A DNA stretch of 64,000 nt from an uncultured Gemmatimonadales bacterium (GTDB taxonomy: Bacteria; Gemmatimonadota; Gemmatimonadetes; Gemmatimonadales; Gemmatimonadaceae): assembly GCA_963850905.1 (NCBI GenBank), contig CAWKMU010000003.1:3456001-3520000 (forward strand), written 5' to 3'. The notes below the pieces were generated by a model, which searched no databases, had not been told where the DNA came from, and worked only from the letters and a program-made list of their open reading frames with translations. Shown in pieces: positions 1 to 64,000 of the stretch (the stretch's first letter is position 1; each line of letters opens with the position of its first letter). Both the position numbers and the translations under genes were made by a program.

Positions 1-303
1 GCGGCCCAGGATCGCGAGCACGACGCCCACCCCGACCGCGATGCCAGTGCCCGAGCTCCACTGGGCGAGCTTGCTCGCGTACTCGGGGAACTCGTAGCCG
101 GCAGCGATCCAGTTGGCGATCGGCAGGAACCCCAGCGCCGCGACCACAACCGCGACCGCGAGAGGGATCGCGGACCACGTTTGGCCTGACTCGTCCCGGT
201 CGGCGGGCTGCATCGCGTGCGCTCCGCCGCCGACAGCAACAGTGAGCGGAATGCTGCGGTTCCGTAGTGGCGTTCGGTTGGCAGTGCTGCCAGTGTCATC
301 CAT
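1..303 (-). CDS. N-terminal part of a membrane protein running off the window edge
   Basis: Open minus frame from ATG 303 (or ATG 213) to base 1, with hydrophobic segments AIPLAVAVVVAALGFLPIANW and GIAVGVGVVLAILG. Confidence 0.55.
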   Translation of the reverse strand, partial: MDDTGSTANRTPLRNRSIPLTVAVGGGAHAMQPADRDESGQTWSAIPLAVAVVVAALGFLPIANWIAAGYEFPEYASKLAQWSSGTGIAVGVGVVLAILGR

Positions 304-358
304 GCCACATAGAGACGAACCAAATCAGTCGTTGATTTCCCCCCGGGCCATCGCGCCT

Positions 359-435
359 CCAGCGTCTAGCGTTTGGCGTCCAGCGTCTAGCGTCTAACGT
401 CTGGCGTCTGGCGTCTGGCGTCTAGCGTCCAGCCT
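359..435. repeat. Heptamer tandem repeat C(T/C)(A/G)(G/A)CGT, about 11 units
   Basis: ccagcgt ctagcgt ttggcgt ccagcgt ctagcgt ctaacgt ctggcgt x3 ctagcgt ccagcct. Confidence 0.9.
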
Positions 436-502
436 TCTCGGACCTCCAAACCCCACCGCCTACGGCGTTGTCAGAAAGGCTGACTCCCGCCCAGGCGAAG
501 CG

Positions 503-2932
503 ATGAGGGACAATCTGCGATATGCATGGCGCCGCGCTCGAGCGACGCCGATCGTCACCGGCATAGCCGTCTTGACGGTGGCGCTCGGCATCGGAGCCGC
601 GACGACGGTATTTAGCGTCGCCAATGCAGTGGTCTTCCGTTCCCTACCCTATCCGCAACCGGATCAGCTCGTGATGGTCTGGGATCGCTGGACGGGTTGG
701 CCGTCGACATGGCTGTCGGACGCCGAGTTTCTGGACTATCAGGACAAGGCCCGATCGTTCACTGCGGTGGGCGTCGGTTTCGATGATTGGCGGAACCTGA
801 CCGGCGGCGACCGGCCCGATCGCGTGCACGTCGGCGTCGTCTCGCAAAGCACGTTTGATGTGCTTCGAGTCCCGCCGCTCGTGGGGCGGGTGTTCACGGC
901 GGAAGAAGACCATCGCGGCGGGCCGCGCGTGGCCGTGATGAGCGAGCGACTCTGGCGGCGGCGATACAATGCCGATCCAGGGATCCTCGGACGCCACGTG
1001 CTGCTGAATGACAGCAGCACGACGATTGTCGGCGTCATGCCCGCGAGCTTTCAGTTGCCCCTCGACTTCGCGGGCGATCCGATCGATCTCTGGATGCCGC
1101 TGGCCCTCGGCAACGTCGATCGCACCGTCCGCGGCGGTCACTATCTGACCGCGATCGCTCGCCTCCGCCCGGGCGTGACGCAGCAAGCCGCAGATCGCGA
1201 AGTCGTCGGCATGGCGAAGCAGATGACCATCGACTATCCGCGTGGCTACCCGCCGAACTTTGGCGCATTCACGCGATCAATGACCAGTCAGGTGATCGGG
1301 CCCATCCGGCCAACCGTGTTCGTGCTGACTGCAGCAGTGGGCCTCGTGCTGTTCATCGCGTGCGCCAACGTCGCCAACATTCTCCTGGCGAGAGCGCACG
1401 CGCGCCAGCGCGAGATGGCCGTCCGAGCGTCGCTGGGCGCCACGGGTCGCGATATCGCCAGGCAGCTGCTCACGGAGTCCGTGCTGCTCGCATCGATGAG
1501 TGGGTGCATGGGCGTGTTGCTCGCCATCATCGGCACGCACCTCGTCGCGGCATATGTCCCCCGGGATGTGCCCCGTATTACCGCAGTCGGGCTCAGCCCG
1601 CTCGCGTTGGCGTTTGCGACCATAGCCACATTGACGACCGGCGTGCTATGCGGACTTGCCCCTGCCTCGCATGCTATCCGTCTCGATCTCATCGAAGCGC
1701 TCAAAGATGCCGGCGCTGGCGGGTCACGGGTCGACCATCGTGGAGAGCGCGCGCGGCGTCTCCTGATTGCCACGGAGGTCGCCCTTTCCGTAATGCTCCT
1801 CGTCGGTGCAGGCCTCCTCGTGCGGAGCTTTGCGCGCCTGATGGAGGTCGACCCGGGGTTCCGACCAACCAATGTGCTTGCGGCAAGCATCTCGCTCCCA
1901 AAGGCGAAATATGCCACTGACGATGCCGTCCGAGCATTCTACCGGCAGGCCATCGACCAGACGCGCGCGCTGCCGGGCGTCGAGGAGGCAGCCGCCGTGC
2001 GGGTGCTACCCATGACCGGCGTGATGGGAGATTGGAATTTTCGTATAGAAGGTGAGGCCACGCCAATGGGCCAGGGATCCGCGGGCGACTGGCAAACGAT
2101 CTCGCCCTCGTATTTCCGAGTGATGGGCATTCCGCTGATTGCCGGCCGGGTCCTCACCGACGCCGACGATGATCGCGCACCGCACGCGGTCGTCATCAAC
2201 GACGCGCTCGCCCGCCGCGCGTGGCCGACCGGCTCACCGGTCGGCCAGCGGATTCGCTTGGGGGGCCTCGACACGTCGTGGTACACAGTCGTCGGCGTCG
2301 TCGGGAACGTCCACCACCGTGGATTGGATGCCGACCCTCGGCCCGAGCTGTATCTGCCCCATGCGCAATGGACGAACGGCGGCGGCGCCATCCGCGACAT
2401 GTACCTCGTCTTGCGCGCGGGCCGCGATCCGAGTTCGCTCGTTGGCGCGGTTCGGCGAACGATCCGCGCACTCGATCCGGACCTACCGCTGACGGACGTC
2501 AAGACGATGACCATGGTCCTGAGCGACTCGACGGCCTCTCGACGGATCAGCTTGATCGTACTCGTCACCATTGCCGCTGCTGCGGCCTCGATCGCGGCCG
2601 TCGGGCTCTATGGCGTGATCAGCTTCGCCGTAGCCCTGCGCACGCGGGACATCGGCATCCGACGCGCACTCGGTGCGACGCCGCGCGCGATCATCACCAT
2701 TGTGGCGCGCCAGGCTGCACCAGCCATTGGGTCGGGCGTCGCGGTCGGCCTCGTTGGCGCCCTCGCCCTCACACGACTCATGCGAGCGCTGCTCTTCCAG
2801 GTACAACCTGCAGATCCGCTGACCTTCGTGTCAGTGGCCGCACTCGTTGCGATCGTCGCCGTCGTCGCGACCTACGTGCCGGCACGGCGAGCAATACGCA
2901 TAGACCCGCTCAGGGCCGTTCGATCGGATTGA
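503..2932 (+). CDS. ADOP-type duplicated MacB/FtsX ABC permease
   Basis: LALGIGA-like TM1, LFIACANVANILLAR, REMAVRASLGA, second half RTRDIGIRRALGA, C-terminal YVPARRAIRIDP. Confidence 0.92.
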   Translation: MRDNLRYAWRRARATPIVTGIAVLTVALGIGAATTVFSVANAVVFRSLPYPQPDQLVMVWDRWTGWPSTWLSDAEFLDYQDKARSFTAVGVGFDDWRNLTGGDRPDRVHVGVVSQSTFDVLRVPPLVGRVFTAEEDHRGGPRVAVMSERLWRRRYNADPGILGRHVLLNDSSTTIVGVMPASFQLPLDFAGDPIDLWMPLALGNVDRTVRGGHYLTAIARLRPGVTQQAADREVVGMAKQMTIDYPRGYPPNFGAFTRSMTSQVIGPIRPTVFVLTAAVGLVLFIACANVANILLARAHARQREMAVRASLGATGRDIARQLLTESVLLASMSGCMGVLLAIIGTHLVAAYVPRDVPRITAVGLSPLALAFATIATLTTGVLCGLAPASHAIRLDLIEALKDAGAGGSRVDHRGERARRLLIATEVALSVMLLVGAGLLVRSFARLMEVDPGFRPTNVLAASISLPKAKYATDDAVRAFYRQAIDQTRALPGVEEAAAVRVLPMTGVMGDWNFRIEGEATPMGQGSAGDWQTISPSYFRVMGIPLIAGRVLTDADDDRAPHAVVINDALARRAWPTGSPVGQRIRLGGLDTSWYTVVGVVGNVHHRGLDADPRPELYLPHAQWTNGGGAIRDMYLVLRAGRDPSSLVGAVRRTIRALDPDLPLTDVKTMTMVLSDSTASRRISLIVLVTIAAAAASIAAVGLYGVISFAVALRTRDIGIRRALGATPRAIITIVARQAAPAIGSGVAVGLVGALALTRLMRALLFQVQPADPLTFVSVAALVAIVAVVATYVPARRAIRIDPLRAVRSD

Positions 2933-2975
2933 ATCGCGCCCCGATCGTGATGCGGCCGGTTGCGCATCGCACGGA

Positions 2976-3776
2976 CTACAAATGTCGACGGAACCAACTC
3001 CAAACCGCGTTCTTCCAGCGGATGAGCGGAGGGTCCGGGAGGACGACGGGCGGGCCTGTCGTCGTGTTGGCCGCCGCGATCACACCGACGTCGAGCTCGC
3101 CGTCAGTATTGAACCGATCGCCGCTCGCATTGTGCGCGTCGACACGGGGACCCATCCCCGTGACGGCATACCGCTCGCTGAGCTGCCCCGCCGTCGCCAG
3201 GTCAGCCATCAGGGTGTCGCGCTCTCGGTCGACGTCCGCCTCGATGTGATGCGTCGGCGCGAGCGTGCGATGGCTGATGCCCGCTCGGACATCGTATGTC
3301 GCGTCGCCGATCCAGACCGGGCGCCCCTGGTCGGTCACGCCGTCGGCGAGCCATAGGCGCACGTGGTGCCGGCGACTGGCACTGCGCCCAACCTCTTTCT
3401 CGAAGGCCAGGTCCTGGCGGCGACGAAAGAGATAGAGGGATGACACTGGCGCGGTCGAATCAGGACGGCGCAACAGGACGCTCTTGGCGATCGCGAGGTC
3501 GGCCCTCCGACTCAGGGAATCGGCCTGCGCCCAGCCAGCCTTGGCGAACGCCTCGCGGACTTCCGCCGCGGTCCCGACGAGCGCGATGTTGACGGGGTCG
3601 GCCGGGTTGCCGGACCGATCGTGGGTCCGCGTCGGCACACGCGCAAACGCCGGGTTGTGCTCGTAGTGACGAAACAACAGCGGAGCGACGACGTGCGTGA
3701 GGAGCGCCAGGCCGCCAACGGCAACGACAATGGCGATGAGCGTCGCGCGCGCGGCGAGAGGAACGGCCCGGTTCAC
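2976..3776 (-). CDS. LssY C-terminal domain protein with N-terminal membrane anchor
   Basis: DPVNIALVG, APVSSLYLF, RQDLAFEK, RRHHVRLW, THHIEADVDRERD. Confidence 0.8.
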   Translation of the reverse strand: MNRAVPLAARATLIAIVVAVGGLALLTHVVAPLLFRHYEHNPAFARVPTRTHDRSGNPADPVNIALVGTAAEVREAFAKAGWAQADSLSRRADLAIAKSVLLRRPDSTAPVSSLYLFRRRQDLAFEKEVGRSASRRHHVRLWLADGVTDQGRPVWIGDATYDVRAGISHRTLAPTHHIEADVDRERDTLMADLATAGQLSERYAVTGMGPRVDAHNASGDRFNTDGELDVGVIAAANTTTGPPVVLPDPPLIRWKNAVWSWFRRHL

Positions 3777-4096
3777 TAGCCGGCCTGCATTGGCTCGGTC
3801 GCGTCGTAGTGACGCACCGTTTCAGGTCGCGTGAGCAAATAGCGGTCGTCGTCCGCGAAATATCGTGCCCGTTCAATGTCCGGCCCCGCAAAGGCCTTGA
3901 TCGCTTCGACATCGGTCCACCAGCTCAGGGTGACAATCTCCGAGCGCTCGGCGTCCAGGTCTCGGCAGGCGACCAATGCGCCGAGGTTGCCAGGTGTCCG
4001 CCGGTAGGCGGCGATGCCCGTCGCCGTCACGTACTCGACGTAGGCTTGTCGAAGGGGCCGCCGGATTTCCGCTCGCCACTCACGAAGGATGACCAT
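3776..4096 (-). CDS. Antibiotic biosynthesis monooxygenase (ABM)-like small protein
   Basis: TPGNLGA...LSWWTDVEAIKAFAGPDIERARYF...DRYLL pattern; overlaps the start of the next gene. Confidence 0.75.
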   Translation of the reverse strand: MVILREWRAEIRRPLRQAYVEYVTATGIAAYRRTPGNLGALVACRDLDAERSEIVTLSWWTDVEAIKAFAGPDIERARYFADDDRYLLTRPETVRHYDATEPMQAG

Positions 4097-4126
4097 GGGT
4101 TCCTCTTGCTCAATGGGAATCGGCTC

Positions 4127-5242
4127 TCAGGTGGACGGGGCCGTCCGCGCGCAGAACTGCGTGATGGCGGCCAGCAGGCGATCGCGACCGCGATCGCTTC
4201 GATCCAGATGCACGAAATGGGTGGCATTCGGAATTACGACGAGCTCTTTGACCGGGGCGTGCACGAGTCGCGCGATCAGCAGCTCACGGTCTTCCGGCCG
4301 CGACCAGAAGTCACGTTGCGACGCGATGACAAGCGTCGGGACCGTAATGAACGACGCGTCCCACAGCTGCCGGCCCGTCGCAAGGTAGAAACTGTCCTCC
4401 AGCGGGCCATTGGGTGACCGAAAACACGCTGGTGTGTGCGACTGAGATGCCGGATCACTCGCCATTGCCTCTCGGACATACGCGTTGACGACCGCCGGGT
4501 CGCGCCACGCGTTCTTGTTGGTCGTCGGGATGCTGCGATCCCACGCACCGACCAGTGAGCTCGCGGTGTTGCAGCGGTACGCCCCGACGGCGCGGCTCAG
4601 TCGCCCCGGATGCGCCGCGTCCTCCAGGTCCGACCCGTGTCCCACCAGTGGCTGGGGCGTGTCCGCACCATACAGGGCGTTGTGAATAATGAGGCGGTCG
4701 AGCTTCGTTGCGTGCAACGCCGCGTAATATCCTGCCCATTGTCCACCAACTGCCCAGCCGAAAAGCGTTACGCGAGCTCCCGCTTTGCGCTTGCTGATGA
4801 GATCGACGACCGCGTCAATGTCGCGGACCGCGTCAGTCGATCGTACCAGCGGCGATCGCCCGTCGGGCAGCTCCGCCATACCCCCGGGCCGCGTCGATTG
4901 GCCGAAGCCACGGACGTCCATGACGTACACAACGAATCCACGCGCCGCCAGATCCGCCGCAAATGAGCCGCCGGGCACGGGAAGATCGAAGGACGCAACG
5001 CCCGGCACTCGCGCGCCATGAATGAGAAGCAGCGGCCTGCCCGACACCGCGGGCTTGCGCGCCGGCGTAGTTGTCGTGCGCAGCTCGCGAACATGAATCC
5101 GGATACCCGAGTCGCTGGTCACGAAGAGCTCACTGCGCACGATCGACGGCGGAGCGCCAGCACTGGCGCGCCGTCCCGGAACGAGCGGCAACAAGCTGAG
5201 CGATGCCGCGACGGCATACGCCGTTCGAGTTCTGCGGTGCAT
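4127..5242 (-). CDS. Secreted alpha/beta-fold hydrolase-like protein, nucleophile Ser replaced by Ala
   Basis: LLIHG, DVRGFGQS, elbow GWAVGG, PTLVI..RD, ATHF; signal-like N-terminus. Confidence 0.8.
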   Translation of the reverse strand: MHRRTRTAYAVAASLSLLPLVPGRRASAGAPPSIVRSELFVTSDSGIRIHVRELRTTTTPARKPAVSGRPLLLIHGARVPGVASFDLPVPGGSFAADLAARGFVVYVMDVRGFGQSTRPGGMAELPDGRSPLVRSTDAVRDIDAVVDLISKRKAGARVTLFGWAVGGQWAGYYAALHATKLDRLIIHNALYGADTPQPLVGHGSDLEDAAHPGRLSRAVGAYRCNTASSLVGAWDRSIPTTNKNAWRDPAVVNAYVREAMASDPASQSHTPACFRSPNGPLEDSFYLATGRQLWDASFITVPTLVIASQRDFWSRPEDRELLIARLVHAPVKELVVIPNATHFVHLDRSDRGRDRLLAAITQFCARTAPST

Positions 5243-5385
5243 GGCGTAAATTGTCAGCAAGCCGACGATCTCGCCGAATCGGCACGTGTGACCTGTCCGT
5301 AACGGCTGGACGCCGTGGTTGTCGGCCTGTCGCCGAGGCGGCCCCAGCAGTATAGTAGGACCCTCATTCCGAGTGGGGATCTTTG

Positions 5386-7377
5386 ATGCGCGCGCTCAGA
5401 TCGCTCAGGCCTGCTGCAACGTCGCTCCTCATGCTGGCCGTTGCTTTGGTCGCCACGCCGGTCGCCGCGCAGGCGCCGGTGATCACGCCACGGGGTGACC
5501 CGTCGGTTGCGAGCGACACGATTTATAAGCTGGCCGTCGATAGCGCGGCCTACCCCGAACAGGGATCGGTCCTCCTCCTCGACGACGGCGTAGTCAAGAT
5601 CGAGAAGGACGGGCGAGCGCGGCGGACATTTCACCAGGTCGTGCAAGTCCTGCGCGACCGTGCCGCGCGCTCGTATCAAGAGCGGCAATTCACGTTCGAG
5701 CCCGAACGCCAGCACTTCACGCTCAACTGGGTTCACGTGCTGAAGCCGACCGGTGAAGTGATCAGTTCCGCACCGGCGCACACGCAGGAGTCCGACCTCC
5801 CAGCGTCAATGGTGAACCCGGTGTATGTGCATCAGAAGAGTGTCCGGATGTCGCTCAGTGGAGTCGCACCGGGCACACTCGTCGACATCAGTTGGTCGTA
5901 CGACGAGACCAGCCCGTACCGGCCCGGCGACTTCTATCAAACGTGGCTGGTGACCGCGGGGACGACAGTCTTCCGGTCACGCTTCATCGTCGATGCACCC
6001 AAGGACATGGACCTGCGCATCGTCGAACACCACCTGACGTTCCCGCGACAACAAACCACCGTCGGTGATCGCACGGTCTATACGTGGGCGACACGCAATG
6101 TCGCGTGGGTCAAGCCGGAAATGTTCGCCCCGGTCGGGGACTCCAACGACGTGGTCATGTCGGTATCGATCGCGACCCCGGGGTCGTGGTCGGACATCGG
6201 CCATTGGTACGCCAAGCTCGCCGCCGATCGCACTCGACCCAATGCCAGGCTGCGTGACACGGTCAAGGCGCTCGTCGCGCACGCGAAGACTCTGGACGAC
6301 TCGATCCGCGCGATTCATCGCTGGATAGCGCAGGACATTCGCTACGTGGCCCTCGAGCTTGGCATCGGTGGATATCAGCCCCGCATGATCGATTCCGTGA
6401 TCGCAACGGGCTTCGGAGATTGCAAGGACAAGGCCTCGCTCTTCGTCGCTGCAATGGGGGCCATCGGGGTCGACGCGTACCCGGTCTTGCTGGAAGCGGG
6501 CGGCGGCACGGACCGATCGTTGCCAACGATCGGTGCATTCGATCACGAGATCGCCGTGATCAAACGCGGCAAGGCCTATGAGTTCGTTGATCTCACATCC
6601 GAGTTGTCGCCGCTCGGTACTCTGCCCTATCCCGACGAGGATACGTTTGCACTGATCGTCCATCCCGATGGACGGACGGAAGAGGTGACGACTCCGCCCG
6701 ATCCCGCCGGTGCGAACCGGTCCGAGGTGCGCGTGACCGGCACGCTAACGGCCAATGGCGCGTTCAACGGCCACGTCGAAGTGCGCGGGACCGGCACGGC
6801 TGGCCTGGCGATGCGGGCGATGATGCAAAACGGCCTGGATACGGCACAGCGCTCCGCGTTCCTCCGCTCCTTCGCGTCCGGCCTCTTTCCCGATGCCAAA
6901 GGCGACAGCCTCGTGACCTTCAACGGAAAGGATCTCCAGGCCGATCCCAGGATCTCGTTGGTCATCCACAGCGGTCAGGCGACGCAGCGCTCAGGTGAAA
7001 CAGACATCCTGACGACGCGGGACGTATCGACCCGCTGGACGCAGATCGCTGACGAGCTCGAGGCGCACGCCCCCCGCCGACTGCCGATCGACGCGGAGAG
7101 AGTCGCTGGCCTCACGACCAACGTGGCGGAAACCCGCATCACGCTCCCCGAAGGATGGCACGCGCGCCTCCCTCCAAACGTCACGGCCACGAGCGCGTTC
7201 GGCAGCTACGATGCGAGCTATCGCCAGGACGGGCGCGATCTCGTTATCACGCGCCACATCAGCGGCACGAAGGGCATCCTGTCGAAGGACCACGCGGCCG
7301 AACTGATCGCCTGGTTCCGCGCGATGGCTAAGGATCGCGTGCCGTTCGTCGTGATCGAGCACGGCACCTCGACCTAG
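5386..7377 (+). CDS. DUF3857/transglutaminase-like domain exported protein
   Basis: Signal peptide (VAAQ), IRYVAL, GDCKD (Cys), FDHEI (His), FVDLT (Asp). Confidence 0.85.
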   Translation: MRALRSLRPAATSLLMLAVALVATPVAAQAPVITPRGDPSVASDTIYKLAVDSAAYPEQGSVLLLDDGVVKIEKDGRARRTFHQVVQVLRDRAARSYQERQFTFEPERQHFTLNWVHVLKPTGEVISSAPAHTQESDLPASMVNPVYVHQKSVRMSLSGVAPGTLVDISWSYDETSPYRPGDFYQTWLVTAGTTVFRSRFIVDAPKDMDLRIVEHHLTFPRQQTTVGDRTVYTWATRNVAWVKPEMFAPVGDSNDVVMSVSIATPGSWSDIGHWYAKLAADRTRPNARLRDTVKALVAHAKTLDDSIRAIHRWIAQDIRYVALELGIGGYQPRMIDSVIATGFGDCKDKASLFVAAMGAIGVDAYPVLLEAGGGTDRSLPTIGAFDHEIAVIKRGKAYEFVDLTSELSPLGTLPYPDEDTFALIVHPDGRTEEVTTPPDPAGANRSEVRVTGTLTANGAFNGHVEVRGTGTAGLAMRAMMQNGLDTAQRSAFLRSFASGLFPDAKGDSLVTFNGKDLQADPRISLVIHSGQATQRSGETDILTTRDVSTRWTQIADELEAHAPRRLPIDAERVAGLTTNVAETRITLPEGWHARLPPNVTATSAFGSYDASYRQDGRDLVITRHISGTKGILSKDHAAELIAWFRAMAKDRVPFVVIEHGTST

Positions 7378-7439
7378 GCCGGGTTTCGGGTGAGGGGTGC
7401 CGGGTTTCGGGGTAACGGCCACGAACGTGACCACGGCTG

Positions 7440-7570
7440 GTAGGGGCGACGCAATGCGTCGCCCTACGGTGCGGCGATGCGACCATGATTCGTCGGGCGC
7501 CCCAAAATGCGACCCGCGCGCGTCGTGTACGGTTCGGCCAACGGCGGGCGACGCATTGCGTCGCCCCTAC
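7440..7570. repeat. REPIN-like inverted doublet of GTAG-type REP
   Basis: GTAGGGGCGACGCAATGCGTCGCCC at 7440-7464 and its exact reverse complement at 7546-7570. Confidence 0.85.
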
Positions 7571-7583
7571 CCGCGCACCGGCG

Positions 7584-8053
7584 TCAGCGACTTTCGATGG
7601 CGATACCGCTCGTGGCCAACGGGGCGTCTCGCTGCATGTAGAACTTGTACTCGTCCTCGTGCGTAATGCGAAACCCGTGCTCGATGTAGAACTGCACCGC
7701 CGGGTTGATCTTGACCACGGGCACGGTCACGGCCTTCGATTGACTGACCGCTCGAGCCCAGAGTCGCTCCACGATGATCCCGCCGATACCCAGGCGCTGC
7801 GCTGCAGGCGCTATGTACAGCGAGCCGAGGTTGATCGCCTCCTCCGTGGCTTGCTCTTGCAGCCATCGACATCACGGCCATCAGCCACGATGATGCGCGC
7901 TTCGGCCAGACGGAAGAACCCCGCGAAGTGCTCGGCCTGTCGACCCTCATCCCAATCAAACAAGCGCACCAGCAACCCGCCCATCGAAGCCAGAAATACC
8001 CAGCGGGCAAACGCAACGTCATCAGGTCGGGCCGCTCTCACTTCAATGCGCAT
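7584..8053 (-). pseudogene. GNAT acetyltransferase split by a 1-nt frameshift near 7866
   Basis: MRIEVRAARPDD...GRDV in one frame continues as WLQ...LYIAPAAQRLGIGG...NPAVQFYIEHGF in another; restoring one G gives DVGWLQ. Confidence 0.75.
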
Positions 8054-8157
8054 GTGGTCATCGAGTCCTGTGGATCGGGGCATCGCGTACAACGCTTGCC
8101 TTCATCTGGCCCTCTGGTATGCTTCGCTTTCAGCGTTCGCGAAACGAGGACTGAATC

Positions 8158-9294
8158 GTGAGCCCCATGCGCGGATACAACTTTACCGAGCGTGTGCGAA
8201 AGGTACTTGCGATGGCCCGGGAGGAAGCAGTCCGCCTGGGCCACAACTACGTTGGGACGGAACACATTCTTCTCGGCCTGATCGCCGAAGGTGACGGAGT
8301 GGCGATCGCGATATTGCACATTTTCAACGTTGACGAGGCCGCGCTGCGTCACTGGATCGAAGAGGAGGTCAACCTTCCGAAAGCCAAGCCTATCGTCGGA
8401 GGCGATCTCCCATACACCTCGCGAGCCAAGAAAGTGCTCGATCTGGCGATGCAGGAAGCCGGGCAGCTTGATCACAGCTGCGTTGGAACGGAGCACCTTC
8501 TACTTGGGCTCTTGGGCGAGGAAAACGGCCTTGCAGCTCACGCGTTGGCCGAATCGGGCGTCATCACAGACGTGGCGCGGAAGGAAATCATCCGTGTGCT
8601 CAGCGAGCACCCGCGGGAGTCAGGCGCGCTCGGCCGCTGGCTGGCCGGGCAAGCCCCTGGCGCTCACCCGGCACCAGAGCATAGGCACGCGGCGGTTCGG
8701 TATGCAGAGGTTGGCTGCCGGATCCCCAAAGACTACTTCTGGACCATCGGCTGGGGCGAGAGCGATGTCGGCATCGAGACCGGGTCGTACGACGCGGCAC
8801 TGACGATGGCCGGAATCGAGAACTTCAATATCATGCTCTATACGTCGGTGCTGCCACCGGAAGCGACCGAGATCTCGCAGTTGCCGGACATTCACCACGG
8901 GTCCGTGCTCGAAGGGATCATGGCGATCCAACACACCGACAAGCCCGGCACGCGGATCACCGCGGGCGTCCTTCTCGCTAAGGTGTTCCGCACGACCGAT
9001 CAGTCCTTCCTCGGCGGTTTTGCGTGTGAGTACGCCGGGAACGACGACACCGGGCACGCGGAAGCGAATCTGCAAGAGGCCATGCGCCAGCTTTTCGCGC
9101 GCCGGTATTCGTCTGACCTGTACCGGCTGGAGCTCGGGAAGATCGTCGTTCGTACGTTCGTACCGTCGAAGGCCTTCGGCACCGTGCTCGTCGGGATCGG
9201 GTTTTCCAGCTATCTCTCGCCCGTCCTCGACTCAAACGTCACCATTGTACCCGCGCACAAGGACAAGTCGCACGTCAAGTACACCACCCGGTAG
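8158..9294 (+). CDS. Fusion of Clp N-terminal repeat domain and pyruvoyl-dependent arginine decarboxylase
   Basis: FTERVRKVL...GTEHILLGL...YTSRAKKVL...GTEHLLLGL (ClpC-type N domain), then GES..SYDAAL..AGIENFNIMLYTSVLP..HGSVLE..GGFACEY (AaxB/PdaD-like). Confidence 0.88.
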   Translation: MSPMRGYNFTERVRKVLAMAREEAVRLGHNYVGTEHILLGLIAEGDGVAIAILHIFNVDEAALRHWIEEEVNLPKAKPIVGGDLPYTSRAKKVLDLAMQEAGQLDHSCVGTEHLLLGLLGEENGLAAHALAESGVITDVARKEIIRVLSEHPRESGALGRWLAGQAPGAHPAPEHRHAAVRYAEVGCRIPKDYFWTIGWGESDVGIETGSYDAALTMAGIENFNIMLYTSVLPPEATEISQLPDIHHGSVLEGIMAIQHTDKPGTRITAGVLLAKVFRTTDQSFLGGFACEYAGNDDTGHAEANLQEAMRQLFARRYSSDLYRLELGKIVVRTFVPSKAFGTVLVGIGFSSYLSPVLDSNVTIVPAHKDKSHVKYTTR

Positions 9295-9297
9295 GAC

Positions 9298-9438
9298 TAG
9301 GGTTTGGGACAAATCGAAAGGTCGATCACGGTGCACATTGACCGGCATTGGATCGGTAGGGGCGACGCATTGCGTCGCCCGTTGTTGTGGTCGCGGTTGT
9401 CGTTCCCCGACCCCCAACCCCAGGCCGCAAACCCCAGA
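9298..9438. repeat. Composite REP-containing element, copy A
   Basis: REP at 9356-9380; flanks acaaatcgaaagg.cgatcacggtgcac...ttgga.cg and gttgtcgtt.cc.gaccc are shared with 63539-63697. Confidence 0.8.
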
Positions 9439-9476
9439 TTTGACCAGCTGGCGCCGCCACCCGTCCCCTCCAACGC

Positions 9477-11183
9477 TCACCTCCGAATCAGCTCGACCCT
9501 CCGATTCCGCGCACGACCTTCGAGCGTCGAATTCGAGTCTACCGGTGACGCAGCCCCAAACCCATTCGACGTCAGTCGATTGGTCCCGATGTGAAAACCC
9601 TTGACCAGGGTGTCGCGAACGGCCGCTGCGCGACGCTTCGAGAGTGCGAGATTGTACGGGTCGCCGCCAATGCTGTCCGTGTACCCGTTGATGGTGAGCG
9701 ACCAGTCTGGGTTTTTGTGCATCAAATCGGCGATCTCATGCAGGACCGGGCCAGACTCTTTCCGGATCGTCGCCTGCGCGAAATCGAAATAGATCCCGTA
9801 GACGAGCACCTTTCGCTCCTTCGTCAGCGCGCGCTCCATGCGCTGCTCGCCGGCGGCCTCGCCACCGGCGCCGCTTGCACCACCACCGCCTGCGCCGCCA
9901 CCGCCGCCGCCGCCACCACCTCCCCCACCCCCGCCTGCCCCGCCTCCGCGGCCTGCGCCTCCTGCACCGCCGCCTGACCCTGCTCCCCCTCCCGCTCCAC
10001 CTCCTCCGCCCGCACCCGCGCCGCCTCCGCCACCCCCTCCCCCTCCACCTGACCCGCCCCCGCCGTTCCCGGCCAAATCGCCCGCGTCATCGGAGATGCG
10101 GACCACCTGGACCCCCAGGGTCGTGTCCAGCTGCCAGACACCGTTCACGCGGACAAAGCCACTGCTATCCGTGTGCGTCGTGTCCTCTTTCAGTTCCATC
10201 TCCTTTCGCATCAGCACGAGTGGATCGCGTGGATCGTCGAGAATGAGGTACTCGCAGGCGGTGTAGCGGATTTCGGCATGCTCCGCATAGGTGACGCTCG
10301 CATTGGAGTCACACTGCACGTGCACAGCCGGCAAGTTCACGGGCGTATCGTTCAACAGCACCGGCACGCTGACCGGCCGCGCCTCCACCCGCCGGACAAA
10401 TTCATGGTCGGTTCGGAAGGCCCCGAAGCCATCGGGGACCACCACGCCGATCGTTTGCGTGTTGCCAGCTTTGATCGCTGCGAGCAATCGGGCGGAAAAT
10501 GTGATGGCCGTCGTGCCCAGGTGCACCTCCGGCGGGGCAGAAGCCGACTGCGACACGAAGAAGGGGGCATAGCCACACGACGTGTCCTGGTCGGCCCTCA
10601 AAGCGACCCGGCGGGTGTGAAGCGGCGTCGGGATACTCTTTCTCTTGAGGAAGTCGTACTTCGGGACGTCGCCTGAGATCTCGAAGCTCACCGCGCTATC
10701 GCCCAAGTCGGTGAGCCGCTTCATGGACTCGTAATCGCCGTCCCCCGTCGAGACCGCTGTGACCACGGTCAAACCGACGCGGAGCGGGACGGAGTCACCG
10801 TTCGCCGTACTCGACGCGCTCCACGGCCGATGGTCAGGGATCGAATCGGGCTCCGCACCATTGGGGCTCAGGCACTCCGACGCGGAGCGAATGACTCCCG
10901 CGCTCTCGGGTCGCGACGCACCGCTGGCGGTCGGCGCCGACCCCTGGGGTCCGGTTCCGGAATCAATCGGCAGTTGGTCGAGTCCCGACGTCTGGCCAGC
11001 ACTCGGTTCATTGTGGCGATGGCATGCGGCCAATGCGCAAAGCGCCTGCACCGCGCCGAGCGCCACGCTGATGCGAATGGTCGCGCGGCGACGGGTTCGG
11101 TGGTGCTGCAGTGATGCCTCTGCCACTGCGCTGCTCACGTCAAGGATGCAGGGCCTTGCCGATCGCCTGCTTGGCCGCGCCAC
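9477..11183 (-). CDS. OmpA-family (C-terminal peptidoglycan-binding) lipoprotein with long Gly linker; start uncertain
   Basis: Lipobox LAAC; YGIYFDF...INGYTDSIG...YNLALSKRRA...GRARNRRVEL; poly-Gly linker. Confidence 0.85.
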   Translation of the reverse strand: MARPSRRSARPCILDVSSAVAEASLQHHRTRRRATIRISVALGAVQALCALAACHRHNEPSAGQTSGLDQLPIDSGTGPQGSAPTASGASRPESAGVIRSASECLSPNGAEPDSIPDHRPWSASSTANGDSVPLRVGLTVVTAVSTGDGDYESMKRLTDLGDSAVSFEISGDVPKYDFLKRKSIPTPLHTRRVALRADQDTSCGYAPFFVSQSASAPPEVHLGTTAITFSARLLAAIKAGNTQTIGVVVPDGFGAFRTDHEFVRRVEARPVSVPVLLNDTPVNLPAVHVQCDSNASVTYAEHAEIRYTACEYLILDDPRDPLVLMRKEMELKEDTTHTDSSGFVRVNGVWQLDTTLGVQVVRISDDAGDLAGNGGGGSGGGGGGGGGGAGAGGGGGAGGGAGSGGGAGGAGRGGGAGGGGGGGGGGGGGGAGGGGASGAGGEAAGEQRMERALTKERKVLVYGIYFDFAQATIRKESGPVLHEIADLMHKNPDWSLTINGYTDSIGGDPYNLALSKRRAAAVRDTLVKGFHIGTNRLTSNGFGAASPVDSNSTLEGRARNRRVELIRR

Positions 11184-12216
11184 TGATGATGCTCTGATTC
11201 CCCGAGGGCGGAGTGGCGATCTGGCCGGTGCTGATCGCCGGGGTCGTGTTGGCGGGCAGCCCCGCCCGCTCCGCAGGAATGACCTCTTTGTTCGATTTCT
11301 CGTAGCCCGCCGGAATCACAAACAGGTCCGGAGCGGCAGGCTCACGCGACACATTCGTGATGCTGGTAACCAGGATCGAATTGCCCGCGCCTCGGTTGTC
11401 CGTCGTCGTCGCGCGCGCGACCGACAACAGCGGGATGCCGGGATCCATTTGGGCAATGGCGGCTTGCATCTTCGTGCGATAGTCGTCGGCGCCCGCCTGC
11501 ATGAAGATCCCGCCGACTTGAATGAACGGGTTGACGTCATCCTTCAACTCGGAGACGAAATAGTAGTCGGTCACCTTCTGTACTTTTTGTGTCGACGACA
11601 GCAGAAGGACCCGCACTTTCTGCGTGTAGCTCTCGGTGATGCGCCAGTGGTGGGCCTGCATCTCCTGAATGCTGGTGTCCGGCTGGACGCGCTGCACCGC
11701 GATCGCGACGTCACTGAGCTCGATGTGCAACAGCTTGCCGAAGGCCTGCTCCGCGGCGGCGTTGCCCATCAACTCGAAGTACTTCTTCTTCGATGGCGCC
11801 ACGACCGTGATCTCGGGCGCCCCACGCTTGACGAGGTAATACGAGCCGTGGCCATAGAACATCGGCTTGCCGCCGACCTGCTGGGGCCCGTCTGTCGGTG
11901 CGTCGACGTTGGTGGGCTCGAAGTAGGTGATCCGCGCGTTGTCGCCGGAGAGCTGTTCCGTTGCGATCTCCTCGAAGTCGTTGGCCTTGCCCTCGGCGTT
12001 CAGCCCATTGGACGTGACCGTGAACGTGTACGTCAGGACCTGATTCGCGCTCGCGGCTGCCGGCGTGGACGCGGCGGTCGCTGCGGGGGGTGGTGCGGCT
12101 GAAGTGGATGGCTGCTTCGTCTGTGCGTATGCCACGCCAGCGAGCGAGGCGACGGAGAACGGCAGCCATACGCGGCCGATCACAGATCGAAACGAGCCGT
12201 TCGGCATCGGAATCAT
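11140..12216 (-). CDS. Secreted beta-rich protein (DUF4412-like), paralog of 12269-13495
   Basis: Signal AYAQ; PSKKKYFEL, TDYYF, VNPF, PDLFVIPAGY. Confidence 0.65.
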   Translation of the reverse strand: MIPMPNGSFRSVIGRVWLPFSVASLAGVAYAQTKQPSTSAAPPPAATAASTPAAASANQVLTYTFTVTSNGLNAEGKANDFEEIATEQLSGDNARITYFEPTNVDAPTDGPQQVGGKPMFYGHGSYYLVKRGAPEITVVAPSKKKYFELMGNAAAEQAFGKLLHIELSDVAIAVQRVQPDTSIQEMQAHHWRITESYTQKVRVLLLSSTQKVQKVTDYYFVSELKDDVNPFIQVGGIFMQAGADDYRTKMQAAIAQMDPGIPLLSVARATTTDNRGAGNSILVTSITNVSREPAAPDLFVIPAGYEKSNKEVIPAERAGLPANTTPAISTGQIATPPSGNQSIISGAAKQAIGKALHP

Positions 12217-12268
12217 GGCGAAGTCCTCCGGAGAAATGACGAAGATCGTTCAGGGCGTGCCGAGATCC

Positions 12269-13495
12269 CTACTGTGGGAGGAGCTTGCTCAGCCTCTTCG
12301 CGGCGGAATCCATTCCTGGGTCACTCGACGGCGCGCCACTCGTGGTCCCGCCGGCGGCACCGGAAGGCGTCGAGCCGTTCCACGTGCTCGTCGTGCCGTT
12401 CGTCGCCGACCCGCTGGGCATGCCGCCCGCCGCCCCCGGTGTGGAGCCGTTCCACTGGTGACTCGTGGTCGCGTTCCCTGCTTGAGCACTGGCAGGATTG
12501 CCATTCGTCATCGCGGGCGTCGCACCCCGGTTCATGAGACCCGAGAGGGTCTGCATGAGCGTCGCAGGACCTTGGCCCCCTTGGATCTGCGTGTAACCAG
12601 CGGGGGGTTGAAACGTGGCGTCGGGAAAACTTGCGCGCGCAAACTCGACCAATGCCCACGTGACAGTTGTCGTGGTCTTCGTGCCCGCAGAGTCTGTCGC
12701 GACGTCGGTCATGACCTGCTTGACGGCAATGCCCTTGGGCAGCTTCGCTTGCAACGCGGACAGCTGCTTCCCGTATTCAGCCCCGAGCCAGGCGGTCTCC
12801 TGAATTGTCTGCGCAAATGGATTCACCATCATGGTCAGTGACGGCGTGAACCAGTAGTCAGTGGTCGAGTGCATCTTCGTGCTGTGGCCGGGCATCCCGA
12901 GGAACGACATGGTGAGCGTATAGTCCTGCGTGAGCCGGTACTTCACGGTCGCGAGCGGGCCGACCTTATCCCCCGCTCCGAGGGAAGCCAGGTCGAGCTT
13001 GACATCGGTCGCCTTCACTCCGAGTGCTGCGCCAAACCCGTTGACCGTCTTGGTCAGACCCGCGCTGAGTTTTTGGAGATCGAGCTGGAAGTACTTCATC
13101 ATCGAGGGCTTGTAGATCGTCACCGAGTGTCCGGTGTCGCGATAGATCATGAAATCGCCGGCGCCCATGACCGCGCCAAATTCGCCGGAGACGACATCGA
13201 TGCGCACGTTGCCATTCGCCATCGCGACGTGGGCAAGACCGGTGTTCGCGCCGGCGGTCGGCTGCCCGTCCGTGCTCGTCATACTCGTCGTCGTGAACTG
13301 GATGTCGTAGCGGAGGCCGTTGGGATCGTTGGTGCCCGTGCCGGCTGCCGCGGGGTGCGCAGCCGCAAGGAGAGACCCAATGATCAAGGGCGCTCCCACG
13401 ATCCCGAGGCGACCCAGCACCCGCAGGTCACGCGCTCGAGATGACTGCGCTAACGATGGTCCGAAGCTGCCTCGTACCGAAAACGACGTTGCCAT
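12269..13495 (-). CDS. Secreted beta-rich protein (DUF4412-like)
   Basis: RBS GGAGGA before ATG 13495; GNVRID, PSMMKYFQL, TDYWF, VNPF, DATFQPPAGY. Confidence 0.65.
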   Translation of the reverse strand: MATSFSVRGSFGPSLAQSSRARDLRVLGRLGIVGAPLIIGSLLAAAHPAAAGTGTNDPNGLRYDIQFTTTSMTSTDGQPTAGANTGLAHVAMANGNVRIDVVSGEFGAVMGAGDFMIYRDTGHSVTIYKPSMMKYFQLDLQKLSAGLTKTVNGFGAALGVKATDVKLDLASLGAGDKVGPLATVKYRLTQDYTLTMSFLGMPGHSTKMHSTTDYWFTPSLTMMVNPFAQTIQETAWLGAEYGKQLSALQAKLPKGIAVKQVMTDVATDSAGTKTTTTVTWALVEFARASFPDATFQPPAGYTQIQGGQGPATLMQTLSGLMNRGATPAMTNGNPASAQAGNATTSHQWNGSTPGAAGGMPSGSATNGTTSTWNGSTPSGAAGGTTSGAPSSDPGMDSAAKRLSKLLPQ

Positions 13496-13580
13496 GGGCG
13501 ATCCTCCGCGTGCGCCGACTCGCATGGTCCCCTGCGTGGGCTGCATCCGGCTAATCGTACGTAGGAGGCGCCGACGGTCG

Positions 13581-13694
13581 CCAATACTTTGTTTGGACCG
13601 CAATGATAGCCGCTGGCTATCACGGTGCTCGCCTGGCGTCTGGTCCCACGCGCAATAGGCGCCACCTATGGGCTCGCTCCAAGCAAAGTATTGG
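13581..13694. promoter_or_regulatory. Symmetric divergent control region with 17-bp inverted boxes and internal palindromes
   Basis: CCAATACTTTGTTTGGA (13581-97) vs TCCAAGCAAAGTATTGG (13678-94), 16/17 inverted match; TGATAGCC-gct-GGCTATCA at 13604-22. Confidence 0.6.
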
Positions 13695-13778
13695 ACCTGT
13701 CGTCGAGAGCGATGCACCCTCTTGCTCATTCGCCGGGCGACGGACGCGAGCGTTCATGACCTCTTACAGGACCCATGC

Positions 13779-15578
13779 ATGACCCACAGCCGGATTCACT
13801 CATCGGTTGCATACGACTTCGCCACACTGGCCGCGTGTGCCACTCTGTTGTCGGTGAGCGGTTGTCGAAAGCACGAATCCCCCGCCGGTGCAGGCGCGCC
13901 ATCACAGGCGGTCGCTCAGCCCTCAGACGGGACCAACGCGCCCGGGGGCTCGCCGAGTTCGCCGGCTCCTGCGGTGGACGCCACCCCCTCGGCTGCCCGG
14001 TCGTCCGACAGCTCGTCTGGATTCGTGGCGCCGGCATCGGCCCCGACCACTCCTGCCGCCATCGCAGCGGAATACGCCAATCGCCCAGATGCGCTCAAAC
14101 CAATGAGCCTGGCCGAGTTTCAGTACGGCGTCTCGCCGACGCGCAACAGCGATGTCACGTACCAGCCGGATGTCATCGTGATGGAACACGGCGCTGATGC
14201 CATTCACGGATACAGCTCCGATGGATTGACCTGGCTGCTGGATGCCAATGCCCCCCACGTCTCTGACCTCCAGCCCGGGAAGATCATGTTCGCCACCGGG
14301 CGCGCGGTCGGCCGCATTCTCGCGGTCACTCCGCATGGAAGTGACGTCGCCGTAACGCTCGGGCCAGCCGCCCTGACCGACGTCGTGTCCGACCTCCAGA
14401 TGTCCTTCGAGCAACCGGTCGACCTGAGCTCGGCGATCATGTACTCGGCGCCGAACGCACCGCTGGGCGGTGACCTGGCGCCGATGGTCAAGGACACGAC
14501 AAAAACGAGCGACGCCGAGACCGGCTACGGTGATGAGGTCGTGGTGGGTCGGGTACCCGAGAGAGGATGGGCAACCCCGATCATCCCCGCGAGCGACAGG
14601 ATCCGCACCGCTATCTCAGCTCGGCCAACGCATTGGGTCCGGTCGTCAGCGGCGCCCGTGCAGGGCGGAGCGGTCGGTCAGATCTTCAACATGGTCGGTC
14701 CGCTGGTCGGCCTCCCGCAACCCGTCAACATGTCGGGGTTCAAGGTGTCGCCGTACCAGGGCGGAGGGTTGGGAATCAGCATTGCGAGAAGTACGCCTGA
14801 CCTGATGATGGTGGCAAGCGGAGGTGTGAAGCTGGATCGCCCATCGCTCCGGGTGAATCTCAACATCGCGCACGGGAGCGTCGTGACCGCAGAGCTGGAG
14901 CTCAAGGGGGCGGCAGCGCTGCTGGTGGACATCCAGGCGGGCACGCAGGTCGGTCTCAAGGGCAACATCCACCAGGTCTACTACGTCCCGACGGATTTCA
15001 GCATCCCGATCTTCGGGAAAGCCGTGCCATTCGCGATCACCTTTCACCAGAGCTTCATCGTCAACACCGCCTTCACCGCCAAGAACAGCACATTGAACGC
15101 CGGCGGCGAAGAGGATTTTACGGGTTCCGTGTTCATGGGGCTTCACAATGGCTCGTGGGGCGTAGGTGCCCCGACGTCCATGACCGACAAGCGAGACTTG
15201 CTCCAATCGATCAACGGCGTCTCCCTCGGGGCCACCTCCCTCATCTTCGGGTGGGGAACCAAGATGATCGTGGGCATCGGCGCCTTCGGCTTTGCGACTG
15301 GCCCGTTCCTCGGGTACAACACGTCCGTCGCCGCCCTGCGGGGTTCAGACCTCACCACCGGATTGGTGCCGGTCCCCCCGTGTCACGGCGCCATCCTCTC
15401 GGTCAGCCTCAACGCCGGGGTCGGGTATTCGCTCCCTGCGCCATTCGTGAGCGCCGTGAATGCGGTCCTCAATCTGCTGCACCTCAACACGCAACTCCCA
15501 CCATCCGGCGGCGTGGCACATCAACAGACAGTGATTCGCGAGCAGAAGTCGGTCCCGAACAACTGCGCCTCGTTCTGA
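13779..15578 (+). CDS. Hypothetical lipoprotein with Pro/Ser/Ala linker and beta-rich C-terminal region
   Basis: Lipobox VSGC, typical codon usage, long ORF. Confidence 0.7.
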   Translation: MTHSRIHSSVAYDFATLAACATLLSVSGCRKHESPAGAGAPSQAVAQPSDGTNAPGGSPSSPAPAVDATPSAARSSDSSSGFVAPASAPTTPAAIAAEYANRPDALKPMSLAEFQYGVSPTRNSDVTYQPDVIVMEHGADAIHGYSSDGLTWLLDANAPHVSDLQPGKIMFATGRAVGRILAVTPHGSDVAVTLGPAALTDVVSDLQMSFEQPVDLSSAIMYSAPNAPLGGDLAPMVKDTTKTSDAETGYGDEVVVGRVPERGWATPIIPASDRIRTAISARPTHWVRSSAAPVQGGAVGQIFNMVGPLVGLPQPVNMSGFKVSPYQGGGLGISIARSTPDLMMVASGGVKLDRPSLRVNLNIAHGSVVTAELELKGAAALLVDIQAGTQVGLKGNIHQVYYVPTDFSIPIFGKAVPFAITFHQSFIVNTAFTAKNSTLNAGGEEDFTGSVFMGLHNGSWGVGAPTSMTDKRDLLQSINGVSLGATSLIFGWGTKMIVGIGAFGFATGPFLGYNTSVAALRGSDLTTGLVPVPPCHGAILSVSLNAGVGYSLPAPFVSAVNAVLNLLHLNTQLPPSGGVAHQQTVIREQKSVPNNCASF

Positions 15579-15679
15579 GCACGACCGCCACGCGCGGCGG
15601 CGGGGGGCGAGTACGACCCGGGGCCCGGCCGCGAGCGGCGACTTGGTGCTGATCGATTCCTCGGCGGTTTGCCGCTATA

Positions 15680-17110
15680 ATGGAGGTGATGACATCAGCG
15701 AAGTCGCCGCGCGACCGGAGCGCTGATCCCCAGCGGGTCACGAGCCACATGTTGCACCGGACGATCTCGAGTCAGCCCGAGGTCGTGGTCCACGGGGATC
15801 GGCTGACACTGACGTTGGCAGACGGTCGGCAGATCATTGACGCGTCAGGCGGCGCCGCCGTGGCGTGTATCGGACACGGCAATCGACGGGTGGCCGATGC
15901 GATCGCCGCCCAGGCGCGCAAGCTCGCTTATGCGCATACGGGTCTCTTTACCACCGAACCCGCCGAAGCACTCGCCAACCTGCTGCTGCACGATGAGCCG
16001 GGCGGACTCTCCCACGCCTTCTTTGTCTCGTCCGGGTCGGAGGCCGTCGAGAGCGCGCTGAAGCTCGCTCGCCAGTACTTCGTCGAGAAGGGCGAGTCTC
16101 GTCGCACTCGGTTCATCGCACGCCGCCAGAGCTATCATGGCAATACACTTGGCGCGCTCGCCGTCGGCGGCCACCTGGCACGCCGCGCTCCGTACGAGCC
16201 AATCCTCAGCACCGCGTTTAGTCACGTCTCGCCCTGCTTCGCATATCACTACCAGGCTGCTGGCGAATCAGAACAGCAATACGTCGAGCGCCTGGCGCAG
16301 GAATTGGACAGTGAGTTTCGCCGTCTGGGACCTGACACCGTCATCGCGTTCTGCGCCGAGCCCGTCGTGGGCGCTACATCGGGGTGCGTGGCGGCGGTCC
16401 CGGGATACTTCAAGGCGGTGCGGGAGGTGTGCCACCGGTACGGCGCCCTGTTGATCCTCGACGAGATCATGTGCGGGAGCGGCCGAACCGGAACAATGCA
16501 CGCGTGGGAGCAGGAGGGCGTAAGCCCCGATATCGAGACCCTCGGGAAGGGGTTGGGGGGTGGCTATCAGGCCATCGCCGGCATGCTCGTTTCACGACGC
16601 GTGGTTGATGCCCTCGCGAACGGATCTGGCGCGTTCATGCATGGCCACACGTATCAGGCACATCCCGTCGCCTGTGCCGCCGCCCTCGAGATCCAACGCA
16701 TCATCCAGGACGACGACCTGCTCTCCAACGTGCGCGCCATGGGGCGCCTGCTGGACGAGCAACTGCGCGAGCGATTTGGTGCTCACCCACACATCGGCGA
16801 CATCCGCGGACGTGGGCTCTTCATGGCCCTCGAGCTCGTCGAGGATCGCGAGCGCAAACTGCCTTTCGACCCCCGACTGGGGCTGCACGAGCGGGTCAAG
16901 TACAGCGCGCTCGAATGTGGACTCGGCGTGTATCCGAGCGGAGGAACGGTCGATGGTAAGGTAGGCGACCATGTGCTCCTCGCACCACCCTACATCGCGG
17001 GGCCCGACGACATCGAGATGATCGTGGACAGGTTGGCGCTCGCCATCGACACGACACTCAGCGCTTTGTCTCCATCGTCTAACGTCCATCGTCTAACGTC
17101 CAACGTCTAA
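15680..17110 (+). CDS. Class III PLP-dependent aminotransferase
   Basis: DASGGAAV, SGSEAVE, SYHGNT, DEIMCGSGRTG, PDIETLGKGLGGG, HGHTY. Confidence 0.92.
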   Translation: MEVMTSAKSPRDRSADPQRVTSHMLHRTISSQPEVVVHGDRLTLTLADGRQIIDASGGAAVACIGHGNRRVADAIAAQARKLAYAHTGLFTTEPAEALANLLLHDEPGGLSHAFFVSSGSEAVESALKLARQYFVEKGESRRTRFIARRQSYHGNTLGALAVGGHLARRAPYEPILSTAFSHVSPCFAYHYQAAGESEQQYVERLAQELDSEFRRLGPDTVIAFCAEPVVGATSGCVAAVPGYFKAVREVCHRYGALLILDEIMCGSGRTGTMHAWEQEGVSPDIETLGKGLGGGYQAIAGMLVSRRVVDALANGSGAFMHGHTYQAHPVACAAALEIQRIIQDDDLLSNVRAMGRLLDEQLRERFGAHPHIGDIRGRGLFMALELVEDRERKLPFDPRLGLHERVKYSALECGLGVYPSGGTVDGKVGDHVLLAPPYIAGPDDIEMIVDRLALAIDTTLSALSPSSNVHRLTSNV

Positions 17111-17134
17111 CGTCCAACGTCTAACGTCTGCCGT
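17072..17134. repeat. Heptamer tandem repeat, 9 units, spanning overlapping stop codons
   Basis: ccatcgt ctaacgt ccatcgt ctaacgt ccaacgt ctaacgt ccaacgt ctaacgt ctgccgt. Confidence 0.9.
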
Positions 17135-18996
17135 CCCCGCGGTATCACTGGCAGTTCGATAAACGATCCGTCTGCGCCGCCGCGCAGCACGGCGATCGTG
17201 ACGTCGCCTTGGGCCATCGCGGGCACACGTAGAAACGTCCCTTTATCCGCACCCGCGATCGCAATGCGCAGGCGGTGATTCGCCCGCAGCAACACCGACG
17301 TCGGCATCAGCTGGAAGGTCAGTGTCGCGGGCTCTCCGGGCACGAGGAGCTCCGCATCGGCTCGCGAGTAGGTGCGATAGGGATACGTGGTCTTGTATGG
17401 CGGCGGCGCGTGGGACAGCCGGCGATCCAAGGCCCGCAGTTCCCCTTCGGTCAGGTACGTGACACGACCGTCAGGTGCGACATCTTCCAGGTAGACGAAG
17501 AAGTTGCCGTCAGTATGTGTGGAGGTGACTCGCAGCGTGATGACTGCCTGCCCCGTGACTTCCAGATCCTCCGTGAGCGGCGCCCCGGTGTACACGAGCA
17601 GTCTCCGATCTGCCTCCGCCCGGTCTCCGTAGTCGATTGGCGGCCCGCCGGCTTGCGTGGCCCACCGATTGGCGGGGCCCGCAGAGGCATCGAAATCGAC
17701 CGCGTACGTATCACGTCCTGCGACCGTCGGCGCCGTTTTCGTGAGCGCGTTGCCGGCAGCGAGATACAGCCGCTCGCTGCGCGTGCCCGGCAGCGGCCAG
17801 ACAGTCGTCTTCTTCCACCTGTCCTCACCCATGGTGAAGTAATAGAGCGTGTGCGTCGCCATCAGCTCCGGCGTGTCGCTCACGTAATTCCTGAGAAAGC
17901 AGTAGATCATCTGCTCCTGAGCGTCTCGCGGCGGATCCAACGGCTCATTGGGATGAAAGACGTTCACGTCGTTGCGCGCGCCGTGCGTCCAGGGGCCGAT
18001 GATGGTGAGCTGGGGATTGGTCCAGTTGTTGAATCGATTCAAGAGCCCCTGCGCGATCCCCGAATCCAGCCAGCTTCCCCATCCGAAGATCGGAGCACGC
18101 GATTGCTCGATGGCGCGCTGGAGGTGGAAGACGCCCGCGTCATCGATCGGCATGCCTCCGAATTGTGTGAGGGGCTCGTCCTTGTAGGTCACTTGGTATG
18201 CAGCCTGGTCGAACCCCCACGGATTCATTTTGTGCTCCTCGACCGCGGCAGCCAATTGCGCCTCCCCGTCGGGTCCGTCGACCGGTCGCACACTGGCGCT
18301 CGAACCATCTGGTCCCTTGTTGAGATCCATCCGACGGACAAGGTCACCCCACTTGAGCGTCAGGGCCTCGCTGGTCACGCCACCCGGCATCAGCAGATCG
18401 GCGTAGAGATCAAAGTCAGCGAATTTGGGAGCGACGGCCTTGATCGCCGGTTCGCCATACGCGAGCGCCATGAGCGGCGTCGTACCGGGATAGGAGTTGC
18501 CCGTCATCACCACTCTCCCGTTCGACCACGACTGCGTTGCGATCCAGTTGGCGATAAAGCCGACGTCTTTCGACTCCAACGGCGAGTATGGGATGTACCA
18601 CTGGCCGAAGGACGCACCCGTGCCGCGTACGTCGGCGTTCACCACGGCGAATCCACGCGCAATCCAGAGTTTCTCACCGGCGGTCGGCTGGGCGCCCTTT
18701 TGGCCGCGCCAGTAGCGAGTCGCCGAATACAGGGTGGGGAGCTTCGTGTCCGGTGCAAGGTTCCGCGGGAGCAAAACGTCGATCGCCAGCTTCACACCAT
18801 CGCTCGCCGGGACGTACACGGATCGACGTTCGACGTCGACGTCGCCTGACGACACCGCACCACCGCACGATTGAAGCGCGGCTGGCAGCATGTGTGCGAG
18901 GTCGCCCGACGACTGTGCGGGCAAGACCGCTGCAATCACGACTGAGAGACTACCGGTCAGGCCGATCACTCGACCCGCTGCGTGCCGCCGTATCAT
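17107..18996 (-). CDS. CocE/NonD family serine hydrolase, exported
   Basis: DVRGTGAS, WSNGRV, GNSYPG, GPWTHG, PepX-like C-terminal domain; RBS GGGAGG. Confidence 0.9.
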   Translation of the reverse strand: MIRRHAAGRVIGLTGSLSVVIAAVLPAQSSGDLAHMLPAALQSCGGAVSSGDVDVERRSVYVPASDGVKLAIDVLLPRNLAPDTKLPTLYSATRYWRGQKGAQPTAGEKLWIARGFAVVNADVRGTGASFGQWYIPYSPLESKDVGFIANWIATQSWSNGRVVMTGNSYPGTTPLMALAYGEPAIKAVAPKFADFDLYADLLMPGGVTSEALTLKWGDLVRRMDLNKGPDGSSASVRPVDGPDGEAQLAAAVEEHKMNPWGFDQAAYQVTYKDEPLTQFGGMPIDDAGVFHLQRAIEQSRAPIFGWGSWLDSGIAQGLLNRFNNWTNPQLTIIGPWTHGARNDVNVFHPNEPLDPPRDAQEQMIYCFLRNYVSDTPELMATHTLYYFTMGEDRWKKTTVWPLPGTRSERLYLAAGNALTKTAPTVAGRDTYAVDFDASAGPANRWATQAGGPPIDYGDRAEADRRLLVYTGAPLTEDLEVTGQAVITLRVTSTHTDGNFFVYLEDVAPDGRVTYLTEGELRALDRRLSHAPPPYKTTYPYRTYSRADAELLVPGEPATLTFQLMPTSVLLRANHRLRIAIAGADKGTFLRVPAMAQGDVTIAVLRGGADGSFIELPVIPRGRQTLDVGR

Positions 18997-19211
18997 CGAT
19001 CCTCCCAGGGGTCGGCCACCGATTGGTCCTCGCCCCGCTGTTGGACAAACCGCGTCAGCCAACCTATCATGGCCGGAGAACTCAACGCGACGCCCGTGAT
19101 TCTGGAGAGGTCCCACGCGCGACGCAATGACCCGGTTTCTCCGATGGGGCACTCGTGGGTACCGTGATCACGGACTGGTCGCGCCCACAGCACCGCGTTC
19201 GGAGTGCGTGA

Positions 19212-21674
19212 CTACTCCGCGCGCAATGTGACCAGCGGATCCGCTTGGGTTGCACGCCTCGCGGGCAAGTAACACGCGAGGGCCGCCGCGGCAAGCACGA
19301 AGGAGGCGACGCACGCATACGTCACTGGATCGCCGGGCGCGATGCCGAACAGCATGCTCCGCAAGACCCGGGTCGCGGCAAGTGCGCCGAGAAACCCTAG
19401 CACGCACCCCGCCACCGCGAGCCGCATCCCTTGACGCAGCACGAGGCCTCGCACGTCAGCGCGTGCAGCGCCGAGGGCCAGTCGAATCCCCATTTCACGC
19501 CCCCGTTGACTGACGGTCGCCGTTAGCGCGCCGTAGATGCCGACAATCGCAAGCAGTACGGTGATCGCCGCGAAAGTGACAAACAGAAGAGCGCTAAAAC
19601 GCGGTCGGGCGAGGGGCGCCGCAAGCAGTTGACGCATGGACCCACCCCCAGCGATCACCCAGGCCGGATTGACCTCCTGCAGGGCGCGCCGGATCTCAGG
19701 CACAACGCCCTCGGACTCGGCGCGCGTTCGCACCGCCAGGGTCATCGGCATCGGGGCATCGGCTTGTCGGATGGGGACGTAGAGGCTGGGCTCGAGCCTG
19801 GTCAACTCATGATACCGCGTCTCCCCGACCACGCCGACCACAGTCAGCCAGTCGGTCGAGTCCTCTGGCGAGCCATTCTTGACCCGCTTGCCTATCGGAT
19901 CCTGACCAGGCCACATCTGTCGCACCAGGGCGTCGCTGACGATCGCCACATGCAGGGCGCTTTCACGATCCTGCTCACCAAACGCCCGTCCCCGCAGCAC
20001 CGGGATCCCCATCGTGTGGAAGTATCCCGGACTGACCACCTCGAAGTTCACCAATGGGTTGCTCTTCTGTGCGTCCGCCCTTTGACCTTCGCCGGTGATC
20101 ATCCCGAACCAACCACCCTGCGCGGAAAACGGAGGCTTGGGCATCATCGTCGCAGCGATCACGTCTGGACTCGCGCTCACCCGCGCGAGTGCGGCCTCTT
20201 GGAGCGCCACCCATTGGCTGCGTTGAGCGACGAGTTGCGGCGGGATGCTGGTCTCGACCACAAGGAGCCGGTCGGGATTGAATCCCATGTTGACGCTTGT
20301 CAACGCGATGAGACTGCGCGCAAGCAACCCTCCAGCGATCGCGACCAAAAAAGCGAGCGACACCTGACCAATCACCAGACCGTGCCGCAGCCGCTGCGTC
20401 CGACGGCTCGCCCCGAGCGTGCTGCGACCGGCTCGCAGCGATACGCCCACATCATCCGCCACAGCGAGGATCGCCGGCGCCAGCCCCGCGAGCAGCACCG
20501 CCAGCGCCGTCGCCACGATCGCGAACGCGAGGACCGCAGGATCGATCTGGATGACGTCGCGTCGCGGCAGCTCTGGCGGGGCGAACGCAATGATCGCGCG
20601 GATGGAGGCGGCCGCGATCAGAATACCCAAGACGCCTCCGGCGACACCCATGACGCCGCTCTCGATCAGAAGCTGTCGCACCAGGCGGTGCCGCCCAGCG
20701 CCGAGCGCGACTCGAATGGCGATCTCGTTCGCGCGGGCGGACGCACGGATCAGCAGGAGGTTGGCCACGTTGATACAGGCGATCAGCAGGAGCAGGCCGA
20801 CCGCGGCCGACCCAGCCCAGAGGATCGATCGCATGTTGCCGATGACGAGTGCGGGCAACGATGTGACGACCGGCCTCCCACCGCGTTCGGAGGCACTGCG
20901 CGCCGAATCCGTCGATCGCAGAAACGACTGGAAGTCGTCCCTCGCCCCCCGCAGGCTCGCCCCCGGGCGAAGGCGGCCAACCAGGTCGAATTGAATGGCC
21001 GGCGAGACTGCGGAGACATCCGCCGTCCCGGGGAACCATGGCAGCACAGCGAACCATGCCTGCGTGCGCTTCGGATACTCGAAGTCCCGGGGCAGGACCC
21101 CGATCACGGTATAACTTCGGCCGTTCCACTCCAGAGCGCGCCCGATGACCGACGCACTGCCACCGAACTGCCGCTGCCAGAAGGCGTAACTGATCACCAT
21201 CACCGGCGCGGCGCCCGGCACGTCGTCCGAGGGGCGCAAGAGCCGGCCGCGCACCGGCGAGACGCCGAGCACAGAAAAGAAATTCCCGGTTACCCAACTT
21301 CCGTCGAGCGGGACCGGCCGGCCGGCGTCCAGCATCACGCACTCGGACGCGCCCTGAAAGTTCACCCCCGCCACCGACTCGAACGCGTGCGTCGCTTCGC
21401 GGAACGTCGTCAGATCCCGATATGCGATCGGCCAGTGATCGACCCCACCAGTGGCCGCCTGCAGCCAGAGCACCGCGATGGCATCCTGGCCGCGAACAGG
21501 CAGCGTGCGAAACACAACCCCTCGCAGCGCGCTGAACATCGCAGTGCTTGCACCGATCCCCAGCGCGAGCGTCATCACCGCAACGACCGTGAAGCCGGCA
21601 CTTCGCCGCAGCGACCGGATGCCATACCTGGCATCCCGCAACCACGTATCGACCCGCAAATCGGCGCCGGTCAT
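19212..21674 (-). CDS. ADOP-type duplicated ABC permease
   Basis: DARYGIRSLRR, TLALGIGASTA, LLIACINVANLLL, REMGIRLALGA, YLPARRATQADP. Confidence 0.92.
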   Translation of the reverse strand: MTGADLRVDTWLRDARYGIRSLRRSAGFTVVAVMTLALGIGASTAMFSALRGVVFRTLPVRGQDAIAVLWLQAATGGVDHWPIAYRDLTTFREATHAFESVAGVNFQGASECVMLDAGRPVPLDGSWVTGNFFSVLGVSPVRGRLLRPSDDVPGAAPVMVISYAFWQRQFGGSASVIGRALEWNGRSYTVIGVLPRDFEYPKRTQAWFAVLPWFPGTADVSAVSPAIQFDLVGRLRPGASLRGARDDFQSFLRSTDSARSASERGGRPVVTSLPALVIGNMRSILWAGSAAVGLLLLIACINVANLLLIRASARANEIAIRVALGAGRHRLVRQLLIESGVMGVAGGVLGILIAAASIRAIIAFAPPELPRRDVIQIDPAVLAFAIVATALAVLLAGLAPAILAVADDVGVSLRAGRSTLGASRRTQRLRHGLVIGQVSLAFLVAIAGGLLARSLIALTSVNMGFNPDRLLVVETSIPPQLVAQRSQWVALQEAALARVSASPDVIAATMMPKPPFSAQGGWFGMITGEGQRADAQKSNPLVNFEVVSPGYFHTMGIPVLRGRAFGEQDRESALHVAIVSDALVRQMWPGQDPIGKRVKNGSPEDSTDWLTVVGVVGETRYHELTRLEPSLYVPIRQADAPMPMTLAVRTRAESEGVVPEIRRALQEVNPAWVIAGGGSMRQLLAAPLARPRFSALLFVTFAAITVLLAIVGIYGALTATVSQRGREMGIRLALGAARADVRGLVLRQGMRLAVAGCVLGFLGALAATRVLRSMLFGIAPGDPVTYACVASFVLAAAALACYLPARRATQADPLVTLRAE

Positions 21675-22170
21675 AGTCGGCACCCCCACAGACGGTAACC
21701 CGTCACGAACGGCCAACCGCCGAGCACGCTTCGTGACATCGGCTCGGCAAACAACGCCCGTCGTCCATCGCGACTCGTGCCCCGGATCCTTGTCATCTTG
21801 CTGAAGGTGCGGTGTCTATCTCGCGCCGGCGCTGGCGCATGCGGCTCAAGCCTGATGGAACGGTTATCAGCCACGGAGTAGGACGTTTTCGCTCCAGCTT
21901 GCCGCCAAAGCGTCGCCGAATTCTCCGAACGCCGGCGAACATAAGGCCTCAACCGGGGTTATGAGAGGCCTTGCGCTCGGGCGACGCCCAGATGGCGCGC
22001 TCGTCCGGCGCTAAAATTGCCCAGCATGCGGACTCGCATTCCGCCATCAATGGTGTTAGACAACAGGATTCGCGGAACACCTTGATACGCAACCGATCAC
22101 TTTCCGGTTCGAACACAAGGAATATCGCACCCGTGTTGGCCGATCACGCAATCGCCATCTCGGTGCGGCG

Positions 22171-23736
22171 ATGAGTGCTGTGGGAGACCCGATCGCCGCG
22201 ATGGCCGGCCGACAGCTGGACGAGCGGTGGGGAGCGCTGAGGCCGACCCGCGAATCGACGGTCGCCCTGGTGGTGGACGACTCACCTGGCAACCGCTACG
22301 CGGTCGCGCACACACTGCGCTTGGCTGGCCTGCAGGTGGTGGAAGGGGTGACTGGCCACGACGCACTGCGCCTCGTCGCGCACGAGCCGGACCTGATAGT
22401 GCTCGCCGTGAATCTGCCGGACATGAGCGCCAACGACGTCGTGCGCACCTTGAAGGGCAGTCCCGCAACCGCGTCGATTCCAGTGGTGCACGTGTCCGCG
22501 ACCTACATGCGTAACGTCGACAAAGCCGCGGGGCTCGAGGCGGGCGCGGACGCGTTCCTGACGCATCCCATCGATCCGGTCATTTTCCTGGCGACGATCC
22601 GCGCGCTGCTCCGAGCGGCGCGCGCCGAAGCACGCGTGCGAGACGTGGCCAACGAGTGGGTGCTGACGTTCGATGGCATCGCCGATGCCATTTTTCTGCT
22701 CGACGAGAGCGGCATTGTCGTTCGGAGCAACCGCGCGGGTGCGGCCCTCGTGGGGCTGCAGTCAAGAGATCTGATCGGGCAGTCGCTGGCCGCCGCGATC
22801 GAGCGGCGGTTCGGCGACGCCAGTCGAGACGCGATCACCCGGGTCGTGGAACAGGCGCCCGTGCAAGGACGTGAGGTACAAGTGGGCGAGCGGTGGTTCC
22901 TCGCGGCCGCCGATGACGTCCTCCTCGTGTCACAGCAGAGACGTATCACCGTCGCACTGACCGACATCCACGCCCGAAAAGCCGCGGAGCTCGAGCGTGA
23001 ACAGCTCATGTACGAAGCTGAGATCGCGCGGTACGCGGCCGAGCGCGCGAGTCGTGCCAAGACCGTGTTCCTCAGCGCGATCAGCCATGAGCTGCGGACG
23101 CCACTCAATGCGATCATGGGATACGCGGCCCTGCTTGCGGACGGGCTGCGCGGACCCGTCACCCCGCAGCAGAAAACGGATCTCACGCGCGTGGAGCGCG
23201 CTGCCGGTTACGTCACGCGCGTGGTCAACGACCTCCTCGACCTGGCACGTCTGGAATCCACGGACACCGCCATCGGCCGTGAGGTCGTCGATGTCGAGGA
23301 GTGCGTCGCGGCGGCCGCTGGGCTCGTGGCGCCGCAAGCGAACGCGAAAGGTCTCACTGTGACGGTCGCCGGTAGCGTGGAGAGTTTCACCTGTACGGGT
23401 GACCGCGACCGCATTTTACAGGTGCTGCTCAATCTCTTGTCGAACGCGATCAAATTCACCGCAGGGCCGGGGGAAATCTCGGTGTCGGGTGAGCGCGGCC
23501 AGGACAAGACCTCGATTTCGGTCCGCGACACCGGCCGCGGCATCGCGTCTGACCGGCACGAGGCGATTTTCCGCCCCTTTGTACAAGTGGGGTCGCGAAC
23601 GAACGACGCTGAGACGGGGGTGGGGCTCGGCCTTGCCATCAGCCGCGAGCTCGCGCGCAAGATGGGTGGGGACCTGACCGTTCAGAGTGCGCTTGGAGTC
23701 GGCTCAACCTTCACGCTGACGCTGCCCTCGGGCTGA
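22171..23736 (+). CDS. Hybrid receiver-PAS-histidine kinase; receiver phospho-Asp replaced by Ala
   Basis: VVDD, DLIVLAVNLPD, SHELRTPLNAI, NLLSNAIKFT, DTGRGI, GVGLGL. Confidence 0.9.
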   Translation: MSAVGDPIAAMAGRQLDERWGALRPTRESTVALVVDDSPGNRYAVAHTLRLAGLQVVEGVTGHDALRLVAHEPDLIVLAVNLPDMSANDVVRTLKGSPATASIPVVHVSATYMRNVDKAAGLEAGADAFLTHPIDPVIFLATIRALLRAARAEARVRDVANEWVLTFDGIADAIFLLDESGIVVRSNRAGAALVGLQSRDLIGQSLAAAIERRFGDASRDAITRVVEQAPVQGREVQVGERWFLAAADDVLLVSQQRRITVALTDIHARKAAELEREQLMYEAEIARYAAERASRAKTVFLSAISHELRTPLNAIMGYAALLADGLRGPVTPQQKTDLTRVERAAGYVTRVVNDLLDLARLESTDTAIGREVVDVEECVAAAAGLVAPQANAKGLTVTVAGSVESFTCTGDRDRILQVLLNLLSNAIKFTAGPGEISVSGERGQDKTSISVRDTGRGIASDRHEAIFRPFVQVGSRTNDAETGVGLGLAISRELARKMGGDLTVQSALGVGSTFTLTLPSG

Positions 23737-23831
23737 TTTGCGCGGTCATTGCCTCGACCGCGACGCCATCACGGGCACCGGCGGCGCCGCGATGCCGGCA
23801 CCCAGCGCGACCCACAGCCTTGCTGTCATGA

Positions 23832-23896
23832 GTAGGGCGACGCTTGCGTCGCCCGTTGTTGTCGTTGCCGTCGTCGTTCCAAACCCCAGACCCCGC
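23832..23896. repeat. REP variant plus right arm of the composite element
   Basis: GTAGGGCGACGCTTGCGTCGCCC, then gttgttgtcgttgccgtcgtcgttccaaaccccagaccccgc. Confidence 0.75.
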
Positions 23897-23907
23897 CGTC
23901 GACGTGG

Positions 23908-24747
23908 TTACGCCGGGACTGCCCCCGGCAGCGCGACGCCCAGCTCCTTGGCCATGAGCTCGAGGTCCAGCCCTTCTTTGCGGATGCGCAGGTCGAAGTA
24001 CAGGACCGTCGCCACGACCGTAAAGAATGGATAAATGATGATCCTCGCGAGATTGTCCGCGACCACCGTCGCCTGCGGCCCCGCGTGGACCACTGAGATC
24101 AGCGAGCTGAAAACGAGACCCACGACAAAGGCCGCCACCATGATGATGAGGCCCGTGATGAAGAGCGTCCCAAGCACCCGCAACACGGACCCCTTGGCGA
24201 GAAAATGCCCGCGGCCCAAGGCTTCGAGCGGATTCTTCCCCTCGACCATCACAATGTTGACGGCCGAGAAGAACCAGGCGATGCAGAAAAAGCCGGGAAT
24301 GAGGAAGAAGACGAAGCCGATACCGATGAGGATACCTTGCACCACTCCGGTGATGATGACTGCCCAGAACCGACTGAGGGCCCGGGACAGCGCGCCCGCG
24401 ATTGTCACCTCGCGGCCCAGGTAGTTGTCCGACACGATCACGACCGTCGTCGCTGACGCAAGCCCTCCGAACACGAACGCGATCGCGGTGGACAGTATGG
24501 CCCACTGGAACAGGCCCGTCGTATACGCACTTGCCGGTGCGACGGTCAACGCATTCGTCCCGAACGGATTGGTCGCGATGCTGGGTTGGACCCCCATCTG
24601 CGGAGCAATGAGCTCGTTCGCAATGAAGAGCGGGACCGTGAACAACGCGGTGGCCGTCACCAACTCGAGGTAGTTTTGCCGCAACAGGCTGACGGCCGCA
24701 TCAATGATTTCGGTCGTTGACCGGGGGCGCAGGGCGACAGGCGGCAC
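23908..24747 (-). CDS. Multi-pass membrane protein (GDPD membrane-domain-like)
   Basis: LRPRSTTEIIDAA at the N-terminus, several TM segments, LYFDLRIRKEGLDLE at the C-terminus. Confidence 0.75.
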   Translation of the reverse strand: MPPVALRPRSTTEIIDAAVSLLRQNYLELVTATALFTVPLFIANELIAPQMGVQPSIATNPFGTNALTVAPASAYTTGLFQWAILSTAIAFVFGGLASATTVVIVSDNYLGREVTIAGALSRALSRFWAVIITGVVQGILIGIGFVFFLIPGFFCIAWFFSAVNIVMVEGKNPLEALGRGHFLAKGSVLRVLGTLFITGLIIMVAAFVVGLVFSSLISVVHAGPQATVVADNLARIIIYPFFTVVATVLYFDLRIRKEGLDLELMAKELGVALPGAVPA

Positions 24748-24888
24748 GGAACACTCCAGGTGAAAGTGGCCTTCCGGGAGACGATCAGCGCGGCGCTAAT
24801 GTACCGTCGCCCGGCCGGATTCGCGATGCTGAGCTCGCTAGCCCGGCCGCGCAGCCCGCCGGCCATTCATGCTGGACCAACGGCGGGT

Positions 24889-26154
24889 CTACGTCACCTC
24901 GAGCGCGACCGACGGAGCCAGGTGCTCGAACTCGACGTGCTCGCCAGCAGCTTTGCCGATCGCCGGGAACAACCGTGCGGACAGCGGCTTGTGCAGGCGA
25001 CTCGCCATCGTGGCGACGTCCTCGAGCACTTTGGCGATGCGCGGGGCCGGTGTGTCACCCGCGATAGGGACTGTGTCCAACCCTGTGCCACACACGGACG
25101 AGTAAAGCAAGAGCTCCCGGACGCCGTAGCGGCCTTCGCTTGCTCGCGTGGCAAGCACCGGGTCCTCGAGCACGGGCAGCATGAGCCCCGAGTATCCACA
25201 CGTCCGGACGCGCAGTGATTTGATCGCCGCCGTGACAGCAGCGCAGGCTTGCAGCGTCGACGCGCCGCCGAATGGCACTCCGGTTAGTGTCTCGATCGCT
25301 GAGCCAATGCTCGCGTCGGTGCTTGGCGCCGGGGACGAGTCGATCCCGAGATACTCGAAGCCGGTTTCGCGCGCGACAGCGAGTGCCGCCGTTTCCAGGG
25401 GCGCATACAGAGTGGACATGGAGTCGCGGAGGCGCGACTCGCCAACCGCCGCGTCTCCGGCACCGTCGAACGCATCATGCACGAGGAGCGCCGACTCGAG
25501 GCCAATCGAGAATGACGGCGGCCCGTCGTGGTAGCCACCTGGAAAGAACGGCGAGCCGGGCGGCATGTTGGCGATGGCAGTGAACCGGAAGTTCGACGAT
25601 CCGCCGGGATTCGACCGCGCGAGCGCAAGAATGATCTCGCTCGCGGTCTTCGCGCTCTGGCGGCAGACGGGCAGATCCGGGGTCGCGATCATCGCGCTGA
25701 AATTGATTCGCTGCGTCGTGCGCGTGAACTCCACCAGCCAGTCCGCCAGGCTCGGATCGTACCGGTCGCCCGTGAGGACCGGACCCACACAGAGGCCGAC
25801 CTTCTCCTGCGTCGCCACGCGGTCGATCGCCTGCAGATCGTCCAGGACTCTGGCGCGCGCCGCGGCCGGTGCGTCCGCGACAAACGGCGATGTGGTTACG
25901 CGAACCCCCTCGACCTGAAAGCCGGCCGCTTCGATGCGGGCGCGAGCCGACCGGAGCATCGCAATGGCGCGACTAATGGCTTCCGGTGACGTGCCGTCGG
26001 TCGTGACGCCCGCCGTGATCGTGCGCACCTTGAACCGTGCTGGCGCGTCGTCGACAGACCACCGACGCAACACACGGAGGAGCGACGGACCCGTGGGGAG
26101 GATTGCGGCCGCACCAAGGGCCGTGATGAACTCTCGCCTGCTGTGATCCGGCAT
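24889..26154 (-). CDS. DUF711 family protein with Tat-like signal
   Basis: SRREFI; VRTITAG, NFRF, PFFP, GIDSS, GYSGLMLPVLED, YSSVCGTGLDTVP, KPLSARL. Confidence 0.85.
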   Translation of the reverse strand: MPDHSRREFITALGAAAILPTGPSLLRVLRRWSVDDAPARFKVRTITAGVTTDGTSPEAISRAIAMLRSARARIEAAGFQVEGVRVTTSPFVADAPAAARARVLDDLQAIDRVATQEKVGLCVGPVLTGDRYDPSLADWLVEFTRTTQRINFSAMIATPDLPVCRQSAKTASEIILALARSNPGGSSNFRFTAIANMPPGSPFFPGGYHDGPPSFSIGLESALLVHDAFDGAGDAAVGESRLRDSMSTLYAPLETAALAVARETGFEYLGIDSSPAPSTDASIGSAIETLTGVPFGGASTLQACAAVTAAIKSLRVRTCGYSGLMLPVLEDPVLATRASEGRYGVRELLLYSSVCGTGLDTVPIAGDTPAPRIAKVLEDVATMASRLHKPLSARLFPAIGKAAGEHVEFEHLAPSVALEVT

Positions 26155-26217
26155 CGATTGGCCCCTCTCGGTTCTCGGTAGTCGCGCGAGCTACGCTACG
26201 TCAGGCAGGCCGTGCGA

Positions 26218-26670
26218 TCAAGGTTGCGACTCATCGCGGCCACGCACCCCGCTACTGCGCCCTCGGGCGGCATAGTCCGCAATCACGCTTCGCACGAGCC
26301 GATTCCACCCCGGGAATGCCCGTTCGAGCCCGAGGACGGGCCAGCCGAACGCGTCAGACACGCCCAGCGCGACCCCAGGAGACCGACTGACCCCCGCGCC
26401 GCAGTGCACGACGATGCGGTCGACCTGCGGCCACCGCTCGACGAATTGCATGATCTCCCCAGCGTGCTCCGGGCCAAACAGCACATCGCTGGGCGCCGGG
26501 TCGGCGACGATATCGTTGAATGCCAGACGAAGGACGGCAACGAAGGCGGGAGAGAGATCGGCAGGCGTTGCCGCAGGATCACCAATCGAAATGCATGCCT
26601 CGACCTCGCGCGGCTCGTAGTGTTCCGCCTCCTCACGCGAGAGTACATGCAATCTGACCGGGCGAGGCAT
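26218..26670 (-). CDS. Cys-based (PTP/DSP-like) phosphatase
   Basis: ISIGDP, LAFND, VHCGAGVSRS (CX5R). Confidence 0.8.
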   Translation of the reverse strand: MPRPVRLHVLSREEAEHYEPREVEACISIGDPAATPADLSPAFVAVLRLAFNDIVADPAPSDVLFGPEHAGEIMQFVERWPQVDRIVVHCGAGVSRSPGVALGVSDAFGWPVLGLERAFPGWNRLVRSVIADYAARGRSSGVRGRDESQP

Positions 26671-26676
26671 GGGTCG

Positions 26677-27849
26677 TTATGAGGCGCCCGCACCGGCGGT
26701 CAGGCGACCTCGGAGCGCATCATCGGTCGCCAGATCGATGCAGGTCCAAGCCATCGCGAGCGCACCGTCCACGAGCGCCTTGTCGGCGTCCGGGGTGATG
26801 CAGTGAGCGGCGAATTCCGGCTGGTGATTGACGGCCGGCAGCGAATTGATGCCGATCATCGGGTGGATCGACGGGATGGCCAGAGAAACGTTGCCCATGT
26901 CCGTCGACCCCGTCGGCCGTGTCTCCCACTCGCCGAGGTTGGGGAACGGCCGCCCCAGCGCCTCCGAGTTCTGGCGATAGCGCACCGCCAGCGCCTCGTC
27001 GTGGCGCATTTCCGCGTACGGCTTGTCGCCGCCGGTAACGCTCAGCTTCGCCCCCGTCGCGAGGCCGCCGGCTTCGAAGCAGCGGTGTACCTTGGGGCGC
27101 AGTTCCTCGAGCTGGGCCAGCGTCTCCGAGCGGATGATGTACTTGGCGGATGTGTGCGCGGGGATGACGTTCGGCGCGGCGCCGCCGTTGGTGACGATGC
27201 CGTGGATCCGGTCCGTTGCGCGAATGTGTTGGCGCAGCAGCCCCAAGGCCGTTTGAGCGAGGGTCAACGCATCGGCCGCATTGATGCCGAGCTCCGGGAA
27301 TGCCGAGGCATGTGATTCCTTTCCGGTGTAGTGCACCTCGAACATCGACGCGGCGATGATCTTCGACCGGAGCATGTCGAACGGCGCCGGGTGCACCATC
27401 ATCGCCGCGTGGATGCCGTCGAACCCCCCGCGCTCCAACATCAGGATCTTCCCACTGGCGTTCCCGACCTCCTCGGCTGGCGTGCCGATGACCGTGACCG
27501 TGAGGCCGACATCATCTGCGACCGTGGCGGCGGCCACCGCCGCACCGACTGCCGAGGCGGCGATGACATTGTGCCCACATGCGTGGCCGATCCCTGGCAG
27601 ACAGTCATACTCGGCGCAAATCCCGACGTGCAGCGGACCGGAGCCCGCCGTCGCACGGAAGGCCGTCGGCAGGTCGCAGATGCCCTGCTCTACCCGAAAT
27701 CCTGCGTCGGCCAGCGATTCGCACAGCCACGACGCCGCCTGCACTTCCTCGAACCCCATTTCGGGGTGCGCGTGTATCCGGTGGCTGAGCGCCACGAGTT
27801 GGTCCTGTCGGGATTCGAATCGGGCACGCGCTGCGGACTTCACATCCAT
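26677..27849 (-). CDS. M20 family amidohydrolase
   Basis: HPEMGFEE, EYDCLPGIGHACGHN, GTPAEE, GSTDMGNVS, NHQPEF. Confidence 0.92.
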   Translation of the reverse strand: MDVKSAARARFESRQDQLVALSHRIHAHPEMGFEEVQAASWLCESLADAGFRVEQGICDLPTAFRATAGSGPLHVGICAEYDCLPGIGHACGHNVIAASAVGAAVAAATVADDVGLTVTVIGTPAEEVGNASGKILMLERGGFDGIHAAMMVHPAPFDMLRSKIIAASMFEVHYTGKESHASAFPELGINAADALTLAQTALGLLRQHIRATDRIHGIVTNGGAAPNVIPAHTSAKYIIRSETLAQLEELRPKVHRCFEAGGLATGAKLSVTGGDKPYAEMRHDEALAVRYRQNSEALGRPFPNLGEWETRPTGSTDMGNVSLAIPSIHPMIGINSLPAVNHQPEFAAHCITPDADKALVDGALAMAWTCIDLATDDALRGRLTAGAGAS

Positions 27850-27990
27850 GTCGTCGTTCCTCGCGGCTGTCGCGGCAATGCCAACGCCCACGCTTCCGGC
27901 GCGGGCGGCGACCTGTTCCGCCGCGCCCGTGCCATCCCCTATTGACCCCGCGCTAAGCTACCGCCGGGACATGACAGACGCGATTCGTTT

Positions 27991-28015
27991 CTAACGTCCA
28001 ACGTCCAACGTCCAT
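27991..28015. repeat. Short heptamer repeat (3 units plus a partial)
   Basis: ctaacgt ccaacgt ccaacgt ccat. Confidence 0.7.
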
Positions 28016-28020
28016 CCAAT

Positions 28021-29583
28021 GTGGACGCTCACCCGCACCAACCGGACGAAACGACCCTGGCTACTCAAGTCGCTCCCGTCGAGACCGCGCATCAGCGATC
28101 AGTAAGTATCCGGCCATCCCTCGTCTCGCTGGCGATCGGGCTCGGTATCGTACTGCGCGTGGTGCAGTACCTTGGCGATCGCTCCCTGTGGCTGGACGAG
28201 GTGTTCCTCAGCTACAACATCTTGGGCCGCTCCGCCGGCGAGCTCGCTCGGCTGCCGCTCAAGTACGGTCAGATCGCGCCACTCGGATTCCTGGAGCTCG
28301 AGCGATGGGCCGCAGCGACCTTTGGTCCTGACGAACGCGCGCTGCGACTCTGGCCACTCCTCGCTGGCATCGCTGCGCTCGTACTGTTTGCTCGCCTCGC
28401 GCAACGTCTGGTTCCCTCTCTTGCCGCGGGAGCCGTGGCGTTGTTCGCGGTGGCACCGCCCCTTGTGTACTACTCGGCAGAGGTCAAGCCGTACGCGTTC
28501 GATGTGTTGACGGCGGTGGCCCTTCCCCTCGTCGCGCTGGCGATTGTCGACGCACCGGTCGCTCGCCGTCGCTGGGTAGCGCTGGCAGTCGGCGGTACCG
28601 TGGCGTCGTGGCTATCGGTGACTGCCGTGTTCTCCCTGGCCGCAGTTGCAGTCGTGGCGGTCGCACACGCTTGGTTGCAGCGCCGGCACGATCGGTGGTG
28701 GCTCGTCGGCCTAGGCGCGATCTGGATGGCGAGCTGCCTGGCCGCGTTACTCAATGCCCGGCGCCGCGTGGAAGGGTTCACTCTTGCCTACATGCACCAA
28801 TACTGGGCAGCGTCCTTCTTCCCGGTACCCCCGCGATCGTTGCACGAAGCCTCCTGGCTCGTTCGCTTCGGGCGCGATGCGTGCGAGTGGCTCTTTGCCG
28901 TGCCCGCACCCCTCATCGTCGCCGCGTGCGTCGCAGTCGGCGTCTGGGTGCTGGTACGGCGCGATCGCTGGGGCGGCTTGGCCGTCGTACTGCCACTCAT
29001 GTTCGCCCTTGGCGCCTCGGCACTGCACCAGTATCCCCTGGAAGGCAGGCTGGCGCTGTTCCTCGCCCCGATGACCGTGCTTGCGACCGCGTCTGCGCTG
29101 AGCCTGCTCATTCGTCTACCACGCGTCGGGCTTGGCGCCGCGGCAACGGCATGCCTCCTCCTCACCGTCCGTCCCGTGTTGGCCTTTGCGCACAACCCCA
29201 GGGCCGCCCACGAGGACCTCCGTCCGGTGGTGGCTCAACTGGCGACGCGACGGGAGGCAGGCAATGTGATCTACGTGTACTGCGCGACGGAGGCGCCCTT
29301 TGGCTTGTACGCCGCGCTGTACGGCATCCCATCAGTCGCCACCGACCGTGGCGGCTGCGACCGCGCGCACTTCGATCGCTACCGCGGCCGCCGCCGCGTG
29401 TGGGTCGTGGCATCGGAGTACACGTGGGTATCGACACACGAATCCCCGCGGTCGTTCGCGAAGTACGTGGCCACGCTGGGCGTGCCGACGGACTCGATAG
29501 TGGCAACGGGCGCGTGGGCCCGCCTCTACGACCTCACGCAGCCGGCGACGCACGCAATGCCGGGGGACGGACCGAACCCGTAG
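28021..29583 (+). CDS. GT-C/GT39-like integral membrane glycosyltransferase
   Basis: RSLWLDE, APLGF, ERALRL, YYSAEVKPYAFD, many TM segments. Confidence 0.8.
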   Translation: MDAHPHQPDETTLATQVAPVETAHQRSVSIRPSLVSLAIGLGIVLRVVQYLGDRSLWLDEVFLSYNILGRSAGELARLPLKYGQIAPLGFLELERWAAATFGPDERALRLWPLLAGIAALVLFARLAQRLVPSLAAGAVALFAVAPPLVYYSAEVKPYAFDVLTAVALPLVALAIVDAPVARRRWVALAVGGTVASWLSVTAVFSLAAVAVVAVAHAWLQRRHDRWWLVGLGAIWMASCLAALLNARRRVEGFTLAYMHQYWAASFFPVPPRSLHEASWLVRFGRDACEWLFAVPAPLIVAACVAVGVWVLVRRDRWGGLAVVLPLMFALGASALHQYPLEGRLALFLAPMTVLATASALSLLIRLPRVGLGAAATACLLLTVRPVLAFAHNPRAAHEDLRPVVAQLATRREAGNVIYVYCATEAPFGLYAALYGIPSVATDRGGCDRAHFDRYRGRRRVWVVASEYTWVSTHESPRSFAKYVATLGVPTDSIVATGAWARLYDLTQPATHAMPGDGPNP

Positions 29584-29584
29584 G

Positions 29585-30772
29585 TCATCGCGCCGGCCAA
29601 CCAGTCTGCGGCAATGCCTTCGTGATTTTGAGCGCGTTCGCGAAATACACCTTTTTGAGCACGGTGTCCGGGAGCGCGATGCCGTACAGCTTCCAAAATG
29701 CATGGTACGGCCGGTAGTAGTCGAAGTACTCGTCCGCCGTTTCGAACACGCGAAAGTAGTACGGATACTCGCTCGGCTGAAACGCATCCTTCCCGAAGAG
29801 AATGCGATCTTGATACCTCACGAAGAAATCGTGTGACGCGCGCGGCTGGCGGCCGATATCGTAGAGCACCGCCCCGACCTCCGTGTACACGTTCGGCATC
29901 GCATCGAGCATCGCGCTGAGCGACGCGAGGTCGTTCGCGTGCCACCCCATGTGCGCGGCCACGAACGTCGTCCGCGGATGCTTGCGGAACATGTTGTCCC
30001 GCTCCGTCATCAGCTCCTCGAAACTGGGAAAGCGATCGCGGGGGTACCGACGTCCCGGGAAGAGTGCCAGCTCCAACCAGCGCTCATTGGAGTAGTCCAA
30101 CGGCTGAAAGAACTCCTGCGGATCCGCCGTATGAATGAAGACGGGAATCCCCAATCGCGCGCACTCGTCCCAGACGGGATCGAGCGCTGGATCGTCGATA
30201 CGTAGTCGCGAACCGTCCCGCTTCCGGGTCGACAACCCGAGGCTCTTTGGGATCTCACCGACGCCGACCGCACCCGCCGCCACGTCGGCATCGAGCTGCT
30301 TGACCGCTCGCTCGGCCCATCCCGGTCCGACGTCGCTGAAGTCGATTCCGGCGAGCACCCGGACCCGATCCTTCATGGCGTCTGACGCACGGATCGCCGC
30401 GAGCGCGCCGCCTAGCTCGCTGCCCGAGAGGTTGTCGGCGGAGATCAGCATGCGCACGTTCAAGCGATCCAGATCGGTCCGCAGCGTTTCGAGGCCTTGC
30501 GCGGACATGATGAGATCCTCGGGATGACCGTGGAAGTCGATCGCCGGGTATTTCGCCGCCTTCACCAGGTGCGCGGCGGTCAGAAGCGTCGATTTCGGCC
30601 GATAGTCGAGAATGCTCGGTGGTGCCTCGCGCGGAGCGACGCAGTTGCCCGGCCTGACTTCGGTCGTTCCCGTGGGGCACGCGCCGCTCGCGGCCGTTTG
30701 GGCACTCACCCGAATCGGTACCGACACCAGCAGAATCGCGATAGAAGCAACGATAGAAGCAGCTGGTGGCAT
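29585..30772 (-). CDS. Exported amidohydrolase-2 family metallohydrolase
   Basis: IDFHGH, GVGE, IHTAD, AHMG, ILFGKD. Confidence 0.88.
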   Translation of the reverse strand: MPPAASIVASIAILLVSVPIRVSAQTAASGACPTGTTEVRPGNCVAPREAPPSILDYRPKSTLLTAAHLVKAAKYPAIDFHGHPEDLIMSAQGLETLRTDLDRLNVRMLISADNLSGSELGGALAAIRASDAMKDRVRVLAGIDFSDVGPGWAERAVKQLDADVAAGAVGVGEIPKSLGLSTRKRDGSRLRIDDPALDPVWDECARLGIPVFIHTADPQEFFQPLDYSNERWLELALFPGRRYPRDRFPSFEELMTERDNMFRKHPRTTFVAAHMGWHANDLASLSAMLDAMPNVYTEVGAVLYDIGRQPRASHDFFVRYQDRILFGKDAFQPSEYPYYFRVFETADEYFDYYRPYHAFWKLYGIALPDTVLKKVYFANALKITKALPQTGWPAR

Positions 30773-30937
30773 AGTTCAATCGTACGAAGCGGCAGCGTGA
30801 TTCGGCTAGGGCTGGCCGCCCACTACGCTACATCAGCACCGGCAGTCGTTCGTGGTGACGCACTCGAGAGGAGACTGCCGGAGGTCAGGGACCAAACCAT
30901 AACGCGGCCGCGCGCACCCCTGGCCAGCCTTGGACCG

Positions 30938-30962
30938 GTAGGGGCGACGCATTGCGTCGCCC
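30938..30962. repeat. GTAG-type REP
   Basis: GTAGGGGCGACGCATTGCGTCGCCC, preceded by gccttggaccg as in the 63618 copy. Confidence 0.85.
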
Positions 30963-31007
30963 TGCGATCCGGCAAACGAAGCCCGATTCGGGGGGACCCC
31001 GACCGGG

Positions 31008-32255
31008 TCAGAGTGCTTCTATGTACGCGACCTCGCCGTGCAGGACCATATCGAGCCCAGCGGTCTGCCCGGCCTCGTCAATCTTCACTGGTGTGATCCG
31101 GTCGATGATCCAGAGCATGGCGTAGGTGAAGACGAACGCCCACGCCGTGGCAATGCCGACGGCGCCGAGCTCCACGAAGAAGAAATGCGGGTTGCCGTTG
31201 AACAGCCCGTTGTTGCCCGCGGGGTTGAATGCGAGACTGGCGTAGGCGCCGAGGCTCACGATGCCAAGGAATCCACCGACTCCGTGTACGCCCCATACGT
31301 CGAGCGCGTCATCCCACTGCAGTCGATTCTTGAGCGCGACGGCGTAGAAGCAGACGATCCCCGCCAGGATCCCGATGAGGACCGCCACACCGGGGGAGAC
31401 ATATCCGGAAGCCGGGGTGATCGTCGCGAGCCCCGCCACGGACCCCGTGAGCAGGCCCAGGAACTTCGGTTTCTTGCTCGTCAGCCAATCGATCGCGAGC
31501 CAGGTGATCGCCCCGAAGCTGGCCGCGAGATCAGTATTGATGAATGCGACCGTGGTCACCGAGTCGACTCTGAACTCGCTGCCGGCGTTGAAGCCGTACC
31601 ACCCGAACCAAAGGAGGCCGGTCCCGAGCGCTACCAGCGGGATCGAGTGCGGCGCCTGATCTGCTGCCCTCCGCCGTCCGACATACAGCACCGAGGCGAG
31701 CGCCGCGACGCCAGCGATGTTGTGCACGACGATGCCGCCGGCGAAGTCGAGGACGCCCCAGTGTGCCATGATGCCGCCGCCCCAGATCATGTGCACGAAC
31801 GGGAAATAGACCAGGATCAGCCACGCCGTGAGGAAGAGCATATACGCAGGGAACCGCACGCGATTCGCAAAGGCCCCGGTGATGAGCGCCGGCGTGATGA
31901 TGGCGAACATCATCTGGTACCCGAAGAACACGAAGAGCGGGATCGTGTCGTTGGTCGGGGACGGAGTGGTCAGCGAGACTCCGTGGAGGAACGCCCAGTG
32001 GAAGTTGCCCAGGATTCCCGCGAAGTCCGTCCCGCTCTTGAAATCGCCGCTGAAGCACAGCGAGAAGCCAAAGGCCCACCAGATGACCGTCGTCCACCCC
32101 ATCGATGCGAAGCTCTGCATCATGATCGCGAGCACGTTCTTGCGGCCGACCAGCCCCCCGTAGAAGAAGGCGAGCCCCGGTGTCATGAGCATGACGAGGC
32201 TCGAACAGAGGAGCATGAAGCCCGTGTTGCCGGTATCGAGGTTGAGATGCGGCAT
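31008..32255 (-). CDS. amtB: Ammonium transporter
   Basis: LMTPGLAFFYGG, DFAGGIVVH, WFGWYGFNAGS, DDALDVWGVHG. Confidence 0.95.
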   Translation of the reverse strand: MPHLNLDTGNTGFMLLCSSLVMLMTPGLAFFYGGLVGRKNVLAIMMQSFASMGWTTVIWWAFGFSLCFSGDFKSGTDFAGILGNFHWAFLHGVSLTTPSPTNDTIPLFVFFGYQMMFAIITPALITGAFANRVRFPAYMLFLTAWLILVYFPFVHMIWGGGIMAHWGVLDFAGGIVVHNIAGVAALASVLYVGRRRAADQAPHSIPLVALGTGLLWFGWYGFNAGSEFRVDSVTTVAFINTDLAASFGAITWLAIDWLTSKKPKFLGLLTGSVAGLATITPASGYVSPGVAVLIGILAGIVCFYAVALKNRLQWDDALDVWGVHGVGGFLGIVSLGAYASLAFNPAGNNGLFNGNPHFFFVELGAVGIATAWAFVFTYAMLWIIDRITPVKIDEAGQTAGLDMVLHGEVAYIEAL

Positions 32256-32692
32256 GCGATCGCGTCCTCACGAAACGAGGGACCCGGACCATCGGTGGAT
32301 TGCGTCCTCTACGTCGCGGCGTGTTCGCCGTGTTCGCGCGGGGCTGATAGTATCCCGCCGTCAGCCCTGGGGGCAATACACCGGGCGCGGCCACCACGGA
32401 AGGGTCGCTGCGTGGTAGCACGGGAGGCGAGCGCTCAGCCGTGGCGCTCGCGCGGCAGCGGATGTGGTCGCATTGGACCAAAGTAGCCGGACCACGCCGC
32501 CGCACAGCGGATGTAAGCCGGTCGATGGGGTCTCGATTTTGCGTCCGACAACGGTTCGAGCAGTGATCGAACGCTGCACAACGGTCGCGATCCACGCGTC
32601 GCGCATCAATCCTGTTGTACCACTCCCCTCGACCGTAGGTCAACTTGGGGCGCACCTATCAAACGACGCACGCTCGATCACGGCAGACGGTG

Positions 32693-33652
32693 ATGCCCTT
32701 CCACAGCGGTCGCCGCGCCACGCCACCTGTTTCTCGCGCCGCTGCGCTCGTTGTCCAATTGGCGGCTGCGCTCGTCGCGGTATGTACGGTCGCCCAGAGC
32801 GCGGTCGCGCAGCACGCGGACTCGAGCGTGCACGTCACGTCCGCCTCGAGCCAGCTATCTGACACTACCATCGGTCCGCCGGAGCGTTTCGGCCACGTGC
32901 CCTTGCGATTCGTCATCGATCTTGGTGGCTACCTGCCTTTCATATCCACGCATGCGAGCCTCTCCGCCCAGCTCCGCAACGGCACCAACGTGAATCTCGA
33001 GAACGTGCTCGGGCTGTCGCCCAGTACGCAGACGTTCAATGCCGGTGCGTCGTGGCGGATCAGTAAGCACAACTTTCTCGCCTTCGACTACTTCGGCTTC
33101 AGCCGGAGTGCCACGAAGACGATCAGCGACAGTATCATCTGGGGCGCCAACACCTATCACGCCGGCACGACGCTCGACGTGAAAAATAGCATCGACTATT
33201 ACGGGCTCTCGTACCGGTATTACATCTGGCGCGAACCGAACTGGGAGCTTGGCCCGGGCATCGGAATCGACGCGTTGCATGTCGCCAGCAGTATGGGCAT
33301 TCGGGTCACTGGTTCAGGAAGCGGCACGGGTGTGGCCGACAGCGCGAAAGCCAGCGGCAGCATTACAGTCCCGGTCCCGTTGCTGGGCATTTATGGCGAC
33401 TGGGAGTTTGTCCCGCGCGTGTTCGTGAAAGGCGGGTTTCAATACATCTATGTCAACGATATCGCGAGCTACGGCGGCCATGTGGGTGACGGCGTCCTGG
33501 GTCTCGAGTGGTACCCGTTCAACCATTTCGGCCTTGGCGCGATGTACCACTACATTGGCGCTGACCTCAGCAAGATATCGCGCTCCGGCAATACGGTGAG
33601 ATTCAACTACACGATCCAGGGACCCGCTCTCTACCTGTCCGCGACGTTCTAG
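32693..33652 (+). CDS. Outer-membrane beta-barrel protein
   Basis: Signal (AVAQ), amphipathic aromatic beta strands, C-terminal YLSATF. Confidence 0.7.
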   Translation: MPFHSGRRATPPVSRAAALVVQLAAALVAVCTVAQSAVAQHADSSVHVTSASSQLSDTTIGPPERFGHVPLRFVIDLGGYLPFISTHASLSAQLRNGTNVNLENVLGLSPSTQTFNAGASWRISKHNFLAFDYFGFSRSATKTISDSIIWGANTYHAGTTLDVKNSIDYYGLSYRYYIWREPNWELGPGIGIDALHVASSMGIRVTGSGSGTGVADSAKASGSITVPVPLLGIYGDWEFVPRVFVKGGFQYIYVNDIASYGGHVGDGVLGLEWYPFNHFGLGAMYHYIGADLSKISRSGNTVRFNYTIQGPALYLSATF

Positions 33653-34209
33653 CTGGACGCACTGGGCTCAGGGATGGCCAGGGCGACGAACCGGTCCAAC
33701 GCCCGTGTGACGCGCGCATGGTCACCCGTGCTCAAGAGCTCCAAGAAAAGCCCGTCGAACACCGCGACGCATAGCGTCGCCATTGCTTTGGATCGGATCG
33801 ATTCCGAAAGCGCGCGCTCGCTGAGTGTCAGCCAGGCCGACGACGATTTCTCCAGATAGCGGCCATATTCGGCGGGGTTCTGGATGGCAATGATCTGGAC
33901 CTCATAGAGCAGCCGAAAGTACGGCAGGTTCTTCGAGCTCGTCGCCCATCGCCAGTAACGCTTGATCGGGGCTTCTGGGCGCAGCCCGGAATCGGCCCTG
34001 GTCATCGCCACGAAGGACGCCTGGAGACGGGACTGCAGTTCGCTAAAGACCTCCTGGAGGAGGCGCTCCTTCGACTGAAAGTGAAAAATGAGGAGCCGCG
34101 CACTGGTGCCCATCGCCGCCGCCATCGGTCGCAGCGACACGTTGGCGACACCGTTCTCGACCAAGTAGTCGACCGCGGCATCGAGCAGTTCGGCCTTGCG
34201 CGCCAGCAT
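33649..34209 (-). CDS. TetR/AcrR family regulator
   Basis: ELLDAAVDYL..GVANVSLRPMAAAMGTSARLLIFHFQSKERL. Confidence 0.9.
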   Translation of the reverse strand: MLARKAELLDAAVDYLVENGVANVSLRPMAAAMGTSARLLIFHFQSKERLLQEVFSELQSRLQASFVAMTRADSGLRPEAPIKRYWRWATSSKNLPYFRLLYEVQIIAIQNPAEYGRYLEKSSSAWLTLSERALSESIRSKAMATLCVAVFDGLFLELLSTGDHARVTRALDRFVALAIPEPSASS

Positions 34210-34225
34210 GTAACGAACGTTACAT
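34208..34225. promoter_or_regulatory. Probable TetR operator
   Basis: Perfect inverted repeat ATGTAACG-AA-CGTTACAT between divergent tetR and hydrolase, overlapping the tetR ATG. Confidence 0.7.
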
Positions 34226-34277
34226 TATACGATCCTTTGGTTCAAGCGAGGCGCGGGTGGCAGGATCGTGGAATACC

Positions 34278-35244
34278 ATGCTGCTGGCTGTGGCCTGGGC
34301 CCAGCTCGCGACTGGGTCGATGAATGTTCGGTGGGACGACGGCGCGACGGATTGCAAGACGAGTCGGCAACCGGCGATCCAGGTGCATGCGTACAATCCG
34401 CAGACGTTCATCCTGCGCGAAAATCTGTGCGCCACGTTCGAGGCGCCTTTCATGTACCTCCTGAAGGGATCGACGCGCGCGCTCTTGATCGACGACGGTG
34501 ATGTCGCCGATCCGCGGCAGATGCCATTGGCACGGACGGTGATGGACCTGCTGCGCGCGGATGGATCGCCGCAGGTGCCCTTACTGGTGGTGCACACCCA
34601 CCGGCACCTGGACCATCGGGAGGGCGATGGGCAGTTCGCCCATCTACCAGGGGTACAGGTGGTCGGGTTCGATCTCGAAAGCGTCAAGCGCTTCTACGGG
34701 TTCGGCGATTGGCCGAACGGCGTCGCCCAGATCGACCTCGGTGGACGCGTTGTGGACGTCCTGCCGACTCCGGGCCACAACGAGACGCATCTCGGTGTTC
34801 TATGACCGGAACACAGCGCTGCTCTTCTCCGGCGACTTTCTCATGCCAGCCCGCCTGCTCATCGATGACACCGACGCGGAACGCGCGAGCGCGACGCGAA
34901 TGGCGGCATTCGCCCAGGACCACCCGATTGTGTACGTCCTGGGTGGACACATCGAGCAGGACACCGCCGGACAGCTATTCCCCTGGGAGTCGACGTACCA
35001 TCCCCACGAGCATGTCCTTCAGATGACGAAGGCCGACGTGCTCGCACTGCCGGCGGCCGTCGCTGCATTCAATGGGTTCTACACCGAGCGCGGCACGCTC
35101 GTCATGGAGAATTCGATCCGCGTGCTCATCGTGCTGGCCGTCGCCACCGTGCTGGTGCTCGTCGCGCTCGTGTGGGCGGCCCTCCTATACCGCCGTCGCC
35201 GCCGGATCGCTCGTCAGCACCGATTGGCCGAAAATCGACGCTGA
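34278..35244 (+). pseudogene. Metallo-beta-lactamase-fold hydrolase split by a +1 frameshift at about 34794
   Basis: THRHLDH motif and TPGH in the first frame; VFYDRNT..LFSGD..GGH in the second; removing one G of CTCGGTG gives HLVFYD. Confidence 0.8.
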
Positions 35245-35537
35245 GCGCGCACGAAGGGCCGGCGTGTGCGGTCTCCAGGGGGGCTCGGCGGACGCGGCGC
35301 CTGTAGAAGGCCAAGGAGAACCAGGCTGCCACTTCAGGGAGCCCAGCCGACGGTCAGAGCTCCGGTTTTTGAGACAGTGGCCTGCGAGTGGTATCTTCCC
35401 CCAGCCCGCTCGGCACGGTCGAAGCAGACGCGGGGTCGGCGAAGCGCCAGCAGGTCGCCTGGACGTGCACTACATCATTCGCTTCAACAGAGTCGGCCGC
35501 GGAACGCCCGAAGTTTCACATTGACTGGAGTTACTCT

Positions 35538-35933
35538 ATGCACCACGCGATTCGCTACGAAGGTGGGTTCGAGCTCAATTTCTCCACACTGCGCCCCGGC
35601 GCAGTCGACTTCGAGGGTGACGAAGGTGGCCGGCATGCCATGCCCGCGTGGCCGACAGATATCGACGGGCTCCGCTTTGGCTTCATGGAACGGCGCGGCA
35701 AGCGCTTCGTCGCGGTACGCGCGCAGTATGGCGATGCGGATGTCGTCGTCGCGAACGTCGTGCCGATCGACGCGTCACGCCACTTGAATGGCCGCCGCGT
35801 GGGAGCGGACGCGCTCACCCTGTCCGATGAATCGGCCGGCGCCTTGCTCGGCGACATGATCGAGGCGAACCCCGCTCAGCGCGCCGCCCTCCTCGGGCTG
35901 CGGGAGCAGATTCGACAGAAGCTCGATCGGTAG
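35538..35933 (+). CDS. Hypothetical protein
   Basis: RBS GGAG before ATG 35538; normal codon usage. Confidence 0.6.
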   Translation: MHHAIRYEGGFELNFSTLRPGAVDFEGDEGGRHAMPAWPTDIDGLRFGFMERRGKRFVAVRAQYGDADVVVANVVPIDASRHLNGRRVGADALTLSDESAGALLGDMIEANPAQRAALLGLREQIRQKLDR

Positions 35934-36133
35934 TGCTGGTCGCTCCGAACCCCTGTCCCCCACGAAGGAACTCGCCGCTTGGCGCCGACCGCGTGACGCG
36001 GGCCGAAGCGACGCGGCCCTTCACCATGGCCGTGGGCTCGTTGCCAGGGATAGCGGCGTCGACCGGTGAGCGCGACAAGAAGCGGGTTTGCAATTCTTCG
36101 TAGCAGCTGACACTCATGCAGCCGACGATCGGC

Positions 36134-37120
36134 CTATTCTGCCGATGCCGGCTCGGCGCCTTTGAGCCGGTACAGTGCCCCGGTTTTTGTTAGTCCGAAT
36201 TGGAGCCAGTCGCGTCCCACCGTTTGCAGCTTGATGAAGAACTGCTTGCACCGTTCGATGGCCGCCCGGTCGACGTCAGCCTGTGACTTGAACTTGTACT
36301 GAAAGGCGAACTCTCCGACGAGCGCCTTGTGTTCCCCCCTCGTGCGCCACATCCCCACATTGGCTCTGGCAGTCATCCCTTTGCCGAAGTCCAACATGCA
36401 GATGTCTTGCAGCACCTCCTCGATGAACGTCTGGTTGACGAGCTCGACCCGTTTGGCGCCAGACGCCAACAGCGGCCGCAATGCCGGGAACACCTGCGAC
36501 AAGAACGCCGTAGATGTGCGGTCTCCCTCGGGAACCTGACTCAACGGAAATTGAACGTTGTGCGAGAAGAGAATGCGAAAGGCGCCCACCTGGTCGCGCA
36601 GCGTGAGCGCCTGGACCTTGAACTTGATGCGATAGTCTCCGGCAAAGTTCGGCCTCACATCGGTCTCGGCGGCCGCTTGCAAGTCCGGGTTGCGAAACTT
36701 GAACACGATCTCTGGCTCTGCGGCCGGAAAGCCGTCTTCGAATCGGATTCGTCTTCGAAGGATGAACGACCGTTTGTAGAGGCGGAAATCGGGGGTATCG
36801 AGGAACAGCACCTCGCGCACTGCGGGCTTCGCTCCGACAAAGGGCTTCGTGTCCACGCCGATGCCAAACTCGTCGGCAGCCTCCTCGACGACTTCGCCGA
36901 AATCCTGGAACACTTTCGGCGAGGTGAACCGATCCGCCTTGAGGATCACCTTGCATGCGAGATACTGCGGCGTCCGAAAGGGCGTTCCATCCGCGTAACG
37001 CCCTTTCTTGACCTGCAGTGTTCGTTGTTGCGAGTCGGACCGACTCGTTTTGCGCGCCGGAACCCGCCCGGGCGCGTGGATGCGCTTGGCGCGTGTGCGC
37101 CTGGGTTTTGTTGTTGGCAT
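36134..37120 (-). CDS. CYTH/triphosphate-tunnel-like hypothetical protein
   Basis: FLDTPDFRLYKRSFILRRR, FKFR, EFAF and C-terminal TKT resemble the CYTH pattern. Confidence 0.55.
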   Translation of the reverse strand: MPTTKPRRTRAKRIHAPGRVPARKTSRSDSQQRTLQVKKGRYADGTPFRTPQYLACKVILKADRFTSPKVFQDFGEVVEEAADEFGIGVDTKPFVGAKPAVREVLFLDTPDFRLYKRSFILRRRIRFEDGFPAAEPEIVFKFRNPDLQAAAETDVRPNFAGDYRIKFKVQALTLRDQVGAFRILFSHNVQFPLSQVPEGDRTSTAFLSQVFPALRPLLASGAKRVELVNQTFIEEVLQDICMLDFGKGMTARANVGMWRTRGEHKALVGEFAFQYKFKSQADVDRAAIERCKQFFIKLQTVGRDWLQFGLTKTGALYRLKGAEPASAE

Positions 37121-37219
37121 GTTAGGATGCGTGCCGCATGAGGCGAGCCACGCTGCGTCGTTCAGGACGGCGGCGGTCTCGAAAAGCGCGGCTCGAAAGC
37201 CAAAGCTCGGTCTCAGCCC

Positions 37220-37747
37220 TCATTTGGGCATGAACGTGAAAAAGCCGATCACCGCTCCTCCCAACACTAGCAGAGCTGGGTTGACCTTGTATTGCATCAA
37301 GATCAGCAGTACGCCAACAGCGATGGCAGCAGTCTCTACGCCGAAGATCGCGCCTTTTGCCATCGTGAAGCAGCCGGCCAGCAGGAGCCCGATGGAGACG
37401 GGAGCAAGGCCCTGTTGAATGGAAGTTCTCCATGGCCACTTCTCGAGTTTCTTCCACGCGCGGGCGACAGCAAACGCGAGCACGGCAGTCGGACCGAAAA
37501 AGGCAATCAACACGGCGAGGGCGCCGAGTAAGCCAGCCGCCCACTGTCCGATGGGGACGATCATCATCATGTTCGGGCCGGGCGCCATCTGCCCCACGCT
37601 GTACAAGTGGATCAACTGGTGAGAGGCGAGCCACTTGTGGACTTCGACCGTCTGGACCTGCATTTCGGGAAATGCCGACATCCCGCCGCCCACCGTTAGG
37701 ATGGATAGGTAGGCGAACACGCGGAGAAGCGCCGGAATCTGGTTCAT
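37220..37747 (-). CDS. Short-chain chromate (CHR) transporter
   Basis: TVGGG, VEVHKWL, GQMAPGPN. Confidence 0.88.
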   Translation of the reverse strand: MNQIPALLRVFAYLSILTVGGGMSAFPEMQVQTVEVHKWLASHQLIHLYSVGQMAPGPNMMMIVPIGQWAAGLLGALAVLIAFFGPTAVLAFAVARAWKKLEKWPWRTSIQQGLAPVSIGLLLAGCFTMAKGAIFGVETAAIAVGVLLILMQYKVNPALLVLGGAVIGFFTFMPK

Positions 37748-38355
37748 TGGGTCACACCGTTGGTCGGCTTTGTGCGAGGCCGATGGAAGAGAATCGCCAA
37801 GATGCCGACGACTACCAGGGTGAGTGGAACTCCCAGGTGCAACCGGTTTACGGAAATCACCGCCAGCGCCATGAAAACGAAATCGAACTTGCCTGCGAGC
37901 GACTTCTTACTGAGCCCGACGACCGTGTACAGGATCAGCCCCACCGCCGCCGCCGCCACCCCCTTCAGTGCAGCGGTAACCCAGGTGCGGTCACCATGGA
38001 TGCGATAGAGGATGCCCACGATGAACATGATCACAGCGCCCGGCAGGCAGATGCCGACGATGGCAACGGTAGAGCCCAGCGCGCCACGCAGCTTCTCGCC
38101 CACCAGCACTGCCATGTTGGTCGCGTTCAAGCCAGGCAGGCTCTGGCTGATGGAAAGCATCTCGACGAATTGCTTGTCGTCGATCCAGTGCCGCTTGGCC
38201 ACCAGGCTGCCGTGAAGGTACGGCACCACGCCGCCGAAGCTGGTGGCGCCGATGAGGAGAAACTCGAGGAATATCTGACTGAGCGCGACTCGAGCTTCGT
38301 CCGAGACAGCCGTTGGTGCGGTTTCCAGCGGGCGTTGAACGGCCCCGTCAGCCAT
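37744..38355 (-). CDS. Short-chain chromate (CHR) transporter, partner half
   Basis: GATSFGG, LVAKRHWI, SQSLPGLN; ATGA overlap with the next gene. Confidence 0.88.
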   Translation of the reverse strand: MADGAVQRPLETAPTAVSDEARVALSQIFLEFLLIGATSFGGVVPYLHGSLVAKRHWIDDKQFVEMLSISQSLPGLNATNMAVLVGEKLRGALGSTVAIVGICLPGAVIMFIVGILYRIHGDRTWVTAALKGVAAAAVGLILYTVVGLSKKSLAGKFDFVFMALAVISVNRLHLGVPLTLVVVGILAILFHRPRTKPTNGVTQ

Positions 38356-38728
38356 GGCGCTACGGCTCGTTGCCGTTGAGGCGATAGCCCAATCGGCTTC
38401 GGATGTCGTGAGCCTCGGGAGAAACGCGTGCTCCGCGTGGACGCGTCCGCCCGTCGAGAGCCGTCCTCGCGTGAGTCGATCGGTGCGGCATGTGTCGTTT
38501 ATCGGGGAATGTCTGAGCCGTGGACCGGAGCCGGCCGTTGCTGCGGCTCAACGAATCAGAGGTTTTTCCGGCCGGCCGCAGGATCGTAGATCATCGCAAC
38601 AGCCCTACGTCTGATGCAGTAGACCTTGGACCTAGCCCGGTCCTCGGCCCCGCGCGAAGCGGAGCAGTTGGGCTCCCACTGGTGCTCAAAGTCCCTAGGC
38701 ACCCTACCCTTGCATTGCCTGCCGCGAT

Positions 38729-38749
38729 TCGCTTTGTTGACATAAGCGA
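38729..38749. promoter_or_regulatory. Imperfect palindrome, candidate PadR operator
   Basis: TCGCTT-tgttgacat-AAGCGA ending 3 nt before the padR ATG; no RBS visible. Confidence 0.45.
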
Positions 38750-38752
38750 TTT

Positions 38753-39094
38753 ATGGCAAAACCCAAGGACCGCCCGCCCGAGCTCGTCCAAGGGACGCTG
38801 GACATGCTCGTGCTCAAAGCGCTCACGCGCGGTACGTGGCACGGCTATGCCGTCGCCGAATGGATTCGCGCCACGTCGCACGACGTGCTGCGGGTGCAGG
38901 AAGGCGCGCTGTATCCGGCACTGCACCGGCTCGAGCTGCAGGGCATGCTCACGTCCGAGTGGGCCATCAGCGACAAGGGCCGCCGAGCCAAGTTCTATAC
39001 GCTCACCGCGGCGGGCCGCAAGCATTCGAGCACCGAAGCGCAGTCGTGGCGCCAGCTCTCGGGCGCCATCGCGCTCGTGATGCGCACCGCGTGA
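38753..39094 (+). CDS. PadR family regulator (ADOP-associated type)
   Basis: QGTLDMLVLKAL, HGYAV, EGALYPALHRLE, RRAKFYTLT. Confidence 0.92.
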   Translation: MAKPKDRPPELVQGTLDMLVLKALTRGTWHGYAVAEWIRATSHDVLRVQEGALYPALHRLELQGMLTSEWAISDKGRRAKFYTLTAAGRKHSSTEAQSWRQLSGAIALVMRTA

Positions 39095-39096
39095 CC

Positions 39097-41787
39097 ATGC
39101 TGAACGACATCCTCCTGCGCCTGCGCGCATTGCTACGCCGCCGCCGTCTCGATCAGGATTTGGACGATGAGCTGGCGTTCCACCTGGCGATGCGCGCCTC
39201 GCAGCTCGAAGCGGCGGGCGCCGACGCCCAAGCCGCGCAGCGTGGCGCACGGCGTCAGTTCGGGAATGTCACCGGCATCCGCGAGCGGCTGTGGGAGCAG
39301 TGGAGCTTCCCGTCCGTCGAATCGCTCTGGCGAGACGTGCAGTACGGGGCCCGTGTCCTGCGGCACGCGCCGGCGTTCACGATCGTGGCCATTCTGACGA
39401 TCGCGCTCGGTGTCGGCGCCAACACCGCCGTATTCAGCGTCGCCAACGCCGTGCTGGTCCGCCCACTGCCGTTCGCCCACGCCGACCAGCTCGTGCGATT
39501 GTATTCGGTCGTGGCCGGCAACACCCTGGGCCCATCGCCGGCCGACGCACGAGACCTGGCGGACGAATCCCACGTATTCGAGTCGCTCGCCGTCTACGAT
39601 TTTTGGCTCAAGAACGTCAGCCTGGCACCGGGCGATCGCCCAGAACAAGGCCGCATTGGCCTCGTCACCGATGAGTACTTCGCGGTCCTCGGCATCACCC
39701 CGACCATCGGCCGCACGTTCACGGCTGATGAGACGCGCGTCGGCAACAACAAAGTCGTCCTGCTGACCACGAAGTATTGGCGCGAGCACTTCGCGGGGAC
39801 GCGGTCCGTGTTGGGCCGCACGATCCGCATCGACGACGAGCCGTACACCGTGATCGGCGTCATGCCCGACGTGATCCCGGACTGGATCGACGGCGTGAGC
39901 GATGGGCGGGTAGTATTGTGGACACCGCTCGCGCTCCCCGCCGAAGACTACGGTCCGCTGCGCCGCGGCGATCGCAACGCCGGCACGCTCGGGCGCCTGC
40001 GCGCCGGCATCTCGATCGCGACGGCCAAGGCTGAGGTCCAACGCGTCGCCGTCCAGTTGGCCCAACGCTATCCGGTTGACCGCGGCGTTGACGCGCGGGT
40101 GTTGCCGCTGTCGGAGACGCGCGCCGGCGCGCTGCGGCCGACGCTGATCCTGCTCATCGCCTCGGCCGCGATGATCCTGCTCATCGCCTGCACCAACGTC
40201 GCCAGCCTGATCCTGGCGCGCCACACTGCGCGCCACCACGAAATGGTCGTGCGCGCATCATTGGGGGCGAGCCGCCGGACTCTCATTCGACAACTCGTGG
40301 CCGAACACCTGCTGCTGACGGTGCTCGGCGGAACGGCCGGACTGGCCGCCGCCTGGCTGACCACCACCGCACTCGTCGATCTTCGACCGCCTGCCCTCCC
40401 ACAGCTCGCCGAGGTGCGCATCGATGGGCCGGTCTTGCTCTATGCGCTGGCGGTGACACTCTCGACCGGGGCGCTATTCGGTCTCATTCCCGCCTGGTCG
40501 ACGACCCGCACCAGCCTCGGCGCCGCCATTCGGGAGGGGGGACGCTCGGGCACGACGGGCCGGCGGCGGCAGACGGAGCAGCGCGCACTGGTGGTCGCAC
40601 AAATCGCGTGCTGCGTCATCCTGGTGCTCTGGACGAGCCTCCTCGTCAAGAGCCTGCTCCGTCTCCAACACCAGGAGAACGGCTTCCAGCCCGCGCATCT
40701 GCTGACGGCTCACATGAACCTGCCGTCGGCGCGGTACCCGCACAATCCGGATCCCGGCGTGATCACGCGGTTCTGCGAGACATTCACCGAGCGCGTGCGC
40801 GCGATCCCAGGCGTGCAGGACGCGACGATCACGACGGCTTTTCCCCCTTCGAATCGCTACACACGGACGTTCACGATCGAGGGCCAAGCCACCTCGCGGC
40901 TCGATGATCTGCCGCGCGCCCGATTCGGTGTGGTCGACGTGCACTATCGCGGCACGTTGGGCATTCCGCTCGTCGCAGGGCGCGACTTCGATGAGTCCGA
41001 TGTGGCGACCAACCGCCCGGCCGTGATCCTGATCAACCAGGTCCTGGCGCGCCAATATTTCGCCCACCGCGACCCGATCGGCCGGCACCTCCAACTGCGC
41101 CAGCTCGACATGTCGTCGCCGTCGGACACCGGGATGACCGTCGCCACGATCGTCGGTGTCCTCGGAAGCACGAAGAATCGCGGGCTCGCGTTCGATCCCG
41201 ACCCCGAGGTTGTCGGCTTGTTTCGCCAGATGCCCGACATGAACTACGGCTCCAAGAACATTGTCGTGCGGTCCACCTTCGAGGCGTCCGGCGTCACCGA
41301 GCGCATGCGCGAGGCGCTTCGTGCGATCGACCCGGAGCTTGCGCTGGCGGAGCCGATGACGATCGACGCCGTGATGGCCGACCAGACAACCGACCGCCGC
41401 CTCAGCACGACGCTGTTGAGCCTCTTCACGGTGAGCGGCGTCCTGCTCGCGCTCATTGGCGTCTACGGCGTGGTGTCCTACTTCGTCGCGCAGCGTACCA
41501 AAGAGATCGGCGTCCGCGTCACCCTCGGCGCCAAACAGGCCGACATTGTGTGGCTCGTGCTCGGCCAGGGCCTCCGGCTCGCGGCTGCCGGGATCGCGCT
41601 CGGCGTCGCCGGCGCGTTTGCCATGCGATCGCTGTTATCACGTTTCCTGTTCGCGGTCACCGCGACCGACCCAACCGTCTTCGTCAGTGTTCCCTTGCTC
41701 ACCGCCAGCATCGTGATCGCAGCCTGCTACCTCCCGGCGTGGCGCGCGACGCGACTCGACCCGGTGCTAGCGCTGCGAGAGTCGTAG
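39097..41787 (+). CDS. ADOP-type duplicated ABC permease with N-terminal prefix domain
   Basis: LDDELAFHL...ARRQFGN, ALGVGANTAVFS, RTKEIGVR, YLPAWRATRLDP. Confidence 0.92.
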   Translation: MLNDILLRLRALLRRRRLDQDLDDELAFHLAMRASQLEAAGADAQAAQRGARRQFGNVTGIRERLWEQWSFPSVESLWRDVQYGARVLRHAPAFTIVAILTIALGVGANTAVFSVANAVLVRPLPFAHADQLVRLYSVVAGNTLGPSPADARDLADESHVFESLAVYDFWLKNVSLAPGDRPEQGRIGLVTDEYFAVLGITPTIGRTFTADETRVGNNKVVLLTTKYWREHFAGTRSVLGRTIRIDDEPYTVIGVMPDVIPDWIDGVSDGRVVLWTPLALPAEDYGPLRRGDRNAGTLGRLRAGISIATAKAEVQRVAVQLAQRYPVDRGVDARVLPLSETRAGALRPTLILLIASAAMILLIACTNVASLILARHTARHHEMVVRASLGASRRTLIRQLVAEHLLLTVLGGTAGLAAAWLTTTALVDLRPPALPQLAEVRIDGPVLLYALAVTLSTGALFGLIPAWSTTRTSLGAAIREGGRSGTTGRRRQTEQRALVVAQIACCVILVLWTSLLVKSLLRLQHQENGFQPAHLLTAHMNLPSARYPHNPDPGVITRFCETFTERVRAIPGVQDATITTAFPPSNRYTRTFTIEGQATSRLDDLPRARFGVVDVHYRGTLGIPLVAGRDFDESDVATNRPAVILINQVLARQYFAHRDPIGRHLQLRQLDMSSPSDTGMTVATIVGVLGSTKNRGLAFDPDPEVVGLFRQMPDMNYGSKNIVVRSTFEASGVTERMREALRAIDPELALAEPMTIDAVMADQTTDRRLSTTLLSLFTVSGVLLALIGVYGVVSYFVAQRTKEIGVRVTLGAKQADIVWLVLGQGLRLAAAGIALGVAGAFAMRSLLSRFLFAVTATDPTVFVSVPLLTASIVIAACYLPAWRATRLDPVLALRES

Positions 41788-42239
41788 GGCGTTGTGACGT
41801 CGCTCTGATCCCGCGGCTCGACAGGACTTAGAGCTTTACCTCGAGCGTGACGACGGTCGTCGGGTACCTCAGGTCGGGATTGAATACGACGACCGTAAGG
41901 TTGACGTTCTTGCAACGCATCGGACATCATGGCGACCTCGTTGATGAAGGTTTGGCGTCGCAGTGCCAGTCGGCGGGAATAACCACCCCGCGCCACCTAA
42001 ACCAACATAGCCAGCGCCGGCGATCGAGCGGAGCCAACGAGACCACTCACGCGCGAGCGCCCAGTCGTGATTGCGGCGCCTGATCAACCTCAAAACACAG
42101 ATCGCCAGCAGGGGATTCAGCCCTCATTCCACTCGGGGGCCGACGACGACCGCGGAACAGATTCGACGGCCGGCCCCGGGGGCTCGCCCCGTTAGGGGCA
42201 TCGCGGAACTCGAAGCCGTGCGTGCCGGTTCAATGGGTA

Positions 42240-43196
42240 ATGAGCGCACTCGCGCCACTGTTTGTCGAGCCTGCCGACGCGTCGTCGCGGATTGACGATG
42301 CGATCGGTCACACACCGATGGTGCGCCTCCGGCACATCGTCGAGCCTCAGATGGGCGAAATCTGGGTCAAACTCGAAGGCCTGAATCCAGGTGGATCGAT
42401 CAAGGACCGGACGGCGCTCGGAATGATTCTCGACGCCGAAGCACGCGGCGTACTGAGGCCCGGCGGGTTGATCGTCGAGCCCACCTCAGGCAATACCGGT
42501 ATTGGTCTGGCGCAAGTCGCGGCGGCGCGGGGCTATCGGTTGATTCTCTGCATGCCGTCGTCGATGAGCGACGAGCGGAAGCGCACGGTGCGGGCCTACG
42601 GCGCCGAGATCGTGCTCACCGATCCCGAGCGGCGCATGCTGGCGGCGATCGAAGAGGCAGAGAGAATTCGCGACGCGACGGGCGCGTGGATGCCCAACCA
42701 GTTCGGCAATCCCGCAAATCCGCGTATTCATTACGAGACCACGGCGCCGGAACTATGGACGCAGATGAACGGCCGCGTTGACGCATTCGTCTATGGTTCC
42801 GGCACCGGCGGGACGATAAGCGGGGTTGGACGGTACCTAAAGGAACGGCGGCCCGACACCCTCGTGGTCGCCGTCGAGCCGGCACGGTCACCCGTGCTCT
42901 CGGGCGGCGTACGTGGCCAGCACCAGTTTCAGGGTATGGGGCCGGGATTCGTGCCGGACAACTTCGACCGCTCGGTGGTCGATCGAATTATGCCGGCGTG
43001 GGAGGAGGACGCCTTCCCAGTCGCTCGGCGGCTCGCGAAAGAGGAGGGGCTCTTCGTCGGGATGTCGAGCGGCGCCATCGTCTGGGCTGCCCTCGATGTC
43101 GCCCGGGAACTGGGCCCAGATGCCCGCGTGGCGTGCATCGCACCCGACAGTGGCGCCCGCTACCTGACGACGGCGCTATACGAGAACGAGGGCTAA
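42240..43196 (+). CDS. cysK: Cysteine synthase
   Basis: IGHTPMV, NPGGSIKDR, EPTSGNTGIG, GTGGT, GMSSGA, PDSGARYL. Confidence 0.93.
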   Translation: MSALAPLFVEPADASSRIDDAIGHTPMVRLRHIVEPQMGEIWVKLEGLNPGGSIKDRTALGMILDAEARGVLRPGGLIVEPTSGNTGIGLAQVAAARGYRLILCMPSSMSDERKRTVRAYGAEIVLTDPERRMLAAIEEAERIRDATGAWMPNQFGNPANPRIHYETTAPELWTQMNGRVDAFVYGSGTGGTISGVGRYLKERRPDTLVVAVEPARSPVLSGGVRGQHQFQGMGPGFVPDNFDRSVVDRIMPAWEEDAFPVARRLAKEEGLFVGMSSGAIVWAALDVARELGPDARVACIAPDSGARYLTTALYENEG

Positions 43197-43546
43197 CGCC
43201 TCGAGTGCGTCCGGCTAGCGAAAGACACCTATGATGTTTCCGGCCCTATTTGCGCCCTACAGCGCTTTTCAAGTGGATGCACCACCGCGCCTCATGATGA
43301 TGGGAAGTCTGTTTAGCGGACGTCGTGGTGTCGGCGGCGAAGCAGGTCTTGCGCGTCCTCATCGGTGGGCCCATATGAAATGGAGGGCGACACGTTGTCG
43401 TGGAAGGTCGCTCGTCGCCCCGACGGCTCCGTCCCGATCACCATCCTGCGACGGACCGGATAGGGGAGACTTAAGTCCGCGCCGAAATCGTTCCCGCCCC
43501 ACACGCTCTTACCCTGGCAGCCTGTCTGCCGCCGTCGGAGGAATGC

Positions 43547-44014
43547 ATGCGTACCCGCACCTGGATCGGAAGCTCGCTCATTGTTCTCCTGCCGCTCCTC
43601 GTGGCATCGGCTTCGCTCGGCGCCCAGGAGCGTCGCACCTTCAACCCGCCGGGCGAACCCACTAACCTGCCGTTCACCCCCGGTATCCAGGTGGGTGACA
43701 TGCTGTTCATCGCGGGGCACGAGGGAACGCCTCTGACGGGCGACATCGAGTCGGAGACGAGGCAGGCACTCGCTGCGATCAAGAAAGTCCTCGACGCCGC
43801 GGGATTCAAGGTGACCAATGTCGTGCAGGTGACCGTGTACCTCAAGGACATCGCAGACTTCCCGAAGATGAATGGCGTGTACCGGGAGTTCTTCCCCGAC
43901 CCCAAGCCGACGCGGACGACCGTGCAGGTGGCGGCGTTGTTCAACAATGCACGGGTCGAGATCACTTCCGTCGCGGTCCGGAGTCACACCCCGGCGGGCG
44001 GCTCGGCTCACTAG
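43547..44014 (+). CDS. RidA family protein with N-terminal signal peptide
   Basis: FTPG, LFIAG, MNGVYREFF, PKPTRTTV (catalytic Arg), VEI; hydrophobic leader ending SLGAQ. Confidence 0.85.
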   Translation: MRTRTWIGSSLIVLLPLLVASASLGAQERRTFNPPGEPTNLPFTPGIQVGDMLFIAGHEGTPLTGDIESETRQALAAIKKVLDAAGFKVTNVVQVTVYLKDIADFPKMNGVYREFFPDPKPTRTTVQVAALFNNARVEITSVAVRSHTPAGGSAH

Positions 44015-44217
44015 CCGACGCGTCCGGTTGTCGCGGCACGTGTGGCGGGGAATGCCTCCTTTCCCAGCTGTGCAGCCGCCTGACGGACATCCGGCCGAAT
44101 GCACGCTTCCAGTCGCGGGGCGGGGCCCTCCTGTCAGTGCCGCGTCAGGCGTGAGCGGCCCAGAAACCAAAACAGGATGTAGGCCAGAAATGGATCGGAG
44201 CTGTAGCAGGTAATGGC

Positions 44218-46518
44218 TCATTCGGCGGCGGGGACGGGCTGCGCCGCAGCGTGGCGAGCTGGTGCAGCCGCGCGCAGCGAGATCCAGGAAGCAAGGTAGG
44301 AAGCACCGGCCACGATCAGCAGCGACCGAATCCCCGTCCACATCGAGAGCGATTCGAGCAGGCCGCCGACCAGTGCCCCTAACAAATTCGAGCCGAGCGC
44401 AGTCCCGCTGAACTGCGCCCGGGCAAAACTCTTGATGAACACGATCCCCGCAAAAAATACCGGCAGACACAGGACCGCCGTAGCGCTGAGCGCCTTGAGC
44501 CACACGGACGCGAAGAGGAAACGCTCGACGGGGATCAGATAGGCCACCAGCATGGTTGCCGCAATTCCGGCATATGCAATCTCGACGGGGAAGGCCGGCC
44601 TCCGTTCCGCAAGCAGGTTGGCGCCCACGATCAGGAGCAGTAATCCAGAAATCACGATCGAGTTGACGACCCACGTTGTCCCAAACAAGAGCGCCATCTT
44701 GCTGATGATCTGGGCCTCGAGCAGCATGAACCCCGCGCCGAGGAAGAAGAAGTGCCATCGCAGCGAGGTGACGGACACTCCCGTGCCGCGGAGGAACCAA
44801 CAACCGGTGATGAGTAGCAAGGCGGAGATGAGGACGACCGACGCCGGTACGCCCGGCAGGCGCTGATAGAAGTAGGGCCAGTCGTCCGTCGTCACAGGCA
44901 CGACCGCTGTTTCGACATCATGGTGCGTCTTGTAGTACCCGGCCAGCGCCGGGTCCGCCAGCGCTCCCCTAATCCGTTCATCCGAGCCAGCAATGAAGAA
45001 CCGCCCCGCTGTCGTGTAGCCGGTTTTGTCGGACGTGATCTGTAGTGGTCCGGAGCCGAACACATCTGTCAACAGTTCCGCGAGCCGGCCGCCAATAAAG
45101 GGCGTAGTCACTGCAAACTTGACGATGAACAGCCCGTCTGGTTTGAGCAGGCGGCGGGTAGCCCGCATCGCCTCGAGCGTGTAGACGTAGTTGTCGATGC
45201 GGATATTGGAGTAGCTGGAGCTGGTCGTGTGCGAATCGAGCAGCGAGAACACGATCAGGTCGAAATGATCGTTGGCGTTCTGCACGTAGCTCCGCGCATC
45301 GTTGACCACGACATGGACCTTGGGCGAGCTATAGGGCTTCTCGAAGTGCAGCTCGCGACCGAGCTCGAGAATGAGCGGGTCGATCTCGACGGCGACAACC
45401 CGCTCGGCGCCGTGGCGGAGGGCCGCGGCGACGTCGTTCCCCATGCCCGCGCCGAGCACGAGGACTGCCGGCGGCTGCGCGTAGAAATGATACGGCAGGT
45501 TGTACCCTTCCCAATGCGCCGTGCCGGTGCGGAACAGTTCCGGGTGACTCGCCACGAAAGGCGGCGACAAATTGATGATGTGTTGATACCACGTACCGTT
45601 GGTATTGAGTTCGTACGCGAGCAATTCGCCGGTGCCCCCTTGCCTCTCCGGTGTCAGGGTGAGTTCCTGGTAGGGTGACCAATAGGTGGTGCCGCCACCG
45701 CCTGAGGGGAGCGACCCAAGCGCCGCGCACAGTCCGAACGATACGGCACCCGTCCAGCGCGCCGTCGGGTTTCGCCACAGCAGCGCAACCAACATCACGC
45801 CTGCCACGATGAGCCAGGACGCCGGAGGCTGATCGAGAAAACAGAGGAGGGTGTAGAGGCCGATCCCCGCCAGGCTCCCAAGGATGTTTACCGAGTAGCC
45901 CCAGATGCCGCGGTCCGTGTTCTCGAGATACCACCCGACGAGCTGGCCCAGCGGGATGAAGATGAATGCGATGAGCGCGAACAGGGCCACGGTGATAGCC
46001 GCAGCGGCCGCCATGAGGCCCACGGAAGCCCAGCTGAGTCCCATGCGTGGCATGTCCCACATCGCGACGTCCGAGAACGCGCCGATAAAGTTTGGAAGAC
46101 GAGTGATCAGGGATCGCAACGCGTAAGAAGGCCAGTCGATGATCGCGGCGACCGCGACCAGCGGAGTGAGAAGCGCCAGGAGGTTCGCGCGGCGCCGGCA
46201 CAGATAGCAGCCCACGCCGAAGCCGAGAAAGCAGGCGACCAGGACAAAGTTCTTGAAGTACGCGAATATGCGAACCTCTGATGACACCCAGCGGATCATC
46301 AGGAGTTCGAGGAACAATGTCAGAGCGCTAACCAGGGTCAACTTGCCGTATGTGAAACCTCCCAGGCTTTGCGGTGAGAAATCCCAGCGCGCAATCAGTT
46401 TTCGCCATTTGCCTCCAGTGTCGGGACTTTGTCGCACGGCGTAGAAACGAAGCAAGACAATGTTGAGAACCACCAGGGCGACAAACACCCAGAGGAGAAA
46501 CGGCATTTGGCCCATCAT
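44218..46518 (-). CDS. Membrane-embedded spermidine-synthase-like / SAM-dependent methyltransferase-fold protein
   Basis: TM blocks flanking WSPYQ, LVLGAGMGND, VEIDP, DARSY, FDLIVF. Confidence 0.8.
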   Translation of the reverse strand: MMGQMPFLLWVFVALVVLNIVLLRFYAVRQSPDTGGKWRKLIARWDFSPQSLGGFTYGKLTLVSALTLFLELLMIRWVSSEVRIFAYFKNFVLVACFLGFGVGCYLCRRRANLLALLTPLVAVAAIIDWPSYALRSLITRLPNFIGAFSDVAMWDMPRMGLSWASVGLMAAAAAITVALFALIAFIFIPLGQLVGWYLENTDRGIWGYSVNILGSLAGIGLYTLLCFLDQPPASWLIVAGVMLVALLWRNPTARWTGAVSFGLCAALGSLPSGGGGTTYWSPYQELTLTPERQGGTGELLAYELNTNGTWYQHIINLSPPFVASHPELFRTGTAHWEGYNLPYHFYAQPPAVLVLGAGMGNDVAAALRHGAERVVAVEIDPLILELGRELHFEKPYSSPKVHVVVNDARSYVQNANDHFDLIVFSLLDSHTTSSSYSNIRIDNYVYTLEAMRATRRLLKPDGLFIVKFAVTTPFIGGRLAELLTDVFGSGPLQITSDKTGYTTAGRFFIAGSDERIRGALADPALAGYYKTHHDVETAVVPVTTDDWPYFYQRLPGVPASVVLISALLLITGCWFLRGTGVSVTSLRWHFFFLGAGFMLLEAQIISKMALLFGTTWVVNSIVISGLLLLIVGANLLAERRPAFPVEIAYAGIAATMLVAYLIPVERFLFASVWLKALSATAVLCLPVFFAGIVFIKSFARAQFSGTALGSNLLGALVGGLLESLSMWTGIRSLLIVAGASYLASWISLRAAAPARHAAAQPVPAAE

Positions 46519-46779
46519 GTCTACGCCCACCTCGTGCTGCGGCTCGGCCTGCGACCACGGCAGCTGTTATAGGTCATCAGCAGTTGGGATGTCGCTGAGG
46601 AGCCAAGGACCGCACTGGGCCTTGCCTCGATGCGATTGTGAGACCACCAGTGCGACGCCAGAATGTAGTCCATGCCTGTCTAGGCGCGATCTGGTCCAAG
46701 ATACGCTTGGGACAGCCGCACGGAGTTCGCGTGCCGGTCACAGGCGCCGGCCAAGGCCCTGTTGAGGCGGTCGATCAAG

Positions 46780-46926
46780 TTGGTCACGGACGCGCTCCAG
46801 CGCGGAGTGAGGCCCATGGGATTTGCGACGCAAATCGGGCACGGAAACGCGACGCTGGTGCTGAAGACGTACGGTCGCTTACTGCTGGATGAAGCGGACT
46901 TGAAGCAGGCGCGCGTGGTGGCGTAG
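46780..46926 (+). pseudogene. C-terminal remnant of a tyrosine recombinase
   Basis: Reads LVTDALQRG..FATQIGH...LVLKTYG, matching QLRRG..QLGH..LYTTYG of the 59010 integrase. Confidence 0.6.
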
Positions 46927-46947
46927 TACACAGTAGCTGAGATCGGA

Positions 46948-47163
46948 TCAGTCGTTGTCTCCGAACGGCCACTGGTCTGATTTCCGCAACAGCGCCATCG
47001 CAAGGAGGCACAAGCCAAAAGCTCCAACGCCGACGTGCAACCATGCAGAGAGCTGGCGGTCCGCTTCGCCGGACCCCGCGAATATGAGCGCCAGGACAAT
47101 GAGACCGACGAACGCTCGACGACGGAGGCCAGGACTAAAGAATGGCCGGCTCACAAGAATCAC
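46948..47163 (-). CDS. Small two-TM hypothetical protein, possibly truncated by the adjacent IS
   Basis: AFVGLIVLALIFAG and LHVGVGAFGLCLLAMALL. Confidence 0.35.
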   Translation of the reverse strand: MILVSRPFFSPGLRRRAFVGLIVLALIFAGSGEADRQLSAWLHVGVGAFGLCLLAMALLRKSDQWPFGDND

Positions 47164-47178
47164 CGGCTCACAGCGCGT

Positions 47179-49239
47179 TGTCGCCTCTCGCATTGCCTCA
47201 TGAAAACCGTTACTGACAAGGTCCGTTGCCTGACCTGACTTGTTACCGGTGAGGCACCTGCACCATGATGCCCTCACGACAGGGAGGCATCATGAAGCGA
47301 AGCATGACACGTGCGACTCGTGCAGAGCTCACCGACGCCATTCGAGGGCGCTACCGGGGCGCTGCCGGTTCGGCGAAGCGCCGGATCCTCGAGGAGTTCA
47401 TAGCGGCCACCGGCTACCACGAGAAGTCTGCGATCCGCGTCCTCAACAGCGTTCCTGTAGCGATAGTCCGCCAGCGACGGCAGCGTCCGTCACTGTACGA
47501 TGAAGCCGTACGCGCGGCCATCATTGTGCTGTGGGAGGCTTCGGATCGGGTATGCGGCAAGCGGCTGAGAGCGCTGCTCCCGATCCTCCTCCCGGCTTTG
47601 GAGCGCCATGGGCATCTGAGGCTTGATGAGGAAATACGGCCGAAGATCCTGGCGATGAGCGCCTCGACAATCGACCGCTTGTTGCGGGTGGCGAGGCAGG
47701 CCACTCGGACCAGGCAGATCGCGCGCGTCGTACCCGAATCGCGGCGGCGCATCAAGATGCGCACCTTTGCCGATTGGAATGAGCCTGCGCCTGGCAGCAT
47801 GGAGATGGACTTGGTGGCTCACTGTGGAGAGGTCAACCGCGGCAGCTATGTCCACAGCTTGGTTCTGACCGATATCGCGAGCGGATGGACGGAAGCGGCG
47901 CCGATCGTGGTCCGAGAGGGCAGCTTGGTCGTCGAGACCCTCGAGCGGATCCGGGCCGGCCTGCCCTTCGCTCTGCGCGCGTTGGACGTGGACAATGGCA
48001 GTGAGTTCGTGAATGACCGGCTCATCGAGTATTGCCTGAGCCATGGCATCGAACTCACCCGCTCGCGGCCCTACCGCAAGAACGATCAGGCGTGGATCGA
48101 GCAGAAGAACGGCGCCATTGTGCGCAAGCTCGTGGGCTATCGGCGCTTCGAAGGTCTCGCCGCTGCCCGAGCGATCACGCGCCTGTACGCGGCATCCAGG
48201 CTGTTCGTGAACTTCTTCCAGCCCTCGTTCAAACTGGCGGCGAAGGAGCGGGACGGCGCGAAAGTGACCAAGCGCTATCATGCCCCCCAGACTCCTTGCG
48301 AGCGACTACTGCAGGCGGAAAGCATCCCGACGCTTGCCAAGGACAAGCTGCGTGAGATTGTCGCGGCGCTGGATCCCTTGAAGCTCCTCGAGGAAATGCG
48401 GGCCGTCCAGGCCTACCTGGCGGCGCTGGCGGATGGTGAGGCGCCGCCGCAAATGACCTCGGAGCCGCCTAATCTCGCCGCGTTCGTGGCCAGCTTGTCC
48501 AGTGCCTGGCACGCCGGTGAGATCCGTCCGACGTTTTCCAGCGAGGCCAAACCGCGATACCTGCGCGGCTTGCAGAAGATCTCGTCGCCGCGCCCGACCG
48601 CGAACCCCGTCATGACCTGCAATCCGGTGACTGTGGACATTACCGCCATTGCTGCGAAGCCGCAGGAGAGACCACGGGCGATCTACGCTGAGCGTGGCCG
48701 CGCCCGTGTCCAGGCGCTACGTATGGTGTGGCCAATCGTGTACCGCCGACTGGAAGGATTGCCAAACATCAACGCCATGCAGCTCTTCGAGGAACTCTGT
48801 ATCCAGTTCCCCGGTCGATTTAGCCGCGCACAGTACAGAGCGCTGCTTCGTCGCATCAATCTGTGGCGCCGAGATGCGCGGGCACGCGGCGTTATCATCG
48901 GTCCGAAAACCTACCGACGGCTCAGCGACAAGCCGCGAGGTCGCCGTCCTCAAGTCTTCAGCGCAGACTGGGCGGAGATGGCGCAATGTCTAGAGGAGAA
49001 TCCCGATCAGACCGCGCTGGAGCTGCTCATCGAATTCCAAGCCCGCTATCCAGGACGCTATAGCCTACAGCAACTCAACACGTTGCAGAAACGAGTGCGA
49101 GCGTGGCGACAACACGCTGTTGAGCGGCTGATAGCTGGAGAAGGCGGCCTCACATCGTACGCTTTCCAGAACTGCTATCGGTCCCCAACGGGTAACCTCG
49201 TCAATGACGCATCGGGTAACACAATTACGTGAGGCAACA
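47179..49239 (+). mobile_element. Insertion sequence with TGT...ACA ends and subterminal repeats; family unassigned
   Basis: Left TGTCGCCTCTCG vs reverse-complemented right TGTTGCCTCACG; TTGCCTCA-N8/9-GTTAC-like repeats twice at each end. Confidence 0.65.
47292..49232 (+). CDS. DDE (rve-like) transposase with two IstA-like helical domains at the C-terminus
   Basis: EMDLVAHCG, DVDNGSEF, SRPYRKNDQAWIEQKN; RBS GGGAGG. Confidence 0.88.
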   Translation: MKRSMTRATRAELTDAIRGRYRGAAGSAKRRILEEFIAATGYHEKSAIRVLNSVPVAIVRQRRQRPSLYDEAVRAAIIVLWEASDRVCGKRLRALLPILLPALERHGHLRLDEEIRPKILAMSASTIDRLLRVARQATRTRQIARVVPESRRRIKMRTFADWNEPAPGSMEMDLVAHCGEVNRGSYVHSLVLTDIASGWTEAAPIVVREGSLVVETLERIRAGLPFALRALDVDNGSEFVNDRLIEYCLSHGIELTRSRPYRKNDQAWIEQKNGAIVRKLVGYRRFEGLAAARAITRLYAASRLFVNFFQPSFKLAAKERDGAKVTKRYHAPQTPCERLLQAESIPTLAKDKLREIVAALDPLKLLEEMRAVQAYLAALADGEAPPQMTSEPPNLAAFVASLSSAWHAGEIRPTFSSEAKPRYLRGLQKISSPRPTANPVMTCNPVTVDITAIAAKPQERPRAIYAERGRARVQALRMVWPIVYRRLEGLPNINAMQLFEELCIQFPGRFSRAQYRALLRRINLWRRDARARGVIIGPKTYRRLSDKPRGRRPQVFSADWAEMAQCLEENPDQTALELLIEFQARYPGRYSLQQLNTLQKRVRAWRQHAVERLIAGEGGLTSYAFQNCYRSPTGNLVNDASGNTIT

Positions 49240-49240
49240 C

Positions 49241-51003
49241 GCAGTTTTGGTGATGGCATCGGGCCAAGATAGATTCTGCGGGCGGTGCTTGGCCACGAGG
49301 CTTCCGTGGATGTTGCCCCGACGCTGCCCGCGCCGGCCGAACTTCGGCTGTGCTATCTCGCTGTCAATGCCACGACGCTAACGGTCGCCGCCGCGACGCG
49401 TCGCGGATCGGGACGGTGTCCCCGGTGTGGGACCGCGACCCGCCGCATCCATAGCCACTACACGCGGAGGCTCGCCGACCTCCCGTGGCATGGCATGGCG
49501 GTCCGGCTCATCGTCACGACGCGCCGGTTCTTTTGCGATCACCCGGGGTGCCCGCGCCGCATCTTCACAGAGCGGCTCCCCCGGACCGCTGCACCGTCGG
49601 CGCGTCGGACCGCGCGACTAGCAGCGACCTTAGATGCGATCGGGCTGGCGTTGGGCGGCGCGGCCGGGGCCCGTCTCGCAGAGATGCTGGGCATGAGCGT
49701 GAGTGGTGACACGGTCCGCCGACTTATGCTCGCCTCGCCCACCTACCCGGCAGCATGCCGTGGGCCTCGCGTGCTGGGCGTGGATGACTGGGCGTGGCGC
49801 CGCGGTCAGTCATATGGCACACTCCTCATCGATCTCGAACAGCGACGCGTGATCGATCTCTTGCCCGACCGAACGCCCGGGACTTTTGCGGCCTGGCTTC
49901 GCGCCCACCCTGGCGTTGAGATCATCAGCCGGGACCGCGGAGGCGCGTACGCGGAAGCAGGGCGCGTTGCAGCGCCTGAAGCCATTCAGGTCGCCGATCG
50001 CTTTCATCTGTTGCGGAATCTCACTGATGCAGTTGACCGAGCAGTTGTGCGTCATGCCGGAGTGGTAGAGGACGTCGCGGCCGTGGACAGTGCGGTACTG
50101 CCGCGCTCACGACTGGCAGTGCGTCGCCGGCGCATCTCGGGGCTGCCGCACAATGGCGGCGGACCGACATTGGCGGAGCAACGTAGCGCCGAACGCCGTA
50201 CCAGGCGACTCGCCCGCTACAACGCGGTTGTCGAACAACGGAAGGCCGGCGCCACGGTAAGTGCGATTGCGCGGCAGACACGGCTTAATCGACGGACCGT
50301 CATGCGCTGGCTCGCGGCCGAGCAGTTTCCCGAGCGGCGTCCGCGTCGCATCCGGGCACGACGCCAGCTGGACCCATATGCCAATGTCATCCTCGCGCGC
50401 TACGACGCCGGCCTCGAGAACGCGAGCCAGCTGGCCCGCGAGCTGCGCGGACTCGGCTACGCTGGCACCAATGCCTCGGTGCGCCGCTACCTGATGGATC
50501 TACGCCAACACCGGCCGCGGAACCTCGCATCGACAGGGCCGGTCCGTGGTCCACCGCGCTACACGGTGCGGCAAACGACCTGGCTGCTCACCCGGCCGGA
50601 CGACGCCTGCACTGCTGACGAACAGGTGTATGTCGATCGGCTTGTAGCCGCCTGCCCGGCGCTGGGGGAAGCCCGTCGCTTAGCGCTTGCTCTTCGGCTG
50701 ATGCTGAAGACTCACGACGGTGCTGCGCTCTCCACCTGGCTCGCACAGGCTCGACAGACGGAACTCCGCGTGTTTGCCCATGGCATCGCTCGCGATCAAG
50801 ATGCTGTCTTAGCAGCCATATTGTTTCAATGGAGCAATGGGCCTGTTGAGGGGCACGTCCACCGACTCAAGTTGATCAAACGTTCAATGTACGGCCGCGC
50901 AGGCTTCGCCCTGCTGCGCCAACGCGTACTGCGCGCGGCCTGATTCATCGGACTGACAGCTTCGTCCTCGACAGGGACTCATCATCAAAACTGCCGAAGA
51001 TCC
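49241..51003 (+). mobile_element. ISL3 family IS with truncated left IR
   Basis: Right IR CATCATCAAAACTGCCGAAGATCC; left side retains only GCAGTTTTGGTGATG. Confidence 0.8.
49285..50943 (+). CDS. ISL3 family transposase
   Basis: CPRC..HSHYTRRLADLP zinc finger, LGVDDWA, SRDRG, ADRFHL, SNGPVEG, RSMYGRAGF. Confidence 0.93.
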   Translation: MLGHEASVDVAPTLPAPAELRLCYLAVNATTLTVAAATRRGSGRCPRCGTATRRIHSHYTRRLADLPWHGMAVRLIVTTRRFFCDHPGCPRRIFTERLPRTAAPSARRTARLAATLDAIGLALGGAAGARLAEMLGMSVSGDTVRRLMLASPTYPAACRGPRVLGVDDWAWRRGQSYGTLLIDLEQRRVIDLLPDRTPGTFAAWLRAHPGVEIISRDRGGAYAEAGRVAAPEAIQVADRFHLLRNLTDAVDRAVVRHAGVVEDVAAVDSAVLPRSRLAVRRRRISGLPHNGGGPTLAEQRSAERRTRRLARYNAVVEQRKAGATVSAIARQTRLNRRTVMRWLAAEQFPERRPRRIRARRQLDPYANVILARYDAGLENASQLARELRGLGYAGTNASVRRYLMDLRQHRPRNLASTGPVRGPPRYTVRQTTWLLTRPDDACTADEQVYVDRLVAACPALGEARRLALALRLMLKTHDGAALSTWLAQARQTELRVFAHGIARDQDAVLAAILFQWSNGPVEGHVHRLKLIKRSMYGRAGFALLRQRVLRAA

Positions 51004-51140
51004 CAATTTCAACCGTTGTTGACCTCGCCATCCCGGCGTCTCGTCAAGGTTCGCTCGCGGGAGTTTGCGACTTGTCTCCATTTTGGCCACCACACCTTGG
51101 CGGCTCGGTCAGCTCCGAACGTGCAAGCTGTTGCGGTACA

Positions 51141-51197
51141 ATGCCGAGGGCGAGACTCGAACTCGCAAGGGAGTTGCCTCCCGGGGGATTTTGAGTC
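51141..51197 (-). repeat. att site: 57-bp duplicate of the tRNA-Leu 3' portion
   Basis: Identical to 59547-59603. Confidence 0.92.
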
Positions 51198-51959
51198 GTA
51201 CGGGCGCCCGGGGCAAGATCGTTGACTTGGAATAGAGGGGCATAACCCGGCATCACCCGGCATCGGGTAGCAGGTATCTGGTCATACTATTGGTCATACA
51301 ACAGCCGCGCGGAGAACTAGCAACGACCGCCGTTCACGAGTCCAGAATCAATCACGAGCGGGTTTGCATGTAGTAGTGGACCGCCGATCGCTGGCATCCA
51401 CAGGAACCGCGTTAGTCGCGTGGACTGGGGGGCTAACCACCCATCCCAGAGCGCAGGAAAGGCGGCATTCCCGGCGTTTCTCGGCGGAGTGACACAACCA
51501 GCGACACCAGCCCTGCTAGCCCAGCCACGGTCTGGCAGTAGCTTTGCGCTTCACAGAACCGCGTTCCCTTAACCCAAGGGCCATGTCCTCGGGTCGTGTG
51601 GTGCCGGCTCCCGCGGGAGCGAGGCCGGGCCAACGAACTCGTTGGGCCCACGTACGGATCACTTGGCCGCGTCTGCGAACTGGTAGACACGCATCGGGCC
51701 GTGCACCGGCTTGAAATAGCGGACCGTTGCTCGGCGATCGCTTGATACGCGCGACCCCCGATATGGCTGGCCATTCCGGGCGATGGACTCGCCTGACGAA
51801 CACAGGCATGGTGGCGGACTAGTCCGCACGCTAGCTTCTCGGGCACCGTCACCCCGGGTCCGCGAGCCCTCCTGACGGCGCCGCGCCTCCGATTTCACGT
51901 TGCTCGCGGGTTTCCCCTATGTCGCGCGGCCGCACACTGCCCGCAAGGGGGCTAACAAG

Positions 51960-52262
51960 ATGATCGCTCTCGCCACGACCGGCGACGTACCGGCCCTCGT
52001 ACGGCATGTCGTTCTCCGCAACATGGCCAACGCGGACCGGGACACCCGCAGTCAGGACCTGGTGCACCGCTGCGCCTCGACGGCGCGTCGTGACGGTCTA
52101 CGACCCGAGCAGCTTCTCGTGGCGATCCGGGACGCGTGGAGGGCCGAGCCAGCGAGACAGGAGACCGCGCCGGAGGATTATGACCGTCTGTTGACGACTT
52201 TGATCAACGCGGTTCTCAATGCCTATTACGCGAAGGACGCGGGCGCGCCGATAGGAAGTTGA
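51960..52262 (+). CDS. Small hypothetical helical protein ending ...NAYYA
   Basis: Purine-rich RBS; ARRDGLRPEQLLVAIR...LINAVLNAYY. Confidence 0.6.
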   Translation: MIALATTGDVPALVRHVVLRNMANADRDTRSQDLVHRCASTARRDGLRPEQLLVAIRDAWRAEPARQETAPEDYDRLLTTLINAVLNAYYAKDAGAPIGS

Positions 52263-52292
52263 CCTTCCCCGTGACCGGCGCCCGAGCAAGCG

Positions 52293-55853
<3,561 letters not shown>

Positions 55854-56068
55854 CTCATTGGCCTCCGAGCAACACCGCTCGAATTGTGGAAGCACGTTGT
55901 GAGACCCGGCCTTCGGTCACGCTACACGGTGACGGCTGATTCTAAGTGCCGGTCGGTCGCCCAGCCAGAGGACACGGGTAAACTGCCCCGGTCGGTAGCG
56001 CGAATCCGCGGCCAAGTCCGACCGGACCGTGGAGACCGCGTCGCGACGAACTCCGGATTTGGTGATTG

Positions 56069-57241
56069 GAGCGGTGAGTTCAACGACTGGTTGCAACAGT
56101 TTCGGCCAACTTCTCTGCCGGCGTCATGAAGCCGAGCGTTTTGCGCGGCCGCGTATTGAGCTTGAGCGCGATGGCGTTGAGCTGCGCTTGCGTGAACGTC
56201 GAGAGATCGGTGCCCTTGGGCAAGTATTGCCGCAGGAGCCCGTTCGTGTTCTCGTTGGTCCCCCGTTGCCACGGACTGTGCGGATCGCAGAAATACACCA
56301 CGACGTCCGTGGCGACGGTGAAGCGCTGGTGCTCAGCCATCTCGAGCCCCCGGTCCCACGTCAGCGACGCCATGAGCCCCTCCGGCAAGCGCCGCACGTG
56401 CCGCGTGAGCGCGCGGGTCACCGTCGGCGCATTCCACTGGGCGATCTTGATGAGCTGGACGAAGCGCGACTGCCGCTCGACCAACGTCGCGACGTGGCTC
56501 CGCCGGGCCGCCCCGGCCAAGAGGTCCCCCTCCCAGTGCCCGGGCACTGCCCGATCCGCTACGCTCGCCGGCCGCGCCGCGATCGGGACGGCGGCGGGGA
56601 TCTGGGCCCGCGATTGCCGGTGGGTCGAGTAGCGCCGACTCCGGCGCACCGCGTGCGACCGCCTGAGGTGCGCGAGGAGTTCCTTCTTCAGCGCGCCCCG
56701 CGCCTGGACATACAGCGTGCGATAGATCGTCTCGTGCGACACGTGCATGGCCGGGTTCCGAGGGTACGTGCGCTGGAGCCACCCCGCAATCTGGGCCGGC
56801 GACCAGTCCCGCTGCAGCTTCGCGGCGACGAGCGCACACAGCCGCGGCTCGCGCGCGAGGCGGCAGCACTTGGGCCGCGCGGTCGTGCGCCACATCCGGG
56901 CCTCCGCTCGCACGGCGCGATACTGGGTCCGTCCGCCATTGCGGGCCACCTCGCGACTGATCGTGGAGGCGGGGCGGCCGAGCTCGCGCGCAATCGCCCG
57001 GATCGCCTCCGCCGCGGCCACGCCGCGACTGATCTGCTCGCGCTCCGCGGTCGTCAATGCCCGCGCTGCGTAAGCGTGGACTCCCCGGCCTTCCACCGGG
57101 ACCACACTTCAGCTCTCTGCGCCGGTGACCACCCGTACTGCGGTGTGGCCTGATCTCGTGCCATTCCTCCACCTCCAATGAGTGCATGGTCAATCAACTC
57201 CAATCAACTACTGTTGCACTCACCGGTTGAACCGAAGGCTC
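56069..57241 (-). mobile_element. IS30 family IS; ends approximate
   Basis: Imperfect ~32-bp IRs (gagc..t...gttcaac...tg..tgcaacagt) at 56069-56100 and 57210-57241. Confidence 0.75.
56080..57164 (-). pseudogene. IS30 transposase with frameshifting N-terminal deletion
   Basis: GHWEGD, TWDRG, PWQRGTNE intact; the RBS-preceded ATG 57164 frame (EVWSRWKAGES) is out of frame with LTTAEREQI. Confidence 0.75.
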
Positions 57242-57424
57242 TTTCTCCAAATGGTCTCCTCGCGCCCCGGCGGGACACGACCGACTCAGGGTGGGAGGGG
57301 ATCCAGCCGGGCGACGAATCCAGTCGCATCCATGCTCCCGTGCAGACGGCAAACGGGCGCCTGCCTCGATCCTGAACACCCGTTCACCGTTGGTGGCGCC
57401 GGTGAAAGGCCGAACGCCAACTGC

Positions 57425-57826
57425 TCAGGAAGCGAGCAGCGCGACGCGCAGCGTGTCGCGGAGCCGGCCCAGTCGGAGCGGGCAGCCGAACGCCGCCAGA
57501 TTGTGGGGCGCCGCCAATCGTCGGACTTCGAGTTCGTGGCGGCTCGGACTGAACGCTACGATCGCTGCGCCGGCACGCCGAGCCCGTTCGATGAACTCAG
57601 GGGAAAATCCCTCAGGGTGGTCGACGTCGACGAGTACGAGCCGCGGACGGTGGTTGTCAAGGATGGTAGTGAGTGGTTCGGTGCCAACCCTGATCCGAAC
57701 CTGATAGCCATCGTACGCGAGAAACTCACCCAGGATCGCTGCAATTTCCGATTGGGTGGAGATTACCACGGCAACGAGCAATTCGGGCTGCGGGCTCAAT
57801 TCGCGTAAGGCAGAGGGACGGAGCAT
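57425..57826 (-). CDS. Atypical stand-alone receiver domain
   Basis: LGEFLAYDGYQV...RPRLVLVDVD...IVAFS; lacks the N-terminal acidic pair and the conserved Lys. Confidence 0.55.
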   Translation of the reverse strand: MLRPSALRELSPQPELLVAVVISTQSEIAAILGEFLAYDGYQVRIRVGTEPLTTILDNHRPRLVLVDVDHPEGFSPEFIERARRAGAAIVAFSPSRHELEVRRLAAPHNLAAFGCPLRLGRLRDTLRVALLAS

Positions 57827-58146
57827 TGGACAGGGCTGGCCGCCTCTGGCATGCCGATCGCCGAGCGTCGCATAGGGCCTCGTGGCCTACAGTATGCTTG
57901 CTCCCGGTAGTGACGCCAGTCAAACAACCGACCTGCTATGGGAACGAGCAAACCTCGTACTCACCCGCTCCAATAGGCCGGAGTACTCTGTCCGCAAATA
58001 CCAAATCGGCTCCGCACCGTCGCCCCAGCGCCGTGCGGGTACGCTCGCCGAAGAAACCGTCCTCTCGTGCACGACCGGGGACCGCCGCCCGTTGTCCCAC
58101 GGAAGTAAGCGTGTCCTTCGCCCACCGGCTACCAGAGTCTACCGTG

Positions 58147-58566
58147 ATGTCGCAACCAGTCGTGCCGATGAACACCGGTCCCTGCCCCCCAACGCCGGGC
58201 GAGGTGCCCCAGGCGGTCGATGCGGCGCTCGAGAGTCGCTCGGCCTTGCGTGCCGCCCAGGACCAGTGGAACCGGTGCGAGACCGACAGCGTGAGCTACC
58301 GTCGCATTGTCGGCGAGTACGAGCACCGACTCGCAGACTCACTGGGGGACCGGGTGCGGCTCCGGGAGGAGATGCGCGGGTTTGGCGCCTACTTGCGCAG
58401 GAGTGACGTCAAGGCCGCGCACATTGCACTCTGTGTGCACGAAGCGATGAGCGACGTGGCGGCGGCGTCCGATCTGTTTGATACGGGCGGCCTTGGCCAA
58501 GAAATGATCCAGTGGGCAATCGACGGCTACTACGGAAATGGTGATACAACGGACTCGCCATCATGA
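58147..58566 (+). CDS. Hypothetical protein, coiled coil plus ...WAIDGYY domain
   Basis: C-terminal half resembles the 51960 protein. Confidence 0.55.
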   Translation: MSQPVVPMNTGPCPPTPGEVPQAVDAALESRSALRAAQDQWNRCETDSVSYRRIVGEYEHRLADSLGDRVRLREEMRGFGAYLRRSDVKAAHIALCVHEAMSDVAAASDLFDTGGLGQEMIQWAIDGYYGNGDTTDSPS

Positions 58567-59009
58567 CGGGGACCCGCCCGTCACGACGGTCGATTCCATC
58601 CCATCTCCCTGCGCCTCTGATCCGCCAGTTCGTCGCGCTTGGATCGACGCTCACCCGGGCGCCGGTGCGCTCAATCCACCAGCGCATCGTGCGACCAATG
58701 ATCGCCACAGCTGACGGCTCATTGTACCACCGCCCGATCTCGTAGTCGCGAGCTCGCCCGCCGTGTACGCGGCATCGCAGCACAATCCCAGTCGGCCCAT
58801 CCGTGGGCGGCGGGATCGTGAAGCGATGCCCGTCATCTGCCCCCAAACGCAACGGGCCACGTGATGCCGCGGACGCGGTTGTAGGCTCGCATATCGTTGT
58901 GAGAGACGCTATCGCAGCGAGGATTAGTCGCGCCAGGGTGCTGGCAGCGATGACGCTTCCGACTTGGCGTCCGCGAAGTAAGCGTCGAGCGCGGTGCCGA
59001 TGAGCGCTC

Positions 59010-59474
59010 ATGGCGGGGACGGGCATGGAGTACAGCGCGGCGGCGCGCGTCCGCCGGCGCGATGTCGATCTTGAGGCCCGCGTGGTGTTCGCCAACGGCG
59101 AGAAAAACGAGTACCGAACGCGCTACGTCGAAGTGACAGAAGACTGGGCGTGGCAGATCATCGAAGCGCACGCCAAGGGATTCTCGCCAAACGCTCCGCT
59201 CTTTCCCGGAATCCGCGAAGAGGCGGCTCTAGTCGAGCACCATCGCGCTGCGAAGGCGCTGGGGCTGCCGAGAACGACGCTCCACCACCACCGACACTCG
59301 TTTGCCGTCATGCAGCTGCGGCGTGGCCGCGACAATCAGTGGCTTAAGAACCAACTCGGGCACGCCCCGCAATCGACGCTGCTCTACACGACTTACGGGC
59401 TCTATATCCAGGCGGCGAAGCTCACCGAACAGCAACTCGCGCGGCAGGGTGGCCGAAGCGCGACCAGGCAATAA
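59010..59474 (+). pseudogene. Tyrosine recombinase catalytic domain, N-terminally truncated
   Basis: GTGME (usually TGxR), GEKN, LHHHRHSFA, QLGH, TTYG; in-frame TGA at 59001. Confidence 0.8.
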
Positions 59475-59547
59475 TCGGCCAAGCGTTGGTCATACTTCTG
59501 GTCATACACGACCGAGAAGTGACGTGAGGCCAAATGTCGTAAGTCTA

Positions 59548-59633
59548 TGCCGAGGGCGAGACTCGAACTCGCAAGGGAGTTGCCTCCCGGGGGATTTTGA
59601 GTCCCCTGCGTCTACCAATTCCGCCACCCCGGC
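59548..59633 (-). tRNA. tRNA-Leu(CAA)
   Basis: GCCGGGG acceptor stem, GGAATTGGTAGAC D-arm, GGGGA-CTCAAAA-TCCCC anticodon arm, long variable arm, GTTCGAGTC T-loop; CCA not encoded. Confidence 0.96.
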
Positions 59634-59803
59634 TGGGGAGGCTCAATGTAGCCCCAGCGAGCATGTGACTCAACCAGACGAAGGTGCTAAGAAACGACCG
59701 CGCCCGACGCAACCGGGTTGCGTGACCTCGGAAACCAGACATGGTCCGAGACCAGAAGCCTGCGCTCTTGACCGCCGCTGCACCAAAGCCAATGGTCACC
59801 GCA

Positions 59804-60334
59804 ATGCTAGCATTCACCATTCGCCGAGCGACAGCCGAAGACGCCGCCGCCATCGCGGACGTGCACGGGGACGCCGTTCGGAGTCTCGGCGCCGCACACT
59901 ATCCGGCAGAGATCATCGCCGAATGGGGCGCGCCACGACCCCCCAAGCGCGTGCGCGATGCCATGGACCGCGGCGGCGTCTTCTTCGTCGCCACCAACTC
60001 GGAGGCACCGGGCGTCGAGTCCGTGCTCGGATTCTCGTCGTACGCCGTCGAAGCCGACATGCATCGCATCGCCGTGTACGTGCGGGGCTCCGCCGCGCGG
60101 CGCGGCGTGGGACGCGCGGTCTATGCCGCCGGAGAATCGGTCGCGCACGCCGCCGGCGCACAGGCCATCCACATCGAAGCCGCACTGGGCGCCATTCCGT
60201 TTTGGACTGCCCTGGGGTTCGAGACGCTGGACCGGTTCGACCACGCCCTTCCAAGTGGCCGTTTCATGCCCTCCGTCCGAATGCAGAAGTCCCTCGTCCC
60301 CAGGCCGGACGCGCCCCCGGCACCCAGCGTGTGA
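59804..60334 (+). CDS. GNAT acetyltransferase
   Basis: IRRATAEDA, VYVRGSAARRGVGRA, AIPFWTALGF. Confidence 0.85.
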   Translation: MLAFTIRRATAEDAAAIADVHGDAVRSLGAAHYPAEIIAEWGAPRPPKRVRDAMDRGGVFFVATNSEAPGVESVLGFSSYAVEADMHRIAVYVRGSAARRGVGRAVYAAGESVAHAAGAQAIHIEAALGAIPFWTALGFETLDRFDHALPSGRFMPSVRMQKSLVPRPDAPPAPSV

Positions 60335-60369
60335 GACTTTGAGCCCAGTCCGACGGTACCACTGGTACC

Positions 60370-61962
60370 ATGACGCTCTCCACCACTCCGACGACCATCG
60401 CCGGCCACCAGCCCGCGCCCACCGGGCCCACCGATCGCGTCAGCTTCTTCGCCGAACAAGCACGCAATCGTCGCGCGAGCTGGGTGTTCGGCGCCCTCTC
60501 GGCCATTGCCGTCACCATCACCGGCATCCCACTCAGCGTCCTCGCCGCGCCCCTGCTCTACGTCATGGTCATGCCGTTGGGCCTCGTCATGACGGCGATG
60601 TTCCCGCACTCGGCGTGGTCACTCTTGCTCGTTCTGCCGGCGACCATTTTCCCGCTGCTCGTCGGAGCCCGATCCAATACGGCACACATGACGTTCACGA
60701 GTCCGCAGGGAGTCGTCGCGCTCCACGGCACGGCACTACTCGCGATTGCAACGGGTCTCGCGGTACTGCCTGGCGCAGTGATGTTCCTGCTGATCTGGCT
60801 CGTCGTGCGCGCCGTGCTTCGCCGCGCGGGCACGCGAGCGATCCTCGCGACGGTCGGCGCCCGCAACGCCGACCCGAACGACAGTGAGGAGCGGCAGTTC
60901 ACGGATGTCGTCGAGGAGATGGCCGTGGCCGCTGGTATTCCCACGCCCCGCGTCGTCGTGATCGATGGCAAAACGGCCGGCGACGCTGCGAACGCCGCCA
61001 CGGTCGGATGGTCCGTCAACGATACGACGGTCGTCGTGACCCGGCCGCTCCTCGACACGCTGACCCGCGATGAGCTCCAGGCAATGATCGGACGCGTCGT
61101 GGCGTCCATTGGGAACGGTGATCTCACGATCGCGTTCCGCATGCTGTCGATCTTCCAGACCGTACGCATCATCCAGTTCGCCCTCTTCGGCGTCTCGCGT
61201 GCGCGCACGCTGCAAGTCTTCCGGCGCTGTGTGCGAGTCGCACTGAGACGCCACCCTCCAGCGACGGACGCCGAGCGGTCCGATGAGCAGTCTGTCGCGA
61301 CCGACCTGCTCGCCGTCGGAAGCTTCCGAGCGACCTTGGACCAAGCGATCGGACACGCCTCGCTCATCGGGTGCCTGCTGGCCCCGATTCTGTTCCCGCT
61401 CCGCTTCACGGCCTGGACCATTGGCTTCATCATCTCGACGTCGGAGTACCTGCTAACCGGGCCGCTCGTCGATGCTGCCCTGCGCCGACGAGAACTGCTA
61501 TCGGACGCAACCGCCGTCCGGTTCACGCGCAATCCTGACGGGCTGGCAAGCGCACTGGAACGACTCCGCGGGGTCGAAACGGTGGTGCCTCGAGCCGACA
61601 ATCTGTCCAGTCTGTTCGCCGTGTGGTGGCCCGTAACACTGGCAGACAAAAACGCACCGGTCGTGCTCTTCGCCCGGAAGCCACACGCGACAGCCCAGCG
61701 ACGGCTGGCGCAGCTCATCGCCATGGGCGCACACCCGGACGCGGGGGGCCGTCCATCCATGACACCGGCGCATGCGTTTGTGTCGACACCGGCTCCCACG
61801 TTTGACGCGTCAACGATCGCCTCTACGTTCCTCGGGTTCGCGCTCTTTCAAGTCGTCTGGGTGATGATGTGGGTGGCGATGTGGCTCACGAGCTTCGAGC
61901 TCTTCTTGCTGGGGTTCCTCGGCGTGTGGATCGCGCAACGCCTGGCGATGGGGCCCCATTGA
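60370..61962 (+). CDS. HtpX/M48-like membrane protein lacking HExxH
   Basis: [70 protein letters not shown]. Confidence 0.8.
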
Positions 61963-62144
61963 GGCGCCGCGTCCCGCGAGAGTGGACGGAGATGTCGGAC
62001 CCGACCGTGCAGGATTGGCGAAATCGGGGGCAGACCGATACCGCTCGACTCAATGCGATCGGTGCGGCGCGGTTGACGGACGCCGTGCACTCACCCATCG
62101 TGCAAAACCCTGCACCTGCATCCGGGCGAATCGGAGGAGGCCCC

Positions 62145-63524
62145 ATGCCGACCAGCGATTTCGGCGCCACCACGGTGACACCTCGATCGAGCGCCACAAT
62201 GTCACAACTCCCCGACCGCATTACCGTCTCGAGCGGGACGCCGTGGGAACCGCTTGTTGGTTATGCGCGCGCCGTGCGCGTGGGGCGGCACGTGCACGTC
62301 TCCGGAACCACGGCGACCGCCACGGACGGCACACTCGTCGGCAAGGGCGATCCGTACGCGCAGACAGTGCAAGCGCTCGCGAATATTCGCAGCGCGCTCG
62401 AGCAGGCCGGTGCGTCACTCAAGGATGTGGTCCGCACGCGGATCTATGTGACCAACATCGAGAACTGGGAGCGCGTGGGCCGGGCACACGGCGAGGTGTT
62501 CGGCGACATTCGGCCGACCGCGACCATGGTCGAGGTGCAGCGATTGATCGACCCCGCGATGCTGGTCGAGATCGAAGCAGAGGCGTACGTGGCCCCGGGT
62601 CTCGCCGACGCGACGGCGCCCACGACGTTCAACGCGGAGCGCTGGCCCGCGTTGCCCCTCGCCGCGTGGCGCGACACGTACGAGACGCTGCACATGTGGA
62701 CGCAGATCATCGGCAAGACGCGACTCGCGCTCGCCGCTCCCGTCAACCATTGGTGGCACGTCGCGCTCTACGTCACACCCGCAGGCCTCTCGACATCCGC
62801 GATGCCGTTCGACGGCGGTGCAGTCGACATCGAGTTCGACTTTCTGCGACACGCCCTCCACATCCGCACGAGTACCGGTGCAGCACGCTCCCTCGCACTT
62901 GCGCCCCGATCCGTCGCGGATTTCTACGTCGAGTACATGACCGCGCTCCGTGAGCTCGGGATCGGTGCGCAGATCTGGCCCAGAGCGGTCGAGGTGCCGG
63001 ACCCCGTGTCCTTCCTGCAGGACCATCGCCACACGTCGTACGACCCGGAGTCAGCGCGCCGACTCCATCGCGTGCTGGTCGAGTCGGATCGGGTGTTCAG
63101 TACCTTCCGCGGTCAGTTCATCGGCAAGTCGAGCCCCGTGCATTTCTTCTGGGGCAGCTTCGATCTCTGCGTCACCCGCTTCTCGGGACGACGCGCGCCC
63201 CCACGGCCCGGCGCCGACCGGATCACGCGCGAGGGCTATTCGCACGAGGAGATCAGCGTCGGCTTCTGGCCCGGCAGCGGTCCCGTGCAAGAACCCGCAT
63301 TCTACGGCTACGCCTCGCCGGAGCCCCCCGGCTTCTCATCCGCCACGCTGCGCCCGAGTGCCGCCTATTACCACCGCGAGCTGGGCGAGTTCATTCTGCC
63401 ATACGAGGCCGTTCGCGCCGCCGACTCTCCGGACGACACACTCCTCGACTTCATCGAGTCAGCCTACGACGCCGGCGCAACCCTCGGTCGCTGGGACCGG
63501 ACGTCGTTGGAGCGGGAGGCCTGA
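62145..63524 (+). CDS. Rid7-type RidA domain fused to a DUF5996-like domain
   Basis: [27 protein letters not shown]...[15 protein letters not shown], then [35 protein letters not shown]. Confidence 0.82.
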
Positions 63525-63538
63525 GAACTGAGGGAACG

Positions 63539-63697
63539 GGGGTCTGGGGTCTGGGGTCTGGGGTCTGGGAACAAATCGAAAGGCCGATCACGGTGCACGG
63601 TGAACGGCCTTGGACCGGTAGGGGCAACGCTTTGCGTCGCCCGCCGTTGTCGTTGCAGTTGTCGTTACCAGACCCCAGACCCCAAACCCCAGACCCC
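63539..63697. repeat. Composite REP-containing element, copy B, with inverted heptamer arrays
   Basis: (GGGGTCT)x4 at 63539-66, REP at 63618-42, (AGACCCC)x4 with one mismatch at 63670-97. Confidence 0.85.
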
Positions 63698-63701
63698 GCT
63701 G

Positions 63702-64000
63702 TTACGGCGTCTGCATCCCACCCTGCATCATCTGCTGCCTCTGCCGCATCGCCTCGACACGCCGGCGCAGCTGCTCCTGCAAGGCGTAGTAACGCACCCG
63801 CTGCGAAGGCGTGAGGAACGTCGCAAGCTCGCGCTGCTCGGACTGCAGCATGTCGATGCGCTCGTGCTGCAACGCAAACAACGAGTCCACTAGCGTCCCG
63901 AGTCGATTCTCGTCCGGCGCAGCGCCGGGCCGCAACTCCGCGCGCATCGCCTGCCGGATCTGCCGCTCCCGCATCTGCAGGTCGCGTCGCTGCGGCGCGA
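63702..64000 (-). CDS. C-terminal part of a Spy/CpxP-like helical protein
   Basis: Helical Q/R/E-rich sequence with FLTPSQRVRY (LTxxQ) motif; open to the window edge. Confidence 0.65.
   Translation of the reverse strand, partial: APQRRDLQMRERQIRQAMRAELRPGAAPDENRLGTLVDSLFALQHERIDMLQSEQRELATFLTPSQRVRYYALQEQLRRRVEAMRQRQQMMQGGMQTP

Follow-up and report, generated by a model that had tools for sequence, protein, structure and literature searches.

How far phospho-arginine (pArg) signalling reaches past ClpC-dependent degradation is an open question, and the wider regulatory landscape of pArg is called poorly understood in the available text of the ClpC2 preprint PMC13345244. The locus described here addresses this question, by asking what the N-domain of the unfoldase ClpC does when it is joined to a pyruvoyl arginine decarboxylase (PvlArgDC). 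The gene lies in the window, the whole 64,000 nt stretch of DNA that was analysed, which comes from an uncultured Gemmatimonadales bacterium. The host is a soil bacterium. No description of a Clp_N–PvlArgDC architecture was found in the published literature, in keeping with the initial annotation.

The gene was read in that annotation as one uninterrupted ORF, and so it is. It has three parts, a double Clp_N domain (aa 8–151), an unstructured linker of about 30 residues, and the PvlArgDC enzyme (aa 181–378); coordinates are given in Table 1. The start may be GTG 8158, a longer frame being blocked by an in-frame TGA (8152–8154), or else ATG 8167, the counterpart of the clpC start codon in the alignment. 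Domain searches of the 378 aa found Clp_N and PvlArgDC alone, with no AAA+ modules or M-domain after the N-domain and no DNA-binding domain, therefore the fusion is not a Clp ATPase. The linker has a G+C content of 73 % (measured over nt 8611–8712) and cannot be aligned across the three fusions identified here. In the full-length AF2 model (pTM 0.45), the beta-chain part and the tail have pLDDT below 50 (aa 166–259 below 50), making it usable for the N-domain and linker alone; it is confident across aa 11–150. When the N-domain was docked computationally on the trimeric enzyme, the score was 0.00 (mark 0.32), which speaks neither for nor against a contact.

Table 1. Features of the fusion gene and its flanks, in window coordinates.
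Feature	Position	Strand	Remarks
GAGGA, Shine-Dalgarno-like	8146..8150	+	7 nt before GTG 8158; arrangement also in sister species G103
Fusion ORF, whole	8158..9294	+	378 aa plus stop; single frame, no stop or frame change
MRGYN (ATG-CGC-GGA-TAC-AAC)	8167..8181	+	clpC similarity begins here; sole remnant of the Clp_N part in G103 and P0004
ClpC-type N-domain, two Clp_N repeats, aa 9–151	8182..8610	+	Model pLDDT 79–93
FTERVRK, aa 9–15	8182..8202	+	Thr10 aligned with ClpC Thr7, pArg pocket 1 (PMC12583610, available text)
First GTEH, aa 33–36	8254..8265	+	Glu35 aligned with ClpC Glu32, pocket 1 (PMC12583610, available text)
YTSRAKK, aa 86–92	8413..8433	+	Thr87 aligned with ClpC Thr81, Lys91 with Lys85
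Second GTEH, aa 110–113	8485..8496	+	Glu112 aligned with ClpC Glu106, pocket 2 (PMC12583610, available text)
Linker, aa 152–180	8611..8697	+	Pro/Ala/His/Gly-rich; low model confidence
PvlArgDC catalytic domain	8698..9204	+	Conserved from RYAEVGCRIP, aa 181; Pfam match aa 189–349
Thr229-Ser230, in NIMLYTS, aa 224–230	8842..8847	+	Predicted self-cleavage; aligned with M. jannaschii Ser52-Ser53 (1n2m, 2qqd)
Glu291, in GGFACEY, aa 286–292	9028..9030	+	Aligned with M. jannaschii Glu109 (E of LIMEYEG)
C-terminal tail past the Pfam domain, ending HKDKSHVKYTTR	9205..9291	+	Invariant in this PvlArgDC subfamily
G+C-rich palindrome after the stop codon	9360..9380	+	Terminator-like hairpin; also a dispersed REP-like repeat

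Matches to Pfam and to solved structures bear out the proposed joining of a ClpC-type N-domain and a PvlArgDC enzyme in one protein, and all of the motifs that had been quoted for it are present (Table 1). There are two stretches of match to Pfam Clp_N (PF02861), with an E of 1.2e-26 and 93 bits (cut-off 20.7), and solved ClpC and ClpC1 N-domains match aa 8–151 at E of about 1e-34 (3wde and 2y1q, E 4e-34). Equivalents of the ClpC pArg pocket pairs Thr7/Glu32 and Thr81/Glu106 are present as had been claimed, and all four residues are kept in the three fusions (Thr/Ser10, Glu35, Thr87, and Glu112, with Ser at position 10 in P0002). Thr81 of ClpC, the counterpart of Thr87, belongs to pocket 2. 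All three fusions retain Lys91, equivalent to ClpC Lys85. For T7, E32, and E106, roles in the ClpC pockets are described in the available text of PMC12583610. The N-domain of the fusion is a candidate pArg binder. Because the pocket residues also cap helices in the fold, they may have been conserved for structural reasons.

The enzyme part matches Pfam PvlArgDC (PF01862) at E 1.4e-24 and 87.2 bits (cut-off 22.7) over profile positions 1–160 of 161, and the M. jannaschii enzyme (1n2m) at E 1.5e-7. It scores below the cut-offs of the curated equivalog TIGR00286 (54.1 bits against 106.95) and of PRK12398 (43.4 bits against 207) and belongs to a divergent subfamily, therefore its substrate specificity is assigned by inference. 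With the cleavage Ser and the catalytic Glu aligned, assignments for which the available text of PMC2720952 is the basis, and a dN/dS of 0.19 against the enzyme of the sister species, it looks intact. The proenzyme would cleave itself between Thr229 and Ser230, giving an alpha chain (230–378) that would bear the pyruvoyl group, formed from Ser230. It had been suggested that the Clp domain would stay on the small beta chain after cleavage; the placement on the beta chain holds for the predicted cleavage, but that chain would be the larger one (229 aa against 149 aa). Within the genome, PvlArgDC is an accessory second arginine decarboxylase beside SpeA, and the gene has probably spread horizontally.

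The initial annotation had named restriction to this assembly as evidence against the fusion. The same single-ORF fusion is present in two further sequence clusters, P0002 and P0003 (73 % identity, five contigs). P0002 has four cluster members on four contigs, the fusion lies on separate contigs in P0002, P0250, P0252, and P0003, and the frame is unbroken in all five full or near-full fusion sequences. The recurrence in P0002 and P0003 settles the architecture. The fusion is thus real, and it is very rare. No PvlArgDC protein of at least 350 aa was found beyond this clade, to which all three long forms belong, and the fusion is present in none of 127 related loci (0 of 56 genome loci and 0 of 71 judgeable metagenome loci). 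Among the best 150 matches listed in a search of representatives, mostly multi-Clp_N proteins, none had both domains, and an Atlas search returned Clp_N clusters alone, at scores of 0.77–0.78, under the counting level. Stand-alone members of the subfamily (approximately 205 aa) come mostly from Acidobacteriota MAGs, with a few from Gemmatimonadales; they begin 6–8 codons before the RY.E.GCRIP motif, and none of the 56 has an N-domain. Identity in the enzyme part is 72–79 % among loci L105–L155 and 90 % for G103 (L104).

The source of the N-domain can be traced. Its nucleotide identity to the 5′ end of the genome's own clpC is 76–79 %, beginning at the ATG. The N-domain of P0003 is 83–84 % identical to ClpC of genus g1, with the common signature 'IEDTV...AQQTTGPD'. 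On this evidence the N-domain is a recent duplicate of the 5′ end of the lineage's own clpC, joined in frame to the enzyme, and the fusion is young and limited to one lineage. It has also been lost. In G103, of the same genus, and in P0004, an in-frame deletion has removed the N-domain and left the 'MRGYN' stub joined directly to an intact enzyme; relationships of these deletion forms come from a quick tree, and the window was aligned to G103 by BLAST, since global MAFFT mishandled the large gap. To judge from the sister species, in which it has been cut out and the enzyme kept, the N-domain is dispensable.

Between fusions, identity is 61–66 % for the N-domains and 87–90 % for the enzyme parts, compared with 91–99 % for ClpC N-domains across genera. 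The N-domain has therefore diverged three to four times as far as the enzyme part of the same proteins, and with branches of 0.48 and 0.33 against approximately 0.02 for ClpC it has evolved more than ten times faster than the ClpC N-domain. The changes are not evenly placed. In a set of 361 Clp_N domains, 31 columns reach a conservation of 80 % or more. The window N-domain differs from ClpC by 52 changes in 146 positions, and a single one of these hits such a column, against 11 expected. This avoidance of conserved columns gives a Mann–Whitney p of 6e-11 against a background of matches to this protein, which favours the window row. P0002 and P0003 have three and two such changes against 10.3 and 4.8 expected. 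The dN/dS of the N-domain against clpC is 0.21, with dS near saturation, under the value of about 0.5 expected for one neutral copy. The sparing of the Clp_N core and the low dN/dS indicate that the N-domain is kept under selection. That selection shows signs of weakness, and the fast divergence is as compatible with weak selection as with a new function.

A check put forward with the initial annotation, whether the genome encodes McsB, has a positive outcome: McsA-like, McsB-like (PF00217, E 4e-58), and clpC genes are consecutive in the genome, and McsB is present in all five relatives searched. pArg marks are therefore probably made in the host. Neither the window nor 15 related loci revealed an operon partner or conserved neighbour of the gene. 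The 15 ORFs of window positions 503–21716 and the 30 flanking ORFs of those 15 loci include no arginine:agmatine antiporter or porin, and the upstream pair of minus-strand ORFs (7584..7772 and 7811..8092) has zero Pfam or NCBIfam matches.

In the preferred explanation, to which we give somewhat less than an even chance, the N-domain may bind pArg and so regulate or tether the enzyme, coupling it to McsB signalling. The beta chain (1–229) would remain bound after cleavage, carrying the N-domain on its flexible linker of approximately 30 residues, and three pArg readers would be exposed on the expected trimer. Agmatine production, or the assembly, location, or lifetime of the enzyme, would then be responsive to pArg signals made by McsA/McsB. 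Catalysis would proceed without need of the N-domains, since the sister species keeps the enzyme without them. Actinobacterial ClpC2 offers a precedent, in that a pArg sensor domain makes a repressor pArg-responsive (PMC13345244, available text). Dispensability, fast divergence, and the absence of an operon partner or conserved neighbour are counted against a reader. A more direct form, in which pArg on the three tethered N-domains gates the enzyme and switches agmatine/polyamine output or assembly, is unlikely; the pArg would come from McsA/McsB in proteotoxic stress, either on proteins or freed by ClpCP proteolysis. Bolder and less likely is a variant in which free pArg or pArg-peptides are caught by the heads and then serve the decarboxylase as its substrate.

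Other explanations have to be weighed against a reader. That an indel error in the assembly merged two adjoining genes is barely credible. Frames are broken elsewhere in this assembly, with a 1 nt insertion in clpC relative to G103 and speA in five pieces, and the contigs available from one study (four public runs), none of the runs listed for the stretch being on record as RNA, leave 8593–8676, at the linker, uncovered. These contigs nevertheless match 8060–8592 and 8677–9281 with 0–1 differing letters and zero indels, the single-ORF fusion recurs at 73 % identity on separate contigs, and the sister species keeps the first codons of the fusion joined straight to the enzyme. A serious rival, if on balance a rather improbable one, is that the fusion is near-neutral and transient, the clpC-derived head folding but having no regulatory role, the enzyme acting as a stand-alone PvlArgDC, and the appendage vanishing lineage by lineage. 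Its rarity, confined as the long forms are to one clade, the in-frame deletion in G103 and P0004, and the divergence and long branches of the N-domain would all be expected. Against it stand the unbroken frames, the retention of the four pocket residues, and the strong sparing of conserved Clp_N columns, while the adjoining linker, which is free to drift, is now unalignable and the N-domain can still be aligned.

It is also improbable, somewhat more so, that the N-domain faces ClpC, either as a decoy in the manner of ClpC2, held on a trimeric scaffold and competing with ClpC's own N-domain for its ligands (pArg-substrates, adaptors, N-domain-binding peptides), or in delivery of the enzyme to McsB/ClpCP turnover. 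The N-domain was copied directly from the head with which ClpC binds adaptors and pArg-substrates (PMC12583610, available text), sequestration of ClpC1 ligands has been proposed for ClpC2 (PMC13345244, available text), Clp_N proteins without AAA+ modules are common among the search matches, and the Lys85 equivalent is retained in the three fusions. However, about 37 % of the ClpC-specific surface is altered, and the tying of a decoy to a decarboxylase is left unexplained. Arg5 of B. subtilis ClpC is a phosphosite; Asn8 aligns there in the fusion, so the Arg counterpart is absent. Finally, the N-domain could be an allosteric sensor of free L-arginine, the substrate of the enzyme, which we regard as highly improbable. 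An arginine-related pocket on an arginine-using enzyme makes a thematic link, and the initial annotation, which put this possibility forward, had spoken of an arginine-recognising module. That description does not stand, because free pArg activates ClpC through its N-domain and unphosphorylated arginine has no effect, according to the available text of PMC12583610, and binding by ClpC2 relies on a phospho-group pocket and is abolished by T99A, according to that of PMC13345244.

Whichever explanation applies, the locus shows that the head of ClpC can be duplicated away from the unfoldase and placed on an enzyme, in a genome with the McsA/McsB kinase pair, and it is a datable case of domain gain, fast divergence, and loss. 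The sister species, whose enzyme is the same but lacks the head, is a natural control, allowing a clean test of a pArg reader over a non-proteolytic activity. Were direct gating true, pArg signalling would extend past proteolysis and transcription into metabolism. The case carries limited weight, because it is rare (three sequence clusters, all from one small clade) and because selection on the head shows signs of being weak.

Among known systems, the enzyme is like M. jannaschii PdaD (1n2m, 2qqd) and chlamydial AaxB in its Pfam PvlArgDC domain and in the aligned cleavage Ser, the Asn preceding it, and the Glu. It differs in belonging to a divergent subfamily with an invariant extra C-terminal tail and in the extra 150 aa domain of its predicted beta chain; in AaxB, cleavage at Ser53 yields a small beta chain, the alpha chain being the larger (PMC2720952, available text). 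An AaxABC-type acid-resistance locus was considered and rejected, there being no antiporter or porin gene among the 15 ORFs around the fusion or the 30 that flank the 15 related loci. Stand-alone members of the subfamily have the same tail and are likewise solitary genes without conserved neighbours, but lack the N-domain.

The N-domain is like those of ClpC and ClpC1 (B. subtilis 2y1q/5hbn, M. tuberculosis 3wdb/6cn8), with the double Clp_N fold, both pockets, and Lys85 conserved. It is paralogous to the head of the host's ClpC and approximately 37 % diverged from this parent, which is otherwise 91–99 % conserved across the family, and without AAA+ modules or an M-domain the fusion, unlike ClpC, would be unable to unfold proteins. 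Actinobacterial ClpC2 (8ad9, 9p2p) similarly places a ClpC-head-like domain without an ATPase on an unrelated functional module, and its pArg binding alters oligomer state and output (PMC13345244, available text). In the fusion the domain is N-terminal, both pockets are kept (one in ClpC2), and the partner is a metabolic enzyme and not a DNA-binding domain. Orthology with ClpC2 was rejected, since its matches (E 6e-15 and 2e-14) are far weaker than those of ClpC (1e-34) and the domain derives from the host clpC. The fusion may work like ClpC2 without being a member of its family.

The 378 aa fusion protein is encoded by a single unbroken ORF (8158..9294, plus strand), in which Pfam Clp_N is matched twice (E 1.2e-26) and PvlArgDC at aa 189-349 (E 1.4e-24), both far over their cut-offs; the uninterrupted frame and the motif positions reported in the initial annotation are all found as it described them. 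Against solved structures, aa 8-151 matched the N-domains of ClpC and ClpC1 (E about 1e-34), with weaker matches to ClpC2 chains (E 6e-15 to 2e-14) and a match to ClpB at E 4e-7, and the C-terminal part matched the M. jannaschii PvlArgDC (1n2m, E 1.5e-7). The suggested Thr-Ser cleavage spacing and catalytic glutamate agree with the enzyme-part profile alignment, in which Ser230 lines up with position 53 in both 1n2m and 2qqd, as Glu291 does with Glu109; in the available text of PMC2720952 these are the AaxB/PdaD cleavage serine and a glutamate helping cleavage. The enzyme scored below the curated archaeal equivalog TIGR00286 (54 bits against a cut-off of 107), which places it in a divergent PvlArgDC subfamily with arginine as the putative substrate. 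This subfamily also has an extra C-terminal tail that closes with an invariant H-K-D-K-S-H-V-x-Y, where model confidence is low. In the AF2 model (overall pTM 0.45), aa 11-150 have block means of pLDDT 79-93, except for the loop at aa 71-80 (57), while the linker, unalignable among three fusion proteins, and the beta-chain part are below 50.

Features of the fusion gene and its surroundings (G103, same-genus sister genome with the headless enzyme)
Feature	Position	Remark
FTERVRK	aa 9-15	motif
GTEH	aa 33-36 and aa 110-113	motif, two copies
YTSRAKK	aa 86-92	motif
NIMLYTS	aa 224-230; Thr229/Ser230 codons 8842-8847	predicted cleavage motif
GGFACEY	aa 286-292	catalytic-Glu motif
C-terminal tail	9205-9291 (aa 350-378)	beyond Pfam domain
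Enzyme block	8713-9295	91% to G103
RBS, start and 'MRGYN' block, 39 nt	8144-8181	90% to G103
Upstream-ORF part	7594-7780	92% to G103
Upstream divergent ORF	7584-7772 and 7811-8092 (minus)	two frames, no Pfam/NCBIfam match
OmpA-family protein, convergent	9477-11183 (minus)	about 100 near-pure Gly/Ala residues ahead of OmpA domain
REP-like copies	7445-7463, 7547-7565, 9361-9379, 30943-30961, 33763-33781, 63623-63641	
McsA-like	directly upstream of clpC	NF053706 full length, 115 bits, below cut-off 210
McsB-like	directly upstream of clpC	PF00217 E 4e-58; NF002194 368 bits vs 385

That the fusion is an assembly artefact is hardly credible, although frames are broken elsewhere in the same assembly. 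Relative to G103, its clpC has a 1-nt insertion between both Clp_N repeats (GCC-G-CAG vs GCC-CAG; G000:C3 about 3223660, locus L019 about 2715), splitting the gene into two frames; an assembly indel would explain this, as would inactivation of the gene very recently, and in the latter case the fusion would have the sole intact ClpC-type head of the genome. Likewise, speA (TIGR01273) lies in five frame-shifted pieces (G000:C3:2309404-2311301), while being intact and over the cut-off in all four genus relatives. Assembly indels and a pseudogene are the two explanations for this; under the second, the genome's only arginine decarboxylase would be the fusion enzyme. However, the best 120 matches from 5.8 billion proteins include three with both Pfam families: the window's own, P0002 (380 aa) and P0003 (374 aa), the latter two each 73% identical to the window protein. 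The P0002 cluster has four members on four contigs (380, 380, 365, and 331 aa) and that of P0003 has one, so that the domain co-occurrence raised in the initial annotation extends beyond this assembly and the architecture is independent of it. Positions 8060-8592 and 8677-9281 are reproduced with 0-1 differences and without indels by contigs from four public runs of one study, possibly the source sample; 8593-8676 is uncovered.

The architecture is rare. Among 1065 candidates from an enzyme-part search, the same three proteins were the only ones found at 350-2000 aa, and no second double-domain protein was among the best 150 matches listed from the search of representatives. An in-frame upstream Clp_N motif is present in none of 56 related genome loci and none of the 71 metagenome loci in which motif search could place the gene, of 80 kept from 163 relatives (the other nine were not judged). 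Typical relatives are ~205 aa, start 6-8 codons ahead of a conserved RY.E.GCRIP motif, and are hosted mainly by Acidobacteriota MAGs and a few Gemmatimonadales. PF01862 is present in five of 201 genomes searched in the window's family (four of 77 genera) and in two of five in its genus, tallies that take in four genomes flagged unpublished (G007, G033, G034, G134), none of which carries a conclusion by itself. In a Gemmatimonadetes MAG, a 371 aa PvlArgDC ORF (L149:2977-4092) is matched by Pfam at aa 16-175 only, with a C-terminal extension of ~190 aa without a family match; a further fusion and loss of a stop codon are both possible. Separately, many of the matched proteins consist of two to eleven ClpC-like N-domains in tandem without AAA+ (P0121, P0122, P0128, P0054, P0087, P0104, P0109; one of 1762 aa has 11 matched stretches), so that these soil phyla seem to have reused the free ClpC head often.

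The fused N-domain derives from the lineage's own clpC. At the DNA level it shares 76-79% identity with the 5′ end of clpC in the same genome, and the similarity begins at the ATG (8167). For the P0003 N-domain, identity is 83-84% to ClpC of genus g1, with which it has the signature 'IEDTV...KAQQTTGPD' in common, and 79-80% to that of the two further genera in the comparison (L010, L013). Between genera, identity of ClpC N-domains is 91-99%; among the three fusions it falls to 61-66%, even though their enzyme parts share 87-90% with that of the window protein. In a quick tree of 22 N-domain rows (P0073 and P0113, with duplicated repeats, dropped), the window protein and P0002 with its cluster member P0250 form a clade (support 95) with branch lengths of 0.48 and 0.33, where the median over the tree is 0.023 and no ClpC row exceeds 0.04; P0003 is in a polytomy with ClpC, and one origin may be compatible with this tree. 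In a quick enzyme tree of 51 rows (seven loci failing the motif/length filter and L156-L159 left out), the four fusion rows, the shorter proteins P0004 and P0005, and G103 form one 7-row clade (SH-aLRT 95). These results are most simply read as one fusion event.

The head has since been lost in G103. The counterpart there is a 230-aa gene starting MHEDETVSRMRGYNLSEQPGG..., without everything from codon 9 to the linker; the 5′ edge of the gap is after Asn8, and the 3′ edge lies within the hypervariable linker, where its exact place is not fixable. ClpC proteins have 'GYNF' as their conserved N-terminus, and the GYN start is absent from all other stand-alone relatives among the related genome and metagenome loci; the stub in G103 is therefore a remnant, left by in-frame deletion of the Clp_N domain. 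The GYN-LSEQ joint is also in P0004, and the headless forms nest with the window protein and P0003 in the enzyme tree, with support of only 80-85. The start of P0005 (232 aa) falls within linker-like sequence, through either domain loss or a truncated gene call.

Where retained, the head is still under selection, though of a relaxed or redirected kind. Its dN/dS against clpC is 0.16-0.22 at dS 1.3-1.7, near saturation, compared with 0.02-0.04 between clpC genes and 0.19 at dS 0.26 for the enzyme part against G103. The window head has 52 changes in 146 positions, one of them in the 31 columns at least 80% conserved (11 expected; p 6e-11), against a background of 361 Clp_N domains gathered as matches to the window protein, which favours its row; the entropy contrast (2.76 vs 1.69 bits) is less sensitive to the choice of background. 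Conserved columns are changed three times in P0002 (10.3 expected) and twice in P0003 (4.8 expected), and Thr/Ser10, Glu35, Thr87, Glu112, and Lys91 are present in all three fusions. This pattern is as expected if ClpC-specific contacts are dispensable while the fold and generic pockets are still required.

McsA-like and McsB-like genes stand next to clpC, answering the question of McsB presence raised initially, and PF00217 adjoins clpC in five of five relatives searched; the organism therefore probably makes pArg marks. All five genus genomes have speA, fragmented in the window's assembly, and the window's genome has an agmatine deiminase homologue and two arginase-family genes; the predicted role of the fusion enzyme is thus that of a second, accessory arginine decarboxylase supplying an agmatine route that already exists. 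The gene stands alone: its neighbours are a DUF3857/transglutaminase-like protein, an ORF pair divided between two frames, and an OmpA-family protein in convergent orientation, and those of 15 relatives are mutually unrelated. Of the upstream ORF, G103 has the 3′ part (92% identity) and lacks the 5′ part, so that two segments have been lost from its intergenic region in comparison with the window. A REP-like palindrome, GGCGACGCA(A/T)TGCGTCGCC, has six copies in the window (0.01 expected), three of them flanking the block of upstream ORF pair and fusion gene; at 9328-9378 the depth of read contigs rises abruptly, as expected of a dispersed repeat.

What is observed is thus how the gene is built, where its head came from, how far the fusion has spread and been lost, which residues are conserved, and that the kinase system is present; for function, we tentatively favour, by analogy, a pArg-reader module linking the enzyme to McsB signalling. 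The proenzyme would self-cleave between Thr229 and Ser230, the N-domain would stay on the beta chain, as initially proposed, although at 229 aa this chain is now the larger and not the small one, and the flexible linker would tether it to the expected trimer. The available text of PMC12583610 describes two pArg pockets in the ClpC N-domain and activation of ClpC by free pArg, half-maximal near 0.22 mM. The same text gives unphosphorylated arginine no activating effect, and sensing of free arginine by the fusion is very improbable, for all that the head is joined to a predicted arginine decarboxylase. That the head is a near-neutral appendage being lost is a serious, somewhat less likely alternative: it is gone from G103, and retained heads keep their conserved columns. 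A decoy or turnover handle facing ClpC is a little less likely again; the head is of ClpC type, and the changes it has taken are those expected with ClpC-specific contacts dispensable. The fusion is real and cleanly testable, with a control supplied by nature; against this, it is rare, its head is dispensable, and the function proposed for it is putative.

No antiporter is among the neighbour genes of the fusion or of 15 relatives; unlike AaxABC, which has one, this is therefore not an AaxABC-type system. The Clp_N-PvlArgDC architecture appears to be undescribed, as the initial annotation had supposed: literature searches found neither pyruvoyl-dependent arginine decarboxylase together with Clp, nor Clp_N, domain fusion, and phosphoarginine in combination, and papers pairing arginine decarboxylase with McsB are, by their titles and abstracts, unrelated to the fusion. 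In ClpC2, according to the available text of PMC13345244, a Clp_N-like domain is a pArg sensor that alters oligomer state and output. Reuse of the ClpC head outside the unfoldase, the principle common to both proteins, is already known from ClpC2, and the fusion is therefore apparently new as an architecture, not as a principle.
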